From NCBI RefSeq assembly GCF_964188315.1, contig NC_135671.1:30256001-30320000 (forward strand): DNA of 64,000 nt, in the 5' to 3' direction. The translations under genes and the position numbers were made by a program. Numbering within the stretch: the first letter of the stretch is position 1; the number at the start of each line of letters is the position of its first letter. Positions 1 to 64,000 of the stretch are shown here, piece by piece. This DNA is from Podarcis muralis (taxonomy: Eukaryota). Below the pieces are notes generated by a model. It was not told the DNA's origin, searched no databases, and saw nothing but the letters and a program-made list of their open reading frames with translations.

Positions 1-582
1 TCTGCCATCAGGCCACCTTGCGCTGAATTTGATGGCTGAATCAAGGAATGGAAAGACCTCAGACTTGTTTACTTCCTGCAGCGTTAACAGTTTGCAATTC
101 AGCCATCACGCTTCACCCAGGTCCTCAGGCATGGAAAAAGAGACCCAAAGAATTAATCACACACCATATCTTAACTCACATCTTTTTTTTAAAAAAAGCA
201 ACAACAGTATTTCCCCCACTCAAATTATTAATGGCCTCCTTCAATTAATCACCATTCTCACTAATCATGTAATGATAACTAGTGATAGTTTAAGGATTAA
301 GGACTCAAAGGCAGGCAACCTATTATGTACATCATTAAGAAGAAAACACCACACGAAAAGTCAAGGCAGCAACGGATGGTCAGTGATTAAACATAGATCA
401 TGAATTGAAATTCACTGCAAACATTTGTGTTGTGCTTCCAGGTTATATTTTATAGTGCTAGTGATTGATTTAAGAGTCCAAGAGAAATACAAACTTTGGA
501 AACACGTGTAAAATCTCTGCTCTTGCATACAATGTATTTCCACATTGCTACAGGTTGTATGCAATTTATTTAATGCACCGTG

Positions 583-644
<62 letters not shown>
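583..644. repeat. (AAT)n microsatellite, tail of an adjacent L2-type 3' fragment
   Basis: About 20 perfect AAT units next to the ccctgcccatccggctgggtttccc segment that also ends the L2 copy at 39834. Confidence 0.9.
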
Positions 645-645
<1 letters not shown>

Positions 646-753
646 TATTTATGCCCTGCCCATCCGGCTGGGTTTCCCAAGCCTCTCTGGGGAATTTGAG
701 AATGGTAGTGTTAGAAAACACTACAGCTACCAAAGGAACATAATTTGAAGTAG

Positions 754-810
754 TCATAGAATCATAGAGTTGGAAGAGACCACAAGGGCCATCGAGTCCA
801 ATCCCCTGGT
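754..810 (-). mobile_element. CR1-type 3' tail fragment
   Basis: catagaatcatagagttggaagagacc...gtccaatccc, the reverse complement of the typical CR1 3' end. Confidence 0.7.
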
Positions 811-837
811 CTTGGCAGTACTTGATGATGATCTGGT

Positions 838-1088
838 TCAGGAGCCTTGGCTTGATGGTTGATCTGCTTGTTGTCCTTTCTCGGCATCCACCGACTGTTT
901 CTCCTCCGGCTGTGACTCTGGGGCTGGTTCTCCACTTCTAGCCACTCTGAATCTACTCATGTGCACAGCCTCCTCGTAAATGGGGGGTGTCTCCATCCCA
1001 GCAGGGTAATGTATGGGTGGGAAAACGCTGTGGGAATGAGCTACTGCAAGCATTCTTCTAGCAGCTGGACCAAACACCGAATGGAAGG
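838..1088 (-). CDS. TMEM52B: TMEM52B exon 5 (SVFGPAARRMLAVAHSHS...PPIYEEAVHMSRF..., stop)
   Basis: ttctcgttttcag| acceptor; conserved VFGPAARR and YEEA motifs; PPxY motif (PPIY); TGA at 840-838. Confidence 0.93.
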
Positions 1089-1370
1089 CTGAAAACGAGA
1101 AGAACACACAACTCTTCAGGTTACTTCCAGGAACTTAAATATCAGGAATGAGCGAGGATAAGAATGACCCCAATGCTGTGACTGATCGATGGTCAAGGAG
1201 GCTTCCGCCAAAGGAATGCGCACTGCAGAATGTACACAGAATTTATTGCCCAAGATAACATAGAAGAGATGTAGTGGGAGGGGGCAGGGGGGCCATTGCC
1301 CTGGGCGCTCATTTTTGAGGGGTTGCAATCAGGTGCCCCCGCAAAGGGCACGGAGTCCTGGCAGCTGAGG

Positions 1371-2122
1371 TTTTTTTTAAAAAAAATAAATTGACAAATT
1401 CAACATAACAAATTATCAAAACACATCATCTTCATTATTTCCCCCCATTCCCCCCCCACCTCCCCAACAAACCCTCCCTCCCTCCCCCCTACGACTTCCC
1501 TCAGCTCCTTTCTCTGATTTCTCAACCAATGTTAACTTCTGCACATTATAAAATGGTATACAGTGTTACCTCAGGTTAAGTACTTATTTCGTTCTGGAGG
1601 TCCGTACTTAACCTGAAACTGTTCTTAACCTGAAGCACCACTTTAGCTAATGGGGCCTCCCGCTGCCGCCACGCCGCCGGAGCACAATTTCTGTTCTCAT
1701 CCTGAAGCAAAGTTCTTAACCTGAAGCACTATTTCTGGGTTAGCGGAGTCTGTGACCTGAAGCGTATGTAACCCGAGGTACCACTGTACATCCTTATATT
1801 ATCTGTCTACTTTGTTAACCCTCAATAAATTTGTATATTTTTACTCAAGATCTGCCAAGGAACCCGATTCATTTTGCTGTCTTTTTAAATAATTTGCAAA
1901 AGGCTCCCATTCTTCTTTAAAGTCACAGTTGTCCTTGTCTCGTAATTTGTGTGTCAATTTTGCCAGTTCTCAGTTTTTCTTGCCACTGTTCTTTTGTCGG
2001 GGTTTCCTCATTCTTCCATCCTTGTGCAATCAAGACTCTTGCCGCTGTTGTTGCATACATCAATAAATTCTTTCTTTTCCTTGGCGGGTCTTGTCCTACA
2101 ATCCCTAACAAAAAGGCATTTT
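1371..2122 (-). mobile_element. 5'-truncated L1-clade LINE 3' end
   Basis: Poly(T) at left; ORF2 C-terminus AFLLGIVG...YATTAARVLIAQGWK; 12-bp TSD tggcagctgagg (1359-1370 and 2123-2134). Confidence 0.85.
1561..1786. mobile_element. Tc1/pogo (Tigger-like) MITE nested in the L1
   Basis: TIR cagtg(g/t)tacctc...gaggtaccactg flanked by TA. Confidence 0.9.
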
Positions 2123-2768
2123 TGGCAGCTGAGGGTTGGCGGCAGGTGGGTTGGTTTAGTGGGCAGGTGGGTGGAGGCAGTGGGGGCGGAGCCTGCTGGA
2201 GGCGAGCTCCGTTCACCCTCCATGTGGGCTCCACGCATGCCCCCCTGGCGCTCCCCTCCCCATTGCAGCTGCCCAGTCCACCAAGGGGGCACAAAACCTG
2301 CCTCGCCCTGTGTGCCAGCAACCCACGCTATGCCACTGTAGCTGCTTCTACAGCTCTGGATATCGACACCTACCTAGGGGCAGAGAGAGGCTGCGGCTGC
2401 AGTTTCCTTGTGCCTGGTCCGGCGGTTCCAGCGGAAAGAGGAGGGTGGGCGCCAATGCTGCTACCCACTCTCCTGGACTGTGGCACCCGAGTGTACCCTC
2501 TGTGCCGCTTTGCAAGCTCCCTGCATTCTCCACCCCTCCTTGAGGGACCTCTCTGCACACCCACCCTGGGCAGTGTTTCCATACACTCCACCGCTGAATA
2601 CATTAAAAAAACTGTAGCATCTCTTCATGGGAAGGAAGCAAGACTGGGATAATGGAAATGCAAAACGATCTGCTTCTTTCTTGGATGAAATGTCCAAGAC
2701 TGCTCTGCGCTGGTTTACTGGTTTTGCCTCAAAGGCAGATGGAGATTGGAGTAGGGTCCTTTCTATTG

Positions 2769-3366
2769 ATTTTTTAAAAAGTTTTTTTTTTTTAATTTTA
2801 TTTATTGGATTTTTCAACAGTGATATATCACACATAAATCATTAAAACAAGATTCCAAGGAATCTCCTGGACTTCCATCCTCCCCTATGTAGGTCCTATT
2901 ATTAATCATTTCCTCCCGGATCTTTTATAATACAGTGGTGCCTCGGGTTACATATGCTTCAGGTTACATATGCTTCAGGTTACAGACTCCGTTAACCCAG
3001 ACATATTACCTCGGGTTAAGAACTTTGCTTCAGGATGAGAACAGAAATCGTGTTCTGATGGCGCAGCGGCAGTGGGAGGCCGCATTAACTAAAGTGGTAC
3101 CTCAGGTTAAGAACAGTTTCAGGTTAAGAACGGACCTCCGGAACGAATTAAGTACTTAACCCGAGGTACCACTGTACTCCAAACCTTTTACCTCTTCCAT
3201 TATGTCCAGAATCAACCTTAAACAACAAGTGATATTCCAATCCTACTAACGATTTTAACTGTTTACAATGGTCTTTAACATAAGTTATAAATTTTACCCA
3301 TTCCTCATTAAAATTTTGGTCTTCCTGATTTCTGACTTTTCCAGTCATTTTAGCCATTTCAGCATA
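2769..3366 (-). mobile_element. L1-clade LINE 3' fragment
   Basis: T-rich tail; ORF2 end MAKMTGKVRNQ...EEWVKFITY. Confidence 0.75.
2933..3174. mobile_element. Tc1/pogo MITE nested in the L1
   Basis: TA-cagtggtgcctcggg...ccgaggtaccactg-TA. Confidence 0.9.
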
Positions 3367-3590
3367 CAGCGGTACCTCGGGTTAAGAACTTAATTTGTTC
3401 TGGAGGTCCGTTCTTAATCTGAAATGGTTCTTAACCTGAGGTACGACTTTAGCCAATGGGGCCTTTCGCTGCCGCCGAGGCAGGATTTCTGTTCTCATCC
3501 TGAAGCAAAGTTCTTAACCCAAGGTACTATTTCTGGGTTAGCGGAGTCTGTAACCTGAAGCGTCTGTAACCTGAAGCATCTGTAACCTGC
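3367..3590. mobile_element. Tc1/pogo MITE, right TIR lost
   Basis: Same family as 1561; starts ta-cagcggtacctcggg. Confidence 0.8.
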
Positions 3591-3657
3591 AGTAACAATG
3601 TAGTCCGTTAACTCGATCTGCCATTCTTCTCTAGTAGGAACCTTTCTATAGATTTTA

Positions 3658-3909
<252 letters not shown>

Positions 3910-4654
3910 TTATTGTTCATACTAAGTAGGAACATGGGCATAGCCTATGATTACCAGACATCCCTGTTTCCCGGGGACAGTCCCAGGATTGACAAATCTG
4001 TCCCTGGACAAAATCCGTCCCCAGAATGTCCCCGGATTTCATTTAATGTCCCCGGATTTAAATTTTAAGTGTTGTAGATTTATTAGTAGGGAATGAACGT
4101 TGCGTGATTGGTTCAACGGCACAAGACACATCATATGGGGACTTCCAGCGACGCAAAATGGCGGGCGCCGTGGCAATGAGCAGCTTCTGAAGCCAGCCAT
4201 AGCCAACTGCACTACCAGGCTGGCTCCGGGCTGCTGAGACTGCCACTGCCACCAGCACTGCCTAGGGGGAACCGAGGACACCCATCACATCAACTGGGGG
4301 AACCGCTGACACACACGCACACAACCCAAATCGAGCCAGGCGCAAGAGTGCCCGGCCAACTGCCCAGCAGCGCTCCAGGGCCAGGAAAACCCTGGAGCCG
4401 ACGCAGGGAGAAGGAGGAGAGGAGAAGGAGAAGGCAGAGAGAGAAAGAGGAAGGAGAAAAAAGAGGGGAGCCCCGACCTTGCCGCACCGCTGCCACCACT
4501 CAGGAGAAGAGGTAGGAGAGCACCGGGAGGGCAAGGACACATGGCCAGGCCCAGGCCTAACCCGAGCCTACTCCATGGTAGCTAGCGCTCCAAGGCAGCA
4601 GGCCGGGGCCCAGAGGAAGGCCACATGACAGAGGAAACCACAGAAGAGAAGATA

Positions 4655-5156
4655 CAGTGGTGCCCCGCAAGACGAATGCCTCGCAAGACGGAAAACCCGC
4701 TAGACGAAAGGGTTTTCCGTTTTGGAGGTGCTTCGCAAAACGAATTTCCTATGGGCTTGCTTCGCAAGACGAAAATGTATTGCGAGTTCCTGCAGGGTTT
4801 TTTTCCTCCCCCCCCCCTTTTTCCCAAGCTGCTAAGCCGCTTATCAGCTGATCCGCTAAGCCGCTTAACAGCTGATCCGCTAAGCCGCTAAACAGCTGAT
4901 CGCTAAGCCACTTATCAGCTGATCCGCTAAGCCGCTAAGCCGCTTAATAGCTGATCGCTAAGCCGCTTATCAGCTGATCCGCTAAGCCGCTTAACAGCTG
5001 ATCCGCTAAGCCGCTTAACAGCTGATCGCTAAGCCGCTTATCAGCTGATCCGCTAAGCCCGCTAAGCCGCTAATAGTGCTTGCTTCGCAAGATGGAAAAA
5101 CCGCAAGACGAAGAGACTCGCGGAACGGATTCTTTTCGTCTTGCGAGGCACCGCTG
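4655..5156. mobile_element. Tc1/pogo MITE with internal minisatellite, nested in the hAT element
   Basis: TA-cagtggtgccccgcaagacg...cgtcttgcgaggcaccgctg-TA. Confidence 0.85.
4826..5075. repeat. About 23-24 bp minisatellite (ccgctaagccgctt(a/t)(a/t)cagctgat)
   Basis: About nine tandem units, mostly containing CAGCTG. Confidence 0.9.
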
Positions 5157-5846
5157 TATTACTTTTTATTTTTTTTAAATAACTTTTAAAAAATATATTC
5201 CCCCCCCCTTTTTTAAAAATAAAAAAAGTGTCCCCGGATTATTTGAAAAAAATCTGGTAACCTTAGCATAGACAGGCTTTATGTTGGGGGGACAGGCTTC
5301 ATGTTAGGGGGGCAGAACCTCAGTTAGTTAAGTATTTTCATTGATTTACTTGATTTAGGGGGAAGCTGCTCCCTGTCCCCCCCCCCCTCGTTAAGCCCAT
5401 GTGTAGTAACCCAAACATCATGAATCAAGTGATGAGCAGATCTCCCAGCACTCCATCCTTTTGTTCCAAAATAAGTCCATTTGCCCCTTCTCGGGCTGGC
5501 AGCTTTGTCGGCGGCCCCCCGGGCCTCCTCTGTGAATCGGCCTATCGTCCTCCTGCCACCAAATTGGTCAATGGCGGAAAGAATTAGAGGGCATTCCCCT
5601 GGGCGCGGGAACAACTAGCCAATAGTGACGCTTGGCCCCATGCCCAGAGCAAGGATAAATTCCTGGCCTGCTGGGCATTTTGGTGTCTCTCTCGCTGCGA
5701 TGGTGCACACACACCATTTGAATGGCAATGCCCTTCAACTTTTGAGGGGCTCGGCCCCCTCAAATACTTTGGAGTACATAGGAGTTGGTTCCTATGTCTG
5801 CAGTTTGTTCCAGAAGCAGAGCAATTCAATTTGTTCCTTCAGTCTA

Positions 5847-6097
5847 CAGTCGTACCTTGGAAGTCAAACGGAATCCGTTCCGGAAGTCCATTCAACTTCC
5901 AAAACATTTGGAAACCAAAGCACAGCTTCTGATTGGCTGCAGGAAGCCCCTGCAGCCAATCGGAAGCCACAGAAGCCCCATCAAACATTTGGCTTCCTAA
6001 AGAACGTTTGAAAACTGGAACACTCACTTCTGGGTTTTGATCATTTGGGAGCCGATTTGTTCAGGAGCCAGGGCGTTTGAGATCCAAGGTACGACTG
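5847..6097. mobile_element. Tc1/pogo MITE (second family)
   Basis: TA-cagtcgtaccttgg...ccaaggtacgactg-TA. Confidence 0.88.
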
Positions 6098-6339
6098 TAT
6101 TTGCCTTCCCTGCCCCACTCCCCCTGCCCCACATCTAGAATGACAAAACACTACCCAAAGGCACTCTTGAACTTTGTTTCTGTGTGGTGTTTTATCAATG
6201 CACACGTGCAAATCTGGTAACTGAGAAGAAAAAATATATGAACTACTGTTGGAACCTACTGTAAACCACATGTGCACGTTGGTCTTGCAAAATTTAGAAG
6301 CAGGACATCAAACAATGAAGAATTTCTAATTTACCAATA

Positions 6340-6967
6340 CAGTGGTATTTTGGTAGTCAAATGCCTTAAAGGTAAAGGTACCCCTGCCCGTACGGGCCAG
6401 TCTTGTCAGACTCTGGGGTTGTGTGCTCATCTCACTCTAGAGGCCAGGAGCCGGCGCCGTCCGCAGACACTTTCGGGTCACGTGGCCAGTGTGACATCAC
6501 TGCTCTGGCGAGCCTGCACCAGCGCAGCACACGGAACGCCATTTACCTTCCCGCTATAAAGCGGTACCTATTTATCTACTTGCACTTTAAGGGTGCTTTC
6601 GAACTGCTAGGTGGGCAGGAGCTGGGACCAAAAGATGGGAGCTCACCCCGCCGCGGGGATTCGAACCGCCGACCATACAATCGGCAAGTCCTAGGCACTG
6701 TGGTTTTACCCACAGCGCCACCCGCGTCCCTAGTCAAATGCCTTAGTTGTCGAACAAATCAACTCCCGAATGTCGCAAACCCGGAAGTGAGTGTTCCGGT
6801 TTGTGAACGTTTTTTGGAAGCTGAATGCCTGATGGTGCTTCTGCAGCTTCTGATTGGCTGCAGGAAGTTCCTGCAGCCTATCAGAATCTGCACCTTGGTT
6901 TTTGAACCATTTTGGGGGTCAAACGGACTCCCGGAAAGGATTAAATTCAAGAACCAAGGTATGACTG
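6340..6967. mobile_element. Tc1/pogo MITE interrupted by a Sauria SINE
   Basis: TA-cagtggtatttt...ccaaggtatgactg-TA; internal similarity to 5847. Confidence 0.8.
6369..6730 (-). mobile_element. Sauria SINE, full length
   Basis: tRNA-like head GGGACGCGGGTGGCGCTGTGGG...GGTTCGAATCCC; (ACCTTT)n tail; 15-bp TSD tagtcaaatgcctta. Confidence 0.9.
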
Positions 6968-7562
6968 TATCATTTTGGAAGGACACTGGATGCAAGGGGA
7001 CACTTCCTCCTCATCCAGTCCCTGAATCCAGGGGGATATACGGTAATATTAGGGCTGCTGGCTGAGGTAGGAGACCTGAATGTGCGCCATAGCATTTTAA
7101 TCTGCAGGCTTTACAGGAATCACATGTCCTCTGCATGAACAATCCATCTAGGTAGAAAACTAATACAACGATAATAGTATGGCTAGTCCTCTCTCTGTAA
7201 TGGTAGTTTTCTATGCTGGGGTATGTTAATATTTTAAACAGAGGTGTTCTAGCCCTATTCAAAGTGGATCTTTTTGAAATTAATGGTCATTTAGGCCCAT
7301 TAATTTCAATGGCTCTACTCTGAGCGGAAATCAGTTAGATACAAGCCCCAACCTGCAAATTGATATGGCCCAGCCCTAGCACAGGTTTGGGTCTTCAGTG
7401 AAAATTAGGCTTCAATGGAAACAGAACTCAGTACTGCACAGAAACCCCAGGCTGTCACAATGCACATTCCAGGACAGCGTGCAGCTGGTGGCATCATTCA
7501 TCAACACAAACATCACACAACTGACACAGTTACAACATGTTTTTTTCCAAAAAGAAACTTAC

Positions 7563-7601
7563 CAGATGTACCAGAGATGGACCCAGTTTTGGCTTGAGCA
7601 G
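7563..7601 (-). CDS. TMEM52B: TMEM52B exon 3 (CSSQNWVHLWYIW)
   Basis: ttctccccaaag|C...TG|gtaag, 39 nt; WVHLWYIW is the TMEM52B signature as I recall it. Confidence 0.92.
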
Positions 7602-8964
7602 CTTTGGGGAGAACTGGCGATTCAAGAAAATGTTAATATCATAGAAATAAAAGCCAGGTTTGCACATCCATGAATGCCCCTATTTCCCTTTGCTTGGTTA
7701 CTCAAGATTTGTTAAGTAGAACATTAAAAGTGATCAGAGGAGACAGGACAGTTTAATCAATGCTTAACATTCATCTGATTCATGGTATTTAGCTGAAGAC
7801 CACCTTGGGAGAAAGGCAGGATATGAATATATTAGATTAAATCAATAAATGATTTGGTTTTGTAATCTGCACAGTTACTTCAAACATCTTAAGCCTCAGC
7901 CATCTCTAATACTTCTTTTCTTTGAACATCCCAAGTGCAGATAAACACAGGAAATTTACTGGGTGATAACAGAGGGCTGACAATGAGATGCTTGTTTGAA
8001 AGAAGGCGGGCGATGTAAGCTTTTAAAGTGAGACTTTTCCTTTCAAGACTATGTTCAGTTGGTTCCAAGTAGCTCAGAACTCCTCTTCTGCACACACAAT
8101 TTCCACAGCGCTCACTGACATTATTTAAGGATCTCTCTAAACCTGGCCCCAAGAGGCAAAGAAGTCTAGTGGCCTTCAAAAGTTGTGACTCTATGCATCA
8201 AGCACGGATTCACGTTTGAAGCATGTGGTCCAGGACTGACCTTAAGACTAATTCTGGAAAGCTTGCTTTGCTGGAGAGGGTGTGACACCCCCCCCCCCCA
8301 ATAATCCCACACCTATGGTGAGATTTTGAGAAAGTGCAGGAGTTCTGGTTTAAAATATTTGCAAACTGGGCAAGTAAACAAGCCTAAGATCACCCCAGAG
8401 CCAGCATTGGCATACATCTCCATTTTCTGTGGAAGAATGACAATTCCCAGACATTACAAATCCACAATGACAAAACTGTTAGTGGCAGAGTGACTCAAAT
8501 TTTCCAAAAATTGGGGAACATCTGAACACATTTCCATGAAAAATTGTTAAACTGGGCTATGGCAACTGGGCCTTTAGGAGAAATTGACACAAGAACATAG
8601 GGAAACCCACACCAACAAGTTCAAAGTGACCCAATACAATATCCGTTTCCCTGCCTTGTTCATAGCTGTTTTCTTTTTTTTAAGGGAAATTCCCTTATTC
8701 CGAATAGGATTCCTCGCAAGAAAAGGGAAAAGTTGACAGCTATGGCCTTGTTACTGAAGGGGATTCAGATAGGTGGCTCCCAAGTCTTATTTTGGATGTT
8801 GGAAGTTGGATGCCAAGTTCCCCAAAATTTCTTGCGAGTCTGTAACTTCTGGTCAGACTCTTTAAAATGGCTGTTGCAGCCCCCTGTACAATGAAACCAG
8901 TTAGGAAATGATGGCGTTTGTATCACCACTAAATACACTTTCTCGAGGACCCAAGCTTTCCTTA

Positions 8965-9194
8965 CAGGGGTCAGCAAACTTTTTCAGCAGGGGGCCAATC
9001 CACTGTCCCTGAGACCTTGTGGGGGGCTGGACTATATTTGGGGGGGGGTGATAAACAAATTCCTATGCCCCACAAATAACCCAGAGCTGCATTTTAAATA
9101 AAAGGAAACATTCTACTCATGTAAAAACACTCTGATTCCGCGGGTTGGATTTAGAAGGCGATCTGGCCCCCGGACCTTAGTTTGCCTACCCATG
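8965..9194. mobile_element. hAT MITE
   Basis: caggggtcagcaaac...gtttgcctacccatg; same family as 25824; no TSD visible. Confidence 0.75.
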
Positions 9195-9326
9195 ATTGAG
9201 ACCATTGCCAAAGAGTGTGTGTCTCCCCCTCAATCTTCCACCTGAAAACTGAGGCAAAATTTTACTTAATTTCACTCAAAATTTCAATCTACTGCAAGAA
9301 GCAGTTAATTCCATGAACATACTCAC

Positions 9327-9370
9327 TGGTCAGTGCCTGAACAGCTCTCCTGCAGTGTCACCTGAGGAAT
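9327..9370 (-). CDS. TMEM52B: TMEM52B exon 2 (IPQVTLQESCSGTDH)
   Basis: ttgaag|ATT...CA|gtgagt, 44 nt, phase 0 to 2; a second in-frame acceptor 9 nt downstream is possible. Confidence 0.78.
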
Positions 9371-9431
9371 CTTCAAGAGATGAAAAAGTCAAAGTGGCTT
9401 TTATTCTTTCCTCTACGTCCACTCCATTTTT

Positions 9432-9557
9432 AAATCATAGAATCGGAAGGGACTCTAAGGGTCATCTAATCCAACCTGAATATGCAGTCGGGCCATACAG
9501 GGATCAAACCTGCAACCCTGGTGTTATCAGCACCGCATTCTAACCAACTGAGCTATC
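9432..9557 (-). mobile_element. tRNA(Ile)-derived SINE with CR1-type tail
   Basis: Minus strand TAGCTCAGTTGGTTAGA...GCTGATAAC...GGTTTGATCCC followed by a CR1-type tail. Confidence 0.7.
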
Positions 9558-9747
9558 TTTGCCTTCTTCCTCAAGGGATATAATATTAATTTTTGTTCTA
9601 CACCCCAGCCAGATATTTCATTCTTTTCTCTCTCTCCACTACATGACTGAGAGATGCCTTCTGCATTTCACAATACAGACCCCTTTTTGAATTCTAATTC
9701 CCTGCTGGCTTTCCTTTCTGGCCAAACCGAAATCCAAGGCGCCTTAC

Positions 9748-9801
9748 CTGAGACAGACATGTCAGAGCAGAGATGGCCACAACTCGGCTCGTCTTCCCCA
9801 T
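9748..9801 (-). CDS. TMEM52B: TMEM52B coding exon 1 (MGKTSRVVAISALTCLSQ, signal-peptide-like)
   Basis: ATG at 9801-9799, 54 nt, ends CAG|gtaag; phase 0 joins exon 2 in frame. Confidence 0.8.
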
Positions 9802-11428
9802 CAGTGAATCTTCTGTTGCTCAGTCTTCTGTCCTCCAAAGCAGGGACCTCCTTGCAACCTCACGTTCATCATGCGCCATCTTCAAGCCGGCATAAGAGAC
9901 ATTGAAATTGCCTGGGGGCGCCACATCTCACAGCTTTTATTCTTTATACTTTTGCCCCCATCACGTAGCCTTTCTTAGAAATTCACACTTCCTCTCTTTT
10001 AGCTCTGATCGATCTTCTATATGGACACACACAGAAATATAGGCAAATTGTACATGCATAATCTCAGTAGCATATACCTTAGAAAGTCAAAGAAAGCTGA
10101 GGAGTGTCTTGTTCTGGTGCCCTGTGAAAAAGTGCTCCTGTATCACTCTGTAGTGCTACCTGTCCCCTTGCCTTCACCACCCCAACCCCCAGAACAAAGT
10201 TCAGGATGAAGCAACTGACCTTCTGCTTTACCTAGGTTGAGAGGTCTATTCCTCTGCCTCCTGCATCTATGTCCTTATCGCTTTGCAATGAGCAAGAGGG
10301 GATACTTGAAAAACGACGGAAAAAGCATTTCCCAGTATTCCACCCATGCGTTCCACTAATCCCCCATGGCCTCCCTTGCTCCAAAGTTTCAATAAAGCAC
10401 CAAAGGTATAAACATTAATCTGTAGCAAATGATTGCTACTTCCCTGTTTAGACCCACATGCTTTCCACGCTTTTTACTTTAGTGGCGTTTGGCTTTCTTC
10501 TCTCAATTCTCCCTCAAGCGGTTACATTAAAAAGTCTCTTAACGGCCTGTTTCCCCCCTTGTATAATAACCACTATTACATTCCTGCATGTTCCGCATAT
10601 AAATACATGAGCTGAGCATGCAGATTTGGATATAGCAGTAGGGGAGGAATGGTAAACATTTCCGAAGAATCCATAATTCAAATTTCAGTCGGTCATAACA
10701 CAATTGGTTTTTGCGCTTAATAATCCTTCTGCTCTGGGGCTGTATTGCATCTGGAAAAGTCTGGCAGGTGTTTTACCCTCTGCTACAACCGTGACAACAA
10801 TTCAGCTGGTGAATCATTACTCTGGCATAATTTTCAGAGCCAGTGAGCAGAACCGATGGATTTTTTATTTATTTATTTATTTTAAATAGCAGTCACGAAA
10901 CTAGAATTTAAACAGGCATGTCAGGTGTATATGCTCCAAGGAGAACAGCATGCATATAAAATGCAGAAATACAGACAGCAGCATGTTGACACGGATGCTG
11001 GATCCAGAAACTGACTCTGTTGGTGCTGGTTCAGGACCACCTGACCCCCAAACAGAACTGAATATTTCCCCTTGAATATTTTGCCCTTCAAGGTCAAGGT
11101 CCTGAGTGGAATACTGAGAAATACTTTTCCATTCATTTTTCAAGCACCACCACTTCTTCGCTGCAAAACAAAAAGCACATAAATGCAGAAGGGGATTTGG
11201 CAAAAACCCCATCTGGAAGGGCCCTATATCTAATTATCTAATGGGCAAATAAAAAATTATAAGCTCCCCCCCCCCATATGTTGCTCTGCAGGTTTAAATT
11301 ATATAAATATTATTGCTAAGATAAATTTATGCTGTAAAAATGGCAAAGCTCCGTTTTGCGTATGCTGTATATGTGTCAGCCAACAATTTTCAAAAAGCAA
11401 TTGTCGGAACAGGCAAACTAATTCTGTG

Positions 11429-11670
11429 CAGTGGTACCTCGGGTTAAGAACTTAATTTGTTCTGGAGGTCCGTTCTTAACCTGGAATTGTTCTTAACCTG
11501 AGGTACCACTTTAGTTAATGGGGCCTCCCGCTGCCGCTGCACTGCAGCCATGCGATATCTGCTCTCATCCTGAAGCAAAGTTCTTAACCCGAGGTACTAT
11601 TTCTGGGTTAGTGGAGTCTGTAACCTGAAGCGTCTGTAACCTGAAGCACTTGTAACCCGAGGTACCACTG
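11429..11670. mobile_element. Tc1/pogo MITE (1561 family)
   Basis: cagtggtacctcggg...ccgaggtaccactg-TA. Confidence 0.88.
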
Positions 11671-11724
11671 TATTTGTTTGCTCCGAAGGTCTCCTCACTG
11701 AATTCAACCTAATGAGATGGGAGA

Positions 11725-11982
11725 TGTTAAGTTGTGGGTGAACATATCAGACGACACAGCGATTCTTCAAACAGCTCTTGTTTATTCACAGGCCAGAACA
11801 GAACTGAACTGAAGGGTTCAGCCAACCTGCTTATATAGAGCTCCAGTACAACGCAACTGTAACAACTTTCTGTAACTATCCAATCACTGAACGTCACTTT
11901 TGATCCCTTATTTGCATATGTGGACCTGAACTATCTACAGTATCCCCCTGCTGGCCCAGGGTGAGAACTTCAGTACATAACA
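11725..11982 (-). mobile_element. Solo LTR (LTR retrotransposon)
   Basis: TG...CA ends; 5-bp TSD GGAGA; on the minus strand ATGCAAAT, TATATAAG and AATAAA. Confidence 0.88.
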
Positions 11983-12226
11983 GGAGAACTAAGGAAAAGG
12001 AACTTATGCCATACTAATTGTTTTTTGAGAAAGCAAAAGAGCAGAAATTAGGTCCATTCCAAATCAATTCAAATTTCTGAAAAACAACAGACATACTTTC
12101 ACATGATTCCCTGTTTAGTCTTTACTGGGGTGAAGTAAGAGCAGAAGAAGCCACCTCCACAAAGATAAGCAGAAATGTTGAGTTTTTCCAGCATACCCAA
12201 CTGCCCCCAGCCCAAATATACAGTAC

Positions 12227-12264
<38 letters not shown>

Positions 12265-12460
12265 AATGATAATGATGCTGCTGATTTTATTATTTGTACC
12301 CTGCCTATCTGGCTGGGTTGCCCCAGCCACTCTCGGCGGCTTCCAGCATATAATAAAACATTAAAACATTATATAAAACATAATAAAACATTAAACATTA
12401 AAAAACTTCCTGAAACAGGACTGCCTTCAGATGTATTCTAAACGTTGCATAGTGACTTAT
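12227..12460 (-). mobile_element. (GAT)n microsatellite plus L2-type 3' fragment
   Basis: GAT run, then cctgcctatctggctgggttgccccagccactc...ctgccttcagatgt, homologous in reverse to the 39834 copy. Confidence 0.7.
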
Positions 12461-12674
12461 CTCACTGACATCAAGAAGATTTTACAACACGAAGAACAAT
12501 CTTGATGCCTTGGTTAAGTTTCAACACTTAATGACTCTGCAGGAATGTTTGGTCATGAAATTGGGGTTAAGATTTGGGAAGAAACAAGACTAATCTTTTG
12601 AAACGTGTCTTTTGTTCTAGAGCTTCCTTTATGAGACAATCCCCTTTCAAACCAATATATTTCCAAACATTTAA

Positions 12675-12983
12675 AAAGGTAAAGGTAAAGGCACCCCTGA
12701 CAGTTAGGTCCAGTCGCGGACGACTCTGGGGTTGCGGTGCTCATCTCGCTTTACTGGCTGAGGGAGCCGGCCTACAGCTTCCGGGTCATGTGGGCAGCAT
12801 GACTAAGCCGCTTCTGGCGAACCAGAGCAGCGCACAGAAACGCCGTTTACCTTTCCGCCAGAGCGGTACCTATTAATCTACTTGCACTTTGACATGCTTT
12901 CGAACTGCTAGGTTGGCAGGAGCTGGGACTGAGCAAGGGACTGCGCAGATTCACTCAAAAGGACCATAGCGCCACCCGCGCCT
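12675..12983 (-). mobile_element. Sauria SINE with internal deletion
   Basis: aaggtaaaggtaaagg tail; body matches 6369; head ...gcgccacccgcg. Confidence 0.85.
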
Positions 12984-13190
12984 TTCCAGCATTTTTTACT
13001 AAACAGATAATCAAAGTTGTAACTACTAAATCAGGCCCACCATTTTCCAAATGAATATTCTATATCTAGATGAGTGGAAAGATAATGCTGCAGTACTATT
13101 AGAGATCTGCTTTGTCCAGAATGTTATACAAAATTTGTTGTGTTTAATGATTCCTCTTCAAGGTGAAAACTTGTATTTCCTTCTCGATTC

Positions 13191-13225
13191 TCAGATTTGT
13201 TGGGTGAAGCAGGAGCTTTTCCAGC
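13191..13225 (-). pseudogene. C-terminal relic of a deleted OR gene (KSSCFTQQI*)
   Basis: Reverse complement reads AAA AGC TCC TGC TTC ACC CAA CAA ATC TGA versus paralog ends KSSCTQRI/M*; followed at lower coordinates by OR 3'-flank homology. Confidence 0.7.
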
Positions 13226-13395
13226 ATTTTACTAAACAGAAAATCAAAGTTGTAACTACTAAATCAAGCCCACCATTTTCCAAATGAATATTCTATATCC
13301 AGATGAGTAGAAAGATAAGGAACAGCTGCAGAACTATCAGAGATATTCTTCGTCCAGAGAGTTATACAAAATTTGTTGTGTTTCATGATTCCAAG

Positions 13396-13826
13396 TGTAG
13401 CCTTATGAGGCTTTGCCCTCGGGTGGGAAAAATATTGCACCCGGGAAAGGGAAGTGGGAGTCAACAGACACTCAAGGAATAGTTTCAGAGACAAAGCTTT
13501 TATTTCTACCATCCATGAACTGGTAGAAGGAGCAAGTGTGATAACTCACAAAAAACATGCACGAGTTCAGTCATGTGCACAAGCATATATACCCCTTTCC
13601 AGTTCCCTCCCCCTTTCTCCTCCTTCTTCCAGAGTCCAGATTCCAGATTCAGTTCTCAGGCCTGAGTATTCTTGGCAATGACAGAGCTTATTCATTAGCC
13701 TTTAAAAGTAACGGTTTGCCCTTGCCACAGCATCTTGTGAGAATCCACAGAAAAGCTGTTTTGGATTTTTAGAAGACAAAAGGAATTTTGGACAGTTTTG
13801 AGGCCTGGTTGGGGGGGGGGTCTTCA
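13396..13826 (-). mobile_element. ERV-like solo LTR 15 bp downstream of the OR1 stop codon
   Basis: tgtagccttat...tcttca ends; TATATA (~13587) and AATAAA (~13500) on the minus strand; same terminus as 57561; no TSD. Confidence 0.7.
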
Positions 13827-13841
13827 CCTTCCTTCAGATTT

Positions 13842-14786
13842 TCAGATTCTTTGGGTGCAGGAGCTTTTGCCAAGCGATTTCTTAAGCGCTATTTGAACAT
13901 CTTTGTTTCTCAGGCTGTACACTAAGGGGTTCAACAAGGGAGTCACCATTGTGTAAGAGACAGAAATAAAAGTGTCTTCATCTAGTGTGTATCTGGATTT
14001 GGGCCTTAAATAGATAATGGAAGCACACCCAAAGTGCACTACGACCACAATAAGATGGGAGGCACAAGTAGAAAAGGCTTTACGCTTCCCAGCCATTGTG
14101 GGGATTTTCAAGACAGTGTTAACAATTAAAAAGTATGAGAGAAGGATGAACAGGAATGAGCAAAATACAACCAAAACACAAATAACGAAAATGACAATTT
14201 CTCCTATGTAGTTTCGGCCGCAGGCTAATTCAAGCAAAGGTGCTAAATCACAAAAGAAGTGCTTAAGTTTATTTGGCCCACAGAAAGGCAAGGTAAATAT
14301 GATAATGGTCTCTGAGGTGGAAAAAAGAAATCCAGTTGTTGCTGAACAAGCCACCAGTTTGGTGCAGACACTTTGATTCATCAAAATCTGATAACGTAAA
14401 GGTTTGCATATGGAGACATATCGGTCATACCCCATCACTGCTAGAAGCATACAATTTGTGCACCCAAAGCCCAGGAAAATGCACATCTGAGTAGCACAGC
14501 CAATGAAGGAAATGGTCTTCTTTTCTCTTAGAAGATTTGCAAGCATATTGGGGATAATGACCAGTGAGTAGCAGATTTCTGAGAAGGAGAGGATGGAGAG
14601 GAAGAAGTACATGGGGATGTGGAGGCTGCGGTTAAGCCATATCGCAGTGATGATGATTATATTTGCCATCAAAGTTACCAGGTAGATTAGAGAGAACACC
14701 AGAAACAATGGAATCTGCAGTTCTGGGAAACTGGAAAACCCAGCAAGGATAAATTCTGTCACCACTGTTTGATTTCCTCTTCCCAT
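13842..14786 (-). CDS. Olfactory receptor 1 (class II, OR10-family-like), intact, 314 aa
   Basis: Single-exon 7TM ORF with NQT sequon, LHIPMYFFL, MGYDRYVSICKPLRY, KAFSTCASH, PLLNPLVYSLRN. Confidence 0.97.
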   Translation of the reverse strand: MGRGNQTVVTEFILAGFSSFPELQIPLFLVFSLIYLVTLMANIIIITAIWLNRSLHIPMYFFLSILSFSEICYSLVIIPNMLANLLREKKTISFIGCATQMCIFLGFGCTNCMLLAVMGYDRYVSICKPLRYQILMNQSVCTKLVACSATTGFLFSTSETIIIFTLPFCGPNKLKHFFCDLAPLLELACGRNYIGEIVIFVICVLVVFCSFLFILLSYFLIVNTVLKIPTMAGKRKAFSTCASHLIVVVVHFGCASIIYLRPKSRYTLDEDTFISVSYTMVTPLLNPLVYSLRNKDVQIALKKSLGKSSCTQRI

Positions 14787-15443
14787 TGATGCAGCATCTG
14801 AAAATAAACTTTAAAAGCGTTATGGATTGCAACAGTGCTCGTCAGCTGATGTTTTATACAAAAATACTGGGGGGAAATGCTTGCTCATAAAATTATTTTT
14901 TATTTTTTGTTATTTATTAAATTTACCTACTGCCCTTCTACTGAATATCACAAGCCAGTTTACAACATAAAAACAAAAAATGCATAATGTGACAGTAAAA
15001 ACGCAAGGACAATAATAACTTACGAGGAAGCAGGTTGGATGTTGAGCTCTTCCAAGTGTTAGCAATTTGCCACAATATCCTTTTTACGATGTTTTTATTT
15101 AGCATGGAACGATGTAAACACTTAGAAATCCCACCTGATATTATCTCCATGGTGTTTCAAAACGTAAAATAATCAACTATCTTATTATCAATGGGAGTTG
15201 TTAAAATCTACAAGTAATGTAAAAATACATGTAATTTTATTGGGTGTTTCCCCCCCTAAAACTGTTGACTTCATCTATATCAATACATTTTAGTATGTCT
15301 ACTTGATTTTCAATTTTTATTTTATCATGATGAATATTACAGATTGTTTCGGTCTTTCTGATTAAGTGGTTTGTGAATATTGTTTAATAAATAAAACAGC
15401 AGGGTTAGCTGCACCGAAGTGACCACCTCAGGATACAAGTGTG

Positions 15444-15623
15444 CAGTGGCGTAGCGTGGGCTGTCAGCACCCGGGGCAAGGCAAGTAATTTGCGCCCCCT
15501 AACCCGTGGATTTGTGTCCCCTAACCCGTGGATTTGCGTCCCCTAACCTGTGGATTTGCCCTAACCCCAGATGTTGCGCCCGGTGCGGCCAGCCCCCCCT
15601 GCACCCCCCACGCTACGCCACTG
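15444..15623. mobile_element. hAT MITE
   Basis: TIR cagtggcgtagcgtgg / ccacgctacgccactg; perfect 8-bp TSD caagtgtg. Confidence 0.92.
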
Positions 15624-15853
15624 CAAGTGTGGGCAGTGTGTATGGAGGTACATGCCATGTGACAAAGACACATGAGAGCAGAAGCAGCAAAGCAGGCTGG
15701 GAAGTGCTGGGACTGCACAGTCATTTGGGCCTACTAAAGTTATTCAAGCCTAACTGCCAACTGTTGAGTCACCCTGACATGTGACTTAGTAGCCAGTTTA
15801 TCTTTTGTGCTCTCTGTAAGATGTGAGAGTCTATCTGCTTCAGCTATGAACAG

Positions 15854-16099
15854 TGTTGAATAGTGGGTAGACATAGCAGACGACGCAGCGATTTCTCCAA
15901 AGCAGCTCTTTATCTGTAAGCTGGAACAGAACTGAACTGAAGGGTTCAACCAGCCTGCTTATATAAAGCTCCACTGTAACCATTTTCTGTAACTATCCAA
16001 TCACTGAACGTCACTTTTGATCCCTTATTTGCATATGTGGGCCTGAACTATCTACAGTATCCCCCTGCTGGCCCAGGGTGAGAACTTCAGTACATAACA
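15854..16099 (-). mobile_element. Solo LTR (same family as 11725)
   Basis: TG...CA; one half is near-identical to 11725; flanks aacag / aatat do not match. Confidence 0.82.
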
Positions 16100-17838
16100 A
16101 ATATTATGTGTTTTATTTTAATTATCTCATATTTATCCGCATTTGATAACTTTTTTTCAGCGGGGGTGGAACAATGATGGGAAGTTGAGGGACCTGCACA
16201 GTTCCTTGGGGCTGTCGTTTTCATTTCACGTGAAGGATCTCAGAGGCTCCTCTGAAATTTAATTGATTGATTTCCCCCTCATCTGAAAATCTCAGGGCAT
16301 AAAAATACAAGATAAGAACACAAAATACAGAAGAAAAACATAAACAAAACAAAAAAAACCACCCCTCTCCCACAAACACATTTAAAAGAATATAAGATGT
16401 TACTTCAGCCCAAGGCCTCAGTTGACAAGGAACGCTTTTGCTTGGTACCTATAGGTAGTATAATGAAGGCACCAGGCGAGCCTCACTTGGGAGAATAAAG
16501 CCCCTTTTATAAAAATTCCTCCCCGTTCTTGGTGCCCGCTTGTGGACCCAGAAACATGTCACCACTTCCTTCAGCATTTTCCTTGGAAATGCAGACAGGG
16601 CACTGGAAGAAAAAGGGAGAGAGGGCAATGTCTTCTGCTCTGAATCTCTCTCTGTGTGTATGTGTGTTGGGGGGCAGGCGGGGGGCAGAGAGAGTTAAAG
16701 GCCAAAGGCCTGGTTATAGAAGAAACCTTTTTTGCCTGGTGCCTAAAAATATATGATGGTAGTCCCAGTGCAACTATACAACTGTGAAGCCTATTCTATG
16801 TGTGGTAAATTTGTCTGTGAAAGAGTTCCTCATCTTGCCAGGGAGATTGAGAATCTTAAGTTCCTCTTATGCTTTTATCCATTTTTTGTTTTAGACCACT
16901 TTTTTCAGATTCATTGCTTTTTTAACATTTCAGTTTAATATTAGTTAAACAAGGGGCTATATTTCCTTTTCAAGGGGAATTCAGCATCATACGTTGGTTT
17001 GTGGTGTAGTTTTTCTGGGTCTGAGGTAACTTCTGTTTCTGCTTGTCTTACTTTTGTATTGTTAAACTTTGGCCGTATCCATGCTACACATTTAAAGTTC
17101 TGTGATACCATTTTGAATGGTGGGGTTGGGGTTCCCTCAGGGTGAAATCCCCAGCTCTCATTCCCCACCCCAGGGTATGGGGGGCATCCTTCAAAGCCAC
17201 CATAGCCTCATATTCCTTCCAGTATTGGAGGCAGCCTAGCTTACCTCAGAGGGTTATTGCGAGGATAAGTTGGACAGGGAAAGCACACCATGTATACCTC
17301 CTTGACTTCCTTGGAGGAAGGGTGGGGTGTTCAAGTAAAAATAAGAACAATTTTGACACTTCAGTCTCAGCACTATATGAATTTGAAATAGTTCTGCATG
17401 AATGTTTGGTAGTGAAAATGAGGGCTAGGATTTGGGAGAAAACAACAGCAATCTTTAGAAATGTTTCCTTTGTTGCAGGGCTGAATGATTACAAGTTTAT
17501 ATATGAGAAAATTCCCACAACTCAATTTATTTTCCAGTGATTTACTAAAGAGAAAATCAAAGTTGTTTGTAAATGCTAAAGCAAGGCCACATTTTTCCAA
17601 ATGAATATTCCATATACAAATGAATTTTTAAAAAGATGAGAAAAAGCTACAATACTATTTGAGGCGTTCTTTGTCCATTAAACAACAGATACAGTATTTG
17701 TTGGGTTTCATAATTCATCTTCAATTTTTAAAAAGGTGAGAAAAAGCTACAATATTATTTGAGGCGTTCTTTGACCATTATACTATACATATTTGTTGGA
17801 TTTCATAATTCCTCTTCAAAGTGGCTAACACTTAATTG

Positions 17839-18783
17839 TCACATTCTTTGGGTGCAGGAGCTTTTGCCAAGTGATTTCTTAAGCGCTATTTGGACATCTT
17901 TGTTTCTCAGGCTGTACACTAAGGGGTTCAACAAGGGAGTCACCATTGTGTAAGAGACAGTAATAAAAGTCGTCTCATCTAGCGTGTAACTGGATTTGGG
18001 CCCTAAATAGATAATGCCAGCACACCCAAAGTGCACCACGACCACAATAAGATGGGAGGCACAAGTGGAAAAGGCTTTTCGCTTCCCAGCCGTTGTGGGG
18101 ATTTTCAAGACAGTGTTTGCAATTAAAATGTATGAGAGAACGATGAACAGAAATGCACAAATGACAACCAAAACACAAATAATGAAAATGACAATTTCTC
18201 CTATGTAGTTTCGGCCACAGGCTAATTCAAGCAAAGGTGCTAAATCACACAAAAAGTGCTTAACTTCATTTGGCCCACAGAAAGGCAAGGTAAATATGAT
18301 TATAGTCTCTGAGGTGGAAAAAAGAAATCCAGTTGTTGCTGAACAAGCCACCAGTTTGGTGCAGACACTTTGATTCATCAAAATCTGATAACGTAAAGGT
18401 TTGCATATGGAGACATATCGGTCATACCCCATCACTGCTAGAAGCATACAATTTGTGCATGCAAAGCCCAGGAAAATGCACATCTGAGTAGCACAGCCAA
18501 TGAAGGAAATGGTCTTCTTCTCTCTCAGAAAATTTGCAAGCATATTGGGAATAATGACAAGTGAGTAGCAGATTTCTGAGAAGGAGAGGATGGAGAGGAA
18601 GAAGTACATGGGGATGTGGAGGCTGCGGTCAAGCCGTATCGTAGTGATGATGATTATATTTGCGATCAAAGTTACCAGGTAGATTAGAGAGAACACAAGA
18701 AACAATGGAACCTGCAGGTCTGGGAAATTGGAAAATCCAGCAAGGATAAATTCTGTCACCACTGTTTGATTTTCTCTTCCCAT
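17839..18783 (-). CDS. Olfactory receptor 2, intact, 314 aa
   Basis: All OR motifs present; near-identical to the copy at 32473. Confidence 0.97.
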   Translation of the reverse strand: MGRENQTVVTEFILAGFSNFPDLQVPLFLVFSLIYLVTLIANIIIITTIRLDRSLHIPMYFFLSILSFSEICYSLVIIPNMLANFLREKKTISFIGCATQMCIFLGFACTNCMLLAVMGYDRYVSICKPLRYQILMNQSVCTKLVACSATTGFLFSTSETIIIFTLPFCGPNEVKHFLCDLAPLLELACGRNYIGEIVIFIICVLVVICAFLFIVLSYILIANTVLKIPTTAGKRKAFSTCASHLIVVVVHFGCAGIIYLGPKSSYTLDETTFITVSYTMVTPLLNPLVYSLRNKDVQIALKKSLGKSSCTQRM

Positions 18784-19373
18784 TGATGCAGCATCTGAAA
18801 ATAAACTTTAAAGATGTTACCGATTGCAACAATGCCCGTCCGCTGATGCTTTATAGAAAAATACTGGGGGAGAGGCTTGTTCATAAAATGATTATTTATT
18901 TTTTGTTCTTTATTAGATTTATGTACTGCCCTTCAGCTGACTATCACAGGCCACTTTACAACATAAAAACACAAAATCTATAACAGGACTGTAAAAATGC
19001 CATAATAACAAATTAAAGAACAAACCATTTGATGTGCCTTAAACATCACTCCATACAGCTGACTGAGAACTGCCTGCTTCCACTTGCCCAATGGTAGAGC
19101 CGGCCTCAGTAGACAGAGCCTAGCACAACAATTGTGCAACCAGCAAAATAATTGTGTCACCCCATAGACATATTATTACATTCACTTTACCAACGTCTAC
19201 ACTGCAGAGTTGAATGTCTGATATCTCCCTTTCGAGGAATCCTGGGAATGTCTGCTCCCAAGTTAGTGAGGCATTAGAGCCAGTTTACAAAACTGCATTT
19301 TCCATAGAACTAAAATTTTAGCAATCAGACAACATTTTGGCATAGTTCATCACCATAGATTAAAATTCTGTAT

Positions 19374-19551
19374 CAGTGGCGTAGCGTGGGGGGTGCAGGG
19401 GGGCCCGGCCGCACCGGGCGCAACATCTGGTGTTAGGGCAAATCCACAGGTTAGGGGGCGCAAATCCACGGGTTAGGGGGCGCAAATCCACGGGTTAGGG
19501 GGCGCAAATTACTTGCCTTGCCCCGGGCGCTGACAACCCACGCTACGCCAC
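19374..19551. mobile_element. hAT MITE (15444 family) inserted only in the OR2 unit
   Basis: TSD ttctgtat; empty site visible in paralogs (e.g. ~34003 ttctgtattcttttaattg). Confidence 0.9.
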
Positions 19552-20052
19552 TTCTGTATTCTTTTAATTGATGGAATTCCACTGTGAATGAATGTCTGGC
19601 TACAGCCCACAAACTGATGAAGGAGCACAGAGGCAAGTGAGCTGAAGAGTTTGAGGCTTCACAATATTCCTGTCAATTGCAAAATTAACAGCATCACAAG
19701 ACATAACTCTGAACACCACTAGAAAACTGAGGAGCAAGCCTATCTTAACCTGCCTTTTAAAGAGTCATACATGTCTACTCCAAATTGTAGCAGCTCTCCA
19801 GGGTCTCAGGTTGCAGTCTTCACTAGTCCTGCTAAGCTACCTCATACTCCTTTGGAAAAATATTGGATCTGGAGCCTTCTGTATGAAAAACAGTAACTCT
19901 GCTATTGAGTATGAATCTTGTGGCCAAGATAAAAAAGAGTCAGGTGCTTTGAAATTGTTCTTATATCCTTTCAAAGTGGCAAAGACAGCAGCATCTGAAG
20001 GGCTAAATGAATGAATTCAAATCAAAGCTGCAGAACCTCAAACCACAATAGA

Positions 20053-20057
20053 CTTAC
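20053..20057 (-). promoter_or_regulatory. Candidate 5'-UTR splice donor (CTT|gtaag) conserved upstream of all nine ORs
   Basis: cttac at 15019, 20053, 26149, 34503, 43052, 48273, 53295, 57032, 62498; matching ttttcag acceptor 11 nt upstream of every OR ATG. Confidence 0.6.
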
Positions 20058-20835
20058 AAGGAAGCACGATGGATGTTGAGCTCTTCCAAATGACACCAAC
20101 TTGCAACAATATCCTTTTTATGATGTTTTTATTGAGCATGGAATGATGTAAACAAGTTTATAAATCCCACCAGATATTATCTCTATGGTGTTTCAAAACG
20201 TAAAATAAATCAACCTTCTTATTATCAATGGGAGTTGTTAGAATCTACAAGTAATAATTAACAATACATATAATTTTATTGGGTGTATTTTTTTTCTAAA
20301 GCTGTTGACTTCATCTCTATATCGATACATTTTGTTACATCTACTTATTTTCCATTTTTTATTTTATCATGATGAATATTACAGATTGTTTCTGTGTAAA
20401 GCGCAGTTAGGTCTTTATGATTAAGTGGTGTGTGAATATTGTTTAATAAATAAAAATAGCGTACAGGACAAATGGCTCTGGGGTAAGCCACACCCATCGT
20501 CATATAGGCAGGGAAATTTCATTCTACAAGTAAAATGCTAGCACAACACCCAGCATCTCACAAGGCACTGAAGACATCAGGGTTCAAGGAGATGAAACTG
20601 AACATTTTCACAGATTATATCTTACTGATGCTCCATAATCCAAGCTAAGCCCCTTTTCCTTTGCAGAGGATACTAAATGATTTCATGGCAGTATCTGCAT
20701 TCTCAATGACTTCTGGACCCAGGTGTTCAATCTAATTTCTATTACCGTGCGTCAAACCTCAGCAATGGATCCAGATTTGGCATTGCTTTCTCTAGAAAGT
20801 AATACAACCCAACCATTGACCACTATCCTCTTGTA

Positions 20836-20974
20836 CAGTGGTACCTCAGGTTACATACGCTTCAGGTTACAGAGTCCGCTAACCCAGAAATAGTGTATCA
20901 GGTTAAGAACTTTGCTTCAGGATGAAAACAGAAATTGTGCTTCGGCGGCGCATGATTAACCTGAGGTACCACCG
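20836..20974. mobile_element. Short Tc1/pogo MITE, duplicated with the units (also 35286-35424 and 49058-49196)
   Basis: TA-cagtggtacctcagg...cctgaggtaccac(c/t)g-TA at the same paralogous site. Confidence 0.88.
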
Positions 20975-21385
20975 TATTTATGTTCTAAGCAGCAGCTAAA
21001 ATCTCCATTGCTAGTCACTGGAAATTCAGATCCCCATCCCAAGATTGTTGGTTAAGGAAGGTTATGGGACACTGCGCTCTCTGAACATCTAACATGCCAG
21101 AGAGGGCTTAGCGGCAGGGAGACAAAAACAGACTGTTTCTATTCCATTGGGTAGCTCTTTCTCTCCTTTGGCAATGCTGAGCCAAACAAGCATCAACCGT
21201 CCCATAGCCCAAATACACATATGGTGAAGTTCTGTCACTCACAGTTGATATTATATGGTAAATACCTGTCTTGGGAATCTACATTTTGAGCTGCATTGCA
21301 TTAACGGGTTTTTCCCTCATGGTTGTTGTTGGAGTCATAGAATCAAAGATTTGGAAGGGACCCAAGGGTCACCATTGGCTGTGGG

Positions 21386-21678
21386 GAGGAGAGAAGACGA
21401 AGAAGAAGAAGAAGAGGAGGAGGAGGAGGAGGAGGAGGAGGAGTTTGGATTTGATATCCCACTTTATCACTACCCAAAGGAGTCTCAAAGCGGCTAACAA
21501 TCTCCTTCCCTTCCTCCCTCATAACAAACACTCTGTGAGGTGAGTGGGGCTGAGAGACTTCAGAGAAATGTGACTAGCCCAAGGTCACCCAGCAGCTGCA
21601 TGTGGAGGAATGGGGAATCGAACCCGGTTCACAAGATTACAAGTCCACCACTCTTAACCACTACACCACACTGGCTCT
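21386..21678 (-). mobile_element. tRNA-derived SINE (POM/Squam-type) with purine-rich tail; paralogous copy at ~49610-49866
   Basis: Minus strand GGTGTAGTGGTTAAGAG A-box and GGTTCGATTCCC B-box; (GAA)n(GAG)n tail. Confidence 0.8.
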
Positions 21679-21890
21679 CTTAAAATACATAAATACATAC
21701 ATAAAATAAATACAGGGCCTACTCCCTTATAAGGCCTTTCCAGCTGGCCTAGGGGGAAGTCCAAGGCCCTCACACTTCTAGCTATAAAGGGACTCCTCTG
21801 GCAGAAACAGCCTTCTTCGCTGTTGGACCCATTATTGATCTCATTAGCTCAATCTGCCAGAGCCTGTCTTTGCATATGGGAAAATTCCTC

Positions 21891-21926
<36 letters not shown>

Positions 21927-22432
21927 CCCAATTAATCCAGTAACTTCTTTCAATACTGCCTGCCATTCCTATTCTCCCCAGATAACAGCTTGCTTGCTCT
22001 GCTCAGACTCACTGCGGAAAAGATGTTGAAAAATGGACACCATTCAGATTATTCCCTCCCAACCACACCATACAGTAGAATCGCACCCCTTCCACACTAC
22101 TGGATCATGCTGGATCTTGCTTCAGATATTGTATATTTTCTGAGAGAAGGAAAATCAGCATGGCAGCTACTTTATTCTGGAATGCCAGCTGAAGGACAAC
22201 AACCTCCTGTGGCATACAGGAAAATCGGGGTGAAGGGGTCCGCTCAGACATGATAGCACTGCAAATTGCATATCAGATTACACATCTAAGTAAGTAATGG
22301 GCAAATAAAATCATATAGCCTTTCTTTTGGCATGTTTCTGAAAGTAATTAAAGCGTAAGGTTTAAATTATATAAATATGAATGCTAAGATAAATGCATAT
22401 CGAAAAATTGCAATGCTCCATTTTGTGGACAA

Positions 22433-23232
22433 AGACTCTCCTCCTGAAGAGAGGGGAATGGTTGTGGGCGGGAGCCCAAGCCCCGCCTCTAGCAGGGGGC
22501 GTTAGCCCCCTGCCTTCCACTTACCTGGCTGGCGCCCACGCCCATCGGCAGGCACCCAACCAGGTGCCTCTGAGGGGGCGTGTATAGCAGCCTTAATACG
22601 ACGGCGCCAGCCCCTCCTCAGCCTCACTCTTCGTCGTCCCGTCGTGATTCACCCACCCTCCACTCCCTTTGAGCTCAGGGCTTAGTTTCCCTTTGGCCTT
22701 GCTATGGTTGGTCGCCCTCGTTGTCCGGGGGGCCTGGTAGGAATTTTTCCATTTGGCATTAGGCTTTTTGGTTTTTTCGCCTACCTCGTAGCAATCGTCA
22801 CAACTTTCGTGGTATTGGTGGGTAGGTTAGGCATTGGAATAATGTGTAGTGGTGTCGAAGGGCTAGGTGTGGCCATCGCCTATGCCTTCAATTTTGGGGT
22901 ATTCCGTTAAAGGAATCTGGCGGTCGTGTATTCTGTCCGATGCCTGCTTGGCGGGAGGCCATGGCACGACCCTCGGTGACATCAGGGGAAAGCCTATAGT
23001 TGGATTAGCATCAACAGGCTCCACCTACTGGTGAATAAACCCCCCTTGTTTCAGACTCACCCATCTCTGAGGGGGTGGAGTCAGCTGACGTAATCCAATG
23101 CCTAAGCCAATACCTTTTCACTTGCTGTAATCAATAAAGTTGTGGCCTTTTCTTGCCCATTAACCTTATATCACATGTCCTTGTGTATTCAATCCACTTT
23201 GGGGGGGGGGGGATTGGGTCCTCGAACCACAA
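22433..23232 (+). mobile_element. Non-autonomous DIRS-order (YR) retroelement derivative
   Basis: Absent at the paralogous site (~45596 ttttgtatacaatatattg); shares aggcattgg, ccaatgcctaagc and aataaagttgtggcc with the YR element at 27697. Confidence 0.75.
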
Positions 23233-23852
23233 TATATTGTTACGTCCTTGCCGACATGTTACAGAAAGCAAATGTCAGAACAAATCACATGAAAGCAAAA
23301 GAGCAGAAATTAAGTGTGTCGGGTTACATGAATTCCAACTTTTGAAAACACAACATATATGATCCCTTTTAAAATAGCCATTACTGGGGACAAGGAAGGG
23401 CAGAAATAATTACGTACCAAAGATAGGCAGAAATGGACACCAAACTGACCCCAACAAGAACAATTCTCACACTTCAGTCTCAGCACTATATGAGCTTGAA
23501 ATAGTTCTGTGTGAATGTTTGGTGGTGAAAATGAGGGCTAGGATTTGGGAGAAAACAATAGTAATCTTTAGAAATATTTCTTTTGTTGCAGGGCTGAATG
23601 ATTACAGGTTCATGTATGCAAAAATTCCGAAAACCCAATTTATTTTCCAGTGATGCACTAAAGAGAAAATCAAAGTTGTTTGTAAATGCTAAAGCAAGGC
23701 CACATTTTTCCAAATGAATATTCCATACACAGATGAATTTTTTAAAAGATGAGAAAAAGCTACAATACTATTTGAGGTGTTCTTTGTCCATTAAACTACA
23801 GATACAGTATTTGTTGGGTTTCATAATTCCTCTTCAAAGTGGATAACAATTT

Positions 23853-24797
23853 TCACATTCTTTGGGTGCAGGAGCTTTTGCCCAGCGATTTCTTAAGCGC
23901 TATTTGAACATCTTTGTTTCTCAGGCTGTACACTAAGGGGTTCAATAAGGGAGTCACCATTGTGTAAGAGACAGAAATAAAAGTAGTCTCATCTAGCGTG
24001 TAACTGGATTTGGGTCTTAAGTAGATAATGGAAGCACAACCAAAGTGGACTACGACCACGATAAGATGGGAAGCACAAGTGGAAAAGGCTTTTCGTTTCC
24101 CAGCCGTTGTGGGGATTTTCAAGACAGTGTTTGCAATTAAAATGTACGAGAGAAGGATGAACAAGAATGAACAAATTACAACCAAAAAAGAAATAATGGT
24201 AATGACAATTTCACCTATGTAGTTTCGGCTGCAGGCTAATTCAAGCAAAGGTGATAAATCACAAAAGAAGTGCTTAATTTTATTTGGTCCACAGAAAGGC
24301 AAGGTAAATATGATTATAGTCTCTGAGGTGGAAAAAAGAAATCCAGTTGTTGCTGAACAAGCCACCAGCTTGGTACAGAGTCTTTGATTCATCAGAATCT
24401 GATAACGTAACGGTTTGCATATGGAGACATATCGGTCATACCCCATCACTGCTAGAAGCATACAATTTGTACACCCAAAGCCCAGGAAAAGGAACATCTG
24501 AGTAACACAGCCAATGAAGGAAATGGTCTTCTTCTCTCTTAGAAGATTTGCAAGCATATTGGGGATAATGACGAGTGAGTAGCAGATTTCTGAGAAGGAG
24601 AGGATGGAGAGGAAGAAGTACATGGGGATGTGGAGGCTGCGGTTAAGCCGTATCGTAGTGATGATGATTATATTTCCCATCAAAGTTACCAGGTACATAA
24701 GAGAGAACACCAGAAACAACATAACCTGCAGGTCTGGGAAATTGGAAAACCCAACAAGGATAAATTCTGTCACTATTGTATGGTTTTCTCTTCCCAT
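23853..24797 (-). CDS. Olfactory receptor 3, intact, 314 aa
   Basis: All OR motifs present; closest to the copy at 46244. Confidence 0.97.
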   Translation of the reverse strand: MGRENHTIVTEFILVGFSNFPDLQVMLFLVFSLMYLVTLMGNIIIITTIRLNRSLHIPMYFFLSILSFSEICYSLVIIPNMLANLLREKKTISFIGCVTQMFLFLGFGCTNCMLLAVMGYDRYVSICKPLRYQILMNQRLCTKLVACSATTGFLFSTSETIIIFTLPFCGPNKIKHFFCDLSPLLELACSRNYIGEIVITIISFLVVICSFLFILLSYILIANTVLKIPTTAGKRKAFSTCASHLIVVVVHFGCASIIYLRPKSSYTLDETTFISVSYTMVTPLLNPLVYSLRNKDVQIALKKSLGKSSCTQRM

Positions 24798-25823
24798 TGA
24801 TGGAGAATCTGAAAATGAACTTTAAAGATGTTACAGATTGCAACAGTGCTCGTCAGCAGATGTTTAATACAAAAATACTGGGGGAGATGCTTGTTCATAA
24901 AATGATTGTTTTTTGTTTTTTCTTCTTTATTAAATTTATGTACTGCCCTTCAGCTGACTATCACAGCACACTTTACAACATAAAAACACAAAATGCATAA
25001 TGTGACAGTAAAAATGCAATAGCAATAACAAACCATTTGATGTTCAATAAACAGCACGCTATACAGCTGCCTGAGAAAAGGCCGCCTCCATTTGCCCAAT
25101 GGTAGAACCGGCCTCAGTACACCAAAACTAGCACAACAGTTGTGCAACCAGCAAAATAATTGTGTCACCCCTTAGACCTTTTATGACATTCACTTTACCA
25201 ACAAGTCTACACTGTAGAGTTGAATGTCTGATATCTCCCTTTCGAGGAATCCTGGGAATGTCTGCTCCCAAGTTAGTGAGGCATTAGAGCCGGTTTACAA
25301 AACTGCATTTGCCATAGAACTAAAATTTTAGCAATCAGACAACATCTTGGCATAGTTCATCACCGTAGATTAAAATTCTGTATTCTTTTAATTGATGTAA
25401 TTCCACTGTGAATGGATGTCTGGCTACAGCCCACAAACTGATGAAGGAGCACAGAGGCAAGTGAGCTGAAGAGTTTGAGGCTTCACAATATTCCTGTCAA
25501 TTGCAAAATTAACAGCATCACAAGACATAACTCTGAACACCACTAGAATATTTTATTGAGGAGCATGCCTATCTTATCCTGCCTTGTAAATAGTCATGCA
25601 GTCAGTGTCTATTCCAAATTGTAGCACCTCTGCAGCGTCTCAGGTTGCAGTCTTCACAAGTCCTGCTAAGCTACCTCATACCCCTTCAGGAAAATATTGG
25701 ATATGGAGCGTTGTGCATGAAAAAAAGTAACTCTGCCATTGAGTATGAATCTTGTTCCCAAGATAAAAAAGAGTCAGGTGCTTTGATTTTGTTCTTATTT
25801 ACCTTTAAAGTGGCAGACAAGAG

Positions 25824-26079
25824 CATGGGTAAGGCAAACTAAGGCCCAGGGGCCAGATCCAGCCCAATCGCCTTCTAAATCCGGCCCTTGGACAGTCTGG
25901 GAATCAGCATGTTTTTACAGGAGCAGAATGTGTGCTTTTATTTAAAATGCATCTCTGGATTATATGTGCGGCATAGGAATTCGTTCATTCCCCCCCCCAA
26001 AAAAAAATATAGTCCGGCCCACCACAAGGTCTGATGGACAGTGGACTGGCCCCCTGCTGAAAATGATTGCTGATCCCTG
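25824..26079. mobile_element. hAT MITE
   Basis: catgggtaaggcaaac...gctgatccctg; perfect 8-bp TSD gacaagag; empty in paralogs. Confidence 0.9.
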
Positions 26080-27029
26080 GACAAGAGCATCGGAAGGGCT
26101 GAATGAATAAATTCAAAACAAAGCTTCAGAACTTCAAACCACAATAGACTTACAAGGAAGCACGATGGATGTTGAGCTCTTCCAAATGACAGCAATTTGC
26201 CACAATATCCTTTTTATGATGTTTCTACTGAGCATGGAACAATGTAAACATGATTATAAATCCCACCAGGTATTATCTCCACGGTATTTCAAAACATAAA
26301 ATAAACCAACCATCTTATTATCAATGGGAGTTGTTAAAAGCTACAAGTAATAATTAACAATACATGTAATTTTATTGGGTGCATTTTTCCCTAAAACTCT
26401 TTACTTCATCTCTATATCGATACATTTTATTATGTCTACTTGATTTTTTCTTTTATCATGATGAATATTACAGATTGTTTCGGTCTTTCTGATCAAGTGG
26501 TTTGTGAATATTGCTTAATAGATAAAAATAGCGTACAGGACAAATGGCTCTGGGATAAGGAGCACCCATCGACAAAAAGGCAGGGAAAGTTCCATCTCAT
26601 GAAATCTAACATCTCACAAGGGTACTGAAGACATCAGGGTTCAAGGAGATGAGCATGAACTGAATATTTTCACATATTATATATTACTGATGCTCCACAA
26701 TCCAAGCTAAGTTCATTTTCCTTTGCAGAGGATACTAAATAACTTCATGGCAGTATCTGCATTCTCAATGACTTCTGGACCCAGGTGTTTAATCTAATTC
26801 CTATTATTGTAGGTCAACCCTTTTCAATGGATCCAGATTTGGCATTACTTTCTCTAGAAAGCAATACAACCCAACCATTGACCACTATCCTCTTGTATTT
26901 ATGTTCTAAGCGGCAGCTAAAATCTCCATTGCTAGTCACTGGAAATCCAGATCCCCATCCTGTGATCATTGGTTAAGGAAGGTTATGGGACATTGCGCTC
27001 TCTGAACTTCTAACATGTCAGAGAGGGCT

Positions 27030-27699
27030 TAAGGATTAAGGCTTTCTGGGAGATGATATATAATGAAATGAAAAAGGTATTTAAATATACCTTTTTGAAG
27101 AAACCAGAGGCCTTTCTCCTGGGCATCGTAGGCCAATTGGTGTCAAAAAAGGATAGAACTTTCTTTATGTATGCCACGACAGCAGCAAGAATACTTATTG
27201 CAAAGTATTGGAAGACACAAGATCTACCCACCCTGGAAGAATGGCAGATGAAGGTGATGGACTATATGGAACTGGCAGAAATGACCGGCAGAATCCGAGA
27301 CCAGGGAGAAGAGTCGGTGGAAGAAGATTGGAAGAAATTTAAAGACTATCTACAGAAATATTGTAAAATTAATGAATGTTAGAATGATGTTGGATAAAAA
27401 GTTAAGTGGTTTTTAGCTATAACGCTATAAGGAATATGAAAAAATGGAGTATTAACAGGTAAAAATTTAATATTATAATATTTTAAGATTAAAGACTAGG
27501 ATAAACAAAGAGGGAAAGGATTTGCTGAACTAATAAATTGAATTGGAATACAAAAAGGGAGGTGTGAGGAGGTCTGGGAAACAAGCAAATGAAAAATAAG
27601 TGATGGAAAGATGGAATTGTTTTTTAACTATTTTTATTTTGTATTTTTCGTTTTTCATTCTGTAAAATCTTAATAAATATCTTTTAAAAAATAAATAAA
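27030..27699 (+). mobile_element. L1-clade LINE 3' fragment
   Basis: ORF2 C-terminus (PEAFLLGIVG...YATTAARILIAKYWK...DWKKFKDYL), 3' UTR and A-rich tail; no TSD. Confidence 0.85.
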
Positions 27700-28038
27700 A
27701 CTGATCAACAGGGAAAGGAAGCGGTGATTCGGCTCCCGGCAACTGGGGAAGGGGGCCCTTGCCCGGTCAAGGATCTCCAGAAGTACCTGGCCTTACGACC
27801 ACCAGGTGAGGGCCCTTTGTTTATTCATGAGAATGGGCATCCGTTGGCCCGTCACCAGTTCACCAAGGTGTTGCGCAAGGTTATTGCTGCCTGCGGCCTT
27901 GCGGCTTCTGAGTTTGCTCCTCATTCCTTTCGGATTGGGGCTGCAACGACTGCTACTCACTTGGGTTTATCGGTGGAGAGGATTAAGGACCTGGGCCGGT
28001 GGAGGTCTGATGCGTACAGAGGTTATGTATGGAAATGA
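27697..28038 (+). CDS. Tyrosine recombinase C-terminal fragment (5'-truncated)
   Basis: KTDQQGK, CPV, HSFRIGAAT (HxxR), GRW and AYRGY motifs. Confidence 0.88.
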   Translation, partial: KTDQQGKEAVIRLPATGEGGPCPVKDLQKYLALRPPGEGPLFIHENGHPLARHQFTKVLRKVIAACGLAASEFAPHSFRIGAATTATHLGLSVERIKDLGRWRSDAYRGYVWK

Positions 28039-28049
28039 TGTGATTTCAT

Positions 28050-28651
28050 GTGCTTACGTTTCTTGTTTTTACCCTAGGTCCAGCAGCTATACGCATCTGG
28101 ATTGTGGGGCACAGTATTGTACACTGGGCTGCTAGCAGAGCTCAACAGTCCGGAGTGGGTGATGGCCTTGGCCTTCCGCAGCACGTGCGGGTGTCCTGGA
28201 TCTCCAGAAGGGGGATGCTGTGGAAGGAGCTTCTACCGCTTATGCAGAGGCGTGTTCTCATGGAAGGCCCTCCTACGGCGATTGTGGTTCAGCTCGGGGG
28301 AAATGATATGGTTTCCTCTTCCTGTTATGTCCTGTGTGCTGTTATGTTGGAAGATTTGAGGGAATTCGCGGCCATGGTGCTGGCAACTAAAATAATTTGG
28401 TCACAGTTGTTCAACGCCACAATTGGCGGGGTAGTCCCTGTTCGGCGGCCACTGAACGGGTTAGAAAGCAGATTAATTCCGCGGTGAGCAAGTTGGTGGT
28501 CGATTTGGGTGGGTTTGTGATTCCACACCCTCTAATTACGTTCAAAGCCGCTGAATTCTTTATGATGGATGGGGTTCATCTGTCATCAGTTGGGAATGAT
28601 GTTTGGTTAAATTCGGTGGTGGATAAGTTGAGGGTGTGTTTGAGTCTGTGA
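28050..28651 (+). pseudogene. SGNH hydrolase ORF, frameshifted at ~28410
   Basis: WIVGHSIV (block I), QLGGND (block III), DGVHL (block V); two overlapping ORFs join at IIWSQL / QRHNWRG. Confidence 0.82.
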
Positions 28652-30505
28652 GTGGTTGGCGGCGAGCGTAAGGGCTCGAGTGGCGGTCAGGCATTGGTTT
28701 AAATTGGTTGGTGGAGGGGTATGGATTGGCTGTGCCTGCCCCTCCAATGCTTTTGCTGCACGGGAATTCCGTTAAAGGAATTCAGGGGCTTACCATCCTT
28801 TCGTCCAAACCCCTGGAATCGGGTTTGGGCCATGTAAGCCCCTAGGAGCATGCGGGGAGAAGCTGAGGGTCTGTGTCGCAGCTCCAGTTATCCCTGAACT
28901 TGTTCCTCCACACTGGCTTTCGCTGGAATCCGGGAGCCAGTGCTGTCCCCAAGGTGGGGGGGGGGGGGACAGATAGTCATAACCAATGCCTAAGCAACCA
29001 CTCACGATTTGTATGCTAATAAAGTTGTGGCCAAAAATATGCCAAAAACCTTAAACAAAAATTATGTGTGATGTGTGAGTTATTGGGGTAAGGGTGTTTT
29101 GGGGGACCTCAGCACGCAAATGGCTCTGGGGTAAGCCACACCCATTGTCAAAAAGGCAGGGAAAGTTCCATCTCACAAAACCTAACATCTCACAAGGGTA
29201 CTGAAGACATCAGGGTTCAAGGAGATGAACATAAACTGAATATTTTCACAGATTATACATTACTGATGCTCCACAATCCAAGCTAAGCCCCTTTTCCTTT
29301 GCAGAGGATACTAAATGATTTCATGGCAGTATCTGCATTCTCTATGGAGAAGTTCTCCGTATGTTTAGTTGATATTATATGGTATTATATAGTTTTATTG
29401 AGCATGGAATGATGTAAACAACTTTATAAATCCCACTAGATATCATCTCCATGGTGTTTCAAAACGTAAAATAAATCAACCATCTTATTATCAATGGGAG
29501 TTGTTAGAATCTACAAGTAATAATTAACAATGCATGTAATTTTATTGGGTGTATTTCCCCCCCCCCCTAAAACTGTTGACTTCATCTCTATATCGATACA
29601 TTTTATTGTGTCTACTTGATTTTCAATTTTTATTTTATCATGATGAATATTACATATTGTTTCGGTGTAAAGTACAGTAAGGTCTTCCTGATTAAGTGGT
29701 GTGAATATTGTTTAATAAATAAAAATAGCGTACAGGACAAATGGCTCTGGGGTAAGCCACACCCATTGTCAAAAAGGCAGGGAAAGTTCCATCTCACAAA
29801 ACCTAACATCTCACAAGGGTACTGAAGACATCCGGGTTCAAGGAGATGAGCATAAACTGAATATTTTCACAGATTATATATTACTGATGCTCCACAATCC
29901 AAGCTAAGCCCCTTTTCCTTTGCAGAGGATACTAAATGATTTCATGGCAGTATCTGCATTCCCAATGACTTCTGGACCCAGGTGTGCAATCTAATTCCTA
30001 TTATTGTGGGTCAGCCCTTGGCAATGGATCCAGATTTGGCATTACTTTCTCTAGAAAGCAATACAAGCCAACCATTGACCGCTATCCTCTTGTATTTATG
30101 TTCTAAGCAGCAGCTAAAATCTCTATTGCTAGTCACTGGAAATCCAGATTCCCATCCCGGGATTGTTGGTTTGGAAGGTTATGGGACATTGCTCTCTCTG
30201 AACATCTAACATGCCAGAGAGGGCTTAGCAGCAGGGAGATTAAAAACAGTCTGTTTCTATTCCATTTGGTAGCTCTGTCTATCCTTTGGCAATGCTGAGT
30301 CAAACAAGCATCAACCATCCCATAGCCCAAATAAACATATGGAGAAGTTCTCCGTATGTTTAGTTGATATTATATGGTATTATATAGTTGATATTATATG
30401 GTAAACACCTGACTTAGGCATTTTCGTTTTTAGCAGCATTGCACGAATGGTTCTTTTTTTCATTGTTGTTGTTGAAATCATAGAATCTTAGAGTTGGAAG
30501 GGACG

Positions 30506-30970
30506 TGTCATGAATGAGCCAGCTCCCAGTGAAGGAAGCAGTTACAAAGAGAGAGAGGGTTAAATGACAGACAAGAGAAGCCTTGGCCAGGGTCAACTCC
30601 TCCGCCCGTTGGAATGACAACTGATAATGTTGCACGCAGGCAGGAACCTAGCCAAAGCTGTCAGGAGTTTCAAACAGGAGCGAACAGAAACATGGGTAGT
30701 TAATCAGAAAAGGAAGAGGCTGAGCTAAGCCAATAAGTGTGGAGAATAGGTCAAGGGGCGGGTTGTTAGATAGGAAGAAAAACAAGAGAATTAGGGTTAG
30801 TAAGTTCAATATCTTCCGTCATCACAGGAAGGAGTCGGAAGGGTCATCATGATTAGTGGAGAATGGCGGCACTGTAGAGTCATCTGGAGAACACTGTTAT
30901 TGCAATAAATCTTCCTTTTTAATTAACTACGCTGGCTGCGTTATCAAGCTGGAAACTGGGACTCCTGACA
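30506..30970 (+). mobile_element. Solo LTR inside a CR1 tail
   Basis: TGTCA...TGACA; AATAAA at ~30904; flanks ggacg / ggacc; empty site ggaagggacccaagg in other units. Confidence 0.85.
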
Positions 30971-31730
30971 GGACCCAAGGGCCACCATTGGCTGTGGTGA
31001 GGACTGCAGGGCCTGTTCCCTTAAAGGCCTTTCCAGCTGACCTAGGGAGCAAGGACTAGGCCCTCACACTTCCAGCTATAAAGGGTCTCCTGTGGCAGAA
31101 ACTGCCTTCTTGGCTGCTGAACCCACTATTGGTCTCATCAGCTCAATCCACCAGAGCCTGTCTTCGCATACGGGAGAATTCCTCCTTGACACACAGACAC
31201 ACACAGGCACTATAGCTAATCCAGTAACTTTTTTCAATACTGCCTGCCATTCCCATCTCCCCAGGTAACAGCTTGCTTGCTCTGTTCAGACTGAAGTGAG
31301 GAAAAGGTGTTGAAAAATGGACACCATTCAGACCATTCCCTCCCAACCACACCATACAATACAATTGCACCCAACCCCTTCCACACTACTGAATTATGGT
31401 GGACCTTTCTTGATATATTGTGTGCTTTATGATAGAAGGAAAATCAGCCTGGCAGCTACATTATTCTAGAATGCCAACTGAAGGACAAAAACATTATGTG
31501 GTCCAATAATAATAATAATAATAAATTTTATTTATATCCCGCCCTCCCCAGCCGAAGCTGGGCTCAGGGCGGCTAACAACAATGCAGGAAAAGCGGTGGG
31601 TGAGGGGTCCACTCAAACATGATAGCACTGCAAATTAATGATTCAATTGCATATCTGATTATGTAATGGGAATATAATATGATATAGCGTTTCTTTGGGC
31701 ATGGCTTTGAAAGTAATTAGTATCAGGATT

Positions 31731-31733
<3 letters not shown>

Positions 31734-31773
<40 letters not shown>
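31734..31773. repeat. (TA)n microsatellite (others: (AC)n 21893-21925 and 50074-50116; (TA)n 36896-36920)
   Basis: Perfect dinucleotide runs. Confidence 0.95.
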
Positions 31774-31775
<2 letters not shown>

Positions 31776-32472
31776 TAAATGCTAAAATAAATGCATATTG
31801 AAAAATAGCAATACTCCATTTTGTGTACAAAATATTATTACATTCTTGCCAACACTTTATAGAAAGCAAATGTCAGAACATACTACATGAAAGCAAAAGA
31901 GCAGAAATTAAGTGTGTTTGGTTACAAGAATTCCAACTTTGAAAAAGATTCCCTCCTTAAAAATAGCCATTACTGGGGACAAGGAGGGGCAGAAAACTAC
32001 CTCCACAAAGATAAACAGAAATGTACCCCAAATTGAACCCAACCAAAATATACGGGTGGCAGCTATTCAACAAGAACAATTTTGACACTTCAGTCTCAGC
32101 ACTATATGAGCTTGAAATAGTTCTGCATGAATGATTGGTAGAGAAAATGAGGGCTAGGATTTGGGAGAAAACAACAGTAATCTTTAGAAAAGTTTCCTTT
32201 GCTGCAGGGCTGAATGATTACAGGTTCATTTATGAGAAAATTCCCACAACCCGATTTATTTTCCAGTGATGCACTAAAGAGAAAATCAAAGTTGTCTGTA
32301 AATGCTAAAGCAAGGCCACATTTTGCCAAGTGAATATTTCATATACAAATGAATTATTAAGGAGATGAGAAAAAGCTACAATACTATTTGAGGCGTTCTT
32401 TGTCCATTAAACAACAGATACAGTATTTATTGGGTTTCATAATTCCTCTTCAAAGTGGGTAACGTTTAATTT

Positions 32473-33417
32473 TCACATTCTTTGGGTGCAGGAGCTTTTG
32501 CCAAGCGATTTCTTAAGCGCTATTTGAACATCTTTGTTTCTCAGGCTGTACACTAAGGGGTTCAACAATGGAGTCACCATTGTGTAAGAGACAGTAATAA
32601 AAGTCGTCTCATCTAGCGTGTAACTGGATTTGGGCCCTAAATAGATAATGCCAGCACACCCAAAGTGCACCACGACCACAATAAGATGGGAGGCACAAGT
32701 GGAAAAGGCTTTTCGTTTCCCAGCCGTTGTGGGGATTTTCAAGACAGTGTTTGCAATTAAAATGTACGAGAGAAGGATGAACGAGAATGAACAAATTACA
32801 ACCACAAAAGAAATAATGTTAATGACAATTTCTCCTATGTAGTTTCGGCCACAGGCTAATTCAAGCAAAGGTGCTAAATCACACAAAAAGTGCTTAACTT
32901 CATTTGGTCCACAGAAAGGCAAGGTAAATATGATTATAGCCTCTGTGGTGGAAAAAAGAAATCCAGTTGTTGCTGAACAAGCCACCAGTTTGGTGCAGAC
33001 ACTTTGATTCATCAAAATCTGATAACGTAAAGGTTTGCATATGGAGACATATCGGTCATACCCCATCACTGCTAGAAGCATACAATTTGTGCATGCAAAG
33101 CCCAGGAAAATGCACATCTGAGTAGCACAGCCAATGAAGGAAATGGTCTTCTTCTCTCTCAGAAAATTTGCAAGCATATTGGGAATAATGACGAGTGTGT
33201 AGCAGGTTTCTGAGAAGGAGAGGATGGAGAGGAAGAAGTACATGGGGATGTGGAGGCTGCGGTCAAGCCGTATCGTAGTGATGATGATTATATTTGCGAT
33301 CAAAGTTACCAGGTAGATTAGAGAGAACACCAGAAACAATGGAACCTGCAGGTCTGGGAAATTCGAAAATCCAGCAAGAATAAATTCTGTCACCACTGTT
33401 TGATTTTCTCTTCCCAT
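32473..33417 (-). CDS. Olfactory receptor 4, intact, 314 aa
   Basis: All OR motifs present. Confidence 0.97.
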   Translation of the reverse strand: MGRENQTVVTEFILAGFSNFPDLQVPLFLVFSLIYLVTLIANIIIITTIRLDRSLHIPMYFFLSILSFSETCYTLVIIPNMLANFLREKKTISFIGCATQMCIFLGFACTNCMLLAVMGYDRYVSICKPLRYQILMNQSVCTKLVACSATTGFLFSTTEAIIIFTLPFCGPNEVKHFLCDLAPLLELACGRNYIGEIVINIISFVVVICSFSFILLSYILIANTVLKIPTTAGKRKAFSTCASHLIVVVVHFGCAGIIYLGPKSSYTLDETTFITVSYTMVTPLLNPLVYSLRNKDVQIALKKSLGKSSCTQRM

Positions 33418-36086
33418 TGATGCAGCATCTGAAAATAAACTTTAAAGATGTTACCGATTGCAACAATGCCCGTCCGCTGATGCTTTATACAAAAATACTG
33501 GGGGAGAGGCTTGTTCATAAAATGATTATTTATTTTTTGTTCTTTATTAGATTTATGTACCGCCCTTCAGCTGACTATCACAGGCCACTTTACAACATAA
33601 AAACACAAAATATATAACAGGACTGAAAAAATGCAATAATAACAAATTAAAGAACAAGCCATTTGATGTGCCTTAAACATCACTCCATACAGCTGACTGA
33701 GAACTGCCTGCTTCCACTTGCCCAATGGTAGAGCCGGCCTCAGTAGACAGAGCATAGCACAACAATTGTGCAACCAGCAAAATAGTTGTGTCACCCCATA
33801 GACATATTATTACATTCACTTGACCAACAAGTCTACACTGCAGAGTTGAATGTCTGATATCTCCCTTTCGAGGAATCCTGGGAATGCCTGCTCCCAAGTT
33901 AGTGAGGCATTAGAGCCAGTTTACAAAACTGCATTTTCCATAGAACTAAAATTTTAGCAATCAGACAACATTTTGGCATAGTTCATCACCATAGATTAAA
34001 ATTCTGTATTCTTTTAATTGATGGAATTCCACTGTGAATGAATGTCTGGCTACAGCCCACAAGCTGATGAAGGAGCACAGAGGCAAGTGAGCTGAAGAGT
34101 TTGAGGCTTCACAATATTCCTGTCAATTGCAAAATTAACAGCATCACAAGACATAACTCTGAACACCACTAGAAAACTGAGGAGCAAGCCTATCTTAACC
34201 TGCCTTTTAAAGAGTCATACATGTCTACTCCAAATTGTAGCACCTCTCCAGGGTCTCAGGTTGCAGTCTTCACTATTCCTGCTAAGCTACCTCATACTCT
34301 TTTGGAAAAATATTGGATCTGGAGCCTTCTGTATGAAAAACAGTAACTCTGCTATTGAGTATGAATCTTGTGGCCAAGATAAAAAAGAGTCAGGTGCTTT
34401 GAAATTGTTCTTATATCCCTTCAAAGTGGCAAAGACAAGAGCATCGGAAGGGCTGAATGAATGAATTCAAATCAAAGCTGCAGAACCTCAAACCACAATA
34501 GACTTACAAGGAAGCACGATGGATGGTGAGCTCTTCCAAATGACACCAATTTGCCACAATATCCTTTTCATGATGTTTTTATTGAGCATGGAATGATGTA
34601 AACAAGTTTATAAATCCCATCAGATATTATCTCTACGGTGTTTCAAAACATAAAATCAATCAACCTTCTTATTATCAATGGGAGTTGTTAGAATCTACAA
34701 GTAATAATTAACAATACATATAATTTTATTGGGTGTATTTTTTTTCTAAAGCTGTTGACTTCATCTCTATATCGATACATTTTGTTACATCTACTTGTTT
34801 TCCATTTTTTATTTTCTCATGATGAACATTACAGATTGTTTCTGTGTAAAGCGCAGTTAGGTCTTTATGATTAAGTGGTGTGTGAATATTGTTTAATAAA
34901 TAAAAATAGCGTACAGGACAAATGGCTCTGGGGTAAGCCACACCCATCGTCATATAGGCAGGGAAATTTCATTCTACAAGTAAAATGCTAGCACAACACC
35001 TAACATCTCACAAGGCACTGAAGACATCAGGGTTCAAGGAGATGACACTGAACATTTTCACAGATTATATCTTACTGATGCTCCATAATCCAAGCTAAGC
35101 CCCTTTTCCTTTGCAGAGGATACTAAATGATTTCATGGCAGTATTTGCATTCTCAATGACTTCTGGACCCAGGTGTTCAATCTAATTTCTATTACCGTGC
35201 GTCAAACCTCAGCAATGGATCCAGATTTGGCATTGCTTTCTCTAGAAAGTAATACAACCCAACCATTGACCACTATCCTCTTGTACAGTGGTACCTCAGG
35301 TTACATACACTTCAGGTTACAGAGTCCGCTAACCCAGAAATAGTGTATCAGGTTAAGAACTTTGCTTCAGGATGAAAACAGAAATTGTGCTCCGGCGGCG
35401 CACGATTAACCTGAGGTACCACTGTATTTATGTTCTAAGCAGCACCTAAAATCTCCATTGCTAGTCACTGGTCACTGTCTTGGGAATCTACGTTTTGAGC
35501 AGCATTGTATGAATGGTTCTTTTTTCCCACTGTTGTTGTTGGAACCATAGAATCTTAGAGTTGAAAAGGACCCAAGGGCCACCATCGGCTGTGGTGAGGA
35601 CAGCAAGGCCTGCTCCCTTACAAAGCCTTTACCAACTGGCCTAGGGGGCAAGGCCCAGGCCCTCACACTTCCAGCTATAAAGAGACTCCTCTGGCAGAAA
35701 CGGCCTTCTTGGCTGTTGAAGCCAGTATTGGTCTCATCAGCTCAATCCACCGCAGCCTGTCTTCGCATAAGGGGAAGTCCTCCTTGACACACAAAGACAC
35801 ACACTCACACCAATTAATCCAGTAACTTCTTTCAATACTGCCTCCCATACCCATTCTCTCCAGGTAACAGCTTGCTTGCTCTGCTCAGACTGAAGTGAGG
35901 AAAAGGTGCTGAAAAATGGACACCATTCAGACCATTCCCTCCCAACCACACCATACAGTAGAGTTGCAGCCAACCCCTTCCACAGTACTGAATCAGGTTG
36001 GACCTTTCTTCAGATATTTCATACTTTTGAGAGAAGGAAAATCAGCCTGGCAGCTACATTGTTCTGGAATACTAAGTGAAGGACAA

Positions 36087-36723
36087 AGCCACTTCCGTCC
36101 TCAGGAGGAGGTGGTGTTGTTGTTGTGGTGGTGGTGGTGGTGGTGCGCTTCACGCCCCCAACACACGCGCGGAAGCTGGCTTCCAGCCCCGCGCAATCAT
36201 TTGAATCCTCGGGCCGCGTCATCCCCTGGCCAGCCAATCGGCTGGCTCAGGGGGTGTGGCTTGCCTCATTTAAGGCAAGCAGGGCCCGGGATCTCCCTCT
36301 CGTCACAACTTCTTTGGTTTTGGTGGTTAGGCATTGGTAGGGGTATTGTTATGTAGATGTGTTGGGGGGGAGGAGCGCCATCACCTCCCCCAAAATATCG
36401 AAGGGTAGTCCGGTGAAGGATTCCGTGGGGCGTGGCCTTGTCCGAAGCCTATGGAGGTCAGGGCCTAAAGCGCCCCCCCCCGAGCGGTGACCCCGGGGGA
36501 GTCCCTTGTTGATGTGCATCAGCAGGGCTCCCCCTGCTGGTGCTAACCCTTCCCGGTCTTCAAGCAAACAGGCTGAAGCCGGATAGTCGGCTAGGACCGA
36601 TGCCTAAGCCAATACTGCTCTTTACCTGTAACCAATAAAGTTGTGGCCTATTTTAGCCCATTAACCTAAATATTTGTGCCACGTGTCATTATTCTTACTG
36701 GTGGGAGGCGGGAGCTCGCCACG
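36087..36723 (+). mobile_element. Second non-autonomous DIRS-order derivative (diverged family)
   Basis: Empty site in paralog (~22193 ggacaacaacctc); same diagnostic motifs; ends cacgca like 29117. Confidence 0.75.
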
Positions 36724-36890
36724 CAACCTCATGTGGTCCAGTGCAAGAAAATCATGGGGTGAGGGGACCACTCAGACATGATAGCACTGCAAATTACTTA
36801 TCCAATTGCATATCTAATTATGTAATGGACATATAATATGATATAGCCTTTCTTTGGGCATGGTTTTGAAAGTAATTAAAGTGTCAGGTT

Positions 36891-36921
<31 letters not shown>

Positions 36922-37506
36922 AATGCTAAAATAAATGCATATTGAAAAATAGCAATACTCCATTTTGTGTACAATGTATTATTACATTCTTGCCAACACT
37001 TTACAGAAATCAAATGTCAGAACAAATAACATGAAAGCAAAAGAGCAGAAATTAAGTGTGTTTGGTTACAAGAATTCCAACATTGAAAAAGCAGACTCCA
37101 AATGTTTTGTGTCACTTGGACGGCAGGAATTCTGTATTGATTAGCTATGAATGTTTGTATGTGATGCCAGTAAAAGGTTTGATGATGATGAAAAAGCAGA
37201 TTCCCTCACCATCACTGGGGACAAGGAGGGGCAGAAAAAGCCACATCCACAAAGATAAACAGATACGTACCTCAAACTGACCCCAAAAGAAATATACAGG
37301 TACCAGCCAGGTACCAGGGCAGGGGGAGAATTCATGCCGCTGCCTGGGAGAGGCTGTGCCCTGTGATCCCATAAGCCAGGACAGCAAGCTGCGATCCCGC
37401 TTGCTGTCCTGGCTTCTGGGATTCAGAATAATTTTTTTCTTGTTTTCCTCCTCCAAAAACTAGGTGCGTCTTATGGTCTGGTGTGTCTTATAGAGCGAAA
37501 AATACA

Positions 37507-38364
37507 GTACTTAATTCGTTCCGGAGGTAGGTTCTTAACCTGAAACTGTTCTTTTTTTTTTAATAAATTTTTTATTCAAAACATATTATATACATATACA
37601 TATTATATACATATTGTATACATTATATACAAAACATTTTATAACAAAACATATTTTCCAAAAACGTATCGGTTCCCCCCCCATTTTTCCTCCCTCCCCC
37701 CATAAAACCCATCCCCCCACCCCCCCACCCTGACTTCCCTCAGTTCCAGTCTTTGGTTTCTCCAATAATGCTATTTTCTGCATGTTACAGAGTTGTATAG
37801 ATCCTCCAACTGTTTAGCTAATTATTATCAGTAAAAAAATTGTGAATGTTTATTCAAAACCTGCCAAGGAGTCCAGTTCGCATTGTTGCGTCTTCAAATA
37901 CTTTGTGAAAGGTTCCCATTCATCCTTAAAGTCACAGTTATCCTTATTTCGTAGTTTATATGTCAATTTGCCAGTTCTGCATAGTCCATCAATTTTTCTT
38001 GCCATGATTCTTTAGTTGGGATTTCTTCAGTCTTCCATCCTTGTGCTACCAGAACTCTCGCGGCTGTTGTCGCATACATGAAGATGTTTTTCAACTTTTT
38101 TGGCAGGTCTTTCCCTATAATCCCCAACAAAAATGCCTCGGGATTTTTTAACAAATGTTAAATGGAACATTAACCTGAAACTGTTCTTAACCTGAAGCAC
38201 CACTTTAGCTAATGGGGCCTCCCGCTGCTGCTGCGCCGCCGGAGCACGATTTCAGTTCTCATCCTGAAGCAAAGTTCTTAACCCAGGGTACTATTTCTGG
38301 GTCAGCGGAGTCTGTAACCTGAAGCGTCTGTAACCTGAAGCGTATGTAACCTGAGGTACCACTG
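37507..38364. mobile_element. Tc1/pogo MITE (1561 family) split by an L1, preceded by a truncated ...cgaaaaatacag-type mariner end (~37320-37507)
   Basis: MITE sequence resumes after the L1; right TIR gaggtaccactg. Confidence 0.75.
37554..38169 (-). mobile_element. L1-clade LINE 3' fragment inserted into the MITE
   Basis: Poly(T); ORF2 end (NPEAFLLGIIG...YATTAARVLVAQGWK); 19-bp TSD ttaacctgaaactgttctt. Confidence 0.9.
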
Positions 38365-38788
38365 CATACGGGTACCAGCCATTCAACAAGAACAATTTTG
38401 ACACTTCAGTCTCAGCACTATATGAACTTGAAATAGTTCTGCCTGAATGTTTGGTAGTGAAAATGAGGGCTAGGATTTGGGAGAAAACAACAGTAATCTT
38501 TAGAAATGTTTCCTTTGTTGCAGGGCTGAATGATTACAGGTTCATTTATGAGAAAATTCCCACAACCCGATTTATTTTCCAGTGATGTACTAAAGAGAAA
38601 ATCAAAGTTGTCTGTAAATGCTAAAGCAAGGCCAAATTTTTCCAAGTGAACATTCCATATACAGATGAATTTTTAAAAAGATGAGAAAAAGCTACAATAC
38701 TATTTGAGGTGTTCTTTGTCCATTAAACAACAGATACAGTATTTGTTGGGTTTCATAATTCCTCTTCAAAGTGGATAACGCTTAATTT

Positions 38789-39733
38789 TCACATTCTTTG
38801 GGTGCAGGAGCTTTTGCCCAGCGATTTCTTAAGCGCTATTTGAACATCTTTGTTTCTCAGGCTGTACACTAAGGGGTTCAACAATGGAGTCACCATTGTG
38901 TAAGAGACAGAAATAAAAATAGTCTCATCTAGCGTGTAACTGGATTTGGGCCCTAAATAGATAATGCCAGCACACCCAAAGTGCACCACGACCACAATAA
39001 GATGGGAGGCACAAGTGGAAAAGGCTTTTCGTTTCCCAGCTGTTGTGGGGATTTTCAAGACAGTGTTTGCAATTAAAATGTACGAGAGAAGGATGAACAA
39101 GAATGAAGAAATCACAACCAAAACACAAATAACAAAAATGACAATTTCACCTATGTAGTTTCGGCCGCAGGCTAATTCAAGCAAAGGTGCTAAATCGCAA
39201 AAGAAGTGCTTAACTTTATTTGGTCCACAGAAAGGCAAGGTAAATATGATAATGGTCTCTGATATAGAAAAAATAAATGCAAGTGATACTGAACAAGCCA
39301 CCAGCTTTGTGCAGAGTCTTTGATTCATCAAAATCTGATAACGTAACGGTTTGCATATGGAGACATATCGGTCATACCCCATCACTGCTAGAAGCATACA
39401 ATTTGTGCCTGCCAAGCCCAGGAAAATGCACATCTGAGTAGCACAGCCAATGAAGGAAATTTTCTTCTTCTCTCTTAGAAGATTTGCAAGCATATTGGGG
39501 ATAATGACGAGTGAGTAGCAGATTTCTGAGAAGGAGAGGACGGAGAGGAAGAAGTACATGGGGATGTGGAGACTGCGGTTAAGCCGTATCGTAGTGATGA
39601 TGATTATATTTGCCATCAAAGTAACCAGGTAAATTAGAGAGAACACCAGAAACAATGGAATCTTCAGGTCTGGGAAACTGGAAAACCCAGCAAGGATAAA
39701 TTCTGTCACCACTGTTTGATTTCCTCTTCCCAT
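38789..39733 (-). CDS. Olfactory receptor 5, intact, 314 aa
   Basis: All OR motifs present. Confidence 0.97.
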   Translation of the reverse strand: MGRGNQTVVTEFILAGFSSFPDLKIPLFLVFSLIYLVTLMANIIIITTIRLNRSLHIPMYFFLSVLSFSEICYSLVIIPNMLANLLREKKKISFIGCATQMCIFLGLAGTNCMLLAVMGYDRYVSICKPLRYQILMNQRLCTKLVACSVSLAFIFSISETIIIFTLPFCGPNKVKHFFCDLAPLLELACGRNYIGEIVIFVICVLVVISSFLFILLSYILIANTVLKIPTTAGKRKAFSTCASHLIVVVVHFGCAGIIYLGPKSSYTLDETIFISVSYTMVTPLLNPLVYSLRNKDVQIALKKSLGKSSCTQRM

Positions 39734-39833
39734 TGATGTAGAATCTGAAAATAAACTTTAAAGGTATTACAGATTGCAACAGTGCTCATCATCTGATGTT
39801 GTATACAAAAATACTTGGGGAGAGGTTTGTTCA

Positions 39834-40232
39834 AAGTGTTGGTGCTGACCTTTAAAGCCCTAAACGGCCTCGGTCCAGTATACCTGAAGAGCGTCTCCAC
39901 CCCCATCGTTCTACCCGGACATTGAGGTCCAGCACCGAGGGCCTTCTGGCGGTTCCCTCACTGTGAGAAGCAAAGTTACAGGGAAACAGGCAGAGGGCCT
40001 TCTCGGTAGTGGCGCCCATCCCTGTGGAACGCCCTCCCACCAGATGTCAAAGAGAACAACAACTACCAGACTTTTAGAAGACATCTGAAGGCAGCCCTGT
40101 TTAGGGATGCTTTTAATGTTTGATGTATCACAGTATTTTAATATTCTTTTGGAAGCCGCCCAGAGTGGCTGGGGAGGCCCAACCAGATGGGCGGGGTATA
40201 AATAATAAATTATTATTATAATATTATTATTA
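39834..40232 (+). mobile_element. L2-type LINE 3' fragment in the OR5 5' intron
   Basis: KVLVLTFKALNGLGPVYL-type end; (TAT)n tail; TSD ttgttca; empty in paralogs. Confidence 0.8.
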
Positions 40233-40396
40233 TTGTTCATAAAATGATTATTTATTTTTTGCTCTTTATTAGATTTATGTACCGCCCTTCAGCTGACTAT
40301 CACAGGACACTTTACAACATAAAAACACAAAATGCATAATGTGACCGTAAAAATGCAATAGCAATAAAAACCATTTGATGTGCCTTAAACATCACT

Positions 40397-42213
40397 TAAA
40401 CAGGTTTAAGGATTTAGATTTGGTGGACAGAGTGCCTGAAGAGCTATGGATGGAGGCTCGTAACATTGTACAGGAGGCAGCAACGAAAAGCATCCCAATG
40501 AAAAGGAAATGCAAGAAAGCAAAGTGGCTGTCCAACGAGGCCTTACAAATAGCGGAGGAGAGAAGGCAAGCAAAATGCGAGGGAGATAGTGAAAGATACA
40601 GGAAATTGAATGCAGATTTCCAAAAAATAGCAAGGAGAGACAAGAAGGCCTTCTTAAACGAGCAATGCAAAGAAATAGAGGAAAACAACAGAATGGGAAG
40701 AACTAGAAATCTGTTCAAGAAAATTGGAGATATGAAAGGAACATTTCGTACAAAGATTACCATAATAAAGGACAAAAGTGGAAAGGACCTAACAGAAGCA
40801 GAAGACATCAGGAAGAGGTGGCAAATACACGGAGGAATTACACCAGAAAGATATGGATGTCTCGTACACCCCAGGTAGTGTGGTTGCTGACCTTGAGTCA
40901 GACATCCTGGAGAGTGAAGTCAAATGGGCCTTAGAAAGCACTGCAAATAACAAGGCCAGTGGAAGTGATGGTATTCCAGCTGAACTATTTAAAATTTTAA
41001 AAGATGATGCTGTTAAGGTGCTACACTCAATATGCCAGCAAGTTTGGAAAACTCAGCAGTGGCCAGAAGATTGGAGAAGATCAGTCTACATCCCAATCCC
41101 AAAGAAGGGCAGTGCCAAAGAATGCTCCAACTACCGAACAATTGCACTCATTTCACACGCTAGCAAGGTTATGCTTAAAATTCTACAAGGAAGACTCAAG
41201 CAGTATGTGGACCGAGAACTTCCAGAAGTGCAAGGTGGATTTAGAAGAGGGAGAGGAACCAAAGACCAAATTGCAATCATGCACTGGATTATGGAGAAAG
41301 CTAGAGAGTTCCAGAAAGACATCTACTTCTGTTTCATTGACTATGCAAAAGCCTTTGACTGTGTCGACCACAGCAAACTATGGCAAGTTCTTAAAGAAAT
41401 GGGAGTGCCTGATCACCTCATCTGTCTCCTGAGAAATCTCTATGTGGGACAAGAAGCTACAGTTAGAACTGGATATGGAACAACTGGTTGGTTCAAAATT
41501 GGGAAAGGAGTAAGACAAGGCTGTATATTGTCTCCCTGCTTATTTAACTTATATGCTGAATTCATCATGCAAAAGGCTGGGCTGGATGAATCCCTAGCCG
41601 GAATTAAGATTGCGGGAAGAAATATCAACAACCTCAGATATGCAGATGACACAACCTTGGTGGCAGAAAGTGAGGAGGAATTAAAGAACCTTTTAATGAG
41701 GGTGAAAGAGGAGAGCGCAAAATATGGTCTGAAGCTCAACATCAAAAAAACGAAGATCATGGCCACTGGTCCCATCACCTCCTGGCAAATAGAAGGAGAA
41801 GAAATGGAGGCAGTGAGAGATTTTACTTTCTTGGGCTCCATAATCACTGCAGATGGTGACAGCAGCCACGAAATTAAAAGACGCCTGCTTCTTGGGAGAA
41901 AAGCAATGACAAACCTAGACAGCATCTTAAATAGCAGAGACATCACCTTGCCAACAAAAGTCTGTATTGCAAAAGCTATGGTTTTCCCAGTAGTGATGTA
42001 TGGAAGTGAGAGCTGGACCATAAAGAAGGGTGATCGCCGAAGAATTGATACTTTTGAATTATGGTGCTGGAGGAATTATGGTGTTCTCGAAGCTACCAGG
42101 ATGAGTTTGACTAAACTGTGGGAGGCAGTGGAAGACAGGAGTGCCTGGCGTGCTCTGGTCCATGGGATCACGAAGAGTCGGACACGACTAAACGACTAAA
42201 CAACAACAACAAC
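40397..42213 (+). mobile_element. 5'-truncated BovB/RTE LINE
   Basis: RT ORF (GSDGIPAEL, IDYAKAFD, GVRQGCILSP, YADD); (CAA)n tail; 10-bp TSD aaacatcact; frameshift at ~40830; internal 3' deletion. Confidence 0.93.
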
Positions 42214-44235
42214 AAACATCACTCCATGCAGCTGCCTGAGAAAAGGCCGCCTCCATTTGCCCAATGGTAGAACTGGCCTCAGTAGACAGAGCCTAGCACA
42301 ACAATTGTGCAACCAAGAAAATAATCGTGTCACCCTACAGACATATTATTACATTCACTGGACCAATAAGTCTACACTGCAGAGTTGAATGTCTGATATC
42401 TCCCTTTCGAGGAATCCTGGGAATGTCTGCTCCCAAGTTAGTGAGGCATTAGAGCCAGTTTACAAAACTGCATTTTCCATAGAACTAAAATGTTAGCAAT
42501 CAGACAACATCTTGGCATAGTTCATCACCATAGATTAAAATTCTGTATTCCTTTAATTGATGTAATTCCACTGTGAATGAATGTCTGGCTACAGCCCACA
42601 AACTGATGAAGGAGCACAGAGGCAAGTGAGCTGAAGAGTTTGAGGCTTCACAATATTCCTGTCAATTGCAAAATTAACAGCATCACAAGACATAACTCTG
42701 AACACCACTAGAATATTTTATTGAGGAGCATGCCTATCTTACCCTGCCTCTTAAAGAGTCATACATTCAGTGTCTATTCCAAATTGTAGCAGCTCTCCAG
42801 GGTCTCAGGTTGCAGTCTTCACTAGTCCTGCTAAGCTACCTTATACCCTTTTGGAAAAATAGTCGATCTGGCGCCTTCTGCATGAAAAGTAATAAATCTG
42901 CCATTGAGTATGAATCTTGTTCCCAAGATAAAAAAGAGTCAGGGGCTTTGAAATTGTTCTTATTTCCCTTTAAAGTGGCAAAGGCAAGAGCATCTGAAGG
43001 GCTGAATGAATGAATTCAAACTAAAGCTGCAGAACCTCAAACCACAATAGACTTACAAGGAAGCACGATGGATGTTGAGCTCTTCCAAATGACAGCAATT
43101 TGCCACAATATCCTTTTTATGATGTTTTTATTGAGCATGGAATGATGTAAACAACTTTATAAATCCCACTAGATATCATCTCCATGGTGTTTCAAAACGT
43201 AAAATAAATCAACCATCTTATTATCAATGGGAGTTGTTAGAATCTACAAGTAATAATTAACAATGCATGTAATTTTATTGGGTGTATTTTTTCCCCCTAA
43301 AACTGTTGACTTCATCTCTATATCGATACATTTTATTGTGTCTACTTGATTTTCAATTTTTATTTTATCATGATGAATATTACATATTGTTTCGGTGTAA
43401 AGTACAGTAATGTCTTCCTGATTAAGTGGTGTGAATATTGTTTAATAAATAAAAATAGGGTACAGGACAAATGGCTGTGGGGTAAGCCACACCCATTGTC
43501 AAAAAGGCAGGGAAAGTTCCATCTCACAAAACCTAACATCTCACAAGGGTACTGAAGACATCAGGGTTCAAGGAGATGAGCATAAACGAAATATTTTCAC
43601 AGAGTATATATTACTGATGCTCCACAATCCAAGCTAAGCCCCTTTTCCTTTGCAGAGGATACTAAATGATTTCATGGCAGTATCTGCATTCCCAATGACT
43701 TCTGGACCCAGGTGTTCAATCTAATTCCTATTATTGTGGGTCAGCCCTTGGCAATGGATCCAGATTTGGCATTACTTTCTCTAGAAAGCAATACAACCCA
43801 ACCATTGACCGCTATCCTCTTGTATTTATGTTCTAAGCAGCAGCTAAAATCTCCATTGCTAGTCACTGGAAATCCAGATTCCCATCCCGGGATTGTTGGT
43901 TTGGAAGGTTATGGGACATTGCTCTCTCTGAATATCTAACATGCCAGAGAGGGCTTAGCAGCAGGGAGATTAAAAACAGACTGTTTCTATTCCATTTAGT
44001 AGCTCTTTCTATCCTTTGGCAATGCTGAGTCAAACAAGCATCAACCATCCCATAGCCCAAATAAACATATGGAGAAGTTCTCCGTATGTTTAGTTGATAT
44101 TATATGGTATTATATAGTTGATATTATATGGTAAACACCTGACTTGGGCATTTTCGTTTTTAGCAGCATTGCACGAATGGTTCTTTTTTCCATTGTTGTT
44201 GTTGAAATCATAGAATCTTAGAGTTGGAAGGGACA

Positions 44236-44698
44236 TGTCATGAATGAGCCAGCTCCCAGTGAAGGAAGCAGTTACAAAGAGAGAGGGTTAAATGACAGAA
44301 AAGAGGAGCCTTGGCCAGGGTCAACTCCTCCGCCCGTTGGAATCGCAACTGATAATGTTGCACGCAGGCAGGAACCTAGCCAAAGCTGTCAGGAGTTTCA
44401 AACAGGAGCAAACAGAATCATGGGTAGTTAATCAGAAAAGGAAGAGGCTGAGCTAAGCCAATAAGTGTGGAGAATAGGTCAAGGGGCGGGTTGTTAGATA
44501 GGAAGAAAAACAAGAGAATTAGGGTTAGTAAGTTCAATATCTTCCGTCATCACAGGAAGGAGTCGGAAGGGTCATCATGATTAGTGGAGAATGGCGGCAC
44601 TGTAGAGTCATCTGGAGAACACTGTTATTGCAATAAATCTTCCTTTTTAATTAACTACGCTGACTGCGTTATCAAGCTGGAAACTGGGACTCCTGACA
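44236..44698 (+). mobile_element. Solo LTR, paralogous copy of 30506
   Basis: Near-identical sequence at the same site. Confidence 0.85.
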
Positions 44699-44859
44699 GG
44701 ACCCAAGGGCCACCATCGGCTGTGGTGAGGACTGCAGGGCCTGTTCCCTTAAAGGCCTTTCCAGCTGACCTAGGGAGCAAGGACCAGGCCCTCACACTTC
44801 CAGCTATAAAGGGTCTCCTGTGGCAGAAACTGCCTTCTTGGCTGCTGAACCCACTATTG

Positions 44860-44995
44860 CAGTGTTTCCCAACCTTGTGCCTCCAGCTGTTTTTGGCCTA
44901 CAATTCCCATCATCCCTTGCCACTGGTCTTGCTAGTCAGGGATGATGGGAGTTGTAGGCCAAAAACATCTGGAGGCACAAGGTTGGGAAACACTG
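44860..44995. mobile_element. Palindromic hAT MITE
   Basis: Near-perfect 136-bp inverted repeat; 8-bp TSD cactattg; absent in the paralog at ~31125. Confidence 0.92.
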
Positions 44996-46243
44996 CACTA
45001 TTGGTCTCATCAGCTCAATCCACCAGAGCCTGTCTTTGCATACGGGAGAATTCCTCCTTGACACACAGACACACACAGGCACTATAGCTAATAAAGTAAC
45101 TTCTTTCAATACTGCCTGCCATTCCCATTCTCACCAGATAACAACTTGCTTGCTCTGCTGAGACTCTGTGCGGAAAAGTTGCTGAAGAATGGACACCATT
45201 CAGACCATCCTATCCCAACCACACCATACAGTAGAATTGCACCCAACCCCTTCCACACTACTGAATTATGGGGGACCTTTCTTGATATATTGTGTGTTTT
45301 ATGGTAGAAGGAAAATCAGCCTGGCAGCTACATTATTCTAGAATGCCAACTGAAGGACAAAAACATTATGTGGTCCAATGCAGGAAAATCGGGGGGTGAG
45401 GGGTCCACTCAGACATGATAGCACTGCAAATTAATGATTCAATTGCATATCTGATTATGTAATGGGAATATAATATTATATAGCCTTTCTTTGGGCATGG
45501 TTTTGAACATAATTAAAGTGTCAGGTTTAAATAATATATATATATACATATGAATGCTAAAAGAAATGCATATAAAAAAATTACAATGCTGTATTTTGTA
45601 TACAATATATTGTTACGTCCTTGCCAACATGTTACAGAAAGCAAATATCAGAACATACTACATGAAAGCAAAAGAGCAGAAATTAAGTGTGTTTGGTTAC
45701 AAGAATTCCAACTTTGAAAAAACAGATTGCCTCCTTGAAAATAGCCATTACTGGGGACAAGGAGGGGCAGAAAAAGCCACCTCCACAAAGATAAACAGAA
45801 ATGTACCCCAAACTGAACCCAACCAAAATATACGGGTAGCAGCTATTCAACAAGAACGATTTTGACACTTCAGTCTCAGCACTATATGAGCTTGAAATAG
45901 TTCTGCGTGAATGATTGGTAGAGAAAATGTGGGCTAGGATTTGGGAGAAAACAACAGTAATCTTTAGAAAAGTTTCCTTTGTTGCAGGGCTAAATGATTA
46001 CAGGTTCATTTATGAGAAAATTCCCACAACCCAATTTATTTTCCAGTGATGTACTAAAGAGAAAATCAAAGTTGTTTGTAACTGCTAAAGCAAGGCCACA
46101 TTTTTCCAAGTGAACATTCCATATACAGATGAATTTTTCAAAAGATGAGAAAAAGCTACAATACTATTTGAGGCATTCTTTGTCCATCAAACTACACATA
46201 TTTGTTGGGTTTCATAATTCCTCTTCAAAGTGGATAACAATTT

Positions 46244-47188
46244 TCACATTCTTTGGGTGCAGGAGCTTTTGCCCAGCGATTTCTTAAGCGCTATTTGGAC
46301 ATCTTTGTTTCGCAGGCTGTATACTAAGGGGTTCAACAATGGAGTCACCATTGTGTAAGAGACAGAAATAAAAATAGTCTCATCTAGCGTGTAACTGGAT
46401 TTGGGCCTTAAGTAGATAATGGAAGCACAACCAAAGTGGACTACGACCACGATAAGATGGGAGGCACAAGTGGAAAAGGCTTTTCGCTTCCCAGCCGTTG
46501 TGGGGATTTTCAAGACAGTGTTTGCAATTAAAATGTATGAGAGAAGGATGAACAAGAATGAACAAATTACAACCAAAACACAAATAATGGTAATGACAAT
46601 TTCACCTATGTAGTTTCGGCCACAGGCTAATTCAATCAAAGGTGATAAATCGCAAAAGAAGTGCTTAAGTATATTTGGTCCACAGAAAGGCAAGGTAAAT
46701 ATGATTATAGTCTCTGAGGTGGAAAAAAGAAATCCAGTTGTTGCTGAACAAGCCACCAGCTTGGTGCAGAGTCTTTGATTCATCAAAATCTGATAACGTA
46801 ACGGTTTGCATATGGAGACATATCGGTCATACCCCATCACTGCTAGAAGCATACAATTTGTGCATGCAAAGCCCAGGAAAAGGAACATCTGAGTAACACA
46901 GCCAATGAAGGAAATGGTCGTCTTCTCTCTTAGAAGATTTGCAAGCATATTGGGGATAATGACGAGTGAGTAGCAGATTTCTGAGAAGGAGAGGATGGAG
47001 AGGAAGAAGTACATGGGGATGTGGAGGCTGCGGTTAAGCCGTATCGTAGTGATGATGATTATATTTCCCATCAAAGTAACCAGGAACATAAGAGAGAACA
47101 CCAGAAACAACAAAAACTGCAGGTCTGGGAAATTGGAAAACCCAACAAGGATAAATTCTGTCACTATTGTATGATTTTCTCTTCCCAT
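46244..47188 (-). CDS. Olfactory receptor 6, intact, 314 aa
   Basis: All OR motifs present. Confidence 0.97.
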   Translation of the reverse strand: MGRENHTIVTEFILVGFSNFPDLQFLLFLVFSLMFLVTLMGNIIIITTIRLNRSLHIPMYFFLSILSFSEICYSLVIIPNMLANLLREKTTISFIGCVTQMFLFLGFACTNCMLLAVMGYDRYVSICKPLRYQILMNQRLCTKLVACSATTGFLFSTSETIIIFTLPFCGPNILKHFFCDLSPLIELACGRNYIGEIVITIICVLVVICSFLFILLSYILIANTVLKIPTTAGKRKAFSTCASHLIVVVVHFGCASIIYLRPKSSYTLDETIFISVSYTMVTPLLNPLVYSLRNKDVQIALKKSLGKSSCTQRM

Positions 47189-50071
47189 TGATGTAGAATC
47201 TGAAAATGAACTTTAAAGATGTTACAGATTGCAACAGTGCTCGTCAGCTGATGTTTAATACAGAAATACTGGGGGAGATGCTTGTTCATAAAATGATTGT
47301 TTTTTTTGTTTTTTCTTCTTTATTAAATTTATGTACTGCCCTTCAGCTGACTATCACAGGCCAGTTTACAACATAAAAACAGAAAATGCATAACGTGATC
47401 GTAAAAATGCAATAATAACAAATTAAAGAACAAGCCATTTGATGTGCCTTAAACATCACTCCATACAGCTGCCTGAGAAAAGGCCGCCTCCATTTGCCCA
47501 ATGGTAGAGCCGGCCTCAGTAGACAGAGCCTAGCACAACAGTTGAGCAACCAGCAACATAATTGTGTCACCCCTTAGACCAATTATTACATTCACTTGAC
47601 CAATAAGTCTACACTGCAGAGTTGAATGTCTGATATCTCCATTTCGAGGAATCCTGGGAATGTCTGCTCCCAAGTTAGTGAGGCCAGTTTACAAAACTGC
47701 ATTTTCCACAGAACTAAAATTGTAGCAATCAGACATCTTGGCATAGTTCATCACCATAGATTAAAATTCTGTATTCTTTTAATTGATGGAATTCCACTGT
47801 GAATGGATGTCTGGCTACAGCCCACAAACTGATGAAGGAGCACAGAGGCAAGTGAGCTGAAGAGTTTGAGGCTTCAAAATATTCCTGTCAATTGCAAAAT
47901 TAACAGCATTACAAGGCATAACTCTGAACAACACTAGAAAACTGAGGAGCATGCCTATCTTAAGCTGCCTTGTAAATAGTCATGCAGTCAGTGTCTATTC
48001 CAAATTGTAGCACCTCTCCAGAGTCTCAGGTTGCAGTCTTCACAAGTCCTGCTAAGCTACCTCATACCCCTTCCGGAAAATATTGGATATGGAGCGTTGT
48101 GCATGAAAAACAGTAACTCTGCCATTGAGTATGAATCTTGTGGCCAAGATAGAAAAGAGCCAGGTGCTTTGAAATTGTTCTTATATCCCTTCAAAGTGGC
48201 AAAGACAAGAGCATCGGAAGGGCTGAATGAATGAATTCAAATCAAAGCTGCAGAACCTCAAACCACAATAGACTTACAAGGAAGCACGATGGATGGTGAG
48301 CTCTTCCAAATGACACCAATGTGCCACAATATCCTTTTTATGATGTTTTTATTGAGCATGGAATGATGTAAACAAGTTTATAAATCCCATCAGATATTAT
48401 CTCTACGGTGTTTCAAAATGTAAAATAAATCAACCTTCTTATTATCAATGGGAGTTGTTAGAATCTACAAGTAATAATTAACAATACATATAATTTTATT
48501 GGGTGTATTTTTTTTTCTAAAGCTGTTGACTTCATCTCTATATCGATACATTTTTTTATATCTACTTGTTTTCCATTTTTTTATTTTATCATGATGAATA
48601 TTACAGATTGTTTCTGTGTAAAGCACAGTTAGGTCTTTATGATTAAGTGGTGTGTGAATATTGTTTGATAAATAAAAATAGCGTACAGGACAAATGGCTC
48701 TGGGGTAAGCCACACCCATCGTCATATAGGCAAGGAAATTTCATTCTACAAGTACAATGCTAGCACAACACCCAACATCTCACAAGGCACTGAAGACATC
48801 AGGGTTCAAGGAGATGAAACTGAACATTTTCACAGATTATATCTTACTGATGCTCCATAATCCAAGCTAAGCCCCTTTTCCTTTGCAGAGGAAACTAAAT
48901 GATTTCATGGCAGTATTTGCATTCTCAATGACTTCTGGACCCAGGTGTTCAATCTAATTTCTATTACCGTCTGTCAAACCTCAGCAATGGATCCAGATTT
49001 GGCATTGCTTTCTCTAGAAAGTAATACAACCCAACCATTGACCACTATCCTCTTGTACAGTGGTACCTCAGGTTACATACGCTTCAGGTTACAGAGTCCG
49101 CTAACCCAGAAATAGTGTATCAGGTTAAGAACTTTGCTTCAGGATGAAAACAGAAATCGTGCTCCGGTGGCGCACGATTAACCTGAGGTACCACCGTATT
49201 TATGTTCTAAGCAGCAGCTAAAATATCCATTGCTAGTCACTGGAAATCCAGATCCCCATCCCAAGATTGTTGGTTAAGGAAGGTTATGGGAAACTTCGCT
49301 CTCTGAACATCTAACATGCCAGAGAGGGCTTAGCGGCAGGGAGACAAAAACAGAATGTTTCTATTCCATTTGGTAGGTCTTTCCATCTTTTGGCAATGCT
49401 GAGCCTAACAAGCATCCCGTCCCATAGCCCAAATACACATATGGTGAAATTCTGTCAGTCACAGTTGATATTATATGGCAAACACCTGTCTTGGGAATCT
49501 ACATTTTGAGCTGCATTGCATTAACGGTCCCCCCCCCCCCATGGCTGTTGTTGGAATCATAGAATCAAAGATTTGGAAGGGACCCAAGGGTCACCATCGA
49601 CTGTGGGGAGGAAAGAAGGAGAAGAAGAGGAGTTTGGATTTGATATCCCACTTTATTACTCCCCTTCAGGAGTCTCAAAGCGGCTAACAATCTCCTTCCC
49701 TCCCTCCCTCATAACAAACACTGTGAGGTGAGTGGGACTGAGAGACTTCAGAGAAATGTGACTAGCTCAAGGTCACCCAGCAGCTGCATGTGGAGGAGCG
49801 GGGAAGCGAACCCGGTTCACAAGATTACAAATCCACCACTCTTAACCACTACACCACACTGCCTCTCTTAAAATACATACATAAAATAAATACAGGGCCT
49901 ACTACCTTACAAGGCCTTTCCAGCTGGCCTAGGGGGCGAGGCCCAGGCCCTCACACTTCCAGCTATAAAGGGACTCCTCTGGCAGAAACTGCCTTCTTGG
50001 CTGCTGAACCCACTATTGGTCTCATCAGCTCAATCTGCCAGAGCCTATCTTCGCATACGGGAGAATTCCTC

Positions 50072-50118
<47 letters not shown>

Positions 50119-51254
50119 AATTAATCCGGTAACTTCTTTCAATACTGCCTGCCATTCCCATTCTCACCAGATAACTGCTTGCTTGCTCTGCTGAGACTCT
50201 GTGCAGAAAAGGTGCTGAAAAATGGACACCATTCAAATTATTCCCTCCCAACCACACCATACAGTAGAATTGCACCCCTTCCACACTACTGGATCATGCT
50301 GGTAGTTGCTTCAGATATTGTATATTTTCTGAGAAAAGGAAAATCAGCCTGGCAGCTTCATTATTCTGGAATGCCAGCTGAAGGACCAAAACCTCCTGTG
50401 GTCCAATGCAGGAAAATCAGGGGGTGAGGGGTCCGCTCAGACATGATAGCACTGCAAATTACATATCAAATTACACATCTAATTAAGTAATGGGCAAATA
50501 AAATGTTATAGCCTTTCTTTTGGCATGTTTCTGAAAGTAATTAAAGCGTCAGGTTTAAATTATATAAATATGAATGCTGAGATAAATGCATATCAAAAAT
50601 TTGCAATGCTCCGTTTTATATACCATATATTGTTACGTCCTTGCCGACACGTTACAGAAAGCAAATGTCAGAACAAATCACATGAAAGCAAAAGAGCAGA
50701 AATTAAGTGTGTCTGGTTACATGAATTCCAACCTTTGAAAACTCAACATATATGATCCCCTCTTTAAAAATAGCCATTACTGCGGACAAGGAAGGGCAGA
50801 AATAATTATGTACCAAAGATAAGCGGAAATGGACACCGAACTGACCCCAACAAGAACAATTTTCACACTTCAGTCTCAGCACTATATGAGCTTGAAATAG
50901 TTCTGTGTGAATGTTTGGTAGTGAAAATGAGGGCTAGGATTTGGCAGAAAACAATAGTACCGGTAATTTTTAGAAACGTTTCCTTTGTTGCAGGGCTGAA
51001 TGATTACAGGTTCATGTATGCGAAATTTCCGAAAACCCAATTTATTTTCCAGTGATGCACTAAAGAGAAAATCAAAGTTGTTTGTAAATGCTAAAACAAG
51101 GCCACATTTTTCCAAATGAATATTCCATATACAGATGAATTTTTTAAAAGATGAGAAAAAGCTACAATACTATTTGAGGCATTCTTTGTCCATTAAACTA
51201 CAGATACAGTATTTGTTGGGTTTCATAATTCCTCTTCAAAGTGGATAACAATTT

Positions 51255-52199
51255 TCACATTCTTTGGGTGCAGGAGCTTTTGCCCAGCAATTTCTTAAGC
51301 GCTGTTTGGACATCTTTGTTTCTCAGACTGTACACTAAGGGGTTCAATAAGGGAGTCACCATTGTGTAAGAGACAGAAATAAAAGTGTCCTCATCTAGTG
51401 TGTATCTGGATTTGGGCCTTAAATAGATAATGGAAGCACAACCAAAGTGCACCACGACCACGATAAGATGGGAGGCACAAGTGGAAAAGGCTTTTAGTTT
51501 CCCAGCCGTTGTGGGGATTTTCAAGACAGTGTTAACAATTAAAAAGTAAGAGAGAAGGATGAACAGGAATGAGCAAAATACAACCAAAACACATAGAATG
51601 AAAATGACAATTTCTCCGATGTAGTTTCGGCCGCAGGCTAATTCAAGCAAAGGTGCCATATCGCAAAAAAATTGCTTAACTTTATTTGGCCCACAGAAAG
51701 GCAAGGTAAATATGATAATGGTCTCTGATGTAGAAAAAATAAATGCAAGTGATACTGAACAAGCCACCAGCTTGGTACAGAGTCTTTGATTCATCAGAAT
51801 CTGATAACGTAAAGGTTTGCATATGGAGACATATCGGTCATACCCCATCACTGCTAGAAGCATACAATCAGTGCACCCAAAGCCCAGGAAAATGCACATC
51901 TGAGTAGCACAGCCAATGAAGGAAATGGTCTTCTTTTCTCTTAGAAGATTTGCAAGCATATTGGGGATAATGACGAGTGAGTAGCAGATTTCTGAGAAGG
52001 AGAGGACGGAGAGGAAGAAGTACATGGGGATGTGGAGGTTGCGGTCAAGCCGTATCGCAGTGATGATGATTATATTTGCGAACAAAGTTAGCAGGTAAAT
52101 TAGAGAAAACACAAGAAACAAGGGAATCTGCAGTTCTGGGAAATTGGAAAACCCAGAAAGGATAAATTCTGTCACCACTGTTTGATTTTCTCTTGCCAT
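51255..52199 (-). CDS. Olfactory receptor 7, intact ORF, 314 aa, with motif substitutions
   Basis: OR motifs present; QFFCD instead of HFFCD; GKLKAF instead of GKRKAF. Confidence 0.95.
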   Translation of the reverse strand: MARENQTVVTEFILSGFSNFPELQIPLFLVFSLIYLLTLFANIIIITAIRLDRNLHIPMYFFLSVLSFSEICYSLVIIPNMLANLLREKKTISFIGCATQMCIFLGFGCTDCMLLAVMGYDRYVSICKPLRYQILMNQRLCTKLVACSVSLAFIFSTSETIIIFTLPFCGPNKVKQFFCDMAPLLELACGRNYIGEIVIFILCVLVVFCSFLFILLSYFLIVNTVLKIPTTAGKLKAFSTCASHLIVVVVHFGCASIIYLRPKSRYTLDEDTFISVSYTMVTPLLNPLVYSLRNKDVQTALKKLLGKSSCTQRM

Positions 52200-54486
52200 T
52201 GATGCAGCATCTGAAAATAAACTTTAAACGTATTACAGATTTCAACAGTGTTCATCAGCTGATGTTTAATATAAAAATACTGGGGGAGAGGCTTGTTCAT
52301 AAAATGATTATTTATTTTTTGTTCTTTATTAGATTTATGTACCGCCCTTCAGCTGACTATCACAGGCCACTTTACAACATAAAAACACAAAATGTATAAC
52401 AGGACTGAAAAAATGCAATATTAACAAATTAAAAAACAAGCCATTTGATGTGCCTTAAACATCACTCCATACAGCTGCCTGAGAAAAGGCCACCTCCATT
52501 TGCCCAATGGTAGAGCCGGCCTCAGTAGATAGAGCCTGGCACAACAGTTGAGCAACCAGCAACATAATTGTGTCACCCCATAGACATATTATTGCATTCA
52601 CTTGACCAACAAGTCTACACTGCAGAGTTGAATGTCTGATATCTCCCTTTCGAGGAATCCTGGGAATGTCTGCTCCCAAGTTAGTGAGGCATTAGAGCCA
52701 GTTTACAAAACTGCATTTTCCACAGAACTAAAATTTTACCAATCATACAACATCTTGGCATAGTTCATCACCATAGATTAAAATTCTGCATTCTTTTAAT
52801 TGATGTAATTCCACTGTGATTGAATGTCTGGCTACAGCCCACAAACTGATGAAGGAGCACAGATGCAAGTGAGCTGAAGAGTTTGAGGTTTCACAATATT
52901 CCTGTCAATTGAAAAATTAGCAGCATCACAAGGCATAACTCTGAACACCACTAGAATATTTTATTGAGGAGCATGCCTATCTTAAGCTGCCTTTTAAAGA
53001 GTCATGCAGTCAGTGTCTGTTCCAAATTGTAGCACCTCTGGAGCGTCTCAGGTTGCAGTCTGCACAAGTCCTGCTAAGCTACCTCATACCCCTTCCAGAA
53101 AATATTGGATATGGAGCGTTGTGCATGAAAAACAGTAACTCTGCCATTGAGTATGAATCTTGTGGCCAAGATAGAAAAGAGTCAGGTGCTTTGAAATTGT
53201 TCTTATATCCCTTCAAAGTGGCATAGACAAGAGCATCCGAAGGGCTGAATGAATGAATTCAAATCAAAGCTGCAGAACCTCAAACCACAATAGACTTACA
53301 AGGAAGCACGATGGATGTTGAGCTCTTCCAAATGACACCAACTTGCCACAATATCCTTTTTATGATGTTTTTATTGAGCATGGAATGATGTAAACAAGTT
53401 ATTGAATCCCACCAGATATTATCTCCACGGTGTTTCAAAACGTAAAATAAATCAACCATCTTATTATCAAAGGGAGTTGTTAAAAGCTACAAGTAATAAT
53501 TAACAATACATGTAATTTTATTGGGTGTATTTTTTCCTAAAACTGTTGACTTCATCTCTATAGCGATACATTTTATTATGTCTACTTGTTTTCAATTTTT
53601 TTATTTTATCATGATGAATATTACAGATTTTTTCTGTGTAAAGCGCAGTTAGGTCTCTCTGATTAAGTGGTGTGTGAATATTGTTTAATAAATAAAAATA
53701 GCATACAGGACAAATGGCTCTGGGGTAAGCCACACCCATTGTCAAAAAGGCAGGGAAAGTTCCATCTCACAAAACTTAACATCTCACAAGGGTACTGATG
53801 ACATCACGGTTCAAGGAGATGATCATAATCTGAATATTTTCACAGATTATATATTACCAATGCTCCACAATCCAAGCTAAGCCCCTTATCCTTTGCAGAG
53901 GATACTAAATAACTTCATGGCAGTATCTGCATTCTCAATGACTTCTGGACCCAGGTGTTCAATCTAATTTCTATTATTGTGGATTAAACCTTGACAATGG
54001 ATCCAGATTTGGCATTACTTTCTCTAGAAAGCAATACAACCCAACCATTCACCACTAACTTCTAGTATTTAATTTCTTAACGGCAGCTAAAATCTCCATT
54101 GCTAGTCACTGGAAATCGAGATCCCAATCCCAGTATTGTTGGTTTGGAAGGTTATGGGAAATTGCACTCTCTGAATACCTAACATGCCAGAGAGGATTTA
54201 GCCGCAGGGAGACAAAAACAGAATGTTTCTATTCCATTTGGTAGCTCTTTCTATCTTTTGGCAATGCTGAGCCTAACAAGCATCAACCGTCCCATAGCCC
54301 AAATAAACATATATAGAAGTTATGTCACTTCTCCATATGTTTAGTTGATATTATATGGTATTATATAGTTGATATTATATAGTAAACACCTGGCTTGGAC
54401 ACCTACGTTTTCAGCAGCATTGCATGAATGTTTCTTTTTTCCATTGCTGTTGTTGGAATCATAGAATCTTAGAGTTGTAAGGGACG

Positions 54487-54572
54487 TGTCATGAATGAGC
54501 CAGCTCCCAGTGAAGGAAGCACTTACGAAGAGAGAGGGTTAAATGGCAGACAAGAGGAGCCTCGGCCAGGGT
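54487..54572 (+). mobile_element. Truncated copy of the same LTR (deletion junction)
   Basis: First ~85 bp of the LTR joined directly to OR 3'-flank sequence. Confidence 0.75.
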
Positions 54573-54997
54573 ATGTACTGGTACCAGCCATTCAACAGGA
54601 ACAATTTTGACACTTCAGTCTCAGCACTATATGAGCTTGAAATAGTTCTGCGTGAATGATTGGTAGAGAAAATGAGGGCTAGGATTTGGGAGAAAACAAC
54701 AGTAATCTTTGGAAACATTTTCTTTGTTGCGGGGCTGAATGATTACAGGTTCATTTATGAGAAAATTCCCACAACCCGATTTATTTTCCAGTGATGCACT
54801 AAAGAGAAAATCAAAGTTGTCTGTAAATGCTAAAGCAAGGCCACATTTTGCCAAGTGAATATTTCATATACAAATGAATTTTTAAAGAGATGAGAAAAAG
54901 CTACAATACTATTTGAGGCGTTCTTTGTTCATTAAACAACAGATACAGTATTTGTTGGGTTTCATAATTCCTCTTCAAAGTGGATAATGTTTAATTT

Positions 54998-55942
54998 TCA
55001 CATTCTTTGGGTGCAGGAGCTTTTGCCCAGCGATTTCTTAAGCGCTATTTGGACATCTTTGTTTCTCAGGCTGTACACTAAGGGGTTCAACAATGGAGTC
55101 ACCATTGTGTAAGAGACAGAAATAAAAATAGTCTGATCTAGCGTGTAACTGTTTTCGGGCCCGAAATGGATAATGCCAGCACACCCAAAGTGCACCACGA
55201 CCACAATAAGATGGGAGGCACAAGTGGAAAAGGCTTTTCGCTTCCCAGCCGTTGTGGGGATTTTCAAGACAGTGTTTGCAATTAAAATGTATGAGAGAAG
55301 GATGAACAGGAATGCACAAATTATAACCAAAACACAAATAATGAAAATGACCATTTCACCTATGTAGTTTCGGCTGCAGGCTAATTCAAGCAAAGGTTCT
55401 ATTTCACAAAAGAAGTGCTTAACTTCATTTGGCCCACAGAAAGGCAAGGTAAATATGATTATAGTCTCTGAGGTGGAAAAAAGAAATCCAGTTGTTGCTG
55501 AACAAGCCACCAGTTTGGTGCAGAGTCTTTGATTCATCAAAATCTGATAACGTAAAGGTTTGCATATGGAGACATATCGGTCATACCCCATCACTGCTAG
55601 AAGAAAACAATTTGTGAATGCAAAGCCCAGGAAAATGTACATCTGAGTAGCACAGCCAATGAAGGAAATGGTCTTCTTTTCTCTTAGAAGATTTGCAAGC
55701 ATATTGGGGATAATGACAAGTGAGTAGCAGATTTCTGAGAAGGAGAGGATGGAGAGGAAGAAGTACATGGGGATGTGGAGGCTGCGGTTAAGACATATCG
55801 TAGTGATGATGATTATATTTGCCATCAAAGTTATCAGGTAAATTAGAGAGAACACCAGAAACAATGGAATCTGCAGTTCTGGGAAATTGGAAAATCCAGC
55901 AAGGATAAATTCTGTCACCATTGTATGATTTTCTCTTCCCAT
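54998..55942 (-). CDS. Olfactory receptor 8, intact, 314 aa
   Basis: OR motifs present; divergent HFFCEIEP and IIHFGPENS. Confidence 0.96.
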   Translation of the reverse strand: MGRENHTMVTEFILAGFSNFPELQIPLFLVFSLIYLITLMANIIIITTICLNRSLHIPMYFFLSILSFSEICYSLVIIPNMLANLLREKKTISFIGCATQMYIFLGFAFTNCFLLAVMGYDRYVSICKPLRYQILMNQRLCTKLVACSATTGFLFSTSETIIIFTLPFCGPNEVKHFFCEIEPLLELACSRNYIGEMVIFIICVLVIICAFLFILLSYILIANTVLKIPTTAGKRKAFSTCASHLIVVVVHFGCAGIIHFGPENSYTLDQTIFISVSYTMVTPLLNPLVYSLRNKDVQIALKKSLGKSSCTQRM

Positions 55943-57560
55943 TGATGCAGCACCTGAAAATAAACTTTAAAGGTGTTACAGATTGCAACAGTGCTCAACA
56001 GCTGACTTTTCGTATAAAAATACGGGGGGAATTACTTGTTCATAAAATTATTTTTTATTTTTCTTATTTATTAAATTTATGTCCTTCAGCTGAATATCAC
56101 AGGCCACTTTACAATATAAAAACAGAAAATGCATAACAGGACCGTAAAAATGCATAATGTGACAGTAGCAAATTAAAGAACAAATGATTTTATGACCTTT
56201 AAACATCACTCCATACAGCTGACTGAGAAAAGGCCGCCTCCATTTGCCCAATGGTAGAGCCGGCCTCAGTAGATAGAGCCTGGCACAACAATTGTGCAAC
56301 CAGCAAAATAGTTGTGTCACCCCATAGCCATATTATTACATTCACTTGACCAACACGTCTACACTGCAGAGTCTGATATCTCCCTTTCAAGGAATCCTGG
56401 GAATGTCTGCTCCCAAGTTAGCGAGGCGTTAGAGCCAGTTTACAAAACTGCATTTTCCACAGAACTAAAATTTTAGCAATCAGACAACATCTTGGCATAG
56501 TTCATCACCATAGATTAAAATTCTGTATTCCTTTAATTGATGTAATTCCACTGTGGATGAATGTCTGGCTACAGCCCACAAACTGATGAAGGAGCACAGA
56601 GGCAAGTGAGCTGAAGAGTTTGAGGCTTCACAATATTCCTGTCAATGGAAAAATTAGCAGCATCACAAGGCATAACTCTCAACACCACTAGAATATTTTA
56701 TTGTGGAGCATGCCTATCTTACCCTGCCTTTTAAAGAGTCATACAATTGGTGTCTATTCCAAATTGTAGCAGCTCTCCAGGGTCTCAGGTTGATGTCTTC
56801 ACTAGTCCTCCTAAGCTACCTCATACCCTTTTGGAAAAATATTGGATCTGGAGCCTTCTGTATGAAAAACAGTAACTCCGCCATTGAGTATGAATCTTGT
56901 GGCCAAGATAAAAAAGAGTCAGGTGCTTTGAAATTGTTCTTATATCCCTTCAAAGTGGCAAAGACAAGAGCATCGGAAGGGCTGAATGAATGAATTCAAA
57001 TCAAAGCTGCAGAACCTCAAACCACAATAGACTTACAAGGAAGCACGATGGATGTTGAGCTCTTCCAAATGACACCAACTTGCCACAATATCCTTTTTAT
57101 GATGTTTTTATTGAGCATGGAATTATGTAAACAAGTTTATAAATCCCACCAGATATTATCTCTACGGTGTTTCAAAACATAAAATCAATCAACCTTCTTA
57201 TTATCAATGGGAGTTGTTAGAATCTACAAGTAATAATTAACAATACATATAATTTTATTGGGTGTATTTTTTTTCTAAAGCTGTTGACTTCATCTCTATA
57301 TCGATACATTTTGTTACATCTACTTGTTTTCCATTTTTTTATTTTATCATGATGGATATTACAGATTGTTTCTGTGTAAAGCGCAGTTAGGTCTTTATGA
57401 TTAAGTGGTGTGTGAATCTTGTTTAATAAATAAAATTAGCGTACAGGACAAATGGCTCTGGGGTAAGTCACACCCATCGTCACATAGGCAGGGAAAGTTC
57501 CATCTACAAGTACAATGCTAGCACAACACCTAACATCTCACAAGGGTACTGAAGACATCA

Positions 57561-59052
57561 TGTAGCCTTATTAGACTTTACCGATTGGTTGGGTGAGCGT
57601 TGCTCCCGCAGAGGGAGGAAAGAGTCAAAAGACATTGAGGTTGGTTCGGAGGAAGAGTTCTTTATTTCTGCTCTCCGGAGCAGCAGAAAGGCACTTGCAT
57701 GGTCAGTTCACAGCAAGAGCACTTAAGGAACGGTTACACACAGCTTATATACCCTTTCTGGTCCCCTTGACCCCTCCCCAGGAATCCAGCCACGTCAGCT
57801 TATACACGTAAGTTGACATCCATGACCATAAACAGTTGTTCCTGTTCCTGTACTCTTGACCATAAAAGGATGTTCCTGTTCCTGTATTCCTTATCTTGGG
57901 GTAAGAAGGTCACTAACTCTAAGAGCACTCCTGGCGCCATCCCCGAGCGCGGGGGTGTCTTGCAAGGTCTGTGCGTCAGTGTGTCAGGATATTTACAACC
58001 CACAAGATAAGCCCCAGCTCTGCCCGTCCCGTCTCCACTTCGGAACTGACAAGGCCATCCATTAAGCGTCAGGTACTGATAAAGGAGAAGGCTTGCCTTA
58101 AGAGAGAATATTATGAAAATGATTTATAGGTGGTACATGACCCCAGTCAAGCTTGCAAAAATCTATCATTTGCCCAATAATAAATGCTGGAAATGTAATG
58201 AGACTGAAGGTACCTTTTATCACCTTTGGTGGACATGCCCGAGGATTAAGGCTTTCTGGGAAATGATTTATAATGAAATTAAGAAGGTCCTTAAATGTAC
58301 CTTTCATAAGAAACCAGAGGCCTTTCTCCTGGGCATGGTTGGCCAATTGGTGTCAAGGAAGGATAGGATGTTTTTTATGTATGCTACCACAGCAGCAAGG
58401 ATTCTCTTAGCAAAGTATTGGAAGACACAAGAACTACCCACGCTGGAAGAATGGCAGATGAAGGTGATTGACTACATGGGACTGGCTGAGATGACTGGCA
58501 GAATCCGTGACCAAGGAAAAGAGACGGTGGAAGAAGACTGGAAGAAGTACAAAGATTATCTTAAGAATTGTTATAAAATTAATGAGTGTTAAAATGTCAA
58601 GGGTATTGGAAAAATAGAATTACAGCTGTAAATGATTGGGTAAGAGAGATAAGATCAAAGAAAACGAACAAATGTGTTAATGAAGTGAGGGGTTGCTGAG
58701 AAAATTTTAAATAAGGGATGCAGAAAAGGGAGGCATGGGGAAGTCGGCGAAACAAGCTTAAGAAAAGGAGGTTATGAAATTATACGTGTTTATATGTTTT
58801 TTGTTTGTTGGTGTATTGTGAATTGTATTGTGTTTATTTTATGTTGGAAAATCAATAAAAATTTTATAAAAAAAAAAAAGATAAAGGAGAGGGCTTTGTT
58901 TATACAGCTGGGTTCCTGTTATACATGAGCTCAACTCCTCAAGTTAATGGATTTTAGCTAATGGACCCTTGGGGAAGGAAAAATGGGGATTTTGGGGCAT
59001 GTTGCAGACTGACTGCACAGTCAGGTTTAGGTTTGGGAAACCCATTCCTTCA
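57561..59052 (-). mobile_element. ERV-like solo LTR interrupted by an L1
   Basis: tgtagccttat...ccttca; flanks atca / atcc; empty site gaagacatcagggttcaagg in paralogs. Confidence 0.8.
58095..58879 (+). mobile_element. L1-clade LINE 3' fragment nested in the LTR
   Basis: 159-aa ORF2 C-terminus (CWKC...HLWWTC...YATTAARILLAKYWK); poly(A); 17-bp TSD gataaaggaga(a/g)ggctt. Confidence 0.92.
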
Positions 59053-59876
59053 ATCCGGGTTCAAGGAGATGAACATAAACTGAATATTTTCACAGATTAT
59101 ATATTACTGATGCTCGACAATCCAAGCTAAACTCCTTTACCTTTGCAGAGGATACTAAATGATTTCATGGCAGTGTCTGCATTCTCAATGACCTGTGGAC
59201 CCAAGTTCAATCTAATTCCTATTATTGTGGGTCAACCCTTGGCAATGGATCCAGATTTGGCGTTACTTTCTCTAGAAAGCAATACAAGCCAACCATTGAC
59301 CGCTATCCTCTTGTATTTATGTTCTAAGCAGCAGCTAAAATCTCCATTGCTAGTCACTGGAAATCCAGATTCCCATCCCGGGATTGTTGGTTTGGAAGGT
59401 TATGGGAAATTGCGCTCTCTGAACATCTAACATGCCAGAGAGGGCTTAGCAGCGGGGAGACAAAAACAGGCTGTTTCTATTCCATTTGGTAGCTCTTTCT
59501 ACCTTTTGCCAATGCTGAGTCAAACAAGCATCAACCGTCCCATAGCCCAAATAAACATATGGAGAAGTTTTGTCACTCACAGTTGATATTATATGGTAAA
59601 CAGCTGTCTTGGGAATCTACGCTTTGAGCAGCATTGCATGAATGGTTCTTTTTCCCCATTGTTGTTGTTGGAACCATAGAATCTTAGAATTGAAAAGGAC
59701 CCAAGGGTCACCATCGGCTGTGGTGAGGAGTGCAAGGCCTGCTCCCTTACAAAGCCTTTACCAGCTGGACTAGGGAGCCAGGCCCAGGCCCTCACACTTC
59801 CAGCTATAAAGAGACTCCTCTGGCAGAAACAGCCTTCTTCGCTTTTGGACCCACTATTGATCTCATTAGCTCAATC

Positions 59877-60263
59877 TAATTCATGTCTGGTTACTGTTGA
59901 ATGGTCACTTTAAAATGTGAAGGTTCATTATTGCTTCACAAGTTGTGTATGTCTTTAAGGGCCAGGGCCAGGGCAAATAACGAGACCCAGTCTTGCAGCT
60001 GTGAAACATAGCAGGTGCTGCTGAGTTGTGTTAATCAAGCTGTGTCAGCAATTGGGTATAGTATATAAGGAGCAGCACCTAGCTCTCCCATTACCCTGGG
60101 GGATGGGTCAGTGGTTGGGTCATGTTTGTTGTTATCTTTAGTGTAAAAGGAGTTTTTGTTTTTGTTATTAAAACCTTGTTTAAGTTATTTTTTGGTTCCC
60201 TTTTTAATGCATGGTCTCCGCAGCAAGCTCTCTGCAGCGCTACTAAACTGCAAATAGCCAGCA
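59877..60263 (+). mobile_element. LTR-like fragment replacing about 1 kb of unit sequence
   Basis: TATATAAGG, ATTAAA, ends in CA; not present in other units; no TSD. Confidence 0.45.
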
Positions 60264-60794
60264 GTTACATGAATTCCAACCTTTGAAAATGCAACATATA
60301 TGATCCCCTCTTTAAAAATAGCCATTACTGGGGACAAGGAAGGGCAGAAATAATTATGTACCAAAGATAAGCAGAAATGGACACCAAACTGACCCCAACA
60401 AGAACATTTTTGACACTTCAGTCTCACCATTTTATGAGCTTGAAATATTTCCGTGTGAATGATTGGTAGAGAAAATGTGGGCAAGGATTTGGGAGAAAAC
60501 AACAGTAATCTTTAGAAAAGTTTCCTTTGTTGCAGGGCAGAATGATTACAGGTTCATTTATGGGAAATTCTGACAACCCAATTTATTTTCCAGTGATGCA
60601 CTAAAGAGAAAATCAAAGTTGTTTGTAAATGCTAAAGCAAGGCCACATTTTTCCAAGTGAATATTCCATATACAGATGAATTTTTCAAAAGATGAGGGAA
60701 AGCTTCAATACTACTTGAGGCATTCTTTGTCCATTAAACAACAGATATTTATTGGGTTTCATAATTTCTCTTCAAAGTGGATAACGCTTAATTT

Positions 60795-61739
60795 TCACAT
60801 TCTTTGGGTGCAGGAGCTTTTGCCCAGCGATTTCTTAAGCGCTATTTGGACATCTTTGTTTCGCAGGCTGTATACTAAGGGGTTCAACAATGGAGTCACC
60901 ATTGTGTAAGAGACAGAAATAAAAATAGTCTCATCTAGCGTGTAACTGGATTTGGGCCCTAAATAGATAATGCCAGCACACCCAAAGTGCACCACGACCA
61001 CGATAAGATGGGAGGCACAAGTGGAAAAGGCTTTTCGCTTCCCAGCCGTTGTGGGGATTTTCAAGACAGTGTTTGCAATTAAAATGTATGAGAGAAGGAT
61101 GAACAAGAATGAACAAATTACAACCAAAAATGAAATAATGAAAATAACAATTTCTCCTATGTAGTTATGGCCACAGGCTAATTCAAGCAATGGTGCTAAA
61201 TCACACAAGTAGTGCTTAAGTTCATTTGGTCCACAGAAAGGCAAGGTAAATATGATTAGAGTCTCTGATGTAGAAAAAATAAATGCAAGTGATACTGAAC
61301 AAGCCACCAGTTTGGTGCAGAGTCTTTGATTCATCAGAATCTGATAACGTAAAGGCTTGCATATGGAGACATATCGGTCATACCCCATCACTGCTAGAAG
61401 AAAACAATCTGTGCACCCAAAGCCCAGGAAAATGCACATCTGAGTAGCACAGCCAATGAAGGAAATGGTCGTCTTCTCTCTTAGAAGATTTGCAAGCATA
61501 TTGGGGATAATGACGAGTGTGTAGCAGATTTCTGAGAAGGAGAGGATGGAGAGGAAGAAGTACATGGGGATGTGGAGGCTGCGGTTAAGCCGTATCGCAG
61601 TGATGATGATTATATTTCCCATCAAAGTTATCAGGTACATGAGAGAGAACACCACAAACAATGGAATCTTCAGGTCTGGGAAATTAGAAAATCCAGCAAG
61701 GATAAATTCTGTCACTATAGTTTGATTTTCTCTTCCCAT
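60795..61739 (-). CDS. Olfactory receptor 9, intact, 314 aa
   Basis: All OR motifs present. Confidence 0.97.
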   Translation of the reverse strand: MGRENQTIVTEFILAGFSNFPDLKIPLFVVFSLMYLITLMGNIIIITAIRLNRSLHIPMYFFLSILSFSEICYTLVIIPNMLANLLREKTTISFIGCATQMCIFLGFGCTDCFLLAVMGYDRYVSICKPLRYQILMNQRLCTKLVACSVSLAFIFSTSETLIIFTLPFCGPNELKHYLCDLAPLLELACGHNYIGEIVIFIISFLVVICSFLFILLSYILIANTVLKIPTTAGKRKAFSTCASHLIVVVVHFGCAGIIYLGPKSSYTLDETIFISVSYTMVTPLLNPLVYSLRNKDVQIALKKSLGKSSCTQRM

Positions 61740-62839
61740 TGATGCAGCATCTGAAAATAAACTTTAAAGGTGTTACAGATTCCAACAGTGGCCATACCTG
61801 ATGTTTTATATAAAAAAAATACTTGGGGGAAATGCACTCATAAAATGTCTGCTTCCAAGTTTGTGAGGTATTAGATCCAGTTTACAAAACTGCATTTCCT
61901 TGAGAAATAAAACTTTAGCAATCAGAAAACATCTTGGCATAGTTTATCACCGTAAATTAAAATTCTGTATTCTTTTAATTGATGGAATTCCACTGTGAAT
62001 GAATGTCTGGCTACAGCCCATAAACTGATGAAGGAGCACAGAGGCAAGTGAGCTGAAGAGTTTGAGACTTCACCATATTCCTGTCAATTGCAAAATTAAC
62101 AGCATCACAAGACATAACTCTGAACACCACTAGAAAACTGAGGAGGAAGCCTATCTTAACCTGCCTTTTAAAGAGTCATACATGTCTACTCCAAACTGTA
62201 GCACCTCTCCAGGGTCTCAGGTTGATGTCTTCACTAGTCCTGCTAAGCTACCTCATACACTTTTAGAAAAATATTGGATCTGGAGCCTTCTGCATGCAGA
62301 GCAGTAACCCTACCTTTGAGAATGAAGCTTGTGCCCAAGATAAAAAGAGTCCGGTGCTTTGAAACTGTTCTTATCTCCCTTTAAAGTGTCATTTGAATGA
62401 CTAAACCATTCTGCAGTTCAAATAAAACCTGCAGAACCTCAAAACACAATAAACCTCTTCAGTTATCAACCAGGAAATATATATATACCAAATAATTCTT
62501 ACAAGGAAGAAGGTTTGGTATTCCAAATGACAGCAGTTTGCCACACTATACTTTTTACAATGTTTTTTTCTGAGCATGGAATAATGTAAACAAGTTTCTA
62601 AATCCCATCAGAAAAACTTAAAGTAAGTCAACCATCATGCTACCAATAGGATTTCTTAAAATGCACAGGTAATGTGAATATTGTTTAATAAATAAAAAAC
62701 CCAAAGTCTAAAAGGTGAGGAAAGTTCACTCCATAAGTACAATGCTAGCACTTTCTAATATCCTCAGAAGCATTGTGAAGATTTGGGGCTGGTTCATTAA
62801 TGAGAGATTTCAGAATGATTTCCATGAAGTATGGTAAAA

Positions 62840-63680
62840 CTGAAAATCTAGTAAAGAATCAAAATCATCTAAATAAATGGATTTGGTTGCACAAGGTGCT
62901 TACAGATGAGCCCAGGTGTAAGAAGAGCATACGTAAGAAATGGAAGGAAGGAGAAATCATGAATAAAAAGTGTACATGAACAGCCAACAGTTGCAGAGAG
63001 AAGATCAGGTAGCCCAAGCTCTGGATGAACTCCTGATTGCAAGAGGTTAAATATAAAAATCATAAAGGTTTCTTTGGCTATGTTCAAAGCATGAGGAGGA
63101 ACAAGTAAGTAGTACGTCCTCTGTATGGAGATGATGGAGAAATGCTATTGAGTGACAGAGAAAAGGTGGAAAACCTAATTCAAAATTGCAGGGCCTGATG
63201 AGCTCCTCCCGAAGGTACTAAAAGATTTTATTTCAGAGCCTCTATATATCTATAATCTATAATCTTTGAGAATTATTGAAGAACAGATGAGGTCCCCGTG
63301 CAAATGTTGTCCTGATCTTCAAAAGTGGTGGTGGAGAAGACCCAGGTAGCTACTGACCTGTGAGCTTGACATCGATACCAGGAAAGGTCTTAGAACAGAT
63401 AATAAAACCATTTGTCTGTGAGCACATAGAAAAGATTCTGTGATTACTAAGACCCAGCATGGGTTTCTGGAAAACAAGTCATGCCAGACGAATCCCATTT
63501 AATTTTTTGACAGAGTTACAAGCATGGTGGATCAGGAGAATGCTATGGATATAGTGTGTCTTGATTTCAGTTAAGGCTTCTGTCCCCCATTTATATTCTT
63601 GTGGAGAAGCAGGTAAAACGTGGGTGAATGAGGTATCTGTCAGGTGGATTTGTAGTTGGTTGAGTATGAGGACCTCACAC
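62840..63680 (+). mobile_element. Degenerate CR1 LINE ORF2 (RT) fragment
   Basis: GPDELLPKVLK, PVSLTSIPGKVLEQIIK, QHGFLENKSCQT, DIVCLDFS motifs with stops and frameshifts. Confidence 0.85.
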
Positions 63681-64000
63681 ATCAGACCGCCCTAGAGACA
63701 TAGTCATCTGATTCTAGAGATATCAAGCTAAAGAAGCTATTTTCAAAGCATTGCTCCATTTCCATGAACTGAAATGTGGGTTGGATTTAATAGAAATATT
63801 CGAGGTTCTCTGTCCAGGGATCCTTTCCTGCCACAAAGCTTTTAGTCAATACACTCTGGCTTTCAAAACCATGGGGATCCTTTATCAGTGGATCCTTCAA
63901 ATTGCTAGTGCAAAATAATGGCAAATTCTGGGTAATTAGTGATGACCAACAGGCAGGAAACCACCTCTGGTACCTCAAAATTATGCTTAATCAATCTAAA

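Follow-up and report, generated by a model that had tools for sequence, protein, structure and literature searches.

A probable conserved RNA fold at the 3′ end of Ngaro retrotransposons of Podarcis muralis and its proposed role in 3′-end choice and stability

Ngaro retrotransposons with an SGNH hydrolase are known from amphibians (PMC9210276, PMC4157794). DIRS-53_XT of Xenopus, an amphibian-type element that belongs to Ngaro, a superfamily in the order DIRS, encodes gag, RT, tyrosine recombinase (YR) and SGNH hydrolase in this order and is organized as A1-ORFs-B1-A2-B2, with split direct repeats that form identical pairs (PMC9210276). That account of the element makes no mention of hairpin, secondary structure or polyA. 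Remnants without ORFs and of the form A-(unique piece)-B have been documented in Cafeteria, where they are solo AB repeats of Ngaro (PMC8547959), and as SIRE of VIPER (PMC6681497), and no RNA fold is described in the excerpts of either account. Priming in YR retrotransposons and the choice between two identical poly(A) signals are open questions, the primer of DIRS-1 being stated as unknown (PMC7192593).

Two kinds of RNA structure known from other systems are relevant to the 3′ end of such elements. The ENEs of KSHV PAN RNA, of plant and fungal transposable elements and of Arabidopsis Evade are stem-loops in which a U-rich internal loop lies beside G-C pairs, and those of retroelements are located in the 3′ region, upstream of a poly(A) signal (PMC7583470, PMC12501189). 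Slime mold elements and stickleback retroviruses are named as holders in the excerpt of an ENE review. The polyA hairpin of HIV-1, which covers AAUAAA at one of two identical repeats, provides a precedent for structural masking of a poly(A) signal (PMC2645353).

The window analysed here is a stretch of 64,000 nucleotides from Podarcis muralis (NC_135671.1, 30,256,001 to 30,320,000, forward strand). The original prediction had pointed to a multi-hairpin 3′ module with six motifs in a fixed order, shared by three diverged tyrosine-recombinase retroelements, and all six motifs were found where it had placed them in all three copies. The features of the window referred to below are as follows.

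13842–61763, minus strand: olfactory receptor cluster of nine intact, recently duplicated 322-codon ORFs.
22430–23232, plus strand: copy 1, a solo A-spacer-B form without ORFs, having empty paralogous sites and no tblastn match.
22736–22785, plus strand: internal loop of the copy 1 spacer, U-rich and ENE-like, the only match to the strict pattern in the window.
22799–22806, plus strand: spacer motif CACAACTT of copy 1, whose complement is 23137–23144, where the hexamer region ends.
27694–28035, plus strand: tyrosine recombinase ORF, C-terminal fragment of a 5′-truncated Ngaro element (PF00589, E 5.3e-06, narrowly short of the curated cut-off).
28065–28651, plus strand: SGNH-hydrolase-like ORF, broken and in two frames, with its stop at 28649–28651 (tblastn, 57–59% identity in two pieces).
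28633–28658, plus strand: 5′ strand of P0, which is the end of the hydrolase ORF and lies outside the B repeat (from sequence, folding and the family swap test).
28663–28678, plus strand: hairpin at the junction of P0 with P1, specific to the B1 context.
28681–29119, plus strand: B repeat of copy 2, in the B1 position and terminal here, ending in CACGCAA and followed by host DNA.
28689–28699, plus strand: P1 5′ arm.
28713–28745, plus strand: P2 hairpin.
28766–28781, plus strand: P3, a hairpin whose loop is GUUAAA and the helix with the best support.
28785–28842, plus strand: P4 hairpin in two parts, the apical one at 28805–28828.
28854–28894, plus strand: P5 hairpin.
28911–28942, plus strand: P6 hairpin.
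28943–28972, plus strand: P7 hairpin, confined to group II.
28981–28991, plus strand: P1 3′ arm, which varies less than any other core motif.
29018–29032, plus strand: AATAAA hexamer with GTTGTGGCC, a putative poly(A) signal, followed by a GT-rich tract near 29064–29085.
36084–36726, plus strand: copy 3, a solo A-spacer-B form in which most of the spacer, ENE-like loop included, is deleted.

The left arms lie at 22828, 28688 and 36328. Their right-hand counterparts are at 23095, 28983 and 36597, and in the one at 36597 a single change results in a U-G pair; the arm-to-arm spans are 267, 295 and 269 nt for copies 1, 2 and 3, respectively. By itself the arm 10-mer is not rare, as 7 matches at ≤1 mismatch were found in the window vs 11.4 expected, while AATAAAGTTGTGGCC is exact at 23133, 29018 and 36634 and has 3 matches at ≤2 mismatches in the window vs 0.27 expected. 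The three hairpins described for the copy near 28.8 kb are present at 28713–28745, 28766–28781 and 28805–28828. The proposition that structure was kept while sequence diverged found support as far as the fold is concerned; P1 and the hexamer are conserved in sequence too, and the cores are 61–70% identical, which makes the three copies plain homologues. Coding remnants of a tyrosine-recombinase retroelement accompany copy 2 alone, copies 1 and 3 being solo repeats with no ORFs and a CAA core at both ends. The recombinase and hydrolase of a relative matched the window by tblastn solely at 27694–28029 and 28065–28648, and the recombinase fragment of copy 2 is 71% identical to that of a full-length relative. 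The B repeat of copy 2 is 92.5% identical to both B1 and B2 of another locus (L147). Folding of the cores gave z values of −3.1, −6.3 and −6.0 for copies 1 to 3 (25 dinucleotide shuffles each); for 28630–29035 the value was −5.3, none of 100 shuffles being equally stable.

The module is almost certainly the B split direct repeat of Ngaro retrotransposons. The combined pattern of right arm and hexamer has 3,992 exact matches in the 1.52-Gb genome and none in the control, and four of the 20 long loci fetched carry two modules about 800 bp apart. By self-comparison of such relatives, of which the window copies are partial forms, the layout A1-gag-RT-YR-hydrolase-B1-A2-spacer-B2 was established. 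The A repeats of L031–L034 are 99–100% and their B repeats 98–100% identical; the spacer before B2 is unique and about 170–180 nt long (172–179 among the three spacers listed). The four ORFs of L034 matched, in order, a zinc finger (E 1.9e-04), RVT_1 (7.4e-13), Phage_integrase (1.2e-05) and Lipase_GDSL_2 (4.9e-06, below the curated cut-off), and none of them matched a methyltransferase family at E ≤0.1. L034 thereby has a Gag-like, an RT and a YR ORF, and its repeats come downstream of the YR, whose end is retained in copy 2. An alternative assignment to DIRS1-like elements was rejected, as the terminal repeats are direct, not inverted, and the inverted matches of the spacer to the B tail span only ~8 nt.

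Within single elements, B1 and B2 differ by 0–3 internal changes (7 of 7 elements), whereas the nearest other copy differs by 24–68. In all seven the identity begins 7–8 nt ahead of the left arm and spans the entire repeat, and a 27-nt duplication is common to B1 and B2 of L033. The split-repeat layout, the identical repeat pairs and the gene order are those of DIRS-53_XT; the B repeat is longer, ~410–460 nt compared with 152 bp, and the unique spacer before B2 is unlike that element (PMC9210276). Copies 1 and 3 resemble the solo repeats of Cafeteria Ngaro and SIRE. The element class, the B repeat and the solo forms are already known. Most ORF-adjacent B copies (27 of 35, L141–L170) end directly in host DNA, as copy 2 does. 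Both the ORF-B and the solo A-spacer-B forms could stem from a circle with two B-A junctions resolved by the recombinase, or from ordinary repeat recombination.

It is likely that a plus-strand RNA fold of this repeat is under selection. For its analysis, 136 modules were parsed into 65 subfamilies (85% identity) and 22 families (75%), and the families were sorted by eye into three groups (I, II and III). Modules with no readable arm were dropped (22 of 158, and 16 of 108 hexamer matches in the core comparison), and 4–6 cores that were chimeric or had deletions were taken out manually ahead of the group alignments and the covariation, strand and segment tests. Since the loci were found through motif patterns, the invariance of these motifs is partly built in; variable helices are misregistered because the alignments are sequence-only, and p-values are optimistic because the subfamilies are related. 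The group alignments share one topology, a junction closed by P1 with P2, then Pa enclosing P3-P4-P5, then P6; group II has P7 in addition, and Pa was not recovered there, P3 being extended locally instead. In groups I and II the motif TAGTC (window 28973–28978) stands ahead of the P1 3′ arm; in group III (L082, L039 and others) it comes after the P1 5′ arm, as if it had been moved around the junction.

The GUUAAA hairpin, P3, covaries across all groups. It provided the top pair of a blind covariation scan of 34 sequences (C-G 10, U-A 24; E <0.025), in which the three column pairs at E ≤0.025 comprised two helix pairs and a non-canonical one, and no pseudoknot emerged. P3 is also the sole helix that survived the 44-sequence alignment of all groups, with 13 and 9 double changes; its pairs are canonical in 60, 60, 62, 61 and 49 of 63 sequences and its loop bases are invariant. 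The other helices covary within groups only. P1 is nearly invariant except at its inner end, and its 3′ arm is fixed even where a changed 5′ arm leaves a mismatch (group III). When covariance played no part in predicting the structures, G summed over stem pairs amounted to 189, 89 and 78 in the three groups, against maxima of 42, 30 and 39 in 60 tree simulations. P4–P5 segments had z < −2 in 32 of 62 cases, compared with 0/62 control tails, 8/46 A repeats and 2/11 ORFs. In the largest group (I) the segment medians were weak, −1.1 to −1.3, and similar to the ORF control at −1.2. Shared substitutions kept or broke pairs in 66 and 63 cases vs 97 and 100 for private ones (p 0.82); with finer families the counts were 64/60 vs 142/196 (p 0.07). 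Taken together, these results suggest a real plus-strand RNA fold, firmly at P3 and P1 and moderately elsewhere.

A functional RNA and an ssDNA fold had both been envisaged in the original prediction. Pairs that are predicted for either strand and involve no G-U were taken as strand-neutral, and at these the shared variants comprised 52 G-U vs 25 A-C (p 0.003); that singletons lean the same way, 111 vs 79, counts against a role of selection in this excess. Consensus energies are lower on the plus strand in 12 of 12 families. Whole-core z-scores fail to separate the strands. A selected fold is supported, and an RNA fold on the plus strand is favoured over ssDNA because G-U outnumbers A-C. DIRS-1 does have a linear single-stranded cDNA intermediate (PMC7192593), and z-scores of the reverse complement are as low as those of the plus strand; nevertheless, with the G-U excess and the energies as given, and with the U-rich loop and AAUAAA readable on the plus strand only, it is very improbable that minus-strand single-stranded cDNA uses the fold for circularisation.

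The sequences upstream of B1 and of B2 are different and each of them is complementary to the B tail. These context-specific extension stems, as well as the ENE-like loop of the spacer, had been missed in the original prediction. In the case of B1, the piece of tail that separates P1 from the hexamer has its complement in the last hydrolase codons, with family-specific swaps, over ~25–30 bp in group I and at least 11–12 bp in group II. The P0 core of copy 2 (28648–28658) is complementary to 28995–29005 and is predicted to extend towards the hexamer; in general the B1 extension of P1 is predicted to reach the AAU of AAUAAA. In the family swap test, the B1 upstream sequence paired better with its own tail than with those of other families in 14 of 17 cases (p 0.011), the mean pairing energy being −28.9 kcal/mol with the own tail, −24.2 with tails of other families and −16.2 with shuffled ones. 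Predicted pairing of AAU is ~0.7 at B1 vs ~0.3 at B2. The last hexamer bases at B2 are likewise predicted to be paired (0.57–0.67), and L034 and some other B1 copies show little predicted pairing, so that the switch between the two contexts is not clean.

In the B2 context, the spacer contributes a short P0 plus CACAACTT, whose complement is found where the hexamer region ends, and this helix is invariant. The family swap test was null here, the own tail being better in 22 of 54, and the spacer variants CACAGCTT are compensated in only 2 of 20 readable tails, with 10 tails unreadable. Another structure of the spacer, 28–41 nt before P1, is ENE-like: it has a stem of 6 bp, then a U-rich strand on each side and, above these, C-G pairs. 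A strict pattern, written after viewing the sequences, detected it in 34 of 54 B2 subfamilies and 62 of 92 copies, in 0/17 B1 and in 0/1840 shuffles; with a looser parser the counts were 31/54 B2, 1/17 B1 and 55/276 shuffles. The motif has 3,017 matches in the genome and none in the control, and 24 of 30 loci picked by it continue into B2. G-C occupies the first two lower pairs in 32/34 and 34/34, positions that are partly fixed by the search pattern, and one lower-stem pair is U-A, C-G or A-U depending on the family. Copy 3 has lost the loop, and copy 2 never had it because it is a B1.

The spacer structure, as predicted, has the U-rich internal loop on both strands and the adjacent G-C pairs by which ENEs are defined (PMC7583470), and the ENE of Evade has the same shape (PMC12501189). 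It lies ~350 nt upstream of the hexamer, the putative poly(A) signal. Unlike the known ENEs, it belongs to a vertebrate YR retrotransposon, a domain of ~300 nt would be looped out between loop and hexamer, and the triple helix is putative. A second 3×3 pyrimidine-rich internal loop was observed above the ENE-like loop in many spacers of groups I and II (22749–22771; loci L171–L200) and is absent in group III; the two loops possibly make up a double-domain ENE. In group II only, a genome-encoded CAAAAACC follows the hexamer (29042–29050), and the U-strand on the 3′ side of the ENE-like loop is complementary to it; judged from sequence, it might play the part of an A-rich tract encoded in the element.

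The layout, having a poly(A) signal in each of two identical repeats, implies that the element must pass the first one in order to copy the B-A junction, and it is from this need that we read the B domain as a 3′-end switch, with read-through at B1 and poly(A) protection at B2. We hold this model tentatively, its chances falling a little short of even. According to it, the plus-strand RNA of B would fold into a multi-hairpin domain closed by P1. In the B1 context the hydrolase ORF would pair, by its end, with the tail and so lengthen P1 as far as the first bases of AAUAAA; with the hexamer masked, cleavage there would be weaker, giving an RNA long enough to include the B-A junction. The HIV-1 polyA hairpin likewise acts at one of two identical repeats (PMC2645353); here, unlike in HIV-1, the strand that pairs is not part of the repeat but belongs to the last ORF codons, ~350 nt away, and would cover only half of the hexamer. 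In the B2 context, a distance of ~380 nt along the RNA would shrink to some tens of nucleotides through P1 and the spacer helices. With the inner domain looped out by P1, the poly(A) tail would come to lie next to the U-rich loop of ENE-like shape, which may then clamp the tail in a triple helix. The inner hairpins P2–P7, above all P3, are likely to dock the Gag or reverse transcriptase of the element, although this step is a guess. The model is weakened because the B2 hexamer is predicted to be partly paired and because the reads and retrocopies described below marked no poly(A) end. In broader terms, vertebrate Ngaro RNA would have a conserved and structured 3′ end with a probable role in 3′-end choice and stability.

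The main rival of this model is priming at the P1 base, since the B start is fixed there. The B2 RNA would be cut near the P1 3′ arm and would prime cDNA at the P1 base by self-priming or strand transfer, after which B2 would be rebuilt wholly from B1. The common start of B1/B2 identity 7–8 nt before the left arm (7/7), the copying of the whole B including the 27-nt duplication of L033, the constancy of the P1 3′ arm in the group III mismatch and the DIRS-1 primer stated as unknown (PMC7192593) are all in line with it. Whole-repeat copying is also expected from ordinary strand displacement, however, the B boundary could reflect selection on the fold, and the ENE-like loop is left unexplained; we therefore regard such priming as unlikely, if well above negligible. 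A combination of both ideas is less probable still: a new RNA class of ~450 nt, made up of ENE-like loop, long-range clamp and multi-hairpin core, would protect the tail and also prime tRNA-free reverse transcription. Reverse transcription starting at the P1 base would explain why the B repeat starts there. Alternatively, the inner domain might be a nuclear-export or packaging element as in retroviruses and MusD, with the flanking helices as insulation. Its place directly after the last ORF, such elements usually being found between last ORF and 3′ repeat (PMC4588558), its ~270–300 nt with several stem-loops and the invariant P3 loop bases would fit such a role, while the lack of an Rfam match and the two context-specific stems that reach the hexamer speak against it. 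As an account of the whole domain it seems unlikely to us; it is compatible with part of the 3′-end switch, and for the inner hairpins it is as likely as the binding of element proteins.

The original prediction had also mentioned an uncharacterised ribozyme, and size, multi-way junction and a few invariant unpaired motifs would be consistent with self-cleavage or splicing. No ribozyme family matched at E ≤5 in the window region or at E ≤1 in 12 loci, the blind scan gave no pseudoknot, and most inner helices vary freely; this suggestion thus found no support, and we consider it the least probable of all readings. A short motif before the P1 3′ arm resembles a group I intron element. It sits on the opposite side of the junction in group III, and the likeness was rejected. 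It is hardly more credible that nothing beyond P3 is selected and that shared ancestry and G/C-rich runs produced chance hairpins. The null or weak outcomes for spacer compensation, B2 swap, shared vs private substitutions, all-group alignment and group I segments would be explained in this way, but not the summed covariation well above the tree null in three groups, the z < −2 found in P4–P5 segments and never in the 62 control tails, or the upstream partners that lie outside the repeat and are still complementary to the tail.

A search of Rfam 15 returned nothing relevant, only chance miRNA matches far below gathering scores. The module had not been recognised as a described motif; the repeat itself is described as the Ngaro B repeat, and for its fold a description was not found. 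No account of an RNA fold or ENE in Ngaro repeats turned up in the literature searched, which consisted mainly of openly accessible papers. If the ENE holds true for this vertebrate YR retrotransposon, the mechanism would reach beyond the mostly plant and fungal elements described. Thousands of copies in at least 65 subfamilies are a ready set of natural variants, and these point to three RNA parts: the B1-specific hexamer stem, the B2-specific ENE-like loop and the invariant GUUAAA hairpin.

Raw RNA reads were inspected in six runs, in two sets of four, with 81–657 reads per run. The reads are mostly 90–95% alike and aligned only in part. They are biased to sense in the first read set and to antisense in the bulk runs of the second, and these opposite biases fit copies embedded in host transcripts. 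Among the rows listed, the reads, which are shallow and of mixed origin, showed neither start or end pile-ups nor a loose poly(A) end. One related copy with a truncated B tail (L022:1498–1550) accounts for ~300 reads per bulk run; they extend past it into other sequence and are for the most part antisense to the element, and this is likely a copy inside a host transcript. No polyadenylated processed retrocopies were found: the sole match with 11 A continues as an intact element, and of the loci with 8 A, 18 in number when counted once each, 16 continue, the other 2 leading into repeat DNA that is AT-rich or of another kind.

The neighbours of the module in the window deserve a brief mention. 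A fragment with an A-rich tail at 27032–27690, which has a second copy at 58242–58596, adjoins the truncated 5′ end of copy 2; it had no Pfam match and is LINE-like by inspection. On the plus strand, 40793–42199 holds a 468-codon ORF (RVT_1, E 5.3e-41), probably a LINE fragment with no relation to the B module. The nine ORFs of the cluster are arranged in tandem and are 91–98% alike in the 300-nt ends compared, and the one that was profile-scanned is an olfactory receptor. As the cluster units are duplicated, they offer empty paralogous sites for dating all three insertions.
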